A stretch of DNA of 64,000 bases, taken from positions 34,038,001 through 34,102,000 of the forward strand of contig NC_083282.1 in the NCBI RefSeq assembly GCF_963506605.1. The letters run 5' to 3'. The notes below the pieces were generated by a model. The model did no database searches, was not told where the DNA came from, and saw nothing but the letters and a program-made list of their open reading frames with translations. Source of the stretch: Zootoca vivipara (lineage: Eukaryota). The position numbers and the translations under genes are program-made. Positions 1 to 64,000 of the stretch are shown here, piece by piece (the stretch's first letter is position 1; each line of letters begins with the position of its first letter).

Positions 1-304
1 CTCTTTATTTGCACAGAATATTTCAATGTGTCACTAACTGCTGGATTTTCTTCCACCCTGAGAAGATCTGCATGAATAAAAAAATGTCCACAATCTCAAC
101 TGCAGCAACAGAACCGTTAATTTGATCACTAGAGATGGTATCTGGCAAGTCAGTTATTTGTACCACGGAAGTCCGGCTTTTAATATTTTTAATCCTGCAC
201 CCAGAATGTTCTATAGATGACAAGGCATCAACAGTTTTGCCCTCCAAGCACTGCTGTAACACACAACACTAAAAATGTTAAGGCATAATCGGAGCAGAAC
301 CTAC

Positions 305-314
305 CTTCCATCAT
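305..314 (-). CDS. SGIP1: SGIP1 first coding exon (M-M-E-G..., 10 nt, phase-1 donor)
   Basis: Minus strand reads gaatgcaattctGCCACC-ATG-ATG-GAA-G|gtaggt: perfect Kozak context, MMEG N-terminus as in SGIP1 (MMEGLKKR...), GT donor at 304-303. SGIP1 lies co-oriented downstream of PDE4B in mammals. Confidence 0.82.
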
Positions 315-550
315 GGTGGCAGAATTGCATTCCTCAGTTTCCACAGAGCCTGAAAAAATACAGGAAATTACGATTCCAGTTATCAGATGCTTAATGTAAG
401 CCCTTAAAACCAGTGTCTTAGATACATGATTGGTGCAGCAGCCAGAAGAAAATAAAATGCGGAGGGGAAAAACCAGAATGAGTGTGCGCTAAGGCAAAAG
501 ATAGGCCATGGATGCTGCTGTAGCTGTATCACCTACAGGCTCACAGAAGG

Positions 551-555
<5 letters not shown>

Positions 556-613
<58 letters not shown>
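556..613. repeat. (GA)n microsatellite
   Basis: About 29 perfect GA units; explains the RERERE ORF at 551-871. Confidence 0.98.
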
Positions 614-616
<3 letters not shown>

Positions 617-780
617 GGAGGGGTGGAGGGAGCTGGCTTAGCTCACACGCCTGCTAGTATCTCAGCCAATCCCTCTAGCTTTCTATCTCGTCACATGGTA
701 GCTTGCTTGCATCTCCTGACACAATACCCCTGGAGAACACAGGAACCTATTTTCCCCCCTTTCTCCCCCTCGGTTTCACA

Positions 781-801
781 ACACACACACACACACACAC
801 A
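781..801. repeat. (AC)n microsatellite
   Basis: About 10 AC units. Confidence 0.95.
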
Positions 802-2074
802 CCCTCAGCTTCTCTGCCTTGTGATGTCCTTCCCCCCTCCCCTCTATAATCTTGTGGCAGCATCTGGGTGAACAAGATTAATTATCAAGCACCGTCAGAT
901 TAGCAGAGAGGTTTGCTGTGAAATCTGCATGTAAACAGGGTTGGGGCAAAATTGATTTAATTATATTCTTTTTTTTATTAACAACAAAAACAAATTAAAA
1001 ATAAATTCTGCTGGCATGGTACTGTATAAATGGAACTGCGCAGCTGCCTTCTGATAATGCCCATGTATCCAGGATGTCAGCTTCTATAGATCTCATAACA
1101 CAGAGAAACTGTAAGCCTGGCTTCACATTTGTGTCGGCTGATTCCCCCCCTCCCCTCCCCTCCCCTCCCCTCCCTCCTTCCCTGCCCCCCACCAACCATT
1201 CAAGAGAAAAATCAATTGGCCTGACGTCACATCATAAACAATTATCCTCAGGAGGAGGATGCAGAAGGAATTTCACCCAGACCACCTTCCAAGAGTGCAC
1301 TGGAATTAATTTCGCTTGAAGAGCATCCGCATCAAGGGGCAGGGAACTGCCATTAGAAAACCAGAGGAAACAAAAGGGATACAGACACGAGGGACTTTCA
1401 AAACCAGCAGGCTCGGAAATGCGTAAGGACGTCAGGAGAGAAGAAATAAAAAGCTGTGGGACCAGGCTGCAGCTTTTCAGGGAACACAACGGTAAAACAT
1501 ACACAAACCAGCAGAGTTAACTTAGTACTGGCATCTCTCACTTGTTACCTTGTAATGCAGTAAACAAACTGTATATAAAAGGCTAAACGATGGGGTGAGA
1601 AAACCTACAGTGTTGCTGACTACTCTCTGTAATTTGTCTGTCTTCTTCTTCCATAGCAGGCACATTTAATCATATCCTAGTAATTCTTCTGTAGCCATTG
1701 GTATTGCTAAACATATTTACTACTGAAATAAATATGTAAAATGGGTAAAGGAAGAGAGAATTTTTGCCACAGCTAATACTCACAGTGGAAGCAAATAAAA
1801 TTTGCCTCAGTGACTGCTAAAGGAGACTTAGATAAGAGTTATCTATCTCTGCAACAGTCTTAAGGTATTCTTTAATGTTCTGGAAAAATAATTATTTACT
1901 CTTTCACATAATACCAGGATTAAAGGAACTTGGTAAAGTTAACATTTTTTCCCCATTTAAACATGCTGTGTTTTCTCAAAGGATCTGCTCTCTCAAATCC
2001 CTGCTGCAGGATTTTCCAGTGACCTGTGCTATACATGCTGGAGAATTTTAAAGTAAAATATTTATCCATCTGTG

Positions 2075-2395
2075 AGGAACCTTTGGCTCTATAGATGCTG
2101 CTGAACTACAACTCCCACCATCTCTGATAATTGGTAACGTTGGCTGCAGGGCCGGCTCTAAGGCAAGCACGGGTGGCGCAGGGCGCCGGGCCGCCAGGGG
2201 GGCGCCCTGTGGCTGTGGCTGCGGCTGCTGCAGCAATGCTGTGCCCGCCCGCCGCGCTGAGAAACGGGGCGGGGGGGGCGCCGGAGCAATCATCGCACCA
2301 CGGCGCCCGGGAGCCCGACATGCTTAAGACGGCCCTGGTTGGCTGGGGCTGATAGAAATTGCAGTCCATCAACATCTGGAGGGCCAAAGATCCCC
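2075..2395. mobile_element. Old hAT-type palindromic MITE (ctacaactcccatc family) split by a younger insertion
   Basis: Left half (ctacaactcccaccatctctga) and right half (tgcagtccatcaacatctggagggcc) flank the 2147-2337 insertion. Confidence 0.65.
2147..2337. mobile_element. GC/CpG-rich non-autonomous hAT-type element
   Basis: Inverted termini cagggccg...cggccctg; perfect 8-bp TSD gttggctg at 2139-2146 and 2338-2345. Confidence 0.85.
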
Positions 2396-2940
2396 TCCGC
2401 CTCATTTAAGGTATAAGAGGTAGCTATAAGAGTTTGAACAGGTACACATGGTTAACAGCTGACTTACAAGTGACATGATTTGATTTCTTAGTATGAATTT
2501 TTCATTAAAATTTTCAAGTAAGGACAAAGTCCCCTAAATCTAATAATTCAATGTTCTTGGCAAGCTTTCTAGAACACTAGCCTTGATTTGAACCTTGATA
2601 TAGGAATATGCCCTTGAAGCCATATGACATGGAGGCTATAATGGAATATTGTCCAATGGACCCACTACTCCCAGTCTTTTAGACACCTCAGCTCAAAATT
2701 TGTCTTCTTTGCAGAAATACAACTTATATGCAGCAGCACTGGTGCCCAGTCCTGGTCAGTGAAATAATGGCTTTGGGGGATTAGAGAGGAAGGAGTTTGC
2801 ACAGTCTTGACTGATCAACTGGAAATTCACATAATCTTGGAATGAAGGTTGAGTCATAATAATGGAGCCTGCAGAACTGCCAACTGCTCTTATTGTGTAT
2901 TTGCTCTCTTCCAATCAGTACATACATTCCACTGCTTTGA

Positions 2941-3090
2941 GACTTGTTGGCATCTGTCTGTCTCAAGAGACAATGGCGTATACCTCTGGGGGTGAAGTCA
3001 AGCCACTGCATTAGCAGCAGCGAAGTGACCTGCCCAGGACACAAGCCTGGGCAGTGTGTATGGAGGTCCTGGGCTGCCCAAACGACAATC
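2941..3090 (+). mobile_element. Probable RTE-clade LINE 5' region fragment
   Basis: Resembles a recurrent lizard repeat (gttggcatctgtctgtctcaagagacaatgg...gggctgccca). Family assignment from memory only. Confidence 0.4.
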
Positions 3091-3439
3091 TCCTTCATAG
3101 TTGCTGTTTTAATCCTAACTAGAAATTAATTTGGGACCAGCTCAAATAAACTGTAATTTGGAAATGTCATATGTGCAACGGCACCATGAGCCTGAATGCA
3201 TGCCTATGAACATACAATGCAATGTGTTACGCAAGCACATTGTACATATATGCTTTTGCCTGCAGTTAGAGCTTTCCCATTGGAAAGAGTGATGGTGTCT
3301 GATGCTCATGTGCACCATGGATCCAATTTTACATCATACATGTACAGAGCACCTCCTGTAGTTGCATTCAGCTATAACCCAATCAGAACAGACCCACTGA
3401 AATTAATGAAACTAAGTCATTTTATCATTTATTGATTTA

Positions 3440-3682
3440 ATTAATTAATTTATATACTGCCCTTCATCCGAAGATCACAGGGTGGTTTATACTATAAAAC
3501 AGAAAAATACCATAATAACAAAAGCCATAGACTGGATTTAAACAATTAAACAAAGGCCTGGGAGAAGAGAAATGCTTTTGCCTGGTGCCTAAAGATATGC
3601 AAAAAGGGGCCAGGCAAGTCTCCCTGGGGAAGAGCAGGGAGTCACCACAGAAGAGGCCTGTTCTCATGTTGCCGCCCTCCAA
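3440..3682 (-). mobile_element. L2-type LINE 3' fragment (degenerate)
   Basis: AT-rich tail plus aaatgcttttgcctgg...caccacagaagaggccctg-like segment shared with 21900-21980. Confidence 0.5.
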
Positions 3683-6499
3683 AACTCATCAATGGGTCTA
3701 TTCTGAGTAGAACCAGCCTTTAATATCACCCTATATATACAAATTCCAGTTTAGAGGTTGTGTGAACCAACCATTGGCATAAATGTGGATGTTTCTTAAT
3801 ATTGTGGTTTGTTACAAAATACCAAAGACACTTTAAAAAGACATAAAGGCTAATTCATGCTTTCTCTTGAAAACAAGACAAAAACTCTAACTTCAAAGTG
3901 CATAAAGAGGTACTATTTCTTTCCAAGTTGAGACCTGACTGGCACTAAGGAATAAACTCAGACAAAAAAGCAGCTGATCCCTGGTGGGGGCCCTGACCAC
4001 CTTAGCACTCCAAAGTCGGGGCAAGTGTACCCGGTTCCCATCCCCCTGTACAGGCCTGGAAGGAATACAAGTTGTCAGCAGTGCCAATTTCAATAAATTT
4101 TGTGGGGGGCCTAGGTAAGCCCCATCCCACATAATCAGTCACATGATGCAGTGCACACACCATTTGAATGGGAATGTCCATCAACTTTGTGGGAACCTGA
4201 CCCCCTCAAACATTTTATTGTAGGGGCCGAAGCCCCCACAGCCCCTAGGAGTTGGCTCCTATGCAAGGTGTGCATACAAGTGCAGAGAACTATTGCATAC
4301 ACACACAACTGGTCATCTTGATGGACACTGTTACAGAATCGGTCACAAAATAAATACCACATGTGAACCAGCTGTAGCATGGCATCGTATGTGTTAATAT
4401 ATCATAATTATAATTACACACCCATTTTACTTCAGGTTTTGATTTACTAAAGGCTACCCAGATAGCGTGTTATAGAAATGGGGGTGGGGAGAGGTTAACT
4501 TAAGGCTCTTCATTCAAATGAATTATTGAACTAGAAAGCACTTTAGTGTGGGGTAAGAGACAGACATGATGAGGTCTAGACAGACAGCAAAAGCAAAGTA
4601 GCTCTGAGAAACTGTGAATGTTACTGTCCTATGAACTGCCAAACTTCACTGCTGCTCCTTGTCTTATAAAAGGAAAACACTGGAAATTTTCCATGTGAAC
4701 AATGGGCTTTGCTTATACTGCACCCTATGGGGGCATGCTTGAGTAATTGTAATTTATGGTCAAGCTCAATGTTACCCTGAATGTGCTGCTAGCCACTATT
4801 TGTTGATTTCAACATTATTCAGGACAACTAAATTTAATGGGTCTACTCTGAGAAAACTGGATACAGCCCAATGTCAGGAGATTTTATTTTCTTTTTAAGT
4901 AATAGCAGTTGTGGGTGGGTGGGGAAATGTTTAGAGGAGCCACAACCATTTGTCTCCTTATGTTTTAATTTAAGTTGACTTTGTAATAGTTGCTTTATAA
5001 ATTTACATTATTTCTTCAGCAGGTGTCATGAAACTTTGTTCTAACTTTCTTAGGACATAATATATCTACTAAATTATGTAGGGATATTTGGGGAACAATA
5101 TTTATAAAACAATTAAATATGAAGGAATGAGCAACCCAGGCACAATACTACCACACTGTAATGTCCTGTAATCTACATTCCATTACCCTATAATGCATTC
5201 TTTATTAAACAATACAAAGAAAATTCTAGTGCAATGTGATTAATTGTATGTCTTCTTTCCTTACACACCTAACTATATTCTGGGAGACAAAAATGGGCTG
5301 AACAAGAATTCTTCAAAATCCTGGGTGCTTTAATATATGTCCAAAATCCATTTCCACTTATAAAAGCCAACTATGGTTAATTTCATCATATAATGGCAAC
5401 TACAGGTAAGCCTCACAAAATTTTGCATGGAGGGCTGAGGCCTTTTCTATTAAATAATAGGAAATATATTGGAAGGTTCCTGGAAATTAGTAAGCAATGG
5501 AAGAATATTCTAGGCAGACACACACACCAACACAGATACAGAGGGAGATAAGGAAAAAAAACAATAGGTATGGAGGTGGGTAGGTTGCAAATCAACATTA
5601 ATATTTTTAAACAATATAATGAAATACACACAGTGGGTGATAACCAATTAAGTCATACTCAGAGTAGACACACTGAAATCCATAGGATTACATTCCTATA
5701 TTGTTTTCAATGGATCAAGTATAACCTAATATTCTGTAAATAAATAAAATTCCACTGTGTCATCTAGAAAAAATTATATTCCTTGCAACATATAAAACCA
5801 CCAACTTGTCTCCCTTGCTGGGTAATAGTGCAATAAATTCTCTTTAGCATAGCAAGAACAAAGAAGGCAGCTGAACACATTAGTTAGAAGCTATCATTTC
5901 TGAAAGTTATAGCAATGCCCATGAAAACTGTGGTGTTTTATTATACCAACTTTAGCTTTAAAAAGAGAGTGCAGTAGTTTATTTAAGACATACTACCCAG
6001 AGTTTGGGAGGAGCCATCAACAGCAGATTCTCAAAATGAAAGAAACAGTCAAGAATCTCAGTGGGTCATCAGCTTACCTCAACAACCTCAGCAATTCCTG
6101 AGATAATTATCTGCCATTTTAAGCAAAATAAGCCACCTCACAGAATGGTATTAGAATTTTAAAACAAGGTTCTCATCAGCGGTACCCCACTTTAGGATTT
6201 CCCATCTCTGGTGAAGGGAAAAGAAAGCATCATAATGGATTGACTTCTAAGCAAAATTGATAGCTACCTCTCTCCAGCAGAGCTGCAGAGTATCCCTTCT
6301 TACAAATGAAGGAGGCCACTCATGCCAACTTTTGCAGCCTTTGGCTCCTGCTTTATCTGGATGACTTGCTCATTTGTGGAATGAGCAGCCTGCAGAATGC
6401 CCTCCCTCTAAGACAGCTTTCACCAAGTTGGCTGGCGCTGGTGGCAGTTGTTACCCACAACTTCTGAAGGGTACGGTACCAGCTTGGTGTAGGCTGTCC

Positions 6500-6760
6500 T
6501 AGGGCCACAGCTAGTGCTAGTACTGTTCTTCTTTCGGCATCAGGTGAAATGTGTCTGTTTGTCCAGGCTTTTTCAAGGGAGGGGGTTGGAAATTCCACCA
6601 TTCCCACTGCAAATGAGGAGCTGAGATCATGACTCCCTGGCTGTTTCTCAAAAAGTTGCTGTATTTGTGCCTGCTTCTATAACATTGGGCTGCATTGTTT
6701 TTATTCTACTTGAACCCACCCTGGAATCATATTATGAAGGGTGGGCTACAAACTCTCTTA
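6500..6760 (+). mobile_element. Old L2-type LINE 3' end
   Basis: tttcggcatcaggtgaaatgtgtctgtttgtccaggctttt ... cccaccctggaatcatattatgaagggtggg 3' stem typical of L2 ends. Confidence 0.45.
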
Positions 6761-7271
6761 TGCTTTAATTTTGAAAACTGGAGCCCAGGGTTAGATTCCA
6801 CTTCCGAGAGATTTAAAGCCGAAGGAATAGCCTTGTCTAAACTCACAGTAGGCTAGGGTCTTGGCACCAGCTAATTTATTCTTGTTTTGGAGACACAAAG
6901 GGAGATAGACAACCCTATACATACAATATTGTTACTACCAGAATGGACATAAAGACTTGGAATTGACTGGGGCTTGCTTAAGGCCATACAACGACTTGCT
7001 GGTAACAGGCGATGAAAATCTATTGGAAACATTTTTTAAAAAATCCCTCAGAGAAGCTCCAGGGAGCTAGAGTGTTTCTCTGAGATTCTCTAAGGACAAA
7101 TGTGGCAAGACATTGCTCAGACAATTAGCAATTGCATGATTAGCTCTTAAATGGCAAAGAGCTGGTGTAGAAGGTATAGCTCTGGATGAGGAACACACCA
7201 GGTGCAAAGGTGAAAACTCCCTTAGACCCATCTCATTCCAGAATCCTTATCTGCATTCTACCTCATTCCTA

Positions 7272-7425
7272 TCATAGAATCATAGAATCGTAGAGTTGGA
7301 AGACACCACAAGGGCCATCCAGTCCAACCCCCTGCCGAGCAGGAAACACCACCAAAGCATTCTTGACATATGCCTGTCAAGTCTCTGCTTAAAGACCTCC
7401 AAAGAAGGAGACTCCACCACACTCC
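7272..7425 (-). mobile_element. CR1 LINE 3' end
   Basis: (atcataga)n octamer tail followed by gagttggaagacaccacaagggccatccagtccaacccc, the characteristic CR1 terminus. Confidence 0.85.
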
Positions 7426-7505
7426 TATCTCTAGACACTATTCACACAATTGTTACCTGTGTGAATAGCGTCTAGTCTAGTTTGACCATTAGTCAGAGAC
7501 AATCC

Positions 7506-7831
7506 TGGGACGCGGGTGGCACTGTGGTCTAAACCACAGAGCTCGCCAATCGAAAGGCCGGCAGTTCGAATCCCCACGACAGGGTGAGTTCTCGTTGCTT
7601 GGTCCCAGCTCCTGCCCACCTAGCAGTTCAAAAGCACGTCAAAGTGCAAGTAGATAAATAGGCACTGCTCTGGTTCGCCAGAAGCGGCTTAGTCATGCTG
7701 GCCACATGACTTGGAAGCTGTCTGCGGACAAAGGCCGGCTCCCTCGGCCTATAGAGCGAGATGAGTGCTGCAACCCTAGAGTCGTCCACAACTGGACCTA
7801 ATGGTTAGGGGTACCTTTACCTTTACCTTTT
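7506..7831 (+). mobile_element. Sauria SINE
   Basis: tRNA-like head with A/B boxes (tggcactgtggt; gttcgaatccc), conserved core, (ACCTTT)n tail; TSD gagacaatcc at 7496-7505 and 7834-7843. Confidence 0.92.
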
Positions 7832-8295
7832 CTGAGACAATCCAAGGTAGTCAGAGAAGATTCAAGGTCTCACAGTGGCCCATTTCAGTTTTGTACCGTT
7901 AATGGGTTCAGATAGCAACTTTTAAAGAAAAGTTTTCCAGCCCCCTAGCATGCTCTTTTTATTTTCCAATAAAGTCTGAAAAAGATATTGGCACTATTCC
8001 ATTGATTAAACTGTTTCATAAAAAATAGTAAGTGTGTGTGCATTTCTGGTGCTGTGGTGGGATGGATGAAAAGTATTTGGCACTTATTCTGTGAATTGAA
8101 ACAGCATATAGATATCAGGCAAACGGTTCACCTGGTCACAGTCATGTATTGTACCCCATGTTGAGATACACTGCAATGATGGGCATGTTATGACTCACTA
8201 CGTAAATAAACAAAAAGGGAATTGTATTTCTGTTTAAAGTATTGTATTTCTATTTAAATTATAGTAATCATTTCTAAATGTGCATCTATCTATAG

Positions 8296-8431
8296 CAGGC
8301 ATCCCCAAACTGTGGCCGTCCAGATGTTTTGGCCTACAACTCCCACGATCCCTAGCTAACAGGACCAGTGGTCGGGGAAGATGGGAATTGTAGTCCAAAA
8401 TATCTGGAGGGCCAAAGTTTGGGGGTGCCTG
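8296..8431. mobile_element. hAT/Charlie-type palindromic MITE
   Basis: TIRs caggcatccccaaact...agtttgggggtgcctg; 8-bp TSD atctatag at 8288-8295 and 8432-8439. Confidence 0.9.
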
Positions 8432-11400
8432 ATCTATAGCATGTATTATATACTTAAGTATATATTAGCACATGGAATTTTTATCCGGATCTGTGTTACC
8501 TTGTTCAGTGCTGCATCTCCTCTTTTTTGGCAATATATAACTGGTGACCCTACCAACATGGCTCACTTTCAAAAGGGCAGTGAAAACTATTCTTGCATGG
8601 ATTTCCAGGGTATTGTGCTGCTTAAGTGGCTTTTACTGAGAACTGCTGCTTTTAGATACTGCTTCATTTACTTTAGAATATTTCAACTCCCATTTTTATC
8701 TGTTGTCCCCCTTTTGGACTTTGGTGAATCACACTGATTACTACTCTATCTAGAAAAAAGCAGGACAAAAAATCTTGGATGTGCTCAACCACTGAGCAAT
8801 GGCAATTCTTACGGCTACCAACTGTCATGAACAAATCAGGATTTTCACAGCAATTTAAACAGTCCTGACATGTGAAGAGGCAGCTTAGTGAAATCCCTTG
8901 GATTTTAATCTGAACCTTTAAGGAAGGTTTTGTTTTTGCAACCTACATTCAGAAATTAAGAACAGTCTCAGTTTCCATGCAGAAACATTAAAAGTAAGCT
9001 GAATTAGTCATAGCCAAAAGAGAAGTCATGCTTTATTACACGAGACAAGGTCCTGCTGGAGCAGCTGTATTCCTTGGTTCCTAGCTATTAGCTCCAAGTA
9101 ACATGCCCCATATGCATTGCTGGACAAGGTGCCTTCTGGACAGTGCTTGCCGAGCGCAAGGAGCTTTAGGTTCTGATGGCAAGGGATTTGCTAAATAAAG
9201 CTTAAATCCGCCAGCTTCATCCCTAGATGGAATACCGTGACAGTAAATAACAAAGCATAAATCGAAATAATACACGATAGCCACACATTTTTGTTTCACA
9301 TATTGGCCTGCATGGCTTTATGGCCACTTAACTGATCCATAGCGAATGTCAACCTTTCTTCCACTGTAAACAACTGTCTCCTGCCATCTCAAAAGAGCAA
9401 ATAATAGAAAGCTGTATTAGTACATGCAGAGCGCCACTGAGAACTCCGGCGAGCACAGTGCAGATTTCATTGGCTGGCCTTGGGCAAATCACTTCCTTGG
9501 CCTTAGCCCTTGCTTCCCCATAACTCCCACACCACGAATAGGAAAGCGGCTGGGGAGTGTGATCAGAAAAATTGTCCAGGAGGAAAGGATGAGGCCCTCT
9601 TACACACAGCTGCTCCAACCAAATCTACTACTCCCCCATGACTGTATTTCGCTTTTTAAAAATAAATAGGGAGAACTGAATATCTTGTCTTGGTTGACTT
9701 TGAGGCTGCTTGGGATGTGAAAAAGTAGTTTACAAATGGAATTTGCCACAATAAAGGGATCAGTATTGGAGCATCTTACCAAGTGGACAATTCACTGCTC
9801 CACATGTTCTGCTGAGATAAGAGAGGAGTTATGTACTAATCAGTTTCCTCCCATCCTTGAACTCCATACTTTCAACTGATCCCAGACAAGGGTGGTGGCG
9901 ATGATGGGCGAGACTTTCAGTCCCTAGCTCGTGTCAGCTAAATAAATGGCCGCGAAGTGCCAGACTAGTCTCAGTAGCAGCTGCTGAGAAGGGGCAATAG
10001 CAAGTCTCTAAAGGTGATAGAAATATTACTAATAACTTTACTACTGTACTCTTTAAAACTATCAACATATATGAATATTCAGACTTGACAGCTCAACAGC
10101 AGTTGATTAGTCAAAGAACGAAACACATCATTTTTCTTTGCAATAAAATATGTACGGTCTATTTAAAACGTGTTTCAATAGAACACAAGAAAGGTAATAA
10201 AACTTCAATCTAGTTATCTGAGCAAGCCCATTTAACTTGTGTTGTATTTGATGGGGTTGACCTTTTCAAGCATTCTGGGTCTGAAACAGAGTTCATATTT
10301 CATTGTGTGTACATTTTAATTGCTCTCATATATGCACACAGAAGTTGGATGCTGGGCTTTCTTTTAAGAGCCTATGAAAATCAAATCTGACAGATACCAG
10401 TTGACAATGCTTGTGGTTCATCCCTATATAGCAATTAGTGCAGACTAATTGACTTCCACACAGACCACATGGATATTAGATTCTAATTTAAGTTACATGC
10501 CATATTTTTCTTCTGAAGAAGTAACCTGCTATAAAATCAATTGTGAAGTGAAATCAAAGTACCAACTCACACTCTGAGCATTAACACCTGCAAATCTGAT
10601 TGAAGGCTAAAACCACTCCTGATTTTATAAAGTGGAGTGCATGTGTGGGGTAGGAATATACGATCGCAAGGCTCTCTTATATTTTGGTTTTTTAAAAAAA
10701 CAAACACCCCTGCAGCTCATCTGAGGTTTTCTACAATATTTTGACTCAATCACAGTAAGACACCATGGATCTAAATTGCAGCCAAAATCTGCTATCAAAT
10801 TAGGGTTGTGCAAGATATTTTTGGCTCCCTACAGTACATAGAAAACCCAGTGGCACAATCCACTAGGAAATTATTTTTAGAAGCCTAAGCAGAATGAGTA
10901 GGAAATATGGCTTAGCACAGCTCTTATTCATTTCAGTGGGCCTTGTGCAGGGACACTTCTGAGTGAATTGTGTGCTCTAGTTCTGATCCATCTGCCTTCG
11001 GCCTCTATGTGATCCTTAGGCTGGAGTCCTATACTGTATGTATTAACCTAGGAGTCAGTCTTCTTGAATTCAATGGAACTTATCTTCACCATAACTGTAC
11101 TGTCTGGTTTTGTGCTATGTCCTGCCCACTTAACAACCGTGTTGTTGCTGGCACCTACAGCACTGAAAATTCAAGGTGTCCATTGATTTTAAAAAGATTG
11201 GCAACCTCTGTTTTATTGCTTCCTGTTCAGTAGATGCTCAGAAGTACCATTGAGTTCAATGAGTCTTACTCACACGTAAGAGTATAAGATTGCAGCCTGA
11301 ATGCAAGAGATTCTTTTTCTACTGAAAATATTGTGAAAGAATAGATGCTGCAAACTGGGGGGGGGGGGAACCTTTAAAAACCCAGGATACTCTTTTGGCA

Positions 11401-12603
11401 GTTATTAGTGGCCTGTGTAATTACATACATAATCTTATTACCACTTGTGCTGTCATCCTCTCTTCTTCCTCCTTCAGTGATAATCTCATTGCTGAGTCTA
11501 GCCAGTCTGATCTAAACATGCAAAGTGAATTCCTGTGCAATAGAGAGCTTTATTCTTTTCGGCATTGTACATGCCACTCCTTATAATCTGGTAAGGAAAA
11601 GAGAGCATTTATTTAAGAACACATTCTGAAGTCATTGGCTACACTATGAAACTTTAAACCCAGTCTTTTACATGAGACTCCTACACAAAACTCAGTTCAG
11701 CAAAAGGTAATAGCAAATAATGGAAGGACATGATTCTGGTACCTTTAATAGTGTTGTAGAAGGGGGAATTTCAGGAGGTGTATATTTTCATTCCTATTCA
11801 TAAGAATCCTGCCAAAAGAACTCTACATAACTAGAAGTACAGGATCTCAATCCAATTAGTATCTACCTGGTAACTCGTGTTGAGTTTGGTGCATCTATAA
11901 ATAACTAGGAAACTTTTGGCTGCCTCTTCATTTGTTGCCCAGAAACTAGAGATCTACAGATAAATTCACAGTCAGTCTGTCAATACAAAATTTATAAGTT
12001 TTGTAAGAGTGGTGTACAGTGTACACTCAAGGAGAAATTTAATCAGCTACAGCACAACCTGCCTCACTTAAAAAACCCCTCCCTGCTGTGTAAGTAGAGA
12101 CAATTAACCTATGCCTTTGGGTAAACAGAGCAGTTCAGGTCATACATGGGGATTCAAAGGCGGCATTTTACCTCCCGGGTCTCCTTTTTAAACACACAGC
12201 TCAATACAGTATTTCCAATTTTATTTTATTTTAAGTTTATTTTAAACTACTAAAAACCCATAAACAAAAAAAAGCCATGGCATTTGTTAAGATGGACTCT
12301 TACGGGCCTAGTTCTGAGAGAAGTAGAAAACATATGCCTGAACTGTGCCACTATAAATTGCAGGTGGAGGCTTCATGGAACTGAAGGTTCCTCTCTATAC
12401 AAAAGTCATATAGTACAAAATTCCTTCACACAGAAAACTAGCATGTCAGGGAGAGTAGTAAAGTTATAACTTTACTCCCAAATGCCTAGTTTTCATTACT
12501 TAGGAACTTAGTTTCAGATGTGACACACCGGATGTGTGGGCAGCCAAACGTAGGTTTATCATTTCAGTAAGAAGCAGGCTTTAGCAATAACTGTTTTCTT
12601 TTG

Positions 12604-12827
12604 AAATAAAAAAATTCCTTCAGTAGCACCTTAAAGACCAACTAAGTTTTTATTTTGGTATGAGCTTTCGTGTGCATGCACACTTCTTCAGATAACTTCT
12701 GAAGGTATCTGAAGAAGTGTGCATGCACACGAAAGCTCATACCAAAATAAAAACTTAGTTGGTCTTTAAGGTGCTACTGAAGGAATTTTTTTATTTTACT
12801 TCGATCCAGACCAACACGGCTACCTAC
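12604..12827 (-). mobile_element. Penelope-like element remnant (inverted pLTR hairpin)
   Basis: About 90-bp inverted repeat (12604-12694 / 12706-12796) plus tail gaccaacacggctacctac; 13-bp TSD ctgttttcttttg at 12591-12603 and 12828-12840. Confidence 0.85.
12704..12743 (+). ncRNA. Minimal type I hammerhead ribozyme motif (Penelope-borne)
   Basis: GGTAT-CTGAAGA-A-GTGTGCATGCACAC-GAAAGCTC-ATACC: 5-bp stem I, CUGANGA core, palindromic stem II, GAAA, palindromic AGCU stem III, NUH site ending at C12738. Confidence 0.72.
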
Positions 12828-13678
12828 CTGTTTTCTTTTGCATACTTTAACCAGCAACTCCTGCTCAATCCATATAAAACAAGTTTATACTTAAAACAAT
12901 TGATTCACTTTAAATAAATTTAGGAGGTAAGTGTTTCATTACATCATTTAGGGTACCCCTAGTGGTCTTTTATCTAACTATATGGGCTGGCAAAACAAAA
13001 CCCCAAATTCAAGCCCTTTTCCTTTGCTTTTCATAAGTCAGCCACGGGTAGATTTACCAAAATTATTCCTTTCCACAGCCATTTCAGACTTCCCATCTTT
13101 GGACATACTAAAGTGACATGCAATGTTCATTCAGCCTTTTCCTCCTCTATGCAAGGAAGCACTTCTACAAACATTATTTTATTTATCTCAGGGAAAAGAC
13201 ACTTCCATAATTCCATGGAGATAGAACAAAGGCAAAACAGGAAATAAAACCCCACTCAAAGCTACAGAGCTACAATTTAAAAAAAAACAAACAAACCCAG
13301 AGGATAACATCTCTGTCCCTCTGTTACATCATTTTCCACTTTCCTGCCTTGCAAAGCTTATCCAGTCTGCAAAGCCATCTTAATATAGTTAAACACACAG
13401 GTGGGGAAGCATCTTCTCTCCCAGTCACATGCAGGAATTACTGTCCAGCAGCACTCTCCAGGAATCCTTAGGACTCACCTGACAGCTAATATTTCCCCTT
13501 ATCCAGAGCTTTTTAATGGGTAACTGTCAAGAGGCAGATCATTTTTGACAGAACAGTCTGCTACAGTCTGATAAGAGAGGCATCACCTCCTTAGTACATA
13601 TAGCGTCTCCATTTTTCAATGTAAGAAACCTAAGCTCACCAATATTTTCTGCACTTCCCAACTTTTGCACTGTATCAG

Positions 13679-13716
<38 letters not shown>
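13679..13716. repeat. (TAAA)n microsatellite
   Basis: About 9 tetranucleotide units. Confidence 0.95.
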
Positions 13717-13717
<1 letters not shown>

Positions 13718-14803
13718 AATAAGTCTACTTACAAGGATAATAAAGTTAGAGACCAGCTGCTTGGACTCGTTTGAAGCCCAAACCAGGGAAATTTGTAAGC
13801 CTAGCTTCAATGTACGGGAATTTCACATCCCAAATATTGAAAGAACTTACACACAAATCATTCCCTACATATTTCGCGGAAGTTGCATAAATACTTCCAA
13901 TGCTACTGTCACCAAATTTACCTATAAGCAAACCCTACTAATAAAGCTTACCTGAAAATTAGGCTGCAATCCTTGGTACTCATTTGGGAGTAAGTCCATT
14001 CCACTGTAATCCTTTTACTCCTGAATAAACAAGGACAGGAATCAGCTAATGCAACTGAAGTCATGAGAGCTAGTTTCTTTCCACTAAACACAGTATCACT
14101 ATCTGTGATTCTCAGGCATCCAGATTTAATTAACTGATATGTACAAAAAAAGTAGCAGGATGACTAATATAGATAGTGCTAATGCAAAACCTTCTGAAAT
14201 ATATTACACACTATCAAAGATCATTCAACTAAAGCACACCAATTGAGATGGGACATAGCTGTTTGTTTTTATGAAGGGCAGGCATTATCTGTAATGATGC
14301 TTTCTTTACACTGTTTGAAGGAACTCCTTTAAAACTCAGACATACCACTAGACACAAGGACACGGCTCCCTGAATCTTTGAACAGTTGTGTGGCTGAAGG
14401 TGCAGTTCTACTCTGTCTTACCACTCTATTTAATAACCAGCTGCACCTGGTGGGATTCCCTTGTTGCACAAATTAAAGGCATATGAGCTCTGTTCTTGCC
14501 TGCAGCAGGTCTTCTTAGGCACACTCATATTTTGCTTTATTAAATAAGTCAGCACGTATTCTTAAGGACACATTGGAAACTTTATTTATATTTTCTTTTT
14601 ATATTTAGGCATTGCTTGGCATGCTTAAAAACAACACTTCCTTCAAATAATATATCTGAAACTTTTATGAATTGCCCTGTCCCATCAAAATTTGATTACA
14701 AAAATGCAAAATACCCTCAAAAGAGGCATTGAAAACATGTCTTCATTCATTTGCTAAGACATTTTAAACTACTGTTCTATACATTATAAGGCACATTCTA
14801 GTG

Positions 14804-14932
14804 CAGCTTTCCCCAACCTGATGTCCTTCAGATTTTGGACTACAATGCCCATCTTCCTTGGCCATCAGCCGTTTTGGATATGGCTGATGGGAGCTGAAAT
14901 CCAGCAACATCTGAAGGGCATCAGGTTCCCAT
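14804..14932. mobile_element. Degenerate hAT-type MITE
   Basis: cagctttccccaacctg...ttggactaca...caacatctgaagggcatcaggttcccatg; same architecture as the 8296 family. Confidence 0.65.
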
Positions 14933-15148
14933 GTGGTCTAGGAAACTATGCCACTGCAAAAGACTATGACCCAGAAGGACTGGGACCCCATCCAATTTTT
15001 CTCAGCCATTGACTGACAGAAACACAGATGGTTAGCTAAAAAAACAACTCCCTGAATATGCAGTAAACATAAAATGTGGTTGCTCTCTTTAAAATGCTTA
15101 ATCTAGTAATATTGATTTAACCAAATGGGCACACTACAAAATCTAAAG

Positions 15149-15284
15149 CAGTGTTTCCCAACTTTGGGTCTCCAACTATTTTTGAACTACAACTCCCATC
15201 ATCCCTAACTAACAAGATCAGTGGTCAGAGATGATGGGAATTGTGGTCCAAAAACACCTGGAGACCCAAGGTTGGGAAACATTG
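15149..15284. mobile_element. hAT/Charlie-type palindromic MITE
   Basis: TIR cagtgtttcccaac...gttgggaaacattg; perfect TSD atctaaag at 15141-15148 and 15285-15292. Confidence 0.9.
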
Positions 15285-15369
15285 ATCTAAAGCATGCCAA
15301 TTAAAAACATATAAAAAAGGTTAAAAACAGAATCAATTAACCATTGAGAAAAGATTTATTCTTATTTGC

Positions 15370-15860
15370 CTGCTCAGGCCTGGTGGAATAGAAAAGGTGT
15401 CAGCAGGCATTTAAAAGTTGGCACTGAAGCCAATAGACGAATGTCTATTCACAGAGTATTCCATAAGGACTGGGCCAATGATACTAAAGTGGTTGTCAAA
15501 TGACCCTCACCAACTCAGATTGGCCAGTGACACTCCAGTAGATTACCTCAGTGATCTAGTTGGAATATAAGGGTTTAGGCAATCCCCAAGGTACCCTGGA
15601 CCTAAGTTGTTCAGGAGTTTGTAAATTAATGCAAGAACCTTGGACCTGACACATCTGTAGATGGTCAGCCAATACAGCTGTTTTAACCTTGGCATCACAT
15701 GTTCTTGACCAGATGCCCCCACCAGCAGGAGTTTCCAAACCAGACTAAGGGCAGCCCCATGTAGAGCACATTACAGTAATCCAGCCTCGAGGTTACCAAC
15801 GCGTGGACTACAGTGATCAGGCTATCCCTATCCAGGAATAGCCATAGTTGGCAACTTGCT
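15370..15860 (-). mobile_element. L2 LINE ORF2 C-terminal remnant
   Basis: Translates to LITVVHALVTSRLDYCNVLYMGLP, the L2 ORF2 hallmark; disrupted elsewhere. Confidence 0.8.
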
Positions 15861-16024
15861 AATTTCCCAAACATGGGAATGACGCAAAGAGCCTCCAATC
15901 TTCCCAGGATTCAGTTTATTGGCCACCACTGCATTCAAACACCAATCCAGAGCTTTCATAACCTCTCCTGATTTAGAGGACCAAGAGGTGGTGCTATTTC
16001 AGATATAAAGGCTACACTCTAGAC

Positions 16025-16270
16025 CAGGGTCCCCAAACTAAGGCCCGGGGGCCAGATGCGGCCCAATCACCTTCTAAATCCGGCCCGCGGATGGTCCGGG
16101 AATCAGCAGGTTTTTACATGAGTAGAATGTGTCCTTTTATTTAAAATGCACCTCTGGGTTATTTGTGGGGCATAGGAATTCATTCTTTTTTTAAAAAAAA
16201 TAGTCCGGCCCCCCACAAGGTCTGAGAGACAGTGGACCGGCCCCCTGCTGAAAAAGTTTGCTGACCCCTG
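16025..16270. mobile_element. hAT/Charlie MITE resembling the OposCharlie1 (OC1) family
   Basis: Termini cagggtccccaaact...agtttgctgacccctg; NTCTAGAN-type target (ctctagac / gtctagac); subterminal ggcccg repeats. Confidence 0.75.
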
Positions 16271-16587
16271 CAGTCTAGACAGAAGAGTGAATTTACAGGG
16301 TAGTAAATTCCTTTCTCTCTCTCCTTGTATGGATGCAGACATTGGCTAGAATCCAAATAATTGTACAACGTGCTCCATGTAGCTGGAGGGCTTTTTAGGC
16401 CATGTCTCTTGAACCAGCTTCCCATTCAAAATGCAACACAGCCCTTTTGAAATGGAGAGGACTTTCAGAAGTAGTTTGTCATGTGGAAAGGGGTAACCTT
16501 ACCTGGACTGGAACTACCCCAGACTCTGGTGAACTGGAACATATAAAACGATTCCCTTAACATTACAGTAACCTACTGCTGAAAGTT

Positions 16588-16808
16588 ACAGGTAGGTAGC
16601 CGTGTTGGTCTGAGTCGAAGCAAAATAAAAAAATTCCTTCAGTAGCACCTTAAAGACCAACTAAGTTTATATTTTGGTATGAGCTTTCGTGTGCATGCAC
16701 ACTTCTTCAGATACACTTCTGAAGAAGTGTGCATGCACATGAAAGCTCATACCAAAATATAAACTTAGTTGGTCTTTAAGGTGCTACTGAAGGAATTTTT
16801 TTATTTTG
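16588..16808 (+). mobile_element. Penelope-like element remnant (inverted pLTR hairpin)
   Basis: Near-identical to 12604-12827 in opposite orientation; 15-bp TSD ctactgctgaaagtt at 16573-16587 and 16809-16823. Confidence 0.85.
16676..16714 (-). ncRNA. Minimal type I hammerhead ribozyme motif
   Basis: Minus strand GTAT-CTGAAGA-A-GTGTGCATGCACAC-GAAAGCTC-ATAC with 4-bp stem I. Confidence 0.68.
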
Positions 16809-17584
16809 CTACTGCTGAAAGTTTAAGAGCTCAAAAACCCCATGCCCTTGAACATTTTACATCATTAAAGGGTTAATGACTGCCTCTTGGAACTGGAAAT
16901 AAACACTGAATAAGTGTTTATCATGGTGACTATCTGAGCTGGTGATTTGGCTGCTAAACATGAAATCAGTCTTGTGCACACTACTGACATCTAATGGTTA
17001 GGCTTGCTGCTGCATGTAAACGCATATGTCAGCCTGAGCTAATATTTTAACTGATGCAAAATACAAATCTAGATTTTGTTTTGTTTATTTTTGCTTTTGG
17101 CGGTACATATCATAACTATACCTTTTTTTGCTACAATAGTTATATGAAAGATGCAGAAGGCTGGCCAAATACTGTTTATTTTAAAGGATTTGTATTAATT
17201 TAGGGGAAAACCAATGTCATTCTTTGTGGCTTTTTCCATGCACCATATTTCAAAATACAATTGAACATCTCCTAAAACTGGCTGATTTGATTAAAACTAT
17301 GGGTGGGGTTGGCAGAGAAGTAGGGAAAGCATTAGGTCATCATTCCAAGCAGTCCTTGTTACTGGAATAGTATTCAGCACTATGGTTGTGATGCACCCAT
17401 TGCAACCTTGTGAGCTGACTATTGTTGTATAAAGAATTAATATATGGACCAACATGTGTAGGTAAACAACAAAAGGGAAATGGTTGGGTGCCTAGATTCA
17501 AAATATGGGGCTAGCACACAGCGAGCTCCAGAAGCAGAATATTAAACTCACAAAAATAAGCAGCAATATAGTCTTGGAGATATA

Positions 17585-17828
17585 CCGAGTTTCTCCAAAA
17601 ACAAGACACCGTCTTATATTTATTTTTCCTTAAAAAACCCACAGTGGTTTATTTTCAGGGGATGTCTTATTTTTTATTACATGTCCAGCCTTGCCTCTTC
17701 CTTGGGGCCCTCTAGAACTGCGCCTATCACTATGTCTTATTTTCGGGATATGACTTATATTGCGCAAATGCTTAGATATCCTGCTATGGCTTATTTTATA
17801 GGTATGTCTTATTTTAGGAGAAACAGGG
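17585..17828. mobile_element. Tc1/mariner superfamily (pogo/Tc2-like) MITE
   Basis: TA-flanked imperfect TIRs ccgagtttctccaaaaacaagac...gtcttattttaggagaaacaggg; internal gtcttattttc repeats. Confidence 0.75.
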
Positions 17829-20800
17829 TAAGTTGTTAAACCTTTTCAGTGCACAACAGTTGACCTCTTTCTGCCCCTATTGTAATGAGCAGACCACACA
17901 CTGTTAAATAAGTTTAAAATACTTTACTTACACATTCAAGGTCTCAGTCATGCTTGTTCCATGCAGCAGGAAAGGTATGTATAGGCAAAATATCGAGTAG
18001 AAAGTACAGAATATAGTTCCAAACACATGCTGTAAGCTCTGAAGCAAGTTTACACACCTCCATCTCCTTACATGTTGGGGGGGGGGAAGAGAGAGAAGAA
18101 GGAAGGAAATCTTCACTTTCTCCCTCTCCAGAGGAGAAGGGGCGTGTCCTAGCTGAGTCTATCTAGCAATACAACTCTGTGGTACTTCATGCACTAACTA
18201 GCCCTATGATTGTTAGTTGTATTTGACTGCAACCTCCCACATGCAGGATCCTGGTGTGGCACAAGCCAAGCAACCAGGATCCCACTGGGCATCCAGGGAG
18301 GGGTTTAAGCAAGGCTAGGAGCTCTTGAGCTAGGAGCATGCCTTGAGCCTATCCTTGACAAGAGAGGGATGCAAAGCAGTTTGAATCCTACCAACCCCAC
18401 CTATCTCTACAAACAAACTAAGAAGCCCAAGCATAAGTCACCAAGCCAAATATCACTGCTCCCTACACAGGTGCACACAGTCGTACCTGATCAGGAGGCG
18501 ATGGATCACCAAGATACTCCAGGAAAGCATCAAGCATGCCATATTTTTAACTCACCACTGAGTAACATCTACTTTGTGGGGTTCCCGAGCACCACTCCAG
18601 TGATAGCACTGCAGCTGTAAGGCCTAGGCAATGGACATATCAAGTCTATGTCCCTGTGTGAGCTTAGATAATTCTCACCCAGGCAAATAATCAACAGATT
18701 AGGAGGGCCTTGGTGCTGGATTTGCTTCTTCTCCACCACTTTATCCCTACCTGGAGATCCAGGAAACAAGCACCCATGGATGTAGTTGACTTGACCACTG
18801 TGTCAACCTCACATGTTTTCCTTCCCAGTGCACAATGCTGTGCCTGAGGATCCATACACACTTCCATCCTACAACATATTCAAAAATTACCAGTGGTAGC
18901 TGCTATGATGAGCAGAAGTAACCCTTAAAGGCCCTTGAGTGCCATTGGCCTGTGTCCTTGTGAATTAAAAATTGCCCAGCACTGTTAGGTTGAATTCTTA
19001 AGTGGACCAGCCATCAATTCCAGTTGGCAGAGGACTGGTGGATTGCTCCATCCAGCCTACTAGATTTCTGCACCAGCTGCAAAGGAAGCACAGTTTATTC
19101 TTGCACAACCAGTATGGAAACACAGAGAGCTGGCAGAGGATGAACATATCACCACTCCATTCTGCTTCCACCTGTCCTCTTGGTACAATGCAGTTATTTA
19201 GCACTTTGCTAAGAAGCTAAAAGCCAACATTTCCATGCTGGCTGTGCCCTCCCGCCATGGCAAGCATGGAAATGCAAGCTGCTAGCCTCATAGCAGACCA
19301 ACACAAAATGTGCAAGGTTTCTTTACAAGTCTGGATTAAGAGTTATGTTGTACGCAAGTCTCTGTATATGATTTGGGATGCTGATTCCTCCCCTGCTGTA
19401 TACTTTAAATGTTAAGGACAGCTTTGTGTGCATCAATCGTCTGAGCACTTCAATTGTTCTTATTCTCTGTCCTAGTTCATCATGTTCAATTTTATAGCAT
19501 CTAAAATTGTTTCAGGGAGAAAAGCATTTTAGTTTCCAATGGAAATGGAACGTTAGTTGCTTTTGGTTACTTCAAAGCTTTATTTTGCTGAAGGAAACAG
19601 TTGTTACATGACAGCTTCTTTTTAAAAAGGAAAGTGAAATTTCCCCTACAGCTGATATTGCTGTGGTTTCTGAGGAATACAGTTTATAGACACCAAGCAA
19701 AAGCTGCCTCTAGCAAATCAAAAACAAATACTAAAAGGATATGGTCCATTACGAAACACACCACACTTAAGTATATACAGCATTATGCAGCAGTTATTTC
19801 TGTCTATTCCAGACAGAATAGACTTCTCCTTATGCTGCTATAAATCTGCAATTATCTAGTTTGTGTGAAGACCTTGCAAAACAATTTACACCACAAACCT
19901 ATACATGTAAATTCAGAAGTAGGACCCACTGACTTAAGTGAAGCTTATTTCCAGCTAGGTGGGTATCGGATTGTAACCTTACTCTTACTCTTCCCCCACC
20001 CCACATCTTTTTAATAGTAGTTGCATAAATTTTATCTTAGAAACTACGCCTTGCACCATGAAACAAAACAAAACCCCACAATTAGTATAATTGTGTGGTT
20101 TTCCCATCCACAGTATTTCCATATAAACTTCTCTGAACCATCTACAGAGATTGCAACATGGCTTAAATCTAAAACAATTGTTCCAGTACAGTTCTTTAAG
20201 CTTCTGTTTCTGTCCATCAAATGCATGTTTATAGCCAGACGAAACAATATAGCAGGTATGTACAGTAATTATTCACAAGGGACAAATACTTAGATTCTGT
20301 TCCATGTTTTGGGATCCAATGCCAGTTGTTATATGCAGTCTACTAAAAACCAGAGGCCTAAATCATATTAGAAATAAGCCCCATTAGGTTAATTGGTACT
20401 TATCCTCATAAAACTTCCTGAGATCGCAATATCTCTATTATAGTGCTTGTACCTTCTCACCTGCTATCAGGCCATTGCCATGCCAAGTTATCCCCATATC
20501 CAGTGCTATTTTTCTAGGTGCTGAAACTCACCATGAACACTTCCCCCATTTTGTTGTTGTTATTGTTTAATGGTGCCCACCAGAGAGGTGCTGGAACTGA
20601 GTTCCTGTGAGTTCTCCCTGGGGGGAGAGGGGGAAAACACCCCTCCCTATATCACAGGTTGTGGGGTGTGCATGAGGGTAATTACTGTGGAATAGCCACT
20701 TCTTGTTTACTTACTTTTTACTGCGCTTCTGCAAAGTGTCATGAACATCTCTCCCTCCCAAGTTTTTCCTGTCAAGATTCTGTTTTGTTTCTGTAGCTCA

Positions 20801-21384
20801 GAAAAGCCTGTATTTAACATACTGTAATAGTTGCTCAATTTCCCTAGATGTAGATAATGCATTGTGTTGCTCTTATGGTCGGGTTAAGGCCTGTATACAT
20901 TGTTCAGCCATTTTCTTCAGTGCAGTCTGTCTCTCCTCTCTAGGAAACAACTCTATTACTTTAACTCTTCCATTGCTGAAGTATATCATTCCCCATCCCC
21001 TCTCACAGACACAAATTGCAGAGGGGCAGGGAAATTATGATGGGGTGTATGGTGGGGGCGGGTATTTTACCCTCTCCCGACCCACCCTCCATCTTACAAC
21101 TGGGAATGGGAGCGGAGCATGTGGTAGAGCTGCTGCTGCCAGCTAGTAAACTAGGTGGACCAATGGTCTCACTCTGTAAAAGCAGGGCTTTTTTTTCATC
21201 CGGAACTGAGTTCGGACGCCTCTTTTTCTAGAAAAAATAGCATGAGCATAAGGCAGCTTTTTATTTATTTGTTATTAAATTTGCATTCCACAAATAAGAA
21301 CACAAAATACATAACAGGAACAAAACAATAAACCCGCTTCCTCCACCCACCCACCCTCCCATGGAGACGTTTAAAATTATCATT

Positions 21385-21737
21385 ATCATTATTATTATTT
21401 ATGCCCTGCCCATCTGGCTGGGTTTCACCCACCACTCTGGGCAGCTTCCAACAAAGATTAAAATACATTAAAATATCACAGTTTAAAAACTTCCCTAAAC
21501 AGGGCTGCCTTTAGGTGTTTTCTAAATGTCAGGTAGTTGTTTATCTCCTTGACCTCCGATGGAAGGGCGTTCCACAGGGCAGGCGCCACTACCGAAAAGG
21601 CCCTCTGCCTGGTTCCCTGTAGCTTTGCTTCTCGTAGTGAGGGAACCGCCAGAAGGCCCTTGGGGCTGGATTTCAGTGTCCGGGCTAAACGATGGTGGAG
21701 GCGCTCCTTCAGGTATACAGGACCGAGGCCGTTTAGG
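21385..21737 (-). mobile_element. L2-type LINE 3' fragment
   Basis: (att)n tail, cccatctggctgggtttc 3' stem and RAFSVVAPALWNALP-type coding remnant on the minus strand. Confidence 0.8.
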
Positions 21738-21755
21738 ATATAAAAGGATATAGGG

Positions 21756-21898
21756 CAGGCACCCCCAAACTGCAGCCCTCCAGATGTTTTGGCCTACAAC
21801 TCCCATCTCCCATGATCCTTAGCTAACAGGACCAGTGGTCGGGGAAGATGGGAATTGTAGTCCAAAACATCTGGAGGGCCGAAGTTTGGGGATGCCTG
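21756..21898. mobile_element. hAT/Charlie-type palindromic MITE
   Basis: Same family as 8296; TSD atataggg at 21748-21755 and 21899-21906. Confidence 0.9.
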
Positions 21899-22008
21899 AT
21901 ATAGGGTGTTAGCCAAAGGCCTGGCTGAAGAGAAATGTTTTTGCCTAGCACCTAAAGGTGTATAATGAAGGTGCCAGACGAACTGGGCTGTGCTTCTGTG
22001 AAGGGTAA

Positions 22009-22570
22009 TGTTACATTGTAGTGGATTCACTGTGGGGAGTTTTTTGTCCGGCCCAGTGAAATCTTGCTTGGTGTTAGAATTCTCGTTATGCACAAGGATA
22101 TGCTCGTTTTGATTGGTGCGTTGAAGTTTTGAATTTTCGGTTGGACTGTGTGATTGGCTGGCGCAGGACTAGAAGGCCCAGAATAAGTCCACATATATAT
22201 AGCCAGGTGCTTTTTGAAAAGAGGGCTAATTGAGAGTTGGAGTGGTTGGTGGAGTGAGAAAGGAGAAGGAACAGGAACAGGAGGAGGAAGAGGTGCATGA
22301 CGACTTGATGTTTGGTAGCTGAATCGCTTGGGTTAGGCTTGAAGAGACAACCGGAAGAACCTGCCTGCAGTGCTGAGGAGAGAAATGAGGAGCAGCTTGG
22401 GATGTTGGCCTCTGGGACTGGTAGGAGTACCAGAGGGAAAACTTGTAGGGCAGTCTAACAAGATAAACGAACTTCAGTGTACTGTACAGTAGAGGGTTGG
22501 GAAACGTGGCTTCCAGCAGAGCCCTCAGTTATACCATTGGTGAGCCTTAACTGAGGCAGGGAGAATAACA
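22009..22570 (+). mobile_element. Solo LTR (probably Gypsy)
   Basis: Termini TGTTA...TAACA; 4-bp flanks gtaa/gcaa; two ATTGG boxes (22112, 22153) and TATA-like tatatata (22194-22201). Confidence 0.62.
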
Positions 22571-22625
22571 GCAATTTGGCTGAAGGGTTTTAATAGGGAA
22601 ACTGGCTGCTTCCTTAAATCTGCCT

Positions 22626-22784
22626 CGGGGGACGACAGAGGACGAGATGGTTGGACAGTGTTCTCGAAGCTACGAACATGAGTTTGACCAAACTGCGGGA
22701 GGCAGTGCAAGACAGGAGTGCCTGGCGTGCTATGGTCCATGGGGTCACGAAGAGTCGTACACGACTAAACGACTAAACAACAAC
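22626..22784 (+). mobile_element. Bov-B (RTE) LINE 3' end
   Basis: gaggacgagatggttggacag...cctggcgtgctatggtccatggggtcacgaagagtcgtacacgactaaacgactaaacaacaac, the typical Bov-B terminus with (CAA)n tail. Confidence 0.9.
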
Positions 22785-22818
22785 GTTATATGGCAGCAAC
22801 AGCTTAACAAAGTGTATA

Positions 22819-23047
22819 CAGTCGTACCTCGGGTTACGACCACCTCGGTTTGCGAACAGTTCGGGTTACGAACTGCGCAAACCCGGAAGTGTTTTCGCCG
22901 CCCGCGCGCGCGCATAAGTCGCGCGTGCGCGATCGTGCGATTTGCGCATGCGCAAAATGGCGGCGCCCATAGCGCTCGGTTTGCGAACTATTCGGGTTAC
23001 AAACTGCGATCCGGAACGGATCGCGTTCGTAACCCGAGGTATTACTG
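22819..23047. mobile_element. Tigger/pogo-type MITE, young and CpG-rich
   Basis: TA TSD; TIR cagtcgtacctcgggttacga...tcgtaacccgaggtattactg; internal palindromes. Confidence 0.88.
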
Positions 23048-24646
23048 TACTCGTTTAAACATAGAGTGCTTTTGACATGAGCAAATATATACTTACTATA
23101 TACTGTAATAATTTTGTAAGAAAAAAGACAGAATGCCACAGATCACATGGCGGTCAGTGCATGAATCAATGTTGCAGTTTGCCTAACCATGCAGTTCATG
23201 TGCTGTACTTTTTAACCCATGCCTTACTCATGTACCATATTGGTTTGAACATTAAAGATTTGGGCAGAAATTGCATACTGAATGCATGTTCTTCCAGTGA
23301 GAGTTGGTCCTCACTTTACTCAACCTTTTCCCCTTTGACAACAGCCCTTCAGTGACACCCACCATACTAAAAATTATCCTCTCCCCTTCTTCAGCTGCCT
23401 CATGCCAAATGTAAAGGATTAGGAGCCCTCAGATGCTCTATTATATGAAGGCACTTTACTCAAATCTCCGCCATTGTTTAAAACTGCAATTTCCCTCTCA
23501 GTTCCCTACATCCCTGCTCTAATCACACTTGTCATTGTTAAACCACTACTTTCCCCCATTTCATTGTCTCCCCCCCTTCTTATTCCCATACCATGACTAT
23601 TTTTGCTGTGCAACCTGCCTTCTTCTGCACCTCATCCTGACTTAATGCAAATCCAGGATTTTGATGTGGGACTACAAATCTTACAATGGAGTCTGTGTTA
23701 TTTTTATTGTCTTTTTAAATTGATGGTTTATTATGAGATTGTGGTCTCTTCCAGGTGAGCTATTTATTGAGCATTCGTCTTAATTTGCTTGCAGGGAAGT
23801 TAGGTGATTTTGGCTATTTATTTAACATAAATTCTAATTTGTTTACAGGGAAGTTTGATGATATTATGTAAAACAAGTGTTAACCCATGCTTTCTAGTGT
23901 ATTTTCACATTACTTTCCTTATTGCAAATGTCTGAACTATTGAGGAAGCTGGTTTCTTGAACAAGAACTCCAAAACAATTGGCAGCCTGAATTTGCCACT
24001 GTTTGAATGAATCTTGCTCCCAAATAACACAGGGCACTTGCAGACTGTTGCTAACTTCTGTAAGGCACACTGAATAATACATATCCATTAGAAAAGTGAG
24101 ATATAAATTCTCAAGTGAATAAATGGTGCTTAGCATATTGTCATCTGGAAACCTAATCTCTCCCACTGCATATCTTTCTCACTGAGCAACCCTGGATAAG
24201 CTTTCAAATAAAGCTTTGGTGTGGAATTTCAAGTTTTGACAGCAAATTTAAACCTCATTTATTGAAATTTGGACAGCTTCTACTTCTCATCACCAAACCC
24301 CTCTTAATCTATATTTTATAAGGAATATATTTTAATGACTTTATCAGATAATACTTTATGGCCTAACTATAGAGCCCTTTGTGCAAAAAAGCAAAAATCA
24401 AATACAGTATACACAAGGAAAAATTTTATTATCCCTTTCTCCACCAGATGGTGCTCTTGATTTATGATGGAATGCACAAATATCAGAAGTTACCAGTAGT
24501 CTTTTCCAGTCCATGTTAGGGAAGGATGAGCAAAGGTTGGTCCTGTTTAGAAAACCATGCTTGAGCAACATCACTGATTCAAAATTCAGAATATAACACA
24601 AGAATTATCAGTGGCCAAATAACTTGAAATCTGGTATAGTTTAGCA

Positions 24647-24783
24647 CAGGCATCCTCAAACTGTGGCCCTCCAGATGTCTTGGCCTACAACTCCCATGAT
24701 TCCCTAGCTAACAGGACCAGTGGTCAGGGATGATGGGAATTGTGGTCCAAAACATCTGGAGGGCCAAAGTTTGGGGATGCCTG
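24647..24783. mobile_element. hAT/Charlie-type palindromic MITE
   Basis: Same family as 8296 (caggcatcctcaaact...agtttggggatgcctg). Confidence 0.88.
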
Positions 24784-25698
24784 GAATGACTAAGAAGCTT
24801 AGCTATGAATCGGCACTATCATTAACTCAACGATGAATTCAGTTAGGTAAGCCCCACCCCTCATTTAGTTCCTTCCCCATGTGGGTAATTCTGTGTGCTT
24901 TACAAGGATGCTGTGAGGATTATAACAGAGTAATGTATTTAACACTTGAATGGGGCTGTGCCCCTGATCATTCCAATTGTCATCTCCCCTGCCACCTTCA
25001 CAATAACCTCTTAGATCAGGGCAACCCAATTTATATCAAGTGGGCTGCAATAGTACTTTGATGCAGATACCCATGGGCCACACATAGCCTTGTCATGCAG
25101 GATGGGGGAAGCAAGGCCAAAATTGGACGACCCCCTCCCCCAGCCCTCCCATTCTCTTCACAAAGCTGGCTAAGCAAGGTGCTGGGCTATGGGAAGGAGG
25201 CACAAGGCTCTGTCAGGGTCCAGGAGCCCCCCCCCCTTCCGAAAGCTGGGAAAGTGCTAAGTAGGCTTTGGGAAGGAGGTGCATATTCTCTAGCTTTTTC
25301 AAGCCACTCCCATATCCTCATAGCTCTTTAAACCCCTTATTTTGCGAACTGCCCTGAGATAATTTGATGAAGGGTGGTATATAAATTTAATAAATAAATA
25401 GATGAGTAAAACCCCATCATATCCTCACAACTCTTCTGTTCCCTGCTCTAGTCAAACTTCTTCTCTTATTTAAAACTGCCTTTTTAAAAACAACAACAAC
25501 TGCATTTTCTTTTGCTCTCCTGCCAAGCCCTGAGTTTACACAAATCCAGGATTGTGATGGGGCACTTACATATCCTCTAGTGGGACTGCACGATGACAGC
25601 CTTACATTGTTATTTATATAGGAAGATATAACTCAAAATCGAAAATGAGGTAACATCATATAACGCTGAATGCAAAAATCTGTGGAAAAGATGAGCCC

Positions 25699-25954
25699 TG
25701 TGATATATGGCATGTAAAGGGTTAAAATGAGATTGACTGTTACACAATTGCTCCTTAGCGGGTGGGATTTATGGTGTGCTTGTGTGGATCAGTCCTCTAC
25801 CAATTTAGTTTGGTGCAAGCCAGAATCAGAGCTATTTGTTTTTCCTCTGTAGTTCAGCAACTGCTTTTTTTGGTTTATGCTGTGGTGTAGGGTTAACAGG
25901 AAGGTGTGCAACCATGTGAGTAGATACACAAAGGATCCACCGAACCATATTGCA
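25699..25954 (+). mobile_element. Gypsy 5' LTR
   Basis: TGTGATATATGG...CCATATTGCA imperfect inverted termini, immediately followed by a primer binding site. Confidence 0.7.
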
Positions 25955-28040
25955 TGGTGTCAGAGCTGTGCCTGTTCCCCATAGACATCTCAGCACAGTG
26001 GTTATGGCACGAAAATGAGTTTCCAGGGAAGCTGGTACTTCAGGGCAATGTGGCCAGCAACGGGAGAAAGTGGAAGCAGGAATTTGAAGTATACAGCATT
26101 GTTTGCGATGCAGTTATAAAGGATGGTGAATCTAAACTGCCCTATTTCTGCATGTGCCTGGGGAAGAGGCTAGGAAGGTTTTCAATATCTTTCAGTTCAC
26201 CAAATAGTCAGATAAGCAAAATACATCATTTGTTACCAGCAAATCTGAGGCCTACCACACTCCTAAAAAGAATGACTTGACAGAAACAAGTTCTTCACAT
26301 GAATTCAGATGGAAGGGGAAAGCACTAATCACTATGTCACTGATTTAAAGATTCTTGCACAAACTTGTGAGTTTAGATAATTGCTTGTCTTCCTCATTAA
26401 ATAACCATGCTGTTTGTAGAGCATGCTCAGGCAGGCTGAGGGCTAGGTTTCTAAGAATCCTTTATTTAAATCCTATCTTGTGCTGTAGACATTTGAATTA
26501 ATCAACTCCTGGACAAGGACCATAATCCTTTGCGGATGCTGTGCAAAAGGTATCCACTGCTCCCTGTGTTCCAGTTACTGTTGCTGGCAAGCCTATTTAT
26601 TTCTAACTGGACACTGGTGCAGAGGATGTGGCCAAATTATTGCACAAGAAGGTGAAATCAATCCCAGCAAGTGTCACCCTGACTGCATTTGGAGGGACAA
26701 GAATTACACCAAGAGGATCATTCGTAGCCTTTTGCAAGAAAGGTGTTTTGAGGTGGACCATGCAGCATGTGAGGCTATGCAACTCATCAGGTGTGTGAAT
26801 GAAGATCATGCCACTTGGCCACTGCTAAAGACATAGCTCCTTACAGCACACTCTGTTTTTGCTGGTCTAAGACACTTTCCAGGTGTGCATCACATTTATG
26901 TGGACTAAGTTGTGCCCCTAGTTGTTTATGGATGCAGGAATATCTCCAACACCACAGGGGACCAACTGCAACCAGCCCCACAGTACCTCAAGTTCCTTGG
27001 GTCATCTCTAAAGTGACCAAGTCTATGTCCTGAACCACTGGCTTACCTGGCAGCAAATCCAAAGGTCGGGGTCAAGCCACACAACCAAAGTCCAAAGCTC
27101 GGGAAATGCAGTCCACAGTCAATCCAAGTAGCCAAATCTGAAGTGCAGCAGTCAGAATACAGTCCAGAGTCAAACCCAAAGCAGAGTCCCATAGAGTCCA
27201 GGAGCATTCAAGCCAAAGTCTATCAACAGGGGCAGTTGAGCAGACATAGCACCTCAGCTCTGCTTCCCTCTTTGCTTGCTGATTGCAGCATCTGGGCTTG
27301 ATGAGGCTTGTGACCCTCACCTGTTCTGAGCCTACTCCAGATGAGGAATCACATGCCTTCTCCTGGAGCTAATGAGCCCCACCTGGCCAGCTGGGAGCTG
27401 GGCTGTGGGCTATTGTCTGCCCCAGCCTCCTAGAACGCCCCTCCCTCTGCTCCCTACATCTCAGAGCCCACAGTGTTCATGGGGACACATGAACTCTGGC
27501 TCTGGTGATGGGTCATGCTGCTCTGGTTTCCGTGCATCAATCCCCTGTCACCTTGTGAGTACATCCTTCCCCATCCCCTGCTTGCCCCAGTGTGTCCGAG
27601 TCCTGGCTACACCCCTCGCTGGACCCTCTTTCTCCTCCCCATCATCCTGCCAGTTCATGACAGCCTATAGGATAGGTGAGTAGCTGAAGTATACAAAAGA
27701 AGAATGGGTCACTTAGGCTGTGTCCTGACCCTAGAACTTCAAGAAGGCTGTCAGGAGACCATTTTACATTCACACAGATATCGATGTCCAGAGAAACTTG
27801 GCAAGGAAGAAACCCTTCGTCATCCTCAATGGAAAATATGACTACTGGCAATGGATAGGAGACCCAGCCAGATGGGTGGGATGTAAGTAATAAATTATTA
27901 TTATTATTAAGCTGTGGACTGATGCTAGGTGACAGCAAAGTGGATGCCATTAATGAAATGCCTCCACTGGGTTATAAAAAGGCTTGGCAACAGTTCTTGG
28001 ATATTGTTCAGTATTTGGCTGAGTTCATTCCCTCTTACCG
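25955..28040 (+). mobile_element. Decayed Gypsy internal region (PBS, gag, protease, RT remnants) with nested insertions
   Basis: PBS tggtgtcaga complementary to a tRNA-Leu 3' end; gag-like LQGNVASNGRKWKQEFEVY; protease motif F*LDTGAE at 26601-26624; RT-like KVDAINEMPP and QFL..VQYLAEFIP near 27935-28032. Confidence 0.75.
27026..27662. mobile_element. Solo LTR nested inside the Gypsy remnant
   Basis: Termini TGTCCTGAAC...GTTCATGACA (9/10 inverted match); 5-bp flanks gtcta/gccta. Confidence 0.7.
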
Positions 28041-28074
28041 TGAAATGTGGTAAGTTGTCCTGAACAACTAGCTT

Positions 28075-28257
28075 TAATCCTTCTCGCAGTGGTACCTATT
28101 TATCTGCTTGCACTGGCATGCTTTCGAGCTGCTAGGTTGGCAGGATCTGGGACAGAACAATAGGAGCTCACCCCGTTGTGGGGGGATTTGAATCACTGAC
28201 CTTCTGATCAGCAAGCCCAAGAGGCATGGTGGTTTGACCACAGCGCCACCCACTCCC
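28075..28257 (-). mobile_element. Sauria SINE, 5' half
   Basis: Reverse complement of the head and core of the 7506 element. Confidence 0.85.
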
Positions 28258-29399
28258 CTAAAGAGTGTCATATTTTTTTATTTTGTGTGTGTGTGTGTGT
28301 TTGACAGCAAGAAATCTGTTTTCATTACCTCTCCAGCTTCTTCTATGTTTAACCACTTCATGCAAATATTCTGCAATAAAGAATGACGTAATTTAATAAT
28401 TTAATCATATTTCCTTGTCAATCCAAAATTTAGAACTGCAGATACTTTCACATCATACCCGTTGCAATCTAGGTGACAAACCAGGGGAAGGAACCCTCCT
28501 TTTTTTTGGTGGGAAAATCCCTTATTCCAAGCCACAGCTGTCAACCTTCCCTTTTTTTGCTGGAAATTCCCTTATTCCAGCGCCGTTTCCAGCTGCTATC
28601 CTGGATTGTTAGATATACTGTAGACTTTCCCTGGGACAGGTGAGGCTGCTGTTCCCTTGTTTTCAAATCCAAAAGTTGACAACAATAGGAAGTGGGATTT
28701 GAATGTGCTCCAACTGACCTATTCATAGATTAGCAGACAAAAAGATTATTTAAGAAGTTATCCAAAATAACCTTATTTACCTATGATGTTTGTTCCTGTA
28801 TCACCGGCACAAAGAAGAGTTGGGATTAGGAACTGAGAATGACTTACTTGTAGTGAAAGGCTTCAGTAACATCACATTTTGTTTTTAGTGATTTGTGCAG
28901 CCACTCTTGGGAAGTTTTCCAACGCATGAAAAACTACGGTATGTGTTTATAAGATAAAATATAGAATTAAGACCACTACTGCATAGACGTTTTACAACAG
29001 TAACTTCTGCTTTCCAGCCACCACCAGGAGGCAAATGGCTCTTCTGTATTAATTTTCAGGTACCCAAACAGTTTTGCTTACATTTTACTGCTCTCTGCAA
29101 TGCTGATAAAATGGGCATTTCATTTGTGGGGAACTGGTTTAAGATATTGGTGTATGTTGGTTTGTCATTTAATACCAATTGGTGTTGAGATGGAGGCTAA
29201 GGAAAATTATGAAGCCCGTCAAATAAATGTGTTTGTTTCCTATTTATTACGTTTATACCCTGCTTTTCAGAAATATTTTCCATGGGGCAACTTGTAAGTT
29301 TTTAAAAACCTGCTGAGTTTTATAGAAATTAATGGGGCACAACACTGCCATAATTTGCTGCAGGGAATGAGACTGTTCTTAAGGTAGAAAATCTGTTTC

Positions 29400-31247
29400 A
29401 CCCTCTGCGTTCTTATGTATTTATTAATCAGTAAGAGATTTACCTACCGGTAATTCAGTATCATGTCTCTACCAGTGACTAGTATGTGTGTTTGTTGTTG
29501 AGTGATTCATACCTTGTTCACTACCACCAATGGTGACGTTTAAAAATTCTGCATTAAACATGCAACTGAAGCACAGTAGATAACTAAAAAGAACATCTAG
29601 GAAGGCCCAACCTAAGTCATGCTTTAATTTATTCACTTCATATAAAAATCTCTTAAGAATGCATCTGAACACAATATATAATACTATAACAACATACATT
29701 GTGTGAAACTTTGAAACAAAATAACCACCTGGAACAATGCAGTGTTCAATAGACATACAAACCCATTGATCATGCACAACTGTGCTATTTCATCAACTAG
29801 TTAGTCACAAGTTGGACTGAAAGCTTGGAACATAGTTTTACAAACTGAGATTGGCACTGTATACATGCCTAACAAGCTTTGTTGGAAGAAGTTTCACAGC
29901 ACAATTATAACACCAGTTCACATTTTGTCATAGAAATTCACATTGGGTTGTTCATTAATTGGAAACTGACACTTAACATTTTGTGGCATTTTACTGTAGG
30001 TTTCTTTTTCAAAGTTTCAGTAGTTTCACATCATCTGAACAGATGATTCTAAATATTTCTCCATCACCCACCAACTGTGATGATTTCCCAAATGCCAATG
30101 AAAATGAAACCCCCGTGAGCCAATGCTACCTGAATGCCCTCTCTGGGTTCAATATGTCTCTTTTAAGCTATGTTCAGGTTTTTCTACTTTATGCAATACA
30201 AAAGGTTACAAGAAAGGCAACTCTTATGCAGAGTATTCTACACAAGTAACATCACCACTGACAGGCAATGTTAATTTATATAAATTAATACTTACAAAAC
30301 ATTACATTATATACATTAAGTAATAAATACACTGTTATAAACAGTACTGGACATGTTAGAGCTCAAGGCAAGTGCAAGAGAGAGAAGGGGACATGAACAG
30401 TGGGGAAGAGAAAACACAAAGGACCAAGCGTGCAACTTCCACCGAGTTTTTTAAAAATAAAATAAGGGGAGGAGAATGTACATCACATTACCTCAGTATG
30501 TTGACTTTTACATGTGCTGTATTGTGCTATGGAACAGAAAGCTACACTTTATCCTGTGCACAAGAAAGGTCAAAAACAATTAAGGGGGGGGGCATGTTTC
30601 AGTAGCTAACAACACAGGTTTTGCAGGGTTGATAAAGTGACCAATGGTGCAGTAATGCAAAGAGGGCACCCTGCTTTATTTAGCAAGTCAATGTGATTAA
30701 ATTGCAATAAAGAAACAAGTATTGCCCCTACAAAGGAAGACCTATTTCATTAAAACAGGAATATTTTTTTAAAAAATTATACATCAATATCAAACATACT
30801 TTGTTGTGTACTTAGTAGGATTCTTGAAAAGACGTGGAAGTTTTTTTATAAAAAAGGCACACGGGTCTGCAGACAGGTGGACAAGTTTTAAATGCAGAGT
30901 TACAAATCAGTAGTTCTAGATGCCAGACCTGTCTAGATTTCAAAATCTCTCAAGAATAGAAAATATTTCAGTCGAGTGTTGTTCACGATCAGGCTTGTTC
31001 AGTTACAACTCGTACTGGTTCCAGATTTTGTGTTTTTGGCTGACAAAGCTTAAGCTGCAATATAAATCACCTGTTGATTTCCTGAGCAATCACTACATGC
31101 TCTTTAACCCTGACTCCAATCTCAAGTAGCTGGAAAGGTCTTTTAGCCAATGGTAGGTGCTGGCCTAAGACCTCGATTTCAGGCTAGTTAGCAAGACAAC
31201 CTGCATGTGCATGAAGTATTTAAATTCACCCTTACAGATACAATATA
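29400..31247 (-). other. PDE4B: PDE4B 3'UTR
   Basis: Follows the TAA stop; no recognisable TEs; AU-rich with multiple miRNA seed matches. 3' end inferred. Confidence 0.7.
29420..29425 (-). terminator. Candidate distal PDE4B polyadenylation signal (AATAAA)
   Basis: tttatt on the plus strand at the end of the repeat-free, AU-rich 3'UTR. Alternative AATAAA hexamers at 29628-29633 and 30675-30680. Confidence 0.55.
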
Positions 31248-31613
31248 TTAGGTATCGATAGGTGATGTATCTTCTGTCACAATTTCTATATTAGCTTCAC
31301 TTTGGGAACCCCTTCTTCCTGGGTCAATCACACAGAGTGTCTTTGTACTGCTGAAGTAGCTGATACCATCACTTTCTTTCTCAGGCCCATCAGAGTCCTC
31401 TTCTTCAAGCGTAAGCTCAAACTGGAACTTCTCCATCAGGCCCTGGCAGTCTCTGTTGCGTTCATCAAGGGGAGGAGAAGGGCTCTGAGGGATCATGCTC
31501 TGGTACCAATTCCTGTTATCTTCTAGAGTGTCCAGGATATCTTGGGCGTCCGGCTGTACTAGGTCTGCCCACGTCTCCCAAAGCGGGTGGACAATGTAAT
31601 CAATGAAGCCAAC
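31248..31613 (-). CDS. PDE4B: PDE4B terminal coding exon (VGFIDY...PQSP...FQF...SPIDT*)
   Basis: AG acceptor at 31615-31614; 366 nt including TAA; ERK site PQSP, FQF docking motif and PDE4B-specific tail [12 protein letters not shown]. Confidence 0.97.
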
Positions 31614-32790
31614 CTGCAAAGCAATAGAAAGCACGAGTCTAAATTTGTTAAGAACAAAAGAAAGAATTGTAAGAAAATACACAACATGAAAAGCCGCTGC
31701 TATAATGGGTGTAAAATGTGGTGAACTGCATTTAAGCTTGAAAAAATAATAATAGAGAAACGCAGAGCTAAAATTGACAAGTCCTTCCATCCCTACAGTA
31801 CCTCTGATGTGAAGTTTTGTAATTGTTTATAACTGTTAACAGACTTTGCACAATGCACTGTATCTTTGGACAGAAGCAGAGGGGTGGATGATCTTTCCCT
31901 TTAGTATTTATAATCTCGTCTACCAGGAAAGAGAAAGGAGGCAACTGCTCTTACACCCAGCCCCTTGCACTCAGTGTGGGGATACAGTAATGTTCTGTGG
32001 AAATGGTGTGTCATTGTGGGGAAAGAATGATGCCTTCACGTTTAGTCTGATGAGTAAGCTCTGAGCTGAGTTAGTTCTAAGTTGCTTGACAGCAGGAAGT
32101 GTGGAAGAGAGAAAACTGAATGGCCATAAAAGCTATCGCCTTCCGCCTGGCCAAAGTTTGTCACTTAATTCCAAAAGCTGCTGGACGGCAACTTTACAGA
32201 GCAGGAAAACAGCTCTCCAAGGAGCCCATCGCAGTCCTAGGATGTTTGGTTTGGAAATCACATTTGCCTTCTTCAGACACAACAGGATGTTAAATGAGCC
32301 ATTATAATTCCATTGTAACCACTGAGACAGCTTAAGCCAAAAGGTGACGAAAACTTCCTGCAGAGTATGCTCAGGAGAGACCTTTAAGTTAAATAGCTTT
32401 GCCTGGTTATTAGAAGGTGGGGTTCTTCGGCATTTTATAGTCATAAAGAAACGCAACTGGAAATGTTTCAACATTTTAAACACTAAGTTGAAAGTTTATT
32501 CTCTTAGCAGACAACTTGAACCAGGAAAATGCATAGACTTTGCTTTACCTGTTTTGGGATTGTAAAGGACATTGTTTAATCTTTTTGTGCTATCTTTTCC
32601 ATTATTATTATTAATGTTTTTTTCCAACTTGACTTTCCCCCAATGAATTAAGGGTAGCAGGCATTTTATCCTCACAATTTTTGCTATTTTTACCCTGTGA
32701 AGTAGGTTAGCCAGTGTGAGATAGACCAGCCAAAGATAACCTAGTGAGTACTCGGTCCCTACAGTTTAATAAGTTCCACTGCTCAAGCCC

Positions 32791-32926
32791 AGGCATAGCC
32801 AATGTGGTGTCCTTCAGATGTTGTTTAATTACCACTCCCATCTTTTCTGACCATTGGTAATGTGAGCTGGGACTGATGGGAATTTCAGCCTAACAACATC
32901 TGGAGAACACTGTATTGGCTACTCCT
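32791..32926. mobile_element. Degenerate hAT-type MITE
   Basis: ggcatagccaatgtggtgtccttcagatgtt...aacatctggagaacactgtattggctactcc palindromic layout. Confidence 0.6.
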
Positions 32927-33273
32927 AATATAGTCATTACCGCAAAATGGTTCTCAAGCATTTGCAACTAGAATTGGGAATATGAAAAAAAAGTGATTAT
33001 ATCCCTCACACAATGGAGATGTTCACAGCTGACAGTGGAGGATTTTCTGCTAAGTCCGCAAAGGTTTCAGAGACATCTAGATATTTGGAATCAATCTGTG
33101 TTCAGCACCAGATACAAAAATAAACCTTCGGGAATTACCAGTAAATGCAAGTAACATGAAATTTGGGGGGGGGGGACATCTACCCCACCTTAAAAAAACT
33201 CACACTCATGGCAAAACCCCAACTGAATATGGTGTGTGTGTGTGGGGGGGGGGGGTAAAGTAAAGTAAAATAC

Positions 33274-33456
33274 CTGTGACTTCTCTACAGAAGCTGTGTG
33301 CTTGTCACACATTGGGCTGATTTCCATTCCTCTCTCCCGTTCTTTGTCCCCCTGGTGGAAAAATTCATCCATGATTCTGTCTGTCCACTGTCGATAGAGT
33401 TCAAGGGATTTCGTGGGATTACTTAAATCAGCACAATGGACCATATTTCGGAGAAC
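33274..33456 (-). CDS. PDE4B: PDE4B exon ([14 protein letters not shown]...VEKSQ), 183 nt
   Basis: AG/GT boundaries, phase 0/0; contains the metal-ligand Asp and the invariant Gln. Confidence 0.97.
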
Positions 33457-34199
33457 CTGTAATTGCATAACCTGCATTAATATGAAGGCTCACATAATCA
33501 GGCAGAATAGGAAAAAACACACATTTCATTCTCTACTTGCTGGCACATCCTGTAAAATTTCACATTAAAAGAAGAACATTTTGATCACAAAAAATACCCT
33601 TATTTTGGAGTATTTTATAAAAAGAGAACATTAAAACACATTTTTACTAAGTCAAGTCACCCTAATTAACTGTGGACATGCATGATGAGCAATAATTTGG
33701 GTCTGTGCAAGCTGAACTAACACTCTACTGAATACTCAAGTGCAAAACTAAACTAAAACTAAAACTAAACCCCAGAAGTGGGATTAAATCAGGGACTAGG
33801 AGTCAAGAGTCCTGTTTCATGGGTCATGGAGGCAAGGATTCCAAACCTGAAGGGATGGAGGATGCAGGACCAGCCCCAAAAGTGCTGTGGGACCATTGCC
33901 TCTCCAATCCAAGGATGCAGCACTGCCATTCTTGGACTTGGAAGACTTTACAGCAGATGACCTGAGGCTCCTCTGCTCCATTGCAGTAGAAGATTATTGG
34001 GGAAGGCTTGGTTCTTTTAAGTAAAGCAGCCCCCTGCAGTGCAGGCAGAGTTACCATTAAGGCTTTAGTTGTTGCTGCTATATAAGGGCTCAGTTTATTC
34101 CTTGCTGGAGTGACTTCAGAGCTCTGCCTTGTGTCTTGCCTGAACCTCTCCTTTTCTTAGATCCTGGTTGGGCCTTGCCTGAACATCACCACAGAGCAG

Positions 34200-34835
34200 G
34201 ACAAACATCTGCTTATACCAGCTGTACGTGCTCCCGGTGGAGTACAGGATCAGGTTTAAGGTGTTGGTTTTAACCTTTAAAGCACTACACGGCCTAGGAC
34301 CATCATACCTACAGGACCGCCTCTCCTGGTATGCCCCACGGAGGACCCTACGGTCTACAAATAACAACACCCTGAAGATCCCGAGCCCCAGGGAGATTAG
34401 ACGGACCTCAACCAGAGCCAGGGCCTTTTCGGTTGTGGCCCCGGCCAGGTGGAACGCTCTCTCACAAGAGACCAGGGCCCTGCGAGATTTGACATCTTTT
34501 CGGAGGGCCTGCAAGAGAGAACTGTTCTGCCAGGCCTTTGGCCAGTGTTCAGTCTGACTCATTTCCTCTTTGTATGAACAAGTATGAAGGAGGTTTCCCA
34601 GCCCACTCACAGGTCCTTATAATATCAGTGAAAAGAGCTGGTCCTTGCGAGTATTAACCGCTTTCACTTTTAACTTGAGGGTGGCCATTTGTCCAGTCTA
34701 ATTTTAATTTTAATTTATTTGAATTAATTTTGGGGTGTTTGTTTGTTTTTATGTATATTGTGTTTTATATGATGTTAGCCGATCTGAGCCCAGCTCCGGC
34801 AGGGGAGGGCGGGATACAAATAAATTTTATTATTA
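34200..34835 (+). mobile_element. L2 LINE 3' fragment with tail
   Basis: LPVEYRIRFKVLVLTFKALHGLGPSYL...RAFSVVAPARWNAL (L2 ORF2 C-terminus); 3' stem and (tta)n tail. Confidence 0.88.
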
Positions 34836-34978
34836 TGTGTTACTTCACAGGAAACCTCTATCCTACCCTTTAGCTTAGAGTTGCATTCAACATTACTTTA
34901 TGCTGCTTGTGCCTTAAAGATACAAGTGTGGAAGAAAGAAAAGTGTCCAGACTTTCGTGTCTTGAATCTGATGCAAGA

Positions 34979-35031
34979 TCAGTTGGGAGAGTGTTAGACT
35001 GAAGATCTAAAGGTCCCTGGTTCATCCCTGG
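34979..35031 (+). pseudogene. tRNA-Phe(GAA)-derived fragment (pseudogene or SINE head)
   Basis: tcagttgggagagtgttagactGAAgatctaaaggtccctggttc-atccc matches the vertebrate tRNA-Phe D, anticodon and T arms; acceptor stem missing and T-loop has a deletion. Confidence 0.8.
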
Positions 35032-36873
35032 CATATCCTACAGAGTATTAGTATGGTACACAGTATTAGTATGGTAGTAAGACTGAGGTACCCAATTTCA
35101 AATTCTGTCTAAGCCATGGGATGAACTATCTCTCACCCAAACCTCCCTCAGTTAGTCTAAAATGTGTCACTTCAATTTTTTTTGCTGGCCTTTATAGAAG
35201 ACGTAATATGGCATGCCATATAATCTACCTCACATAGTTGCTGTGAGGATAAAACGGAAGACAAAACTACATTTACCAGCTTGAGCTCCTTGGAGGAAAT
35301 AAATCAAATGAAAAGTGGTTTTGTAGCACCTGAGCTGTCAAACTCCTGAGTCTGATTCAGAGTTTGTGACCCTGATTTATGCAGGATCACAGACAGTGCC
35401 TGCCAAGACTGGCATCTAGCTGGCCCTTTGTTTTTCCAAGCATTATAGATATCTGAATGTCTGTCTAGTCAAGTGTCTTCCACCCTACTTACTTCCTAGA
35501 AGCTGGAATATGTTCTTTATCTGTTGTAGCTCTAATTTGGTAGTGTGAAAAGAACTTAGCAGCAATGGAGGACAACTTAGCACAGGTTGATCACCCATGC
35601 TGGTGCAAAATTCTTAAATGTAATGCTTTGAGCTATGGAGGCTGAGCTCTAGTCCACATGGAAGGGAATTTTTACAGAAGGAATGGGGAACCTGTCCCCC
35701 TCCCACAATGCTGTCAGAGTCCAACTCCCATCAGTCCTGGTTAGCATGACCAATAGCGGGGGGTGATGGTGATTGGGAATCAGGATGGCCACAGGTTTAA
35801 TGTAGGAGATTCTGTGAAGGGATATTTTCCTTTCATATTTATGTAATGCTTATTTAGAAATGGGAATTCTGTGCCAACTGGGACAAACCTAGAACTGAAG
35901 AACAATGGGTTTGTCATGGGGGACTGTGCATTGCCACAAAGCTAGTTACCCTTCTGGCATATCTGTTGTGACAGATAATCTGTCTGAAGCACTGAGGAAC
36001 TGTTGGACAAATATTTCATCGAGATAAGGGTAAAATAAGTACCCTCATTAAAAAATATTTTTTTCAAGTCACAGAAATTTCTAGGAATATTCTGAAATGA
36101 ATGTTTCTAGGTGTATCATCAAAGTGGAAAAAGCAGGTCAGCTATTGGAATAGAGTCCCTGTCTTTAAGGAATAAACTTCTTCTTGCGATATTCTTAGCC
36201 ACCCATGACAATTCTTAATCCTTGGAAGTCATAAGCATGTGAAGAAGAAACTTTCAGATTGCACAACACTTGGCTGTACTGCAAATCCAAATGATCACTG
36301 AACTGATTATATTCCATATGACTCTGGGATCCTGTCTTCTCCAAGTGGGTTTGAAGAATGTAGGAAACCACAAACCACCAAATTCCTATCTTGTGGAGAG
36401 GTTTATATGATTATATAATTTACGTGCACAAATGTCAGTGTGCTTATCAGCTCAGTCATGTTTCCAACTGCAGTTGCAAGCACAGGGGAAATTTTGCGTT
36501 GCAACATCTACAATAGCATATAGTCAACGTTTGTCCCACCCAGTTTCCTCTTACTACCCCCTTTTTACTGGTGCAAGTCACTTCCACAGCCATTACTATG
36601 CCATGCTAAAGTTGCAGGTGGTCTTGTGTCCTCGCCATAGAAAGCTACCCCCCGCCCCACCCAACTAGCAGAAAATAGGCTGGCTTTTTCCACCAGAAGA
36701 ACAATGCAATGCCTTGTGCTAGAAGTCCTTTGATGCACAGCAGAGCAAACTATCAGGTTCTGGGCACACCTTCTCCACAATAACCCAAGAGTATAACTTG
36801 TTATGTTTTCTGTTTTGAGCCCTAAAGGAAGTCACAGTAAGCAGTATGCCTTTTTAAAAGAAAAGTAGCATCA

Positions 36874-37023
<150 letters not shown>

Positions 37024-37143
37024 CTATATGAAAAGAAAAATAATTGCTGTAAATGAAAGGAAGTAGAAACCTGAATTTCTGTTGCATACATTAGAAAAAT
37101 GAGCCGTAAGAAGTTTTCAGGGGGTAGGATACCAAATCCTTAC

Positions 37144-37298
37144 CATGTCTATCACCATTTTCCTGAGAGTTTGACGTTGCTTCTTGGTCAAGTTCTGGAA
37201 GATGTCGCAATGCTCTTCTTGTAGCAGCTTAAAACCCACAGCAAGGTGGTGATTTTCCAAGACTGACTCATCATTGTACATCAGAGCAAGCTCAGAAT
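37144..37298 (-). CDS. PDE4B: PDE4B exon ((N)[17 protein letters not shown]...VIDM), 155 nt
   Basis: AG/GT boundaries, phase 1/0. Confidence 0.97.
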
Positions 37299-37456
37299 CT
37301 GACCAAAAAACCCACAAAGAACAGATAATGTAACTCATTATTTCCTAAGGAAATTCAATTTCAGTATATTCAAGGCTTCGTGATTTAAAATGAATGTATT
37401 ATATTTATTACATGATAGTTTTTTTTAAAAAAAATCTAATTAGTAAATAAGTTTCA

Positions 37457-37618
<162 letters not shown>

Positions 37619-37840
37619 CTAAGGCAAAAATGAGCAATAGATAGATCATAATTTTGAACTCATTAACCATGCACACAGACATCAACAGAAACCAAGTCAT
37701 AGGCATTTCTTAAAGTAGGACTAGAGTTAACAAAACTGTTTTAGTCACACATTATTAAAATGACACAAACACTTTAAAACTACTGGCCACTTTCCATCCA
37801 TTCTGACACATTCTTCTGGGGTGCAGTAGACCCTGTATAC

Positions 37841-37943
37841 CAGGCATCCCCAAACTTGGCTCTCCAGATGTTTTGGGACTACAATTTGCATCATCTCTGA
37901 TCACTGGTCCTGTTAGCTGGAGGGCCAAGTTTGGGGGTGCTTG
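37841..37943. mobile_element. Internally deleted hAT MITE
   Basis: caggcatccccaaacttggc...gccaagtttgggggtgcttg. Confidence 0.8.
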
Positions 37944-38081
37944 CTTTATACCCACTACAGGTAATGTAACTGCACAAATATAAATCTACTGCATTCAATA
38001 TTAAGTTGCTCCATGTAAAAATTTAAATTTTGATATCAGAGTATTGCTGAGAAGTTCCATCTTAGAAAGCAAGTTCTAAAT

Positions 38082-38218
38082 CAGGCTTCGTCAACCTCAG
38101 CCCTTCAGATGTTTTGAGACTACAATTCCCATCATCCCTGACCACTGGTCCTGCTAGCTAGGGATCATGGGAGCTGTAAGCCAAAAAACATCTGGAGGGC
38201 CGAGGTTGAGGAAGCCTG
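38082..38218. mobile_element. hAT/Charlie-type palindromic MITE
   Basis: TIR caggcttcgtcaacctc...gaggttgaggaagcctg; TSD ttctaaat/gtctaaat. Confidence 0.88.
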
Positions 38219-38242
38219 GTCTAAATTAATCTTACTAACCCA

Positions 38243-38352
38243 AGCCCTCCAGATGTTGCTGGACTACAATTCCCAACCATCACTGGCCAGTGGTCATGCT
38301 GACTGGGGTGATGGAAGGTGAAGCCCAACATCTGGAGTGCCACAGGTTCTCC
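38243..38352. mobile_element. Degenerate hAT-type MITE
   Basis: gccctccagatgttgctggactacaattccc...caacatctggag...caggttctcc. Confidence 0.7.
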
Positions 38353-38563
38353 ATTAGTAGTATGGAAATCTGCTTAATTGTGCAACTACCAAGAATGCAA
38401 GAGCATATGGGAACAGCTGTAGAATCCCAGAAGGGTGAAAGCAACTACAAAGAAACAGGAATTAAAATAAAACAAAGAACTGTTGTAAATAAATAATTAA
38501 CCAGCAAAACATATTCACTATTACAACATGAGTATTTCTCACTGCAGGTGGGGAGCTACTCAC

Positions 38564-38728
38564 ATCCAAGGCTGGGGTGGACAGGAGAACATGTGTTGAC
38601 TGGGCTACATCAGCCGCATGGAGACTGTTGTGGTAGGCCACATCGGAATGGTAGTGGTCTTCCAAAGTCATCATGTAAGCTATGAAGGTATCTGATGAGA
38701 TCTTGAATGTCTTTAGCAGATCTCTCTC
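38564..38728 (-). CDS. PDE4B: PDE4B exon (ERDLLKTF...YHNSLHAAD...PALD), 165 nt
   Basis: AG/GT boundaries; HNxxH catalytic motif. Confidence 0.97.
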
Positions 38729-38852
38729 CTGTTTCAAGGTAATTTAAATTGCAGAAGGTTATAAGGTGATGCAGGATGGGATGGGACTCTTTGTTGTTGC
38801 TGCCTTTAAATGCAACCATCTGAAGCAATATATAACCAGTGAAATTACGAAC

Positions 38853-38951
38853 CTGAAAAATAGCATACATAATGCAGGTGAGAGGTCTACTGTGTGAATA
38901 TCTTGCAACGTTAAATATGTTCAGACCCCATTTATTCAGATCCTCCAGCTC
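38853..38951 (-). CDS. PDE4B: PDE4B exon ([33 protein letters not shown]), 99 nt
   Basis: AG acceptor; donor GTTCGT; phase 0/0. Confidence 0.96.
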
Positions 38952-39174
38952 CTAGAGGGGAAGAAAATACTCAATATTAAACCAAAAAATAATGGATATA
39001 CAACACTAATGCAATGAAGCCAAGTCCATAAGTAGTCTCTAGCTATATTTATAAACTCAAAACTCTCTCTCTCTCGAACACTAATAAGATAGTTATCAAA
39101 AGAACATTATATATCATGTAAAAGGAACAAGGAAGAACATCTCTTCCTAAACTGCAGCTACGTATTTGAACATA

Positions 39175-39394
39175 CAGTCGTACCTTGGTTTCGAGCTTAG
39201 TTCTTGAACGTTTTGGCTCCCGAACGCCACAAACCCGGAAGTGATTGTTCCAGTTTGTGAACTATTTTTGGAAGTTGAACATCCGACGGGGTTTCCGCAG
39301 GTTTCCAATCAGAAGCCGTGCTTTGGTTTCCGAACGTTTTGGAAGTTGAACGGACTTCCGGAACGGGTTCCGTTTGACTTCCAAAGTACGACTG
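39175..39394. mobile_element. Tigger/pogo-type MITE
   Basis: TA TSD; TIR cagtcgtaccttgg...ccaaagtacgactg. Confidence 0.85.
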
Positions 39395-39648
39395 TATTTA
39401 TCAATTTTTTGCTACCATGCCAGCACCAATTATATGCTAGGGAGTAGTGAGTCAAAACTAGACCCTGTACAGTGATGGTGAATTCTTAAACTACATAAGA
39501 GAATACTTTTCTGATATAATCAGAATACACTTTTGAATACTGGTGTTATATACTATATTAAGCAGCTGATCAAAATGTCTCTCTCCATTGGTAGCAAGTG
39601 GTATCTTACACCAAAAGACTAAAATAACGATAAGTTAATTGCACTCAC

Positions 39649-39824
39649 TTTGGCTAGATGGTCTTCCTTTTCTGTTTTCACACCAAATCTTGAAATGCTA
39701 GTATTATTCAAGCTTGAACTATGCATTAGCTTTTTCACACCACTGATCTGTGTCATGAGCTGCTTCTTCTTTTTCTCTCTATCCTTCTGTGTGGGAGAGG
39801 GAATCTCCACATCATTCTGTTTGT
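39649..39824 (-). CDS. PDE4B: PDE4B exon ((D)[10 protein letters not shown]...EDHLAK), 176 nt, LR2 region
   Basis: AG/GT boundaries, phase 1/0; PDE4B-type LR2 sequence. Confidence 0.97.
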
Positions 39825-40596
39825 CTGTGAAGAACATATAGAGAAATGAATTACAAAGTTTATGAAACAAAGTATCATTGTTTTAATATCACTTGTGTAC
39901 AATGTTTGTATTATACCGGTTGCTTATTCAAAATAGTTTATACAATTTAATGGATTTATAAATCTAATGTTTGGATACTGTTACAAATAAAGACAAAAAC
40001 TACTACTATTGCCAAGGTTACTTTTAATGATTAATAACCAAAGGTGGAGCTATGTGAAGGATGAAGTCAACGGGAGCCATTTATGGCAAAAGGGACCAAT
40101 ATCACTGACAATTATAATACAGTGATATCATCACTATTTGTTCAATAGATATTTTGTGTACTTGATCAGTGCTTGGATAAAGATTGTGGATCAAAGTGTT
40201 TACTTTGTGGGTCAAAGTGTTCAACTCACTTAAGAATATCCACTGAAGACAAACGAGTTATTTTTACTTGGTGGTAAAACAAGAGTAAAAACATTAAAAA
40301 TGTCACTGTGTGTGTGTGTGTTCACAATCCTAAGTGAAATGTGGACTTTCCGATTAATTCTCTGTGTGTCAAAATGCCTATTTACCAACATTACTTTGGG
40401 GGAAAAAAACATAGGTTAACACTATGATTAATACCGCTGTTCCTGTGTTGGATTATTTAGAATAATCATGCTGGTTAGTGTTACTACTCCTTAGTTTTAA
40501 CTAAGTGCAGCTACATCACTGAAGCATCATTGTGCCTCTAAGAACAACCCTGCCTGCCCATCAGAGCCTGACCATGCTTGTTAAAATCTAAACTTA

Positions 40597-40728
<132 letters not shown>

Positions 40729-41368
40729 CTATTGGTAATTAGAAGAAAAGAAAACACAAATCATCAGGTTTTTTTGAGTGATGCATGCACAGTAAATAAA
40801 ATGGGACATTATTACAGTAACTAACTTAAAGATGACATCATTCAGCAATGCCTTTATAGATAAACTATAAACATATAAGAAATATTTTTAGACCACATGG
40901 TGCGATTTAAGGTTATGGTGCTGTCAGTTTTTAAAAATATCATTTTAAAAAGGCAGATACATTTTACCTAATTCTGGAAAACTATGTCGATTTTAGAGCA
41001 GTTTTTGGTCTCACAAGTTATAAACCTGTCCTAAATCTTGATCATGAACGATTTAGCAATTTCCCACATACAATACAAAAGCAACATCAATTTATAGAAT
41101 TTTTTTGCCAGGGGAAAAATGAAATGTTAATATGACATTTGGCTGGATTATCAAGTTGCATACAACTTAAATATACTTTGTGTAAATGATCATAAAATGA
41201 TGCTCCTATTTTTCATGACATTCTGTTTGTATGGCAATATTACACCTCACTGTAAAAGTATCTAACATGTTTAAGGCTATATAGCAATAAATATGATTCT
41301 GATATATACTTTACATATAAATAACACAACTGGATATTATTATTTGCTTTTCTTTATTTTAAACCCAC

Positions 41369-41416
41369 CTTGATATAACCCCAAGATACAGATAACAAAT
41401 AGTTTGCCTCAGGCAT
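41369..41416 (-). CDS. PDE4B: PDE4B super-short isoform (PDE4B5-type) first coding exon, MPEANYLLSVSWGYIK
   Basis: ATG at 41416; 48 nt; donor AAG|gtgggt; peptide matches the known PDE4B5/PDE4D6 N-terminus and splices in frame to FKRMLN. Confidence 0.93.
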
Positions 41417-41970
41417 TTTTGGAAGATTTTGCACGCCAAAAGTGAGAAATCTCTTATGAAGAATTTGCAGATCAGAGGGGGGAACTCCTCAGGAAGAAGG
41501 ATTTCCCAGTCAGTGAGATTAATATTGGTAAAAGTCAACAATTCCTGTAATAATGGCTACTTGCTACTCCAAGACAACACCAAGGTTTGTATTCCAGTTT
41601 TGCAGAAAAGAATGTATTGTTGGAGGCTTTGTCAGCAAAACACGCACACAAAAATGATATAAAAGGGCTGCGGAGAGGAGTGAGAGCTATTCCAACTGTT
41701 TCCAGCAAGCTGCCTTAAAGCACTTATGAATATTATGAATAATCCTGGTTGCTTAGTTGTCTGAAGGGGGTCTCTAGATTAGTGTTCCTTTGCTGAACTG
41801 AGCGAAAAGAATTGACGGCTGCTTTTGTAGGCATTGCTGGATTTAGCTATACAGCCATGTTTTCAAAAGAAAGATTAAAATGGAGGAAGCCCTGTGCATA
41901 TCTAAACAAGGCAAAATAAGGCGAGCAGTCCCCCTCCTCCTCCTCCTCCAGATCACTGCGTTGCCATGAT

Positions 41971-41981
41971 GGGAAATCCCC
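41971..41981. promoter_or_regulatory. NF-kB consensus site upstream of the super-short first exon
   Basis: GGGAAATCCCC (reverse GGGGATTTCCC) fits GGGRNWYYCC. Confidence 0.4.
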
Positions 41982-42964
41982 TTTCACTCACAGAGATTTT
42001 TAAACACAGCTTTAGGACACTGATTTAAAATTATAATTGTTTTCTCCCTACCCATTCCAATATGATTTTGTATTTCTTTACATATACAGAGAAGACACAT
42101 ATGCTCACATCTGGCTAAGAAGTATTTTAATGTTTCAATGCAAAGAAAACCAGACAGCTTTCACTTCTGAAATTCTTAGCAAACATAGAAAGCTATGTTA
42201 TATCTGCAGAGCAAAATGTAAGATGATTTCCATAGCCTGTTCCCTAAAATAAGTTGTTCAGAAGCCCAATTTGGTGTAGGCTGCTGCATGTTTTCATTTG
42301 CAAGCCCAGGCTGCAAAGGAACTACTGCATGCAAACGCTGCCTCTTCTTATGTCAGTATATGAATCTACACTAAAAGCACTCAATAAAGTGAAATAAATC
42401 AGACTGAATGATTGTTGTCATTTAAAGCACATTTGCACCGCTTTTGTCTCTCCCCCCCCCAACCACTTTAGGAGTCAGTGATATTCTAAAAATTAAGGTG
42501 AGCTTAATATTATTTCTGTTTTTAATTAGCAGCCAGCATAGGTTTATAATGTAAAGCTGCTTTCTTCCCCACCCCCACCCCAAACCCCCACCACATATCT
42601 CATTCCCTTCTTCAAGAGTTCATATACAGCTGGTCAAAAGAATACCACAGTACTATGGCAACAGCACCACATGACAACCACCCTCCTTTACAGAAAGGCT
42701 TCCCTTCAGATTACTGTCATGCAGCCCTAATCACCTGCTACAGGAATTCCAAGAGTGCTTTAAGCAAATTGGAAGCTAATTCCTGAGATCTAAAGTGGGG
42801 GGGTGGGGAGATGTAAAGCAAGTCTAGTAATATTATAGAATCTTCGTCTCTTAGGACAAATAAATTCCTGCTATTTATTGGTTCAAACCTCAGCTACAAA
42901 AGCTTCGACCAGAAAAATATTTTTATCTACTTCTTAAAAGCTGTTAAGCATTTTTGGTACCAGA

Positions 42965-42980
42965 ATCATGACGTCATGAT
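42965..42980. promoter_or_regulatory. Full CRE within a 16-bp perfect palindrome
   Basis: atcaTGACGTCAtgat, about 1.55 kb upstream of the super-short ATG. Confidence 0.5.
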
Positions 42981-45900
42981 CTATATCATGATAGAATACA
43001 TATGAGCTATAAAGAATAGTCTTTTATATGTAAGTTGCATTAGAAGTTTTATTCTTTCTTCAGTCACAAAGTGATTTATTCAATATGACCTTTAACAACA
43101 GAAAACAGTAACATTTGTTTCTTTTACCTAATTGGGTAGAGAAACATTTTATTTACTCTCCTTTCAGGCAATAGATCATGTTTTGATTTTTTAAAAAAAT
43201 CAAATGCTTAAAATAGTATACAGGTATGTTTAGCTATTGTTTAGCTAAATTCCTTGTTTGGTCTTTACCGCATATGAAGAACCAGCCTGCCCAGAAATTT
43301 AAATTGTACCCCATGCCCAGATATTATGTAAATAATTTCTTAGACTCCTTGTTTGCTTGCAACAAGATAAGCTAAATGTTGAAATTCAAGCTACATAAAC
43401 GTGCTGTTAAGAAGTAGAGTCCTCTGCTAACTCTACTCTGCAGGACTAAAAAAGCTTGACCTGAAGACGTTCCATTGGAATTGACTGACCAATCACCACC
43501 GCTAAACAGAAGTTGCACGGGAATTTCTCCATCCTAACAGGTAGAAACAAGATTGGTTTCCAATAAACCATTTATGAACCTTATTCTTATCTGCCTCCAC
43601 CTTGAGAGCCACCTTTGACTGGTAGATGGGACATCCCACATGTCAATCATTTGACATCATTGTGGGCTTGCTAATTGCTTCACGCACCACTTCCCAAAAT
43701 GCTTTACACAGCCAGCTGGTTGTTGGGTGCTTGGGAACTGGAGCACAAGGGGCTTAGTCAGCCCTGTGGCTGATGCTTGGGAAGTGCTAAGCGCAGGGCT
43801 TGCAAAATACATTGTGCAGGGCTTCCCAAATGCCCGAGAGCCAGCTGGCTTTGGGGCATTCTGGAAGCACTGCACAATGTCCTTTCTTCTCAGCCCTGTT
43901 TTTAGTGCTTACCAAGCGTTGGGACAGCAAAGTGGATTTCTCCAAGGATCGGCTATGCAATCGGCTTCCCCATGGGAAATCAGTTGCACAGCTGGTCCTA
44001 CAGGTTTGAACTCACCACACATCAGCTGATCGATAAACCATAACCATAACAGAATTCCCCCATCCCTCCACACACCAGAATACCCTATGATGTTCACAGA
44101 TCTGAAGTGATTGCTGTGAAAATGAAATAGCTCCAAGTTGTGATGGGAAGCAGTAAGGGATTCGTTCAGAAGCCATGAATAATTTTGACTCCAGAACAAA
44201 ATACTCAAGACTGAAAACTAGTGGCAGCAGAACAAGATCTGTTAGACACATACTCTTCAGTCCTCTATGCGACTGCTTAGTTTATTTTCCCAAGTGGGCT
44301 ATATACGCAGTGACAGGAAAACTGAACAAGTTGTATAACCAGTTCAATGGCAACACGAACCTTGCTAACAGCAGCCTATGTTGTGTCTTTAAGACTGCAT
44401 GAAGAACACACAGCCAATAATAGCTATACATGTTTTGTCCAAGTAAAAAACAAATCTGAGAATCGGCTGTCAAAAATGTTAAGAGCTTTTAGCTACTCCG
44501 CCTCATTACTACTCCTACAGTACTCAGCTGCCCGCACTTTCTACAGTTTGGGTTTGAATGGGAAATATGTGATTGAATACTTTGGATTTTGGAGCCAAAA
44601 TCTGAAATGCTAGAAGAGAAAACACACAATCCTGGTGTTTATGAACAAACCACAAAGAGTTCTGAAATATAAATATAAGCTACAACGTATCTGAACCATT
44701 TCCTTTACAGACTGTGAAAAGAAGTCTTTTAAATTGACTGCCAGCATTGTGTGCTTCCAAGTGGGTGCTCTGGGAGAAGCATCACATGGACAAGAGGCAG
44801 CTTCTGGTGTGCGTCACTCTCCGACCGGCTCATGATGGGTTTGCTCAGGAATATGTCATAAGATATGGGCAAGAGAAGGTGTGAATGATGCTCCCTGTGA
44901 AGGTCAGGAATCCCAGCCACGTAGGCGCAGGGGAATGGCTTTCAAGCTCATGAATCTCATTTAGGACTCAGATCAATGGACTAGTGCGCCAACAACCTAG
45001 TCAAAAGTGAAAGAACGTCAGGCTTTCAATTAAGGAAGATTTTATTCTGAGAACCAAATCAATATAATCTAAGACATTTAATTTTATATTGAACACAAAT
45101 GTATGGCTCTGCAATATTAATAAGGAAGTTTGAACAGGAAGTGGTTTTCTTAAATTTGCTTACAGTTGGGGAAATAATATATATAAACCGACCAGCAGTC
45201 TACAGGGGAGAATTGCCTTTCTGCTCATGTTTGAAGAGCCCAGCCATCTATAAATTAAATAAGGCCTCTATGAGAGCAGGCTGAATAGTCACCTTCCAGA
45301 AGACTGCATAGGTCTCAGAAAAAGTTCCTCTCAAACTCATTGCCCAAAATTCCTTTGCTCACAATACACTTCCTTTCAGATGGATGTGTACAAATAACAG
45401 TGAAATCCTTTGCATGTCTATTCAAAGGTAAGCTCTATTAGGTTCAATGGGAGGTGTGTGTGCATATAACATGACAACAACCGTCATCATGAACATGACA
45501 AGAACCTAGACCAATCTAGCCCAGCATTCTGTTTTCAGGGTTTATGCTCCCTTAACTTTCCTCTGCTTTTTTCAGGCATGACCTGTGATTTAAAGCTCAA
45601 TTGGAGCAAACGTCCCTTTGCAGCAAACCCAAATTGACGTTTGCTCTGATTTAGCTTTAAAGAGTGGGTTTTTGCTCTTTAAAGCTCAGGGGGACAAAAA
45701 CAAAACAAAACCCCGCCACCAACAAAAGGCAAGTGTGGAAAAGCCCTCAGAATGGACAACCAAATGCTTATAGGAAGCCCACAAGCCTAAATGGCAATCT
45801 GAAGAAGCACCAGTCTAATTGGATGCTACTGGAAGTTAGGCATGCCTGAACCTAATTTGGATCAATTGAGCAAGTGCTGAATTCAGAACAGGGGTCCATT

Positions 45901-46954
45901 GATGTCAGTTGCATTCAGATATGCTGCTTAACTTTCTCTTGGTTTTTGCCATGCCCAAGTGTTGTGCCACTCAGTGGAATTTCTGCGATAAAGGCGGGGA
46001 GGAACATAGAGGGCACTGATAAGTTATGACTCTGCTTAACAAAATGTAATCCAGTGACATTTTGAAGCAACTGGTATATAGATAAATTGCTTGCTTGGTC
46101 AGCAACTTCAGCAACATTGAGTATGCACCATACAAACAAGCCTTTATAACATTTTATATGGAGCACTGACTGATGTCAGATGCTGCATAGAAACACAATT
46201 GTGCCTGCAGGGTAAGCAAATACTGATCTCCCTGAATAAATCCATGAATACTAGTGTAGTCCTCTGTAAATATTTTTTTAAAATCTAAATTACTAACAGT
46301 GACATGTAAAATACCTATTGCATATAAGCAAGAGAAAATTATAACTACTTTGGGTTAGGTAAGTTGAATGAATGCAGCAGTTTGTATATCTCAGTGAGCT
46401 TTCACAACTTATTTTGCATTCATAATTTTCCCCCACATGTAGAGTGAGATTAAATTGTATTATTTTAATTAAGACAGTGAAATAAAGGTACTGCATACAC
46501 ATAATCAGTTACAAGATCACACTTTGTGAACATCTGAATACTGTAGATGATTACGCTTAAAACCCATTCTATCATTATCTTTTAACAATGGTCAATGCAA
46601 ATGTAAAGCTGTGAAAAATAGATCCCAATTGTGAAGTTTTCCTGTTATGCATGTTTTCAAGCTACTGTAAAAACAATTATCAGCTAATTAACTGCCAGAC
46701 ATTGAGTCATTCTTCAGTTAATAGGTTTTCCTATTGTAAGAATTGCTAAGTATGGTGGTGTCCCTGCTTTTCTTGTTGTTTTTAAAAACACTGCACTTGC
46801 AATTCTTTAAAAGGCTTTGGGAAGTACTACTTCAGATTTGCATTAATGTTGATGTTTTACATTTACAGTAATAAATTAGTCATCTCCTTCTCTTTACTCA
46901 AAAGACAGATGGCAATTTGACCAGTGAGCCAACTATATCCACTGACTATCCCTT

Positions 46955-47190
46955 CAAAGACTTAGGTCCAGCTCCGAGGGCCTTCTGGCAGTTCCCTCCC
47001 TGAGAGAAGTGAAGCTGCAGGGAACCAGGCAGAGGGCCTTCTTGGTGGTGGCGCCCACCCTGTGGAACGCCCTCCCACCAGACGTCAAGGAAATAAACAA
47101 CTATCTGTTTTTAATATTTGATGTTCTATTGTGCTTTTAACTCTGTTGGAAGCCGTCCAGAGCAGCTGGAGGAAACCCAGCCAGATGGGT

Positions 47191-47191
<1 letters not shown>
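46955..47191 (+). mobile_element. L2-type LINE 3' fragment
   Basis: Same family as 21385-21737 (agggccttcttggtggtggcgcccaccctgtggaacgccctccc ... cccagccagatggg). Confidence 0.8.

Positions 47192-47224
<33 letters not shown>
47191..47224. repeat. (TG)n microsatellite
   Basis: About 16 TG units at the LINE tail. Confidence 0.95.
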
Positions 47225-47225
<1 letters not shown>

Positions 47226-48151
47226 TCCTGGGTAAATTTGTTTATCAATGTCTCTCACATCAACTGCATGAACTTACTATTAGAACTGACTATTAGTTCT
47301 TGCTACTGAGCTCACATCCCACATAATTATCTCAGCAACTAGTTCTTGTCTATTTAATATAGAGTACACTGGGCATAATCTACCTGTCTCAAGGCAGTAG
47401 ATGGACTTGATGGTTTCCCCTCACACTTTCTAGTCCTGTTTTCTAAAATAAGTGCCAGTGCCAAGAATGAGGATTTTCAGCATGCTGGACCAATGCTGGA
47501 CACATGGAATGATGGAATGTTCAATTAACCCCTTTCGGTCAATTTCATGATAAATTACAACCTTTTTTACATTTCTTAATACTGCTTTCCATGGGAAAGC
47601 ATGGAAGTGCTTGACTAGGAAAGAACTGCATAGGATTTTTAGATTAATTTCAAGTTGTAAGGTATTCAGACGTAATCAAAAGTGAAATCTGTATTCAGCA
47701 AAGATGGAGGCACAAATTTCCTTATTCTGAATATATTAAGCATTAAGGGATAAGGCAGCAGAAAGAGTTAGGAGATGAGTCTGACAGATGGATTGGCAAA
47801 CTTAAGACTTTGTTTAATATGTTCCTGTAGTCCTCCTTGTAAACTGTATTCTTCCCTCCCTGGTATAGATGTCACTTGCAATGCATTCAGATGGAACCTT
47901 TAAGCAGTGTTTTAGATTATTTCACATTATAAGGGTATATCAGGAATCTTGTCAGAGTATTTTCCCCTCTTCTTCTTTCATAGTAAGTAAAACAACACAC
48001 ATCCTCACACATTTTAGCAACTGCCTTTAAATGCATGTCCTGCTTTTTAAAAACAAATCTGGTGCAGAAGGTCCACGTGAAGAAGAAACACAATCAGAGA
48101 TAACATGGGAGAAGTTGGCATTGTCTGGTGCCATGTTTGGGGAAAGAGACT

Positions 48152-48287
48152 CAGGTAACCCCAAACTTCGGCCCACCAGATGTTTTGGACTACAATTCCC
48201 ATCTTCCCCAACCACTGGTCCTGTTAGCTAGGGATCATGGGAGTTGTAGGCCAAAACATCTGGAGGGCTGCAGTTTGGGGATGCCTG
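48152..48287. mobile_element. hAT/Charlie-type palindromic MITE
   Basis: Same family as 8296, reverse orientation. Confidence 0.88.
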
Positions 48288-49894
48288 CTCTTGCTAATCC
48301 CACTAAATTCTTTATTTGGTACCATGTTCAAACTCAAACAAAGGACATGAGTTGTATACAGTTCCAAACAGGATATCAACATCAATTTAGAAAAGGTGAG
48401 AGAATACATGTCTGCACATCACAGAGAGATTTAGTTTTGAATCTTGGCTGAAGAACAAAAATATCAAAAAAAAAGTACATTTTCCTAAATCAGAGTTGGG
48501 TATTCTGCAATCTCTCAAGTTCTAGGTAGGATATTAAAGGTAAATAAACCCCAGTGAGTTATTGAAGTTTGCCCATGAAAGCTAATGGTCATGGCCAACT
48601 TCTGTTCATTAATTCCAAAGGGTCTACACTGAGTAGGACTAGCTTTGGACACAAAGCTTATTATGCCCTATTATTTATATTTCTTTATTTTACGTAAGTT
48701 TTTGAAGTATTTAGTCTATTTTAGCGCTATACAAATGTGTAGCAATGCCAACAGCAACTCCCTAATTTGGCTGTGCATCCTAAATGGGCTCAAAAAACTA
48801 ATATTTGCACAGCTCACCCCTTGCTATAGAAAATAATCTGTTTGCTTTCATCTGTGCTAGAAGAACCTGACTGAAAACAAAGTCAGTTCAGTTATTTTCA
48901 GGTGGAATGTTCCTTAGTACCTCCATAAACTCTTACAAAGAGTTTAGTAATAATAACTTAAGCTACTAGAGAAAGAATGGTCTATTTAACACTTACAATC
49001 ACTAAATTGCTCCAGGGTATGTTTACCTGAGATTTATTATAAGGTTATGATGCATTTATTGATAATAATGGAACACCTCTAATAACTGATTAGTCTAAAC
49101 ATTCTTTTCTGTAGCAACTTTCCCCATTTGCTTAGGCATAAGCCTCTGCCGCAGCAAGGAAAAATAGCTGTAGCCCATCAGGAGAAGGGAATGCCAAACC
49201 AAACCAAATCTAGGCAAAATCCCCTGGTGCACAGCTATTAAACTCTACTTTAAAAAAGTAAAGGGAATGGAAGGAGTAGGTTTGATAGCTGACTGCCCAA
49301 CAGCTAATCTAGACAGTCTTTGGGAGGCTTGTGGCTATTTTGCAATGTATATTAAACAAAGGAAGTTACAGTAAACTGAAAGTAGGAACAGTTTGACACA
49401 CCTTTAGGGAACCATCACGTACCAAGTGAGCAAAATCTAGAGCTTGCAAACTTATAATAAGACACCCCCTTCTTTCCCAATATGGACATTGTGCAATGAG
49501 GCACATAGACAGCTGGAAGGCAGCCAGGAGTTACCTCCAGAGTTTACATTAGTGTCCTCATGTTTAGTTTATTTAGCCTCCTAAAACTGAGGCGTGACCC
49601 TGCGTGTCTTATGTGACTGAAACCCCTTTTGAAATAGTGCAGTGAATGTTTTGTTTACACCAATAGATTTTCATTTACAGATAACAGACAATAGTCTAGT
49701 ATGTAAATTGCTAACAAAAGACAGAATAGAGCCATAATGGAACATTTCAGCAAGCGCCTACGTGATGTAGGGACACATACCCCTTGGAGTTATTTAGGCA
49801 ATTCTGAAAGATCATATCCTGGTGTGCTTTGTGAAGGTCATGGCTCACTTCAGTCAAGTCACATGCCCATAAATAAAGGCAACGAAGTCATAAG

Positions 49895-50150
49895 GTGGGG
49901 CTGGGGGGCTGGAGACCCAAGTCCTATTAGGAAAGGTTGAAGGAGTTGCATATGTTTAGCCTTGAAAAGCTACTGTTAGGAGTAACATGGTTACCATCTC
50001 TAACCATTTGAAAGGGTGTCACATAGATGACTCTTGTCTCTGCTATTCCAGAAGTTAGAACCTGAACCAGTGGGTTCAAATTACAAGCATGGGGATTTCT
50101 GTTAAAAATTAGGAATAGCTTCTTGATGGTATGAGCTGTTTAGATAATCA
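49895..50150 (+). mobile_element. Old CR1 LINE fragment
   Basis: gggctggagacc...gaaaggttgaaggagttgcatatgtttagcc...gggttcaaattacaag, a degenerate CR1 ORF2 3' region. Confidence 0.65.
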
Positions 50151-52324
50151 TGGATAAGGGAGCAGCATTTTAGGGGCATGATGCCCAAAGATGTGTGTTT
50201 TGGGGTGCCTGTAAGATCACGGACTTGGAAAAAAAAAGCTTTTTCAGGGTGAAATCTTGACCTGAAATCACAAGAGAGCAAGGCGCCCAAAATGGCCACC
50301 ATGATCTCAAAGGGGAAAAAAAATGGGATGTCCCAGTTTTTCTGGGGAAGTTGACAAGTTTGACAGTGGTTTTAGAAGGGAGCAGACTCTCCTTCATTAG
50401 AAGTTCTTTTCCCAGGGATAGCTATGGCTTCCTATCAGGGATAGTTCCTGTATCAGAAGCGGTTTGGATTAGATCAGGTGTGGCATGGGGAACCTTTTGC
50501 AGCCCTCTAAGCAACCTCCACAGATGGTGGAGGAACAAAATCATTTTTTTTTTTTACTTTTGTACAGAAGGGTAGTTTTCACACACACTCATACAGACAC
50601 CTCCATTCTCCATCCGGAGAAGCAAGAGGCACTATCAGAATTGAAGGACACATTCCAACGACACAAAAGCACTTGGGTTGCAAAGCAGAACCAGTGAGAG
50701 GTGTGGCCTGGGGTGAGTTCTGGGAGCCAGATAGAGAGGTCTGAAGGGCCGCATCTAGGCCCCAGGCTGGAGGTCCCCACTCCTGATTACTCCCTATTAC
50801 TGAAGTACCTTCAAACATTATGATTCTATAAATGTAGAAAGAAGACATGCATTTTCTCCATGCCTATGAGCAAAACACGATATACAAAATCTAGGTAAAA
50901 GCTAAATTTCTTCAACAAGCTATGCAAATTGGCTATATAAGCATGCCCAGGATACCTGAGTTTTTTTTAATATACTGTGCAACTTATTTCTATCTCAGCT
51001 TTATACTGGCCATGGAAAAAACACAAAGTGATGTCTGTTCTAATAATGAAAAGCAGGTTGAGTGTATTGGGCAGGTCATAATTTGTAGGTTGCCTCCACA
51101 AGCGTTCAGATCTCAAATTATTACTCTTATTCATCAGAAGCACTAGTTCTACACACTGAGTGACTTTAGTTAAAACGATAAAGTACACTTGTATACCTGG
51201 AATATATGCCATGCTACCTTATGAGATTTCTAAAAACCACCACTTCATATACGATGCGCCTAATAATAATAATAATCAGCCACCAAGATTTTTGTGTGGA
51301 AAGGATTCTAAAATGCACATAAGTAATGCCAATAAAAATAGGATTTAAAACTTCATCAAAACAAAAAGCTGCACAAGAAACACAGCCAACAGCAGCAGGA
51401 AGTATGCTAATTTGTATTTCATAGCTGAATGGGATTAACACAACATTTGTGTATCATTTTAATGAAATGGGAACATGCCCAACCACTGTGAATGTTTTGC
51501 TAATTTTTGCTGTTTGCTCCTACAGGGACCTTCTGAACTGTTTTCTACGGTACGCTTCTTCATCTGAATGTCAGATCCACACGCTGTTGAACACCAGAGA
51601 TTGAGTTCCTCATATTCCTGAGTAATGTAATTATTCATTTCAGCAACATTTGCTTCTTCTTTTTTTTACTACAAGTATTTTACAAACAGGATACATTCAC
51701 CCAAGGTTCTCTTCCCCATCACCAAAATGATCAAGAAACGTATTTTGGTAACATTTTTGAATAAGTGCACTTCACTAGAAACCAGTCACCCCCCCCCCTC
51801 TTTGTCTACTGTTTTTGCAACGCTGTACTTCAAAACTACGTCTGTCAGGAAGGAGACAGGAAATTCGAGTCACACTTACAACAGCTGTGCCATGCCCACT
51901 ATCATTCTCAAATGACGTAGATTGGCTTCAGTGGCATAGGGCCAGGAACTTAGCAATAGCAGAGGTCAGGAAGATAGGTCACTGTTTATACAGCTCTTGC
52001 ACTTGGGATCATGCTGGGTCTATATGCTTTCTTCCTTTCTCTACTGTTGCTCTTTCCGTTATTCTTTACTAAGGGGGAGGCAGAAGCATCCTGTTTTCAA
52101 AGCCTCAGACTGTTTTGCTACTGCCATATCTTTGTGCAGACCACGGAAGAGAGGCAGATCATTCAGATACTTCACAGATGTGGAAAACGTGACAATTAAT
52201 TGACATATTTTAAGAGGCTTCTTAAGAGCTTTCGAAAAGCTACAATCACGCTGTAGTCCCAGCTGCATGACACACATCCAATATCCAAATCCTTAAAAAG
52301 CACATAAGGATACATTTACGTGAA

Positions 52325-52446
52325 ATCGTAAGAATCGTAGAATTGGAAGGGACGCCGAGGATCATCTAGTCCAACCTCCTGCAATGCAGAAATATGGGGA
52401 TCGAACCTGCAACCTTGGCATTATCAGCACCATGCTCTAACTAACT
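52325..52446 (-). mobile_element. tRNA-Ile-derived SINE with CR1-type tail (Squam2-like)
   Basis: Minus strand agttagttagagcatggtgctGATaatgccaaggttgcaggttcgatcccc (tRNA-Ile-like) joined to ggttggactagatgatcc...cccttccaattctacgatt. Confidence 0.75.
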
Positions 52447-52632
52447 TTTAGACAATCTAGTAAAAAAATGCAAATTAAAAATAAGAGCAGCGTTGGGAGT
52501 CCTTTGCCTGAAATCTTATTCCATCTTTATTGCCTCCTATTTAATTGCTACGTAGCCCTTTTTTTGTGTAAAATGTCCATAACTCATTATTGCTCACAAC
52601 AGGGTTGTGAAGCTGGTTGTTAATCCCTAATT

Positions 52633-52830
52633 CAGTGTTTCTCAACCACTGTTCCGCGGCACACTAGTGTGCCGCGAGATGTTGCCTGGTGTGCCGTGGG
52701 AGAATTACTTTATATATAGTCAATATAGGCACAGAGTTAATTTTTTTAACATTTTCTAATGGTGGTGTGCCTCGTGATTTTTTTTCATGAAACAAGTGTG
52801 CCTTTGCCCAAAAAAGGTTGAGAAACACTG
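52633..52830. mobile_element. hAT MITE (young)
   Basis: Perfect 15-bp TIR cagtgtttctcaacc; perfect 8-bp TSD ccctaatt at 52625-52632 and 52831-52838; internal gtgtgcc repeats. Confidence 0.92.
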
Positions 52831-52886
52831 CCCTAATTTAAATACAAATTAGGGTAACAGTCAGCTGGGCAGGGTACAAATAAATC

Positions 52887-52910
52887 ATTATTATTATTAT
52901 TATTATTATT
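52887..52910. repeat. (ATT)n microsatellite (LINE tail)
   Basis: 8 ATT units after gggcagggtacaaataaa. Confidence 0.9.
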
Positions 52911-54268
52911 AAGCAGCAAAGTGCATGATGGTGGTCTGAACAAGGTTAAGTAGGTAGCTTGTGGCTGGGTCTATGAAGGCTGGATATTAAAAGGAGGGTT
53001 TTGTAAAAAATAATGTTGAAAGCAGCATGTGAAAACTGATACCTTTGCAGTCGGAAACAGAATAAGATATTAGGCCCCATAGCTTGCTTATCATAAAATG
53101 CCACGTACCAGTGTTAATAAGTGCACCTGGAGAAAGTTATATATGCTGATTCTGGAATCATGTACAGTATGCTGTAGCTCAACTGACTAGATGGCAGAGT
53201 ATTAGGTATCTGCACTAACAGTGCAAAAGACTGTTCTGCTGAACAGCGCCTGGGGTCACAGCAGATAAGGTGTCCACGGCCTCAGGGAAGTGGGTGTGCC
53301 TTTTGTTTAATCAATCAATATTCAGGCTAGTAGCCAATGAAAGAGCGACTCTGGTGTAAATACAATCCAAGCGACAGGTTTTAACTATAAAAGGATAAGG
53401 TGTCAGAGATATAATGGGGAAATTTCACAATTAGTTACTAAATTAAACCCATACAATCAGCATGGCTCTCCAGGTGGTTTGGCTGACACGCAAGCCAAGC
53501 TTCTACAACACATTTTACCCCCTTTTAGAAATGTGCCTCCTAACAGAGCAACATTTTATGAGACTTGTCATTACACATGCAACTACTAATATACAAAAAC
53601 AGAACACCTTTCTTTTACAATGTACAATGCACTAACTGAAATCAAAGCAATACGTACTATATTTACTGCACGGTAACTGTGAAGATAACTGTACTGTAAT
53701 TATCAGCAGCACAGACAATTTACTAAAAACAATTATTTCCGAAGTTATTGGTTGTCCCAATCCCATCAGGATTTTAAGTTCTATTCCTACAAACACTCCA
53801 TTAACTTGATATGAGTGTTGCTATTCCTAGGTATCTAAGGGATAATTAATACAAAATCAGGAATTGTTCAGAGTATGTAAATATACACAATAATCCACCC
53901 CACCCCCGATTTACAGATCACCTAGGTACCCAACACCTATTTAACAAAATCAAAGAGCACAACTGGATTTATGGATACAACTGTGCTCTGCTTGAGCGCT
54001 TGCAAAGTTTGATACCACACATGTCTACTGCTCAACCTCCATAGTGTAATGATAGGAACTACCAATATTTAACAGCTTTAATAAGAAGCAGAGGCGGTGT
54101 GTAAGAGTTCACCCATTTTCTTTAACTTTGTTCTTGGTAAAATCAGTAGCAGGTCTGCTTCCAGATACAGCTGTATATGTGTGTGTGGAGTTTAAATCCC
54201 TATGCAACTAAATTCCATTTTTCAAAACCTTTTTTTTTGGGGGGGGGGGATAAATCTTTTCCTCTTAC

Positions 54269-54505
54269 CTTATTCGATGCCATTTCGCTAACAGATCGGT
54301 AGGTCTGAATGGTTTCAAGTTGGTCTAAACACCAGTCCAATTCCTCCAAAGTTTCCATTGCTAATTTTTGATAAGATTCCTCTGCAAATAAACACACAGG
54401 CATGTAGTTAGGCTTGAGTGATTGCAGGCTTTCCATGGTGGAATCGCTGACACGGCTCGGACCGACGCTGCTGTAGGTGCTGCTGCTGCTGTGCTCTTTC
54501 ATCAT
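54269..54505 (-). CDS. PDE4B: PDE4B short isoform (PDE4B2-type) first coding exon; 54269-54381 (113 nt) is also the shared UCR2 exon of long isoforms
   Basis: MMKEH...[48 protein letters not shown]|gtaag; internal acceptor tttgcag|AGGAATCT at 54383-54382. Joined exons total 1698 nt (565 aa from ATG 54505, 564 aa from ATG 54502). Confidence 0.95.
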
Positions 54506-54719
54506 GAGTTCTGCTAGCTCCTGTTCCAGTCTCCAGCAGAACAAATCAATGCACGTCTCGCCTTTGAGTGGCTGTTGTGGTTTCATGGACTTTCTTCTCT
54601 TTTTGTTCTTGCTGGCTTTGAAGAAGCAATGTCAGTACTACATCAACAAACTTCCTCTCGTAGGGGATGTAAGGGGAGGGACCTCTGTCAGGCTCATCTG
54701 CATGTATATTATGCACTCA

Positions 54720-54870
54720 CAGGACAGATGAGGAAAAGCAAGTTCTTCGTAAGCAAAGGGTTTTCCCGCCAAGCATTAATCATGTGGTGATATTTTTTAA
54801 ATAAGACTTTTAAAGTGTCATCGAGTGAGATTGGGCAATCAATCTGCATCTCTCAGTTTTCCCTTAAAAA
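54720..54870 (-). promoter_or_regulatory. Putative PDE4B short-isoform proximal promoter
   Basis: TATA-like TATTTAAA (54803-54796), C/EBP- and CCAAT-like ATTGGGCAAT (54830-54839), kB-like GGGTTTTCCC (54758-54767). Confidence 0.5.
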
Positions 54871-55201
54871 AAAACTAACTTCAGATAAAAACAAATGGGC
54901 AGGAAAAAATAACTGGAAGTAAACTCCCTGAACTTCTGCAGCTGTGATAATCCTCTCCTCAGAAAGATCGTTTGCATTAAAAGGGGAGGGATTTTTCTTG
55001 TTGTTAAATCCGTATCTATTAAATTAGGTGTTCAATGAAATGTCTCTTCACAGGAAACCACAGAAATACTGGATTTTTATTTAAACTGGCAAAATGGAAA
55101 TCCTGCTTCTTTTAACCAACTTTAAACTCCCCTATAGTTCATGCCAAAGTCACAAGGAAATTCTGAACTGGATTTCCAGAGGAATTTAAAATTTGACTGG
55201 T

Positions 55202-55485
55202 AAGGTAAAGGTAAAGGACCCCTGACAGTCAAGTCCAGTCGCGAAGGACTCTGGGGTTGCGGTGCTCATCTCACTTTACTGGCCGAGGGAGCCGACATTT
55301 GTCTGCAGACAGTTTTTCCGGGTCCAATTTATCTACTTGCACTTTGACGTGCTTTCAAACTGCTAAGTTGGCAGGAGCTGAGACTGAACAATGGGAGCTC
55401 ACCCCGTCATGGGGATTCGAACCGCCGACCTTCCGATTGGCAAGCCCTAGATTCAATGGTTTAGACCACAGCGCCACCCGTGTCC
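55202..55485 (-). mobile_element. Sauria SINE with internal deletion
   Basis: (aaaggt)n tail at left, head ...cagcgccacccgtgtcc at right. Confidence 0.9.
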
Positions 55486-55885
55486 TGCCTTTCCACATTT
55501 TATCTGGGGAACAAACATTTATTTAAAATATTTTCTAAAGCTACAACCTTAAATGAACTTATGGGGCTAAATTTGTCCCGTTGAACTTACTAAGATTTAC
55601 TTCTGAGTAAACAAATAAAGGATTCTGCTGAAGGGACGCACAAAGAACCACAGGCAGGGGAATAGTTAGGTGTGGGCCAGGGAGGGCCTGGAGGGGCCTG
55701 GATCTCCTTTTCCTTTCACAAAATAATAAACAAACAAACTTTCTTATAAGAGGTTGGGGCTCTAGTGACCTGCTATCTTAATTTGCCAAGAAACACCAAT
55801 ACAAGCACATTAGTATATGCAAAGTTTATGTAAATTTGAACACAGGCTTGTGACCATTAAGTACTTGGTACCTGTCTGGACTATA

Positions 55886-56236
55886 GTATGTGGGTGGCGC
55901 TGTGGGTTAAACCACAGCGCCCAGGGCTTGCCGATCAGAAGGTCAGCGGTTCGAATCCCCATGACAGGGTGAGCTCCCATTGTTCAGTCCCAGCTCCTGC
56001 CAACCTAGCAGTTCAAAAGCACGTCCAAGTGCAAGTAGATAAATAGGTACCGCTCCGGCAGGAAGGTAAATGGTGTTTCCGTGTGCTGCTCTGGTTCGAC
56101 AGAAGCGGCTTAGTCATGCTGGCCACATGACCTGGAAGCTGTACACCGGCTCCCTCAGCCAATAAAGCAAGATGAGCGCCGAAACTCCAGAGTCGGTCAT
56201 GACTGGACCTAATGGTCAGGGGTCCCTTTACCTTTA
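55886..56236 (+). mobile_element. Sauria SINE, full length
   Basis: Head, core and (ACCTTT)n tail; 15-bp TSD tacctgtctggacta at 55869-55883 and 56235-56249. Confidence 0.93.
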
Positions 56237-56369
56237 CCTGTCTGGACTACAGGGAGCAAGCACCTCAGATTTGGTCATAAAAATTACTTCTAAAATCCCA
56301 CGATAGTCATTGACTCAAAAGTTATGCACCAACATAAACCTGTTTGATTGTGGAAGCTCTAATTATATT

Positions 56370-57535
56370 TAGGGTTGAAAGAAGGCCCCCTGCTAAATCC
56401 GCTACCTCATTTGCAGGTTGCAAATTTAGGGAGGGGCTGTTTTATTGATTTTGGGAGATGGGTCAAATCCTTTTGGTTCACGTGGCATGCTTTTCTCTTT
56501 TTCACTTTAAGCAATATAAGTGATGTATATTTCTGCCACTGCCTGTGGCCCCAGTGGAACCTTTCTCAGTGGCTGCCACTTGTGGCTACCATTCCGCCCT
56601 TCCCTTGAATGCCCTTGGTATAAAGCGCTTTATATCATACAATATAAAGCGGATTGTGGTAGGGCTGCTAGGAAATTTAGTTCAGGGTTTGGTAGTGTAC
56701 AGGCCACAGGTCATGCTGAGTAATGGGGGCGTTTTAATTGGTTGGTGGGCCCCCCTTTTAAAGTCTTGCACTCCATTTTACAGTCACATTTTGCCTGGCG
56801 TTTGAATCCCCTCCCACCTGCCCTTTTTTCTTGCAGGTTAGCACGACATTGCTATTGCCTTCGGGGCCGCCTGTATTCAGGGGCCGGTAGGAATTTTTCC
56901 AATTGGCTGATTGGCTTTGCCTCTTGGTTTTCGCCTACTGCGCTAGCAAATTGTCACAACTTGTTAGGTTGGTGGTTAGGCTTTTGGTTGGTTAATCGGT
57001 TGGCAGAGGGGTGTGGCACAGATGCCTACCCCCACCTCCGTTTGCTCCATATAGAAGTATTCCGTTAAAGGAATCTCGGGGCTTACGCTCTTGTCCTTAC
57101 CATCCCGCCATTGGCGGGGATGGTGGGCCCAATTATAAGAGTAAGAGCCTTGGGGAACATTCTTGGGTAAAGAGAGGAGGGAATGACTGGGCTCAGCCAC
57201 CTCCTCTCTCCCAGGTATGTTTACTTGACTTCCCTTCAGGAAGTCGGAGCAGGTACTGTCCAAGCGGACAGTGGTGAGTCCTGTCCCATGGTGACAGCTG
57301 ATGTGAGTCCTGCCCCAACTGGGCAGATGAGGTGAGTCCTGTCCAAAGGGGACAGCTGATTGAGTCCTGTCCTAAATGGACAGATGGGGATAGTCCTTCT
57401 TAAGGAAGGATGAGTGCATAACCAAAAGCCTAAGCCAACACTCGGATTAAAATTGGTGTATTAAATAAAGTTGTGGCCCTAAATTATTTGCCAAAAACCA
57501 AACCATAATTCTGGTGTCAGTTGTGAGTTATTTAA
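56370..57535 (+). mobile_element. Unclassified retroelement terminal fragment (possibly DIRS/Ngaro-like or LTR)
   Basis: Compositionally distinct, CpG-retaining block ending in aataaagttgtggcc...gagttattt, with internal hairpins. No diagnostic coding motif recognised; boundaries approximate. Confidence 0.4.
57256..57410. repeat. Tandem array of about 29-nt hairpin units
   Basis: Units (GTGAGTC)-CTGYCC-loop-GGRCAG; five clear stems plus a sixth with a different stem sequence. Confidence 0.8.
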
Positions 57536-57923
57536 GGTAAATTTCTGGTAAGCCTCGACACACAATGCTTTGACACATAGCATAATTCCAGGAGGGAGAG
57601 AGAGGGGGGGGGGGAGAGAGAGTGTGTAGAATGATGGCTGCCGGCTGCCAAGAAATGCCATGATATTGTTGCTGGAAATGGTACAGGAAGTCCAAAGCAA
57701 AACAACGCATCATTAGTCTGAAGATGGAAAAAAGAAAAGAAAAAGAGCAGCTGCCACGACTGCTCAGCACCTTTTCAATAAATTTATATCTATCTTCATT
57801 CAGGGTGTCACTGCAGTATCTCAGTTATATATATCTAACTGAGATTACCTGTGTATGACAGCGATGCACATTTTACAATTTTTTATGTGATATAAGCCAC
57901 CCAGAGTGGCTGGGAAAACCCAG

Positions 57924-58065
57924 NNNNNNNNNNNNNNNNNNNNNNNNNNNNNNNNNNNNNNNNNNNNNNNNNNNNNNNNNNNNNNNNNNNNNNNNNNNNN
58001 NNNNNNNNNNNNNNNNNNNNNNNNNNNNNNNNNNNNNNNNNNNNNNNNNNNNNNNNNNNNNNNNN
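57924..58065. other. Assembly gap (142 N)
   Basis: Run of N following an L2-type 3' fragment. Confidence 0.99.
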
Positions 58066-58154
58066 CTCTTGTCTTCCAAAATAGTGCCAACTCAGAAATA
58101 AACAAGGATGATGCCTTCCAAATGGTTTGGACTACAACTCCTATCAGCCACAGC

Positions 58155-58391
58155 CAGTGGTACCTCTGGTTACGAGCTTAATTCGTTCCGGAGGTCCGTT
58201 GTTAACCTGAAACCGTTCTTCACCTGAGGTACCACTTTAGCTAATGGGGCCTCCCACTGCCGCCGCACGATTTCTATTCTCATCCTGAGGTAAAGTTCTT
58301 AACCCGAGGTAGGCCTACTACTTTTGGGTTAGCTGAGACTGTAACCTGAAGTGTTTGTAACCAAAGGTGTTTGTAACCTGAGGTAACACTG
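58155..58391. mobile_element. Tigger/pogo-type MITE
   Basis: TIR cagtggtacctctggttac...gtaacctgaggtaacactg-ta; left TA lost. Confidence 0.8.
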
Positions 58392-58432
58392 TATCTGTGC
58401 AGCTTTAAATCTCTAAGCAGTAGAGAGTAGTT

Positions 58433-58491
58433 ACAGGTGGGTAGCCGTGTTGGTCTGACGTAGTCGAAACAAAATAAAAAAATTCCTTCCA
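58433..58491 (+). mobile_element. Truncated Penelope terminus
   Basis: acaggtgggtagccgtgttggtctga...aaaataaaaaaattccttc matches the start of 16588-16808; no ribozyme segment. Confidence 0.8.
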
Positions 58492-59686
58492 GCAGAGAGT
58501 ACTCGCCCTCCCTTCCAACTCAAGGCTATGAAAAGGAACCACATGTTTTCACATAAAGTTCTATTCCGAGTGCTGTGAAGGGCTACAACAGGAGAGTTAT
58601 TTTCTCTGGGTGATATCCAATATTAGTCATACTCAGAGTAGACCCACTGAAATCAATGGATTTAATCTGTGCTGCAAGGTCATGTAATGTAAAACATGGT
58701 CTCCTGCACCACATGTAACATTGCAGTCAAGGTGATTTGCTTTCTTCCTTTGGAGGAAGCAGTGGAGTTTGAAGCCACTATCCCCAAATGGAGCAACCCC
58801 CCCCCCCCCGGCAGATGTCTGCAGAGGGGGAAATATACAGTTTGGCATAAGCAGTTTTCTCAAGTCTTCCTGAAAAAGGACAACTGGGTAAGGGGAGAAA
58901 TGATGTACATACAAGAGGGTCAATAATTTAAGGAAGGCCACATTTCATGTTAAGAAGTTACTTGAAAGAGAGGAAGTTATTTGGAAGTATTATCTTTCAC
59001 ATCAGTGTCACAATTTCTTATAATTCACTGAGCAAGAGGAAGTGGAGTTGGCTTGTCTGTGACTGAGAACCTGTTCTTACAAAATAGCTGCTTATCTGAG
59101 AAGCCTCTACATACGCTTCTTTATGGTAGCAGTTCCAGTAATGGCAACACATTTGAGGCCCAAATACCAGGCAACAGTGAAAGGGGATCTCAATACTTGC
59201 ACCTATTTTGTAAACAGCTTTGTATCCATGCACTCTAGTAACAGTTTGATTTTAATTTTAAGTAGTGATGCAGAAACACCATTTACCTTGAATAATACCT
59301 GGGCCCCTATCAGCTTTTTCTATGAGCAATGGGGGAAAGTGCTAAATGGGCTCACAATGGTTTGGCATGTGTGAGTTTTTGTTTTGTCACTTGGAAACTG
59401 TAGTGTGGGATGAAAGCAGGCAGGAATGTGGAGGAAGATACATTCACAGCTTTAGTAGCAGCAGCATTGGCAGTAGGGAACTGGCACACATTTCAGTTGT
59501 GCATTGCATATCACCCAGAACTCCTCCCCATGTTGAACTAGACCGAATGTTCATAGGGGAAGCAGGCAGGGTTTGTAGTGGGAGATCACCCCCAACATAT
59601 ACTCACAATTAAGACTGGACAATAATGCAGTGATCAAATAGAAAGGATGGCTTCACATAATAATGACTGAGTAAAGAGTTAAAGTA

Positions 59687-59868
59687 CTGTATATTCCTGC
59701 ACAAAAGACTACTTTTTAACCCAGGAAAATCTTCTCAAAAGTCGGGGGTCGTCTTATACGCCGGGTTGTATTTCGTATAGGGTGAGTATATCCCAAACTC
59801 TATTTTTTTACTGAGAAAGTTGGGGGTCGTCTTATACGCCCAGTCGGCTTATACGCCAGAATATACAG
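59687..59868. mobile_element. pogo/Tc2-like MITE
   Basis: TA-flanked TIR ctgtatattc...gaatatacag; internal gggggtcgtcttatacgcc repeats. Confidence 0.8.
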
Positions 59869-62141
59869 TAATTGAGTTCTAGACATGAACCAACAGCTGC
59901 TATAGGATTTGCTAGCCTGGTCTGCTAAATGCTGTTTGCAAACAGGCAGAAATGGAACATTAACTTGAAATACGTTTTGTTATTAACTATGACTGGAGTA
60001 AAAGCTTAAGGATGAGAATATCCAACACAAATAGGATGTCTTAGCATTAAAAACAGTGAAAATTCATATTATGAACCCATCGTTTGCAAACTTTGTTAAT
60101 GTCACTGCTTCTAATTAGTTGCTAAAGTTAATACTTTTTAAATAAAAACTAACAGGCAGCTATTAAAACAATCTAGCTTATATTTCTGTAGTGGTTCAGG
60201 ACCCAGAGGCATTGACTTGTAGCAAAATATTCAGTTTCACAAAAATCCTACCAGGAGGTCACAGAAGAAAACATTCTACAGTGTTATTTACTTCCGAGCA
60301 TGATTTGACTAAGCAACAACCATGTGCTTGAAAGTCACGTTGGAGATTAGAAATGTGGTTGAGAAAGAGAAATAGTGACCTAACTGACTGCACATACATC
60401 TGGGCAGGGTTCAGCTGATTGTTAATTAATCCCAAATTAAACATGAACGCAAGGAACACCCTTTGTTTAACTTTCAAAGTTAAAAGAGTAGCATTTCATC
60501 CAGGCATGTCAAAACTTAACAGAAAGTAGATAGCCAAACAAAATTTTTTGGTCTTCCACAGGTAATACATATGTGAGGCTGTGTCTTTATGTATGCACAT
60601 TTACATTAGATAGCACTGATTTAATAATTCTTATTTGGGGGGAAAATAAAGCTTCATAAACCACAGCTCTAAAATGCACATTGTTGGGAATGAATCCAAG
60701 TGCTAAGCATCCTAGCTTAGTCCTTGCCTGGAATGCCTAATTAGGATTCCATTGCTTCTTTTACTTGGATATTTTTCAAACCGATTTAACAAATACTTTG
60801 CTGAATATTTTATTTTATGGCTTGATTCCGAATAAATACTGATTTGTGTGTTCAATGTTCCAAACACTCTGCTCCAACCAGACAAGTCTATAAATTGTGG
60901 GAGGGAGAAGCTTCCTTGTGACAAGATATGAGGCTGCTGTGGTATGCTTATTAATAGCAAAATCATGTGGATGAGGCCAACTGCATGAGCAATTCTTATT
61001 CTAGAAAAGAGGTATTGCAATATGCATAACGCTTTAGCGTGCAGCAAAGGTTGTAAATAGGCAACACAATCCAGATATTTTGGTAAACACTACATGCACA
61101 CACCCTGCCTTTTATTTCATTGCATGGAGCTGACAAATGAACTGTGTGTGAAAATCAACTTCACCACCAAAATTAAGGAAGAGACCATTCCTGGCAAAGG
61201 AGCGCAGGGAACACATAAAAACTTTTATGACAGCTATATGCCTGCACATTTCATACTCTTGCTTTTGAGACAAACAATGGTCCTGACACTTTCACAGGAC
61301 TAAGGAGAGTGATGGCACTTGGTAGCTTGAGTCTATGAGCTAAGAAACCCAAAGGTTGTCTTGCTCTGGTTTATGTTACCGAATCTTCTCGTATTCGGAT
61401 GGCATCATGAACTGAGGTGAGAGCAGCTTGTGAGAATAAAATATGGTAAATTCTATTTATGACCACATTTAGCCAACAGAATAAATTTAGAGATAAAGTA
61501 CTTGTGATTTGCAGGTTCCAATGTGAACATTTGCTTTTTTATATATACCGCTCTTCATCTGTAAAACATCCCAGGGCACCAGAAGCTTTCGGCTACGACA
61601 ATCCTGCAGCATGACCACAATTGCAATATTTGCTTGCTTTGCCTTGCTATAAAGTTCCACGGAGAAAGGAAAACCATTATGCTATAGGGGAAGAAGCCAG
61701 CAATGTATATAAATCATTTACTTTTGGGAGAGTGTTCTGGCCAGGTTGGATGCCCATTTCATTTCCAATAGGAATTTGGATTTTGAGACGGCTCCGGTTC
61801 TATCGAAGAGTGCAGAAGCCTTGAGAACCAGTGCAATCATTTGTCAGTGCCTTGTATGAACAGGCTGAGTTTACTAATAAAAAGGAAGGGCACCTTAGAG
61901 AGTGATTGGCGCTTGGAATTCGAAGCAAAGGGCTTCCTGAAAGCACGGAGCTAATAGGGGGCTCAACCTTTCACAAAGCCATAAAGATGGCAAAGTAACC
62001 AGCTGTGCAAACCCCGGAATAAGGAGCAAAGAAAAATTGGGAATGACTTTGAAAAAGTAACCTCTGCTTCACAAACACTACGGGGTAGTTACAGCAGCCA
62101 TTCTGAAAAGGGTAAACTCGTGTCTGCAAAATCATGTCAAG

Positions 62142-62151
62142 GGAAAGTCCC
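62142..62151 (-). promoter_or_regulatory. Canonical NF-kB site GGGACTTTCC
   Basis: Plus-strand ggaaagtccc is the exact reverse complement of the Ig-kappa kB element. Confidence 0.45.
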
Positions 62152-62889
62152 CCAAAACAACCCAGCTACTTTAAAAAGCACTCTGCAGCAAAAAAAGAGA
62201 AAAGAAAATAAAGGGGGGGGGGAGCTACCATTTCTCAATATTCTACCATCAGCTCAACATTACAAGGGGTTTGCCCAGAGGTAGCAAGGAGCTTGGTTCA
62301 ACTGGAACTCTGCATGAATCCTGGGATTGTGTACATTATTTCATTTTGGTTTTGTTCTGAACAAGCATGGTGACACTGCAAGGAAATAGAGGAAGCTACA
62401 GAGGTTCAAGCTGAGGATACTCCCAATAGAGGAAGTCCCTGCGGTTCCTGCCAAATATACTTCCGCATAATAATTGCCTTGCAGGGGAATTTACCTGCAG
62501 TAATGAATATGTGTAATTGATATGTATGAAAGTTCACGCCTAATTAGTCGCCAAAATGTATAGCATATCTAATGGTAGCGGGCAGTTAGTTTCCCTTAGG
62601 CTCCATATTTTGTAAAGACACCATCCTACCCTGGAGAGTAAACTTAGCTATTCGTGGGACAATCCTTAATTTCAAAATAGATGCAGAAGCTGATGTAATA
62701 GTTATTTATGAGGAGGTTTACGAGGGATTCCAAAACTCCTCAACCAGCGTAAGCTAAAACTGTTTTTACACAGCCTAGTGGGTTGCCTATAAAATCTATT
62801 CTGCTTTACCATACGAACAAGTTAGAATGAGGAGCAGCTTGTGTTCATCATGCAGGGCAGTATTTTGTCCCCATTTACCATCTATTCAC

Positions 62890-63241
62890 AGGACATGGGC
62901 GTCGCTGTGGGTTAAACCACAGAGCCTAGGGCTTACTGATCAGAAGGTCGGCGGTTTGAATCCCCGCGACAGGGTGAGCTCCCGTTGCTCGGTCCCTGCT
63001 CCTGCCAACCTAGCAGTTTGAAAGCATGACAAAGTGCAAGTAGATAAATAGGTACCACTCTGGCAGGAAGGTAAACGGTGTTTCCGTGCGCTGCTCTGGT
63101 TCGCCAGAAGTGGCTTAGTCATGCTGGCCACATGACCTGGAAGCTGTACGCCGGCTCCCTCGGCCAATAAAGCAAGATGAGCGCCTCAACCCCCAGAGTC
63201 ATCCGCGACTGGACCTAATGTTCAGGGGTCCCTTTACTTTT
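62890..63241 (+). mobile_element. Sauria SINE, full length
   Basis: Head, core and tail; flanking repeat tttaccatct at 62874-62883 and 63239-63248. Confidence 0.92.
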
Positions 63242-63254
63242 ACCATCTTTACAA

Positions 63255-63350
63255 AATCACTAGGAACCATCACTAGGAAATCTGGTGCGCAATGTCATCA
63301 GTATGTTGACAACACCCAGCTCTATTTTTCTATGAAATCTGAGACAGGCA
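63255..63350 (+). mobile_element. L2 reverse transcriptase remnant
   Basis: KSLGTITRKSGAQCHQYVDNTQLYFS is a degenerate YADD motif region. Confidence 0.7.
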
Positions 63351-64000
63351 AGGCTGTGCCTCAGTGCTCCAAGTGGTTTTTTGACAAGCCCCTTGGATAA
63401 ACCAAATATTCTTTGAAATCTTGCCACCTGGGATTACAAATGCTTCTGAGCTTCTTCCAAAGAAGATGACACAATTCTGAAAATCTAGGAAGACCATAAC
63501 TCAGTTGATGTACATGGCACTTCAGTGGAAGTCTATGAGAAAATCCAACTGCAGAGCAATGTCTTTGCAAAACAACCTGATACCACCAAGCAAAAAGAAG
63601 TTACACTATCAGCCATCACAATTTGATGTAAGAACTACACCTACAGCTGGAGGCAGGATGAAAGCCTTATAGAATCAATAGGAGCCAGCAGAGCTCTGAG
63701 GTCTTGGGAATCAACTATTTCAATTGTCTGATGTTGCAACATCCATGCTGTTAGCTTTGAGTTCCAATAAATTAATATTTAGCCTGGTTCGAATATATTG
63801 TTTTACTTTAATAACCATTTACTCTCTCTTCCACTAATTCTGTTCTCTTTATATATTTTAAAGAGATTTACTTCATTTTGAAATGTTATCCCGAAAGATG
63901 CACTTGTTAACCTGCAGGGTTATTCCTCAATGTTCTAACTTATTGTTAGAATTGACAGAAAAGCCATTCATCATTTCCTCCATGATTCATGAACATACAC

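What the first reader, a model, noticed from the sequence alone, without database searches (positions are those of the whole stretch)
12604..12827. Penelope hairpin carrying back-to-back minimal hammerhead ribozymes
Seen: each arm of the ~90-bp inverted repeat contains CTGAAGA-A-GTGTGCATGCACAC-GAAAGCTC-ATACC. The plus copy (12704-12743) has a 5-bp stem I (GGTAT/ATACC); the minus copy (12657-12694) has 3 bp. Known: Penelope-like elements carry minimal type I hammerheads whose tiny palindromic stem III is thought to work as dimers. Inference: transcription from either direction yields one sense ribozyme that competes with a long dsRNA fold masking it, a built-in self-cleavage versus siRNA switch.
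Basis: partly seen in the sequence, partly recalled or inferred. Interest (0 to 1): 0.7.

Follow-up and report, generated by a model that had tools for sequence, protein, structure and literature searches.

The report
Back-to-back Penelope start-of-transcript stubs
This 230-base mirror-image DNA is one young insertion of a very abundant Penelope-type jumping gene, one of about 1,500 such hairpins in this genome; it was likely built when both cut DNA strands copied the first 90 to 130 bases of the element's RNA, and its inherited self-cutting RNA motif is predicted to be locked shut in any transcript read through it, so it is likely a by-product and not a switch.

Summary
12604-12831 is a young insertion (13-bp target duplication, tailed arm 127/127 identical to a 3.0-kb RT + GIY-YIG Penelope-like element). 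The genome holds 19,619 exact hammerhead copies and 1,549 close back-to-back pairs. The motif is a genuine Penelope minimal hammerhead, with paired changes in an older family. The 5-versus-3-bp stem I difference comes from the junction: the native stem has 4 bp. On either strand the antisense arm is transcribed first, and the ribozyme fold costs 56-60 kcal/mol. The upstream TATA-like box is missing, and flanks had no RNA reads in two runs. Copies show no clear pile-up at the cut site. Arms instead stop about 31 nt below the TATA-like box, often with an extra G, and 49 of 52 hairpins have exactly one tailed arm. This points to two cDNAs primed from both nicks on capped sense RNA. Inverted pLTR, one-sided tail and dimer-type hammerheads are published, and this scan has already noted the same layout and the twin-priming reading in other genomes. 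Low interest.

The parts
12591..12603 (+). Left target-site duplication, 13 bp
   Evidence: The 13-mer occurs only at 12591 and 12828 in the window
12604..12694 (-). Tail-less arm: start of the element's RNA region, read on the minus strand and ending in the T-tract
   Evidence: 91/91 identical to the pLTR of L064; tail-less arms end at C3+81 to +96 in most hairpins
12657..12694 (-). Minimal hammerhead motif, minus copy; C3 at 12691, 3-bp stem I, predicted cut after C12662
   Evidence: stem I does not form in the predicted monomer fold
12695..12704 (.). Junction filler, not in the source element; includes the extra G12704 (likely cap-derived, inferred)
   Evidence: Source element has a different sequence here; G before the stem in 3,517 copies against 1,760 for A plus C
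12705..12831 (+). Tailed arm: from the likely transcription start to the end of the tail
   Evidence: 127/127 identical to L064
12705..12743 (+). Minimal hammerhead motif, plus copy; C3 12709, extra A 12716, helix II 12717-12730, palindromic helix III 12734-12737, predicted cut after C12738
12797..12831 (+). One-sided Penelope tail, about 35 nt; in full elements it continues into the ORF start
   Evidence: the tail 24-mer has 15,816 exact matches in G000
12828..12840 (+). Right target-site duplication; its first 4 nt overlap the tail end (microhomology)
16588..16810 (-). Second, independent hairpin of a sister subfamily, tail on the left, 15-bp duplication (16573-16587 and 16809-16823)
   Evidence: one contig of run X20 joins 16572 to 16809, i.e. 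the empty site

Best explanation
This is a young, non-coding insertion of an endonuclease-bearing Penelope-like retrotransposon, made of two head-to-head stubs of the element's pLTR, and it was likely built by two reverse-transcription events on the element's sense RNA, with the hammerheads carried along as predicted-inactive passengers. Shown: source family, target duplication, arm boundaries, one-sided tail, copy numbers. Inferred steps: (1) the source RNA starts at the first bases of hammerhead stem I, about 31 nt below a TATA-like box, and is capped. (2) The endonuclease makes a staggered cut of about 12-13 bp. (3) One 3' end primes in the U-tract (about C3+88), the other at the tail end (about C3+125), on the same RNA or on RNAs of one source locus. 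(4) Each cDNA runs off the RNA 5' end after only 90-130 nt, often copying the cap as an extra base. (5) The two cDNA ends are joined with short templated filler or through microhomology. The hammerhead is kept under selection in the master elements, where it likely cleaves as a protein-assisted dimer. In this hairpin it is predicted to be base-paired to its own antisense arm.
For: Source: L064 is a 3,000-bp pLTR-ORF-pLTR unit; the two frames of L070 match RVT_1, and one also matches GIY-YIG above its cut-off. Scale: 19,619 exact hammerheads and 1,549 pairs within 30 nt. Layout: 49 of 52 hairpins (the first 50 listed plus 2 in the window) have one tailed and one tail-less arm, 0 have two tails, and 41 of 52 show a flank repeat of 10 bp or more, mode 12-13. 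Either arm can be the longer: of 36 palindromes among 98 tail-anchored copies, tail-less longer in 18, tailed longer in 6, within 10 nt in 12; tail-less arms reach 462-555 nt upstream in three cases. So the tail-less arm is not a fold-back copy of the tailed cDNA. 5' ends: 32 of 107 arms end 0-8 nt upstream of C3 against 18 over the next 27 nt (0.033 vs 0.009 per nt). Extra G: 3,517 vs 1,760 for A+C; 29 of 30 inspected G copies lack the native upstream sequence, 20 of 30 had no inverted arm detected, and in 2 (L174, L196) the G sits between the duplication and the element and belongs to neither. Same source: the subfamily marker matches between arms in 38 of 45 hairpins, is swapped in 2 (both rows of L121, likely one duplicated event), and differs by a point change or was not parsed in 5. 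Masking. In vitro, the Anolis Poseidon protein nicks and extends both strands from two internal start sites that bound the tail, and uses uncleaved RNA (PMC11167929).
Against: No start site was mapped directly: RNA reads show no pile-up of molecule starts there, and 79-92% run on into unlike flanks. The extra G could partly be filler or microhomology; several inspected copies share the G with the target or with the opposite arm. PMC11167929 saw no strand difference in start-site use in vitro, which does not by itself give the one-tail rule. Matching arms cannot tell one RNA from two RNAs of one active locus, and L121 and L163 have mismatched arms. The hairpin sample was chosen by pattern and comes from the first 43 Mb of one contig. 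D. virilis Penelope has an internal promoter (PMC2377424); if this family has one too, outward transcripts from the centre could carry an unmasked ribozyme.
Confidence: 0.75

Rival explanations
1. One reading: the hairpin is a built-in switch between ribozyme self-cleavage and long dsRNA or siRNA.
For: Both cores are intact. Hairpin-centre joints do occur in RNA reads from other copies of the family (opposite-strand joints at the arm starts in 3 of 3 runs), so such dsRNA can exist. Penelope small RNAs are known in a rotifer (PMC3846280).
Against: The ribozyme fold is 56-60 kcal/mol worse than the hairpin and is captured during synthesis on both strands. There is no same-strand partner. The unique flanks had no RNA depth in 2 of 2 runs, about 6% of each run read. 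Junctions and stem I lengths vary from copy to copy. Intact cores are explained by youth (127/127 identity).
Confidence: 0.04
2. Self-priming on an antisense transcript makes the inverted arm (the published proposal in PMC3846280).
For: Head-to-head layout and small palindromes at junctions fit; several junctions fall in the 14-nt palindromic helix II.
Against: Arms and solo copies stop at the predicted sense start with an extra G. Solo copies come both with and without the tail (7 and 13 of 20), which fits two independent priming sites on sense RNA.
Confidence: 0.1
3. One cDNA folds back on itself (snap-back), or DNA repair copies it, to give the second arm.
For: Arms nearly always match in subfamily, and some share private changes (L139, L141, L167). 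Filler is often templated from nearby arm sequence.
Against: The tail-less arm is the longer one in 18 of 36 cases, by hundreds of bases in some, and a tail-less cDNA cannot supply the tail.
Confidence: 0.1
4. The hairpin is a separate miniature element or retrozyme that moves as a unit through ribozyme-cut RNA.
For: About 1,500 copies of similar size with target duplications.
Against: Centre sequences are highly varied among the 50 listed places. 5' ends at the cut site number 50, against 37 and 46 at control sites 3 nt either side. The ribozymes are on opposite strands, whereas retrozymes are same-strand tandems (bioRxiv 10.64898/2026.07.22.740005).
Confidence: 0.02

Closest known systems
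Endonuclease-bearing Penelope-like element insertions with an inverted pLTR, one-sided tail and target duplication (Pen2a_Av, PMC3846280; fig. 2 legend of PMC8557442)
   Same: Inverted 5'-truncated copy next to the direct one, 30-40 nt tail at one end only, target duplication, TATA-like box about 20 nt from an initiator-like motif in the full pLTR.
   Different: No ORF at all: both arms are reduced to the stretch between the likely transcription start and the two priming sites, and this size class has over a thousand copies.
Minimal hammerheads of metazoan Penelope-like elements (PMC4209133; dimer cleavage reviewed in PMC6765202)
   Same: Core, extra base between 9 and 10.1, G10.1-C11.1, 4-5 bp helix I, palindromic 15.2-16.2; that paper also notes pairs on opposite strands 100-700 bp apart in Schistosoma.
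   Different: Helix II is itself a perfect 14-nt palindrome, and the two motifs are only about 17 nt apart and fully complementary.
Anolis Poseidon element PAc in vitro (PMC11167929)
   Same: Two internal start sites bounding the tail, both strands nicked and extended, uncleaved RNA as template, no ends found at the ribozyme cut site.
   Different: This family has a CX4CxxC linker (Neptune or Nematis type) and its ribozyme lies upstream of the ORF start; the strict one-tail rule seen here was not reproduced in vitro.
LINE-1 twin priming (recalled, not from a call)
   Same: The second nick primes on the RNA and gives an inverted segment.
   Different: In LINE-1 the two cDNAs cover different parts of the RNA; here they overlap almost fully, which needs strand displacement or a second RNA.

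Membership tests
EN+ Penelope-like elements | ORF with RT and C-terminal GIY-YIG endonuclease in the source element | tested here: met
   RVT_1 E 3.5e-12 and GIY-YIG E 4.7e-05 in L070; the insert itself has no ORF
EN+ Penelope-like elements | pLTR-ORF-pLTR partial tandem | tested here: met
   L064, repeat unit 3,000 bp
EN+ Penelope-like elements | Inverted pLTR with 30-40 nt tail at one end, and target duplication | tested here: met
   49 of 52 hairpins one-tailed; 41 of 52 with a flank repeat of 10 bp or more; 13 bp here
Neptune/Nematis clades | CX2-5CxxC zinc-finger linker between RT and EN | tested here: met
   CX4CxxC found upstream of the YIG motif; feature as given in PMC8557442
Neptune/Nematis clades | Placement in an RT phylogeny | not tested
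   No named reference proteins were fetched; the label Neptune is a likely assignment only
Minimal type I hammerhead of metazoan PLEs | Core, extra base before G10.1-C11.1, short helix I, palindromic helix III | tested here: met
   Positions 12705-12743
Minimal type I hammerhead of metazoan PLEs | Paired changes in the helices across families | tested here: met
   11 sequences, 83.6% of 110 cells paired, 3 pairs with two-sided change, score 0.247 against at most 0.116 for slid controls. The core and 3 pairs were fixed by the search pattern; the sample is small and related.
Minimal type I hammerhead of metazoan PLEs | Site-specific self-cleavage | not testable with these tools
   Indirect only: no RNA end pile-up at the site in 3 runs and no clear excess of DNA copies starting there
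Non-LTR retrozymes | Two or more same-strand tandem units, each with a hammerhead | tested here: not met
   The motifs are on opposite strands; definition from bioRxiv 10.64898/2026.07.22.740005
Rfam microRNA precursors | Score at or above the family's gathering cut-off | tested here: not met
   Best 67.7 bits against 90 (MIR1222); 0 of 28 matches reach the cut-off

The most novel reading that the evidence does not exclude
The thousands of short stubs record the Penelope integration reaction directly: a protein dimer assigns the two target nicks to two different start sites on one capped sense RNA (one tail, one no tail), and both cDNAs run off the 5' end at the first base of the hammerhead. 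This would replace the published antisense self-priming model and show that uncleaved RNA is the template in the germ line.
Probability: 0.5. Interest if true: 0.55.

Novelty: new member of a known kind. Interest (0 to 1): 0.25.

Why it matters
As a ribozyme switch it most likely does not matter: it is one of about 1,500 similar by-products. Its value is as evidence on how Penelope-like elements build their inverted arms and one-sided tail, a question that PMC3846280 left open and PMC11167929 addressed only in vitro. Such hairpins in transcribed host regions would also add long dsRNA to the host transcriptome.

Tried and rejected
Rfam: no hammerhead family among 28 matches at E up to 10 over 10000-16000; the hairpin-driven microRNA hits are all below cut-off. 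The test pattern captures a smaller share of random flanks than the controls (my estimate: about 0.35 vs 0.56), so a small contribution is not excluded. No listed holder of the element is on record as RNA (no evidence either way); three raw RNA runs with the same species label were laid instead. A>G and T>C differences in those reads cannot be told from copy variation without matching DNA. Small RNAs were not testable with 150-nt reads. The dimer through helix III could not be folded (pseudoknot); free cofolding prefers a 14-bp helix II swap. No listed contig piece spans the 12604 site, so its polymorphism is unknown. The per-position tally was selected on the core itself, and downstream positions are also well conserved, so it is weak evidence of ribozyme-specific selection. 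PMC5785218 (dimer cleavage) is not held. Paper searches for Penelope + Neptune + lizard + palindrom gave 0, and Penelope-like + twin priming + inverted gave 2 unrelated listings; most subscription journals are not covered. A search for the cap-derived G gave nothing relevant, so that idea is recalled.

Full report
Observation. The window holds a 96-bp inverted repeat, 12604-12699 and 12701-12796, 99% complementary, folding at -162.2 kcal/mol with 0 of 200 shuffles as stable. Each arm carries the stated motif: plus C3 at 12709, minus C3 at 12691. The right arm continues for about 35 nt to 12831, and a 13-bp duplication (12591, 12828) bounds the insert. A second hairpin lies at 16588-16810 with a 15-bp duplication. 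Rfam gave no hammerhead among 28 matches and none at cut-off.

Source. The right arm matches many places at 100%. Its tail 24-mer has 15,816 exact matches in the 1.44-Gb genome, control 0. Pairs of tails 3 kb apart led to the parent: L064 is a 3,000-bp pLTR-ORF-pLTR unit, L070 frames match RVT_1 and GIY-YIG, and a CX4CxxC linker points to the Neptune or Nematis type (feature from PMC8557442, passages read). The window's arms are 127/127 and 91/91 identical to L064. There are 19,619 exact hammerhead copies and 1,549 back-to-back pairs within 30 nt. One contig of run X20 joins 16572 to 16809, the empty site of the second hairpin, so the family is young and that site is likely polymorphic; this rests on one contig.

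The ribozyme. The motif has the features that PMC4209133 (parts 1-2 of 4 read) lists for metazoan Penelope minimal hammerheads. That paper reports no activity for a monomer and low activity for dimers. A pattern that excluded this family's helix II found 9 places, 7 from an older family. With the two window copies, 11 sequences give 83.6% paired cells and two-sided changes in both helices, above slid controls; the core and three pairs were forced by the pattern. Subfamilies differ strongly in the 25 nt upstream but inside the motif mainly at N7 (selected on the core, so weak). The motif is therefore likely under selection in master elements. The native base 5' of the stem is T (64 of 64 copies, though that filter required it), so native stem I has 4 bp, and the fifth pair in the plus copy comes from a non-native G.

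No switch. Head-to-head geometry puts the antisense arm first on both strands. Truncated folds show the ribozyme paired to that arm from its first bases, and forcing helices I and II costs 56.0 (plus) and 59.5 (minus) kcal/mol. No same-strand partner exists for helix III, whose duplex is worth only -3.9 kcal/mol. The TATA-like box 35 nt upstream of C3 in full pLTRs is absent. In runs X21 and X23 (about 6% of each read) unique bins on both sides had zero depth. The nearest gene evidence is a PDE4 gene on the minus strand, with Pfam hits at about 54 kb and 31.5 kb in 2 of 13 ORFs scanned, so the hairpin lies about 19 kb past the end of the catalytic domain, likely intergenic. Family-wide, RNA depth is far higher over the short stub than over promoter or ORF, 79-92% of reads run on into unlike flanks, and no pile-up of ends is listed at the cut site. 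That is read-through of many copies. Opposite-strand joints show that some hairpins are transcribed elsewhere, so dsRNA may form, as a passive result.

How it was likely made. (a) One-tail rule: 49 of 52 hairpins have one tailed and one tail-less arm, none has two tails. (b) Either arm can be longer: 18 tail-less, 6 tailed, 12 level, of 36 palindromes among 98 tail-anchored copies. This argues against fold-back. (c) 5' ends cluster: 32 of 107 arms end within 8 nt of C3, nearly four times the per-base rate further upstream, about 31 nt below the TATA-like box. (d) Extra G: 3,517 against 1,760 for A and C together; 29 of 30 inspected lack native upstream sequence, 2 show a G that is neither target nor element, others share it with target or opposite arm. 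Cap copying is my recalled explanation. (e) Arms match in subfamily in 38 of 45, are swapped in 2 rows of one locus, 5 other. (f) PMC11167929 (parts 1-2 of 4 read) shows both-strand nicking and extension, two internal start sites bounding the tail, uncleaved RNA as template and protein-assisted cleavage. Together: two nicks prime at two sites on sense RNA, both cDNAs run off after 90-130 nt, and the ends are joined. Steps (a)-(e) are counts; the start site, cap origin and single-RNA use are inferred. The samples come from the first places listed on one contig.

Cleavage footprint. An earlier scan note claimed, for another genome, that copies stop at the cut site. Here 50 copies start there against 37 and 46 at controls, and 24 of the 50 are explained by the stem I homology with the opposite arm. 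The patterns are not equally sensitive, so a small effect is possible; it would be minor next to 3,517 copies that start at the stem with G.

Known work. Inverted pLTR, one-sided tail, duplication and an antisense self-priming proposal: PMC3846280 (passages). Layout figure legend: PMC8557442 (passages). Dimer cleavage: PMC6765202 (passages); the primary paper PMC5785218 was not held and not seen. Internal promoter of D. virilis Penelope: PMC2377424 (passages). Retrozyme definition: bioRxiv 10.64898/2026.07.22.740005 (part 1 of 5). I read no supplements; those of PMC4209133 (reptile motifs) and PMC11167929 (fig. S2) may already show this motif or the 5' end clustering. Searches found no paper on twin priming in Penelope palindromes, within the held library. 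The scan's own notes report the same layout and the same twin-priming reading in several other genomes; I had noted the idea before, and they are not independent support.

Verdict. A real feature, a new member of a known kind. The switch is unlikely (about 4%). The residual interest is the integration mechanism that the copies record. Interest 0.25.

Noticed in passing
L062:1820-4242 (G000:C1, about 2.777-2.780 Mb): Same-strand tandem array with a 598-bp period: an internally deleted derivative with promoter, hammerhead and ORF ends, four full ribozymes in a row. It fits the retrozyme layout and is a better dimer-cleavage candidate than the hairpin.
   Followed up: partly
window:12717-12730: Helix II is a perfect 14-nt palindrome; an intermolecular duplex (-25.2 kcal/mol) is predicted to beat two hairpins (-4.1 each), and several hairpin junctions fall inside it. 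The older family lacks this palindrome.
   Followed up: partly
L200-L202, L205-L208: Decayed older family with the same hammerhead core, a 6-bp helix II and a compensated stem I pair; no RT or EN remains in the 3-kb loci.
   Followed up: partly
window:31251-31826 and 54203-54631, minus strand: Exons of a PDE4 cyclic nucleotide phosphodiesterase gene (PDEase_I just under cut-off, PDE4_UCR).
   Followed up: no
window:58430-58489: Short tail-end remnant of an older subfamily of the same element, 85% identical.
   Followed up: no
window:8291-8436, 14815-14927, 15144-15289: Older palindromic repeats of another family, 82-91% complementary arms, MITE-like; unrelated to the Penelope element.
   Followed up: no
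window:16020-16270: A high-copy repeat with inverted ends, heavily covered by RNA reads and contigs from other copies.
   Followed up: no
L115 / L179 (G000:C1, about 3.972 Mb): The tail-less arm carries clustered changes in the ribozyme, including two A-to-G, that the tailed arm lacks; possible RNA editing of one template, not tested.
   Followed up: no
L121, L163: Hairpins whose two arms differ at subfamily markers; they may come from two different RNAs.
   Followed up: partly
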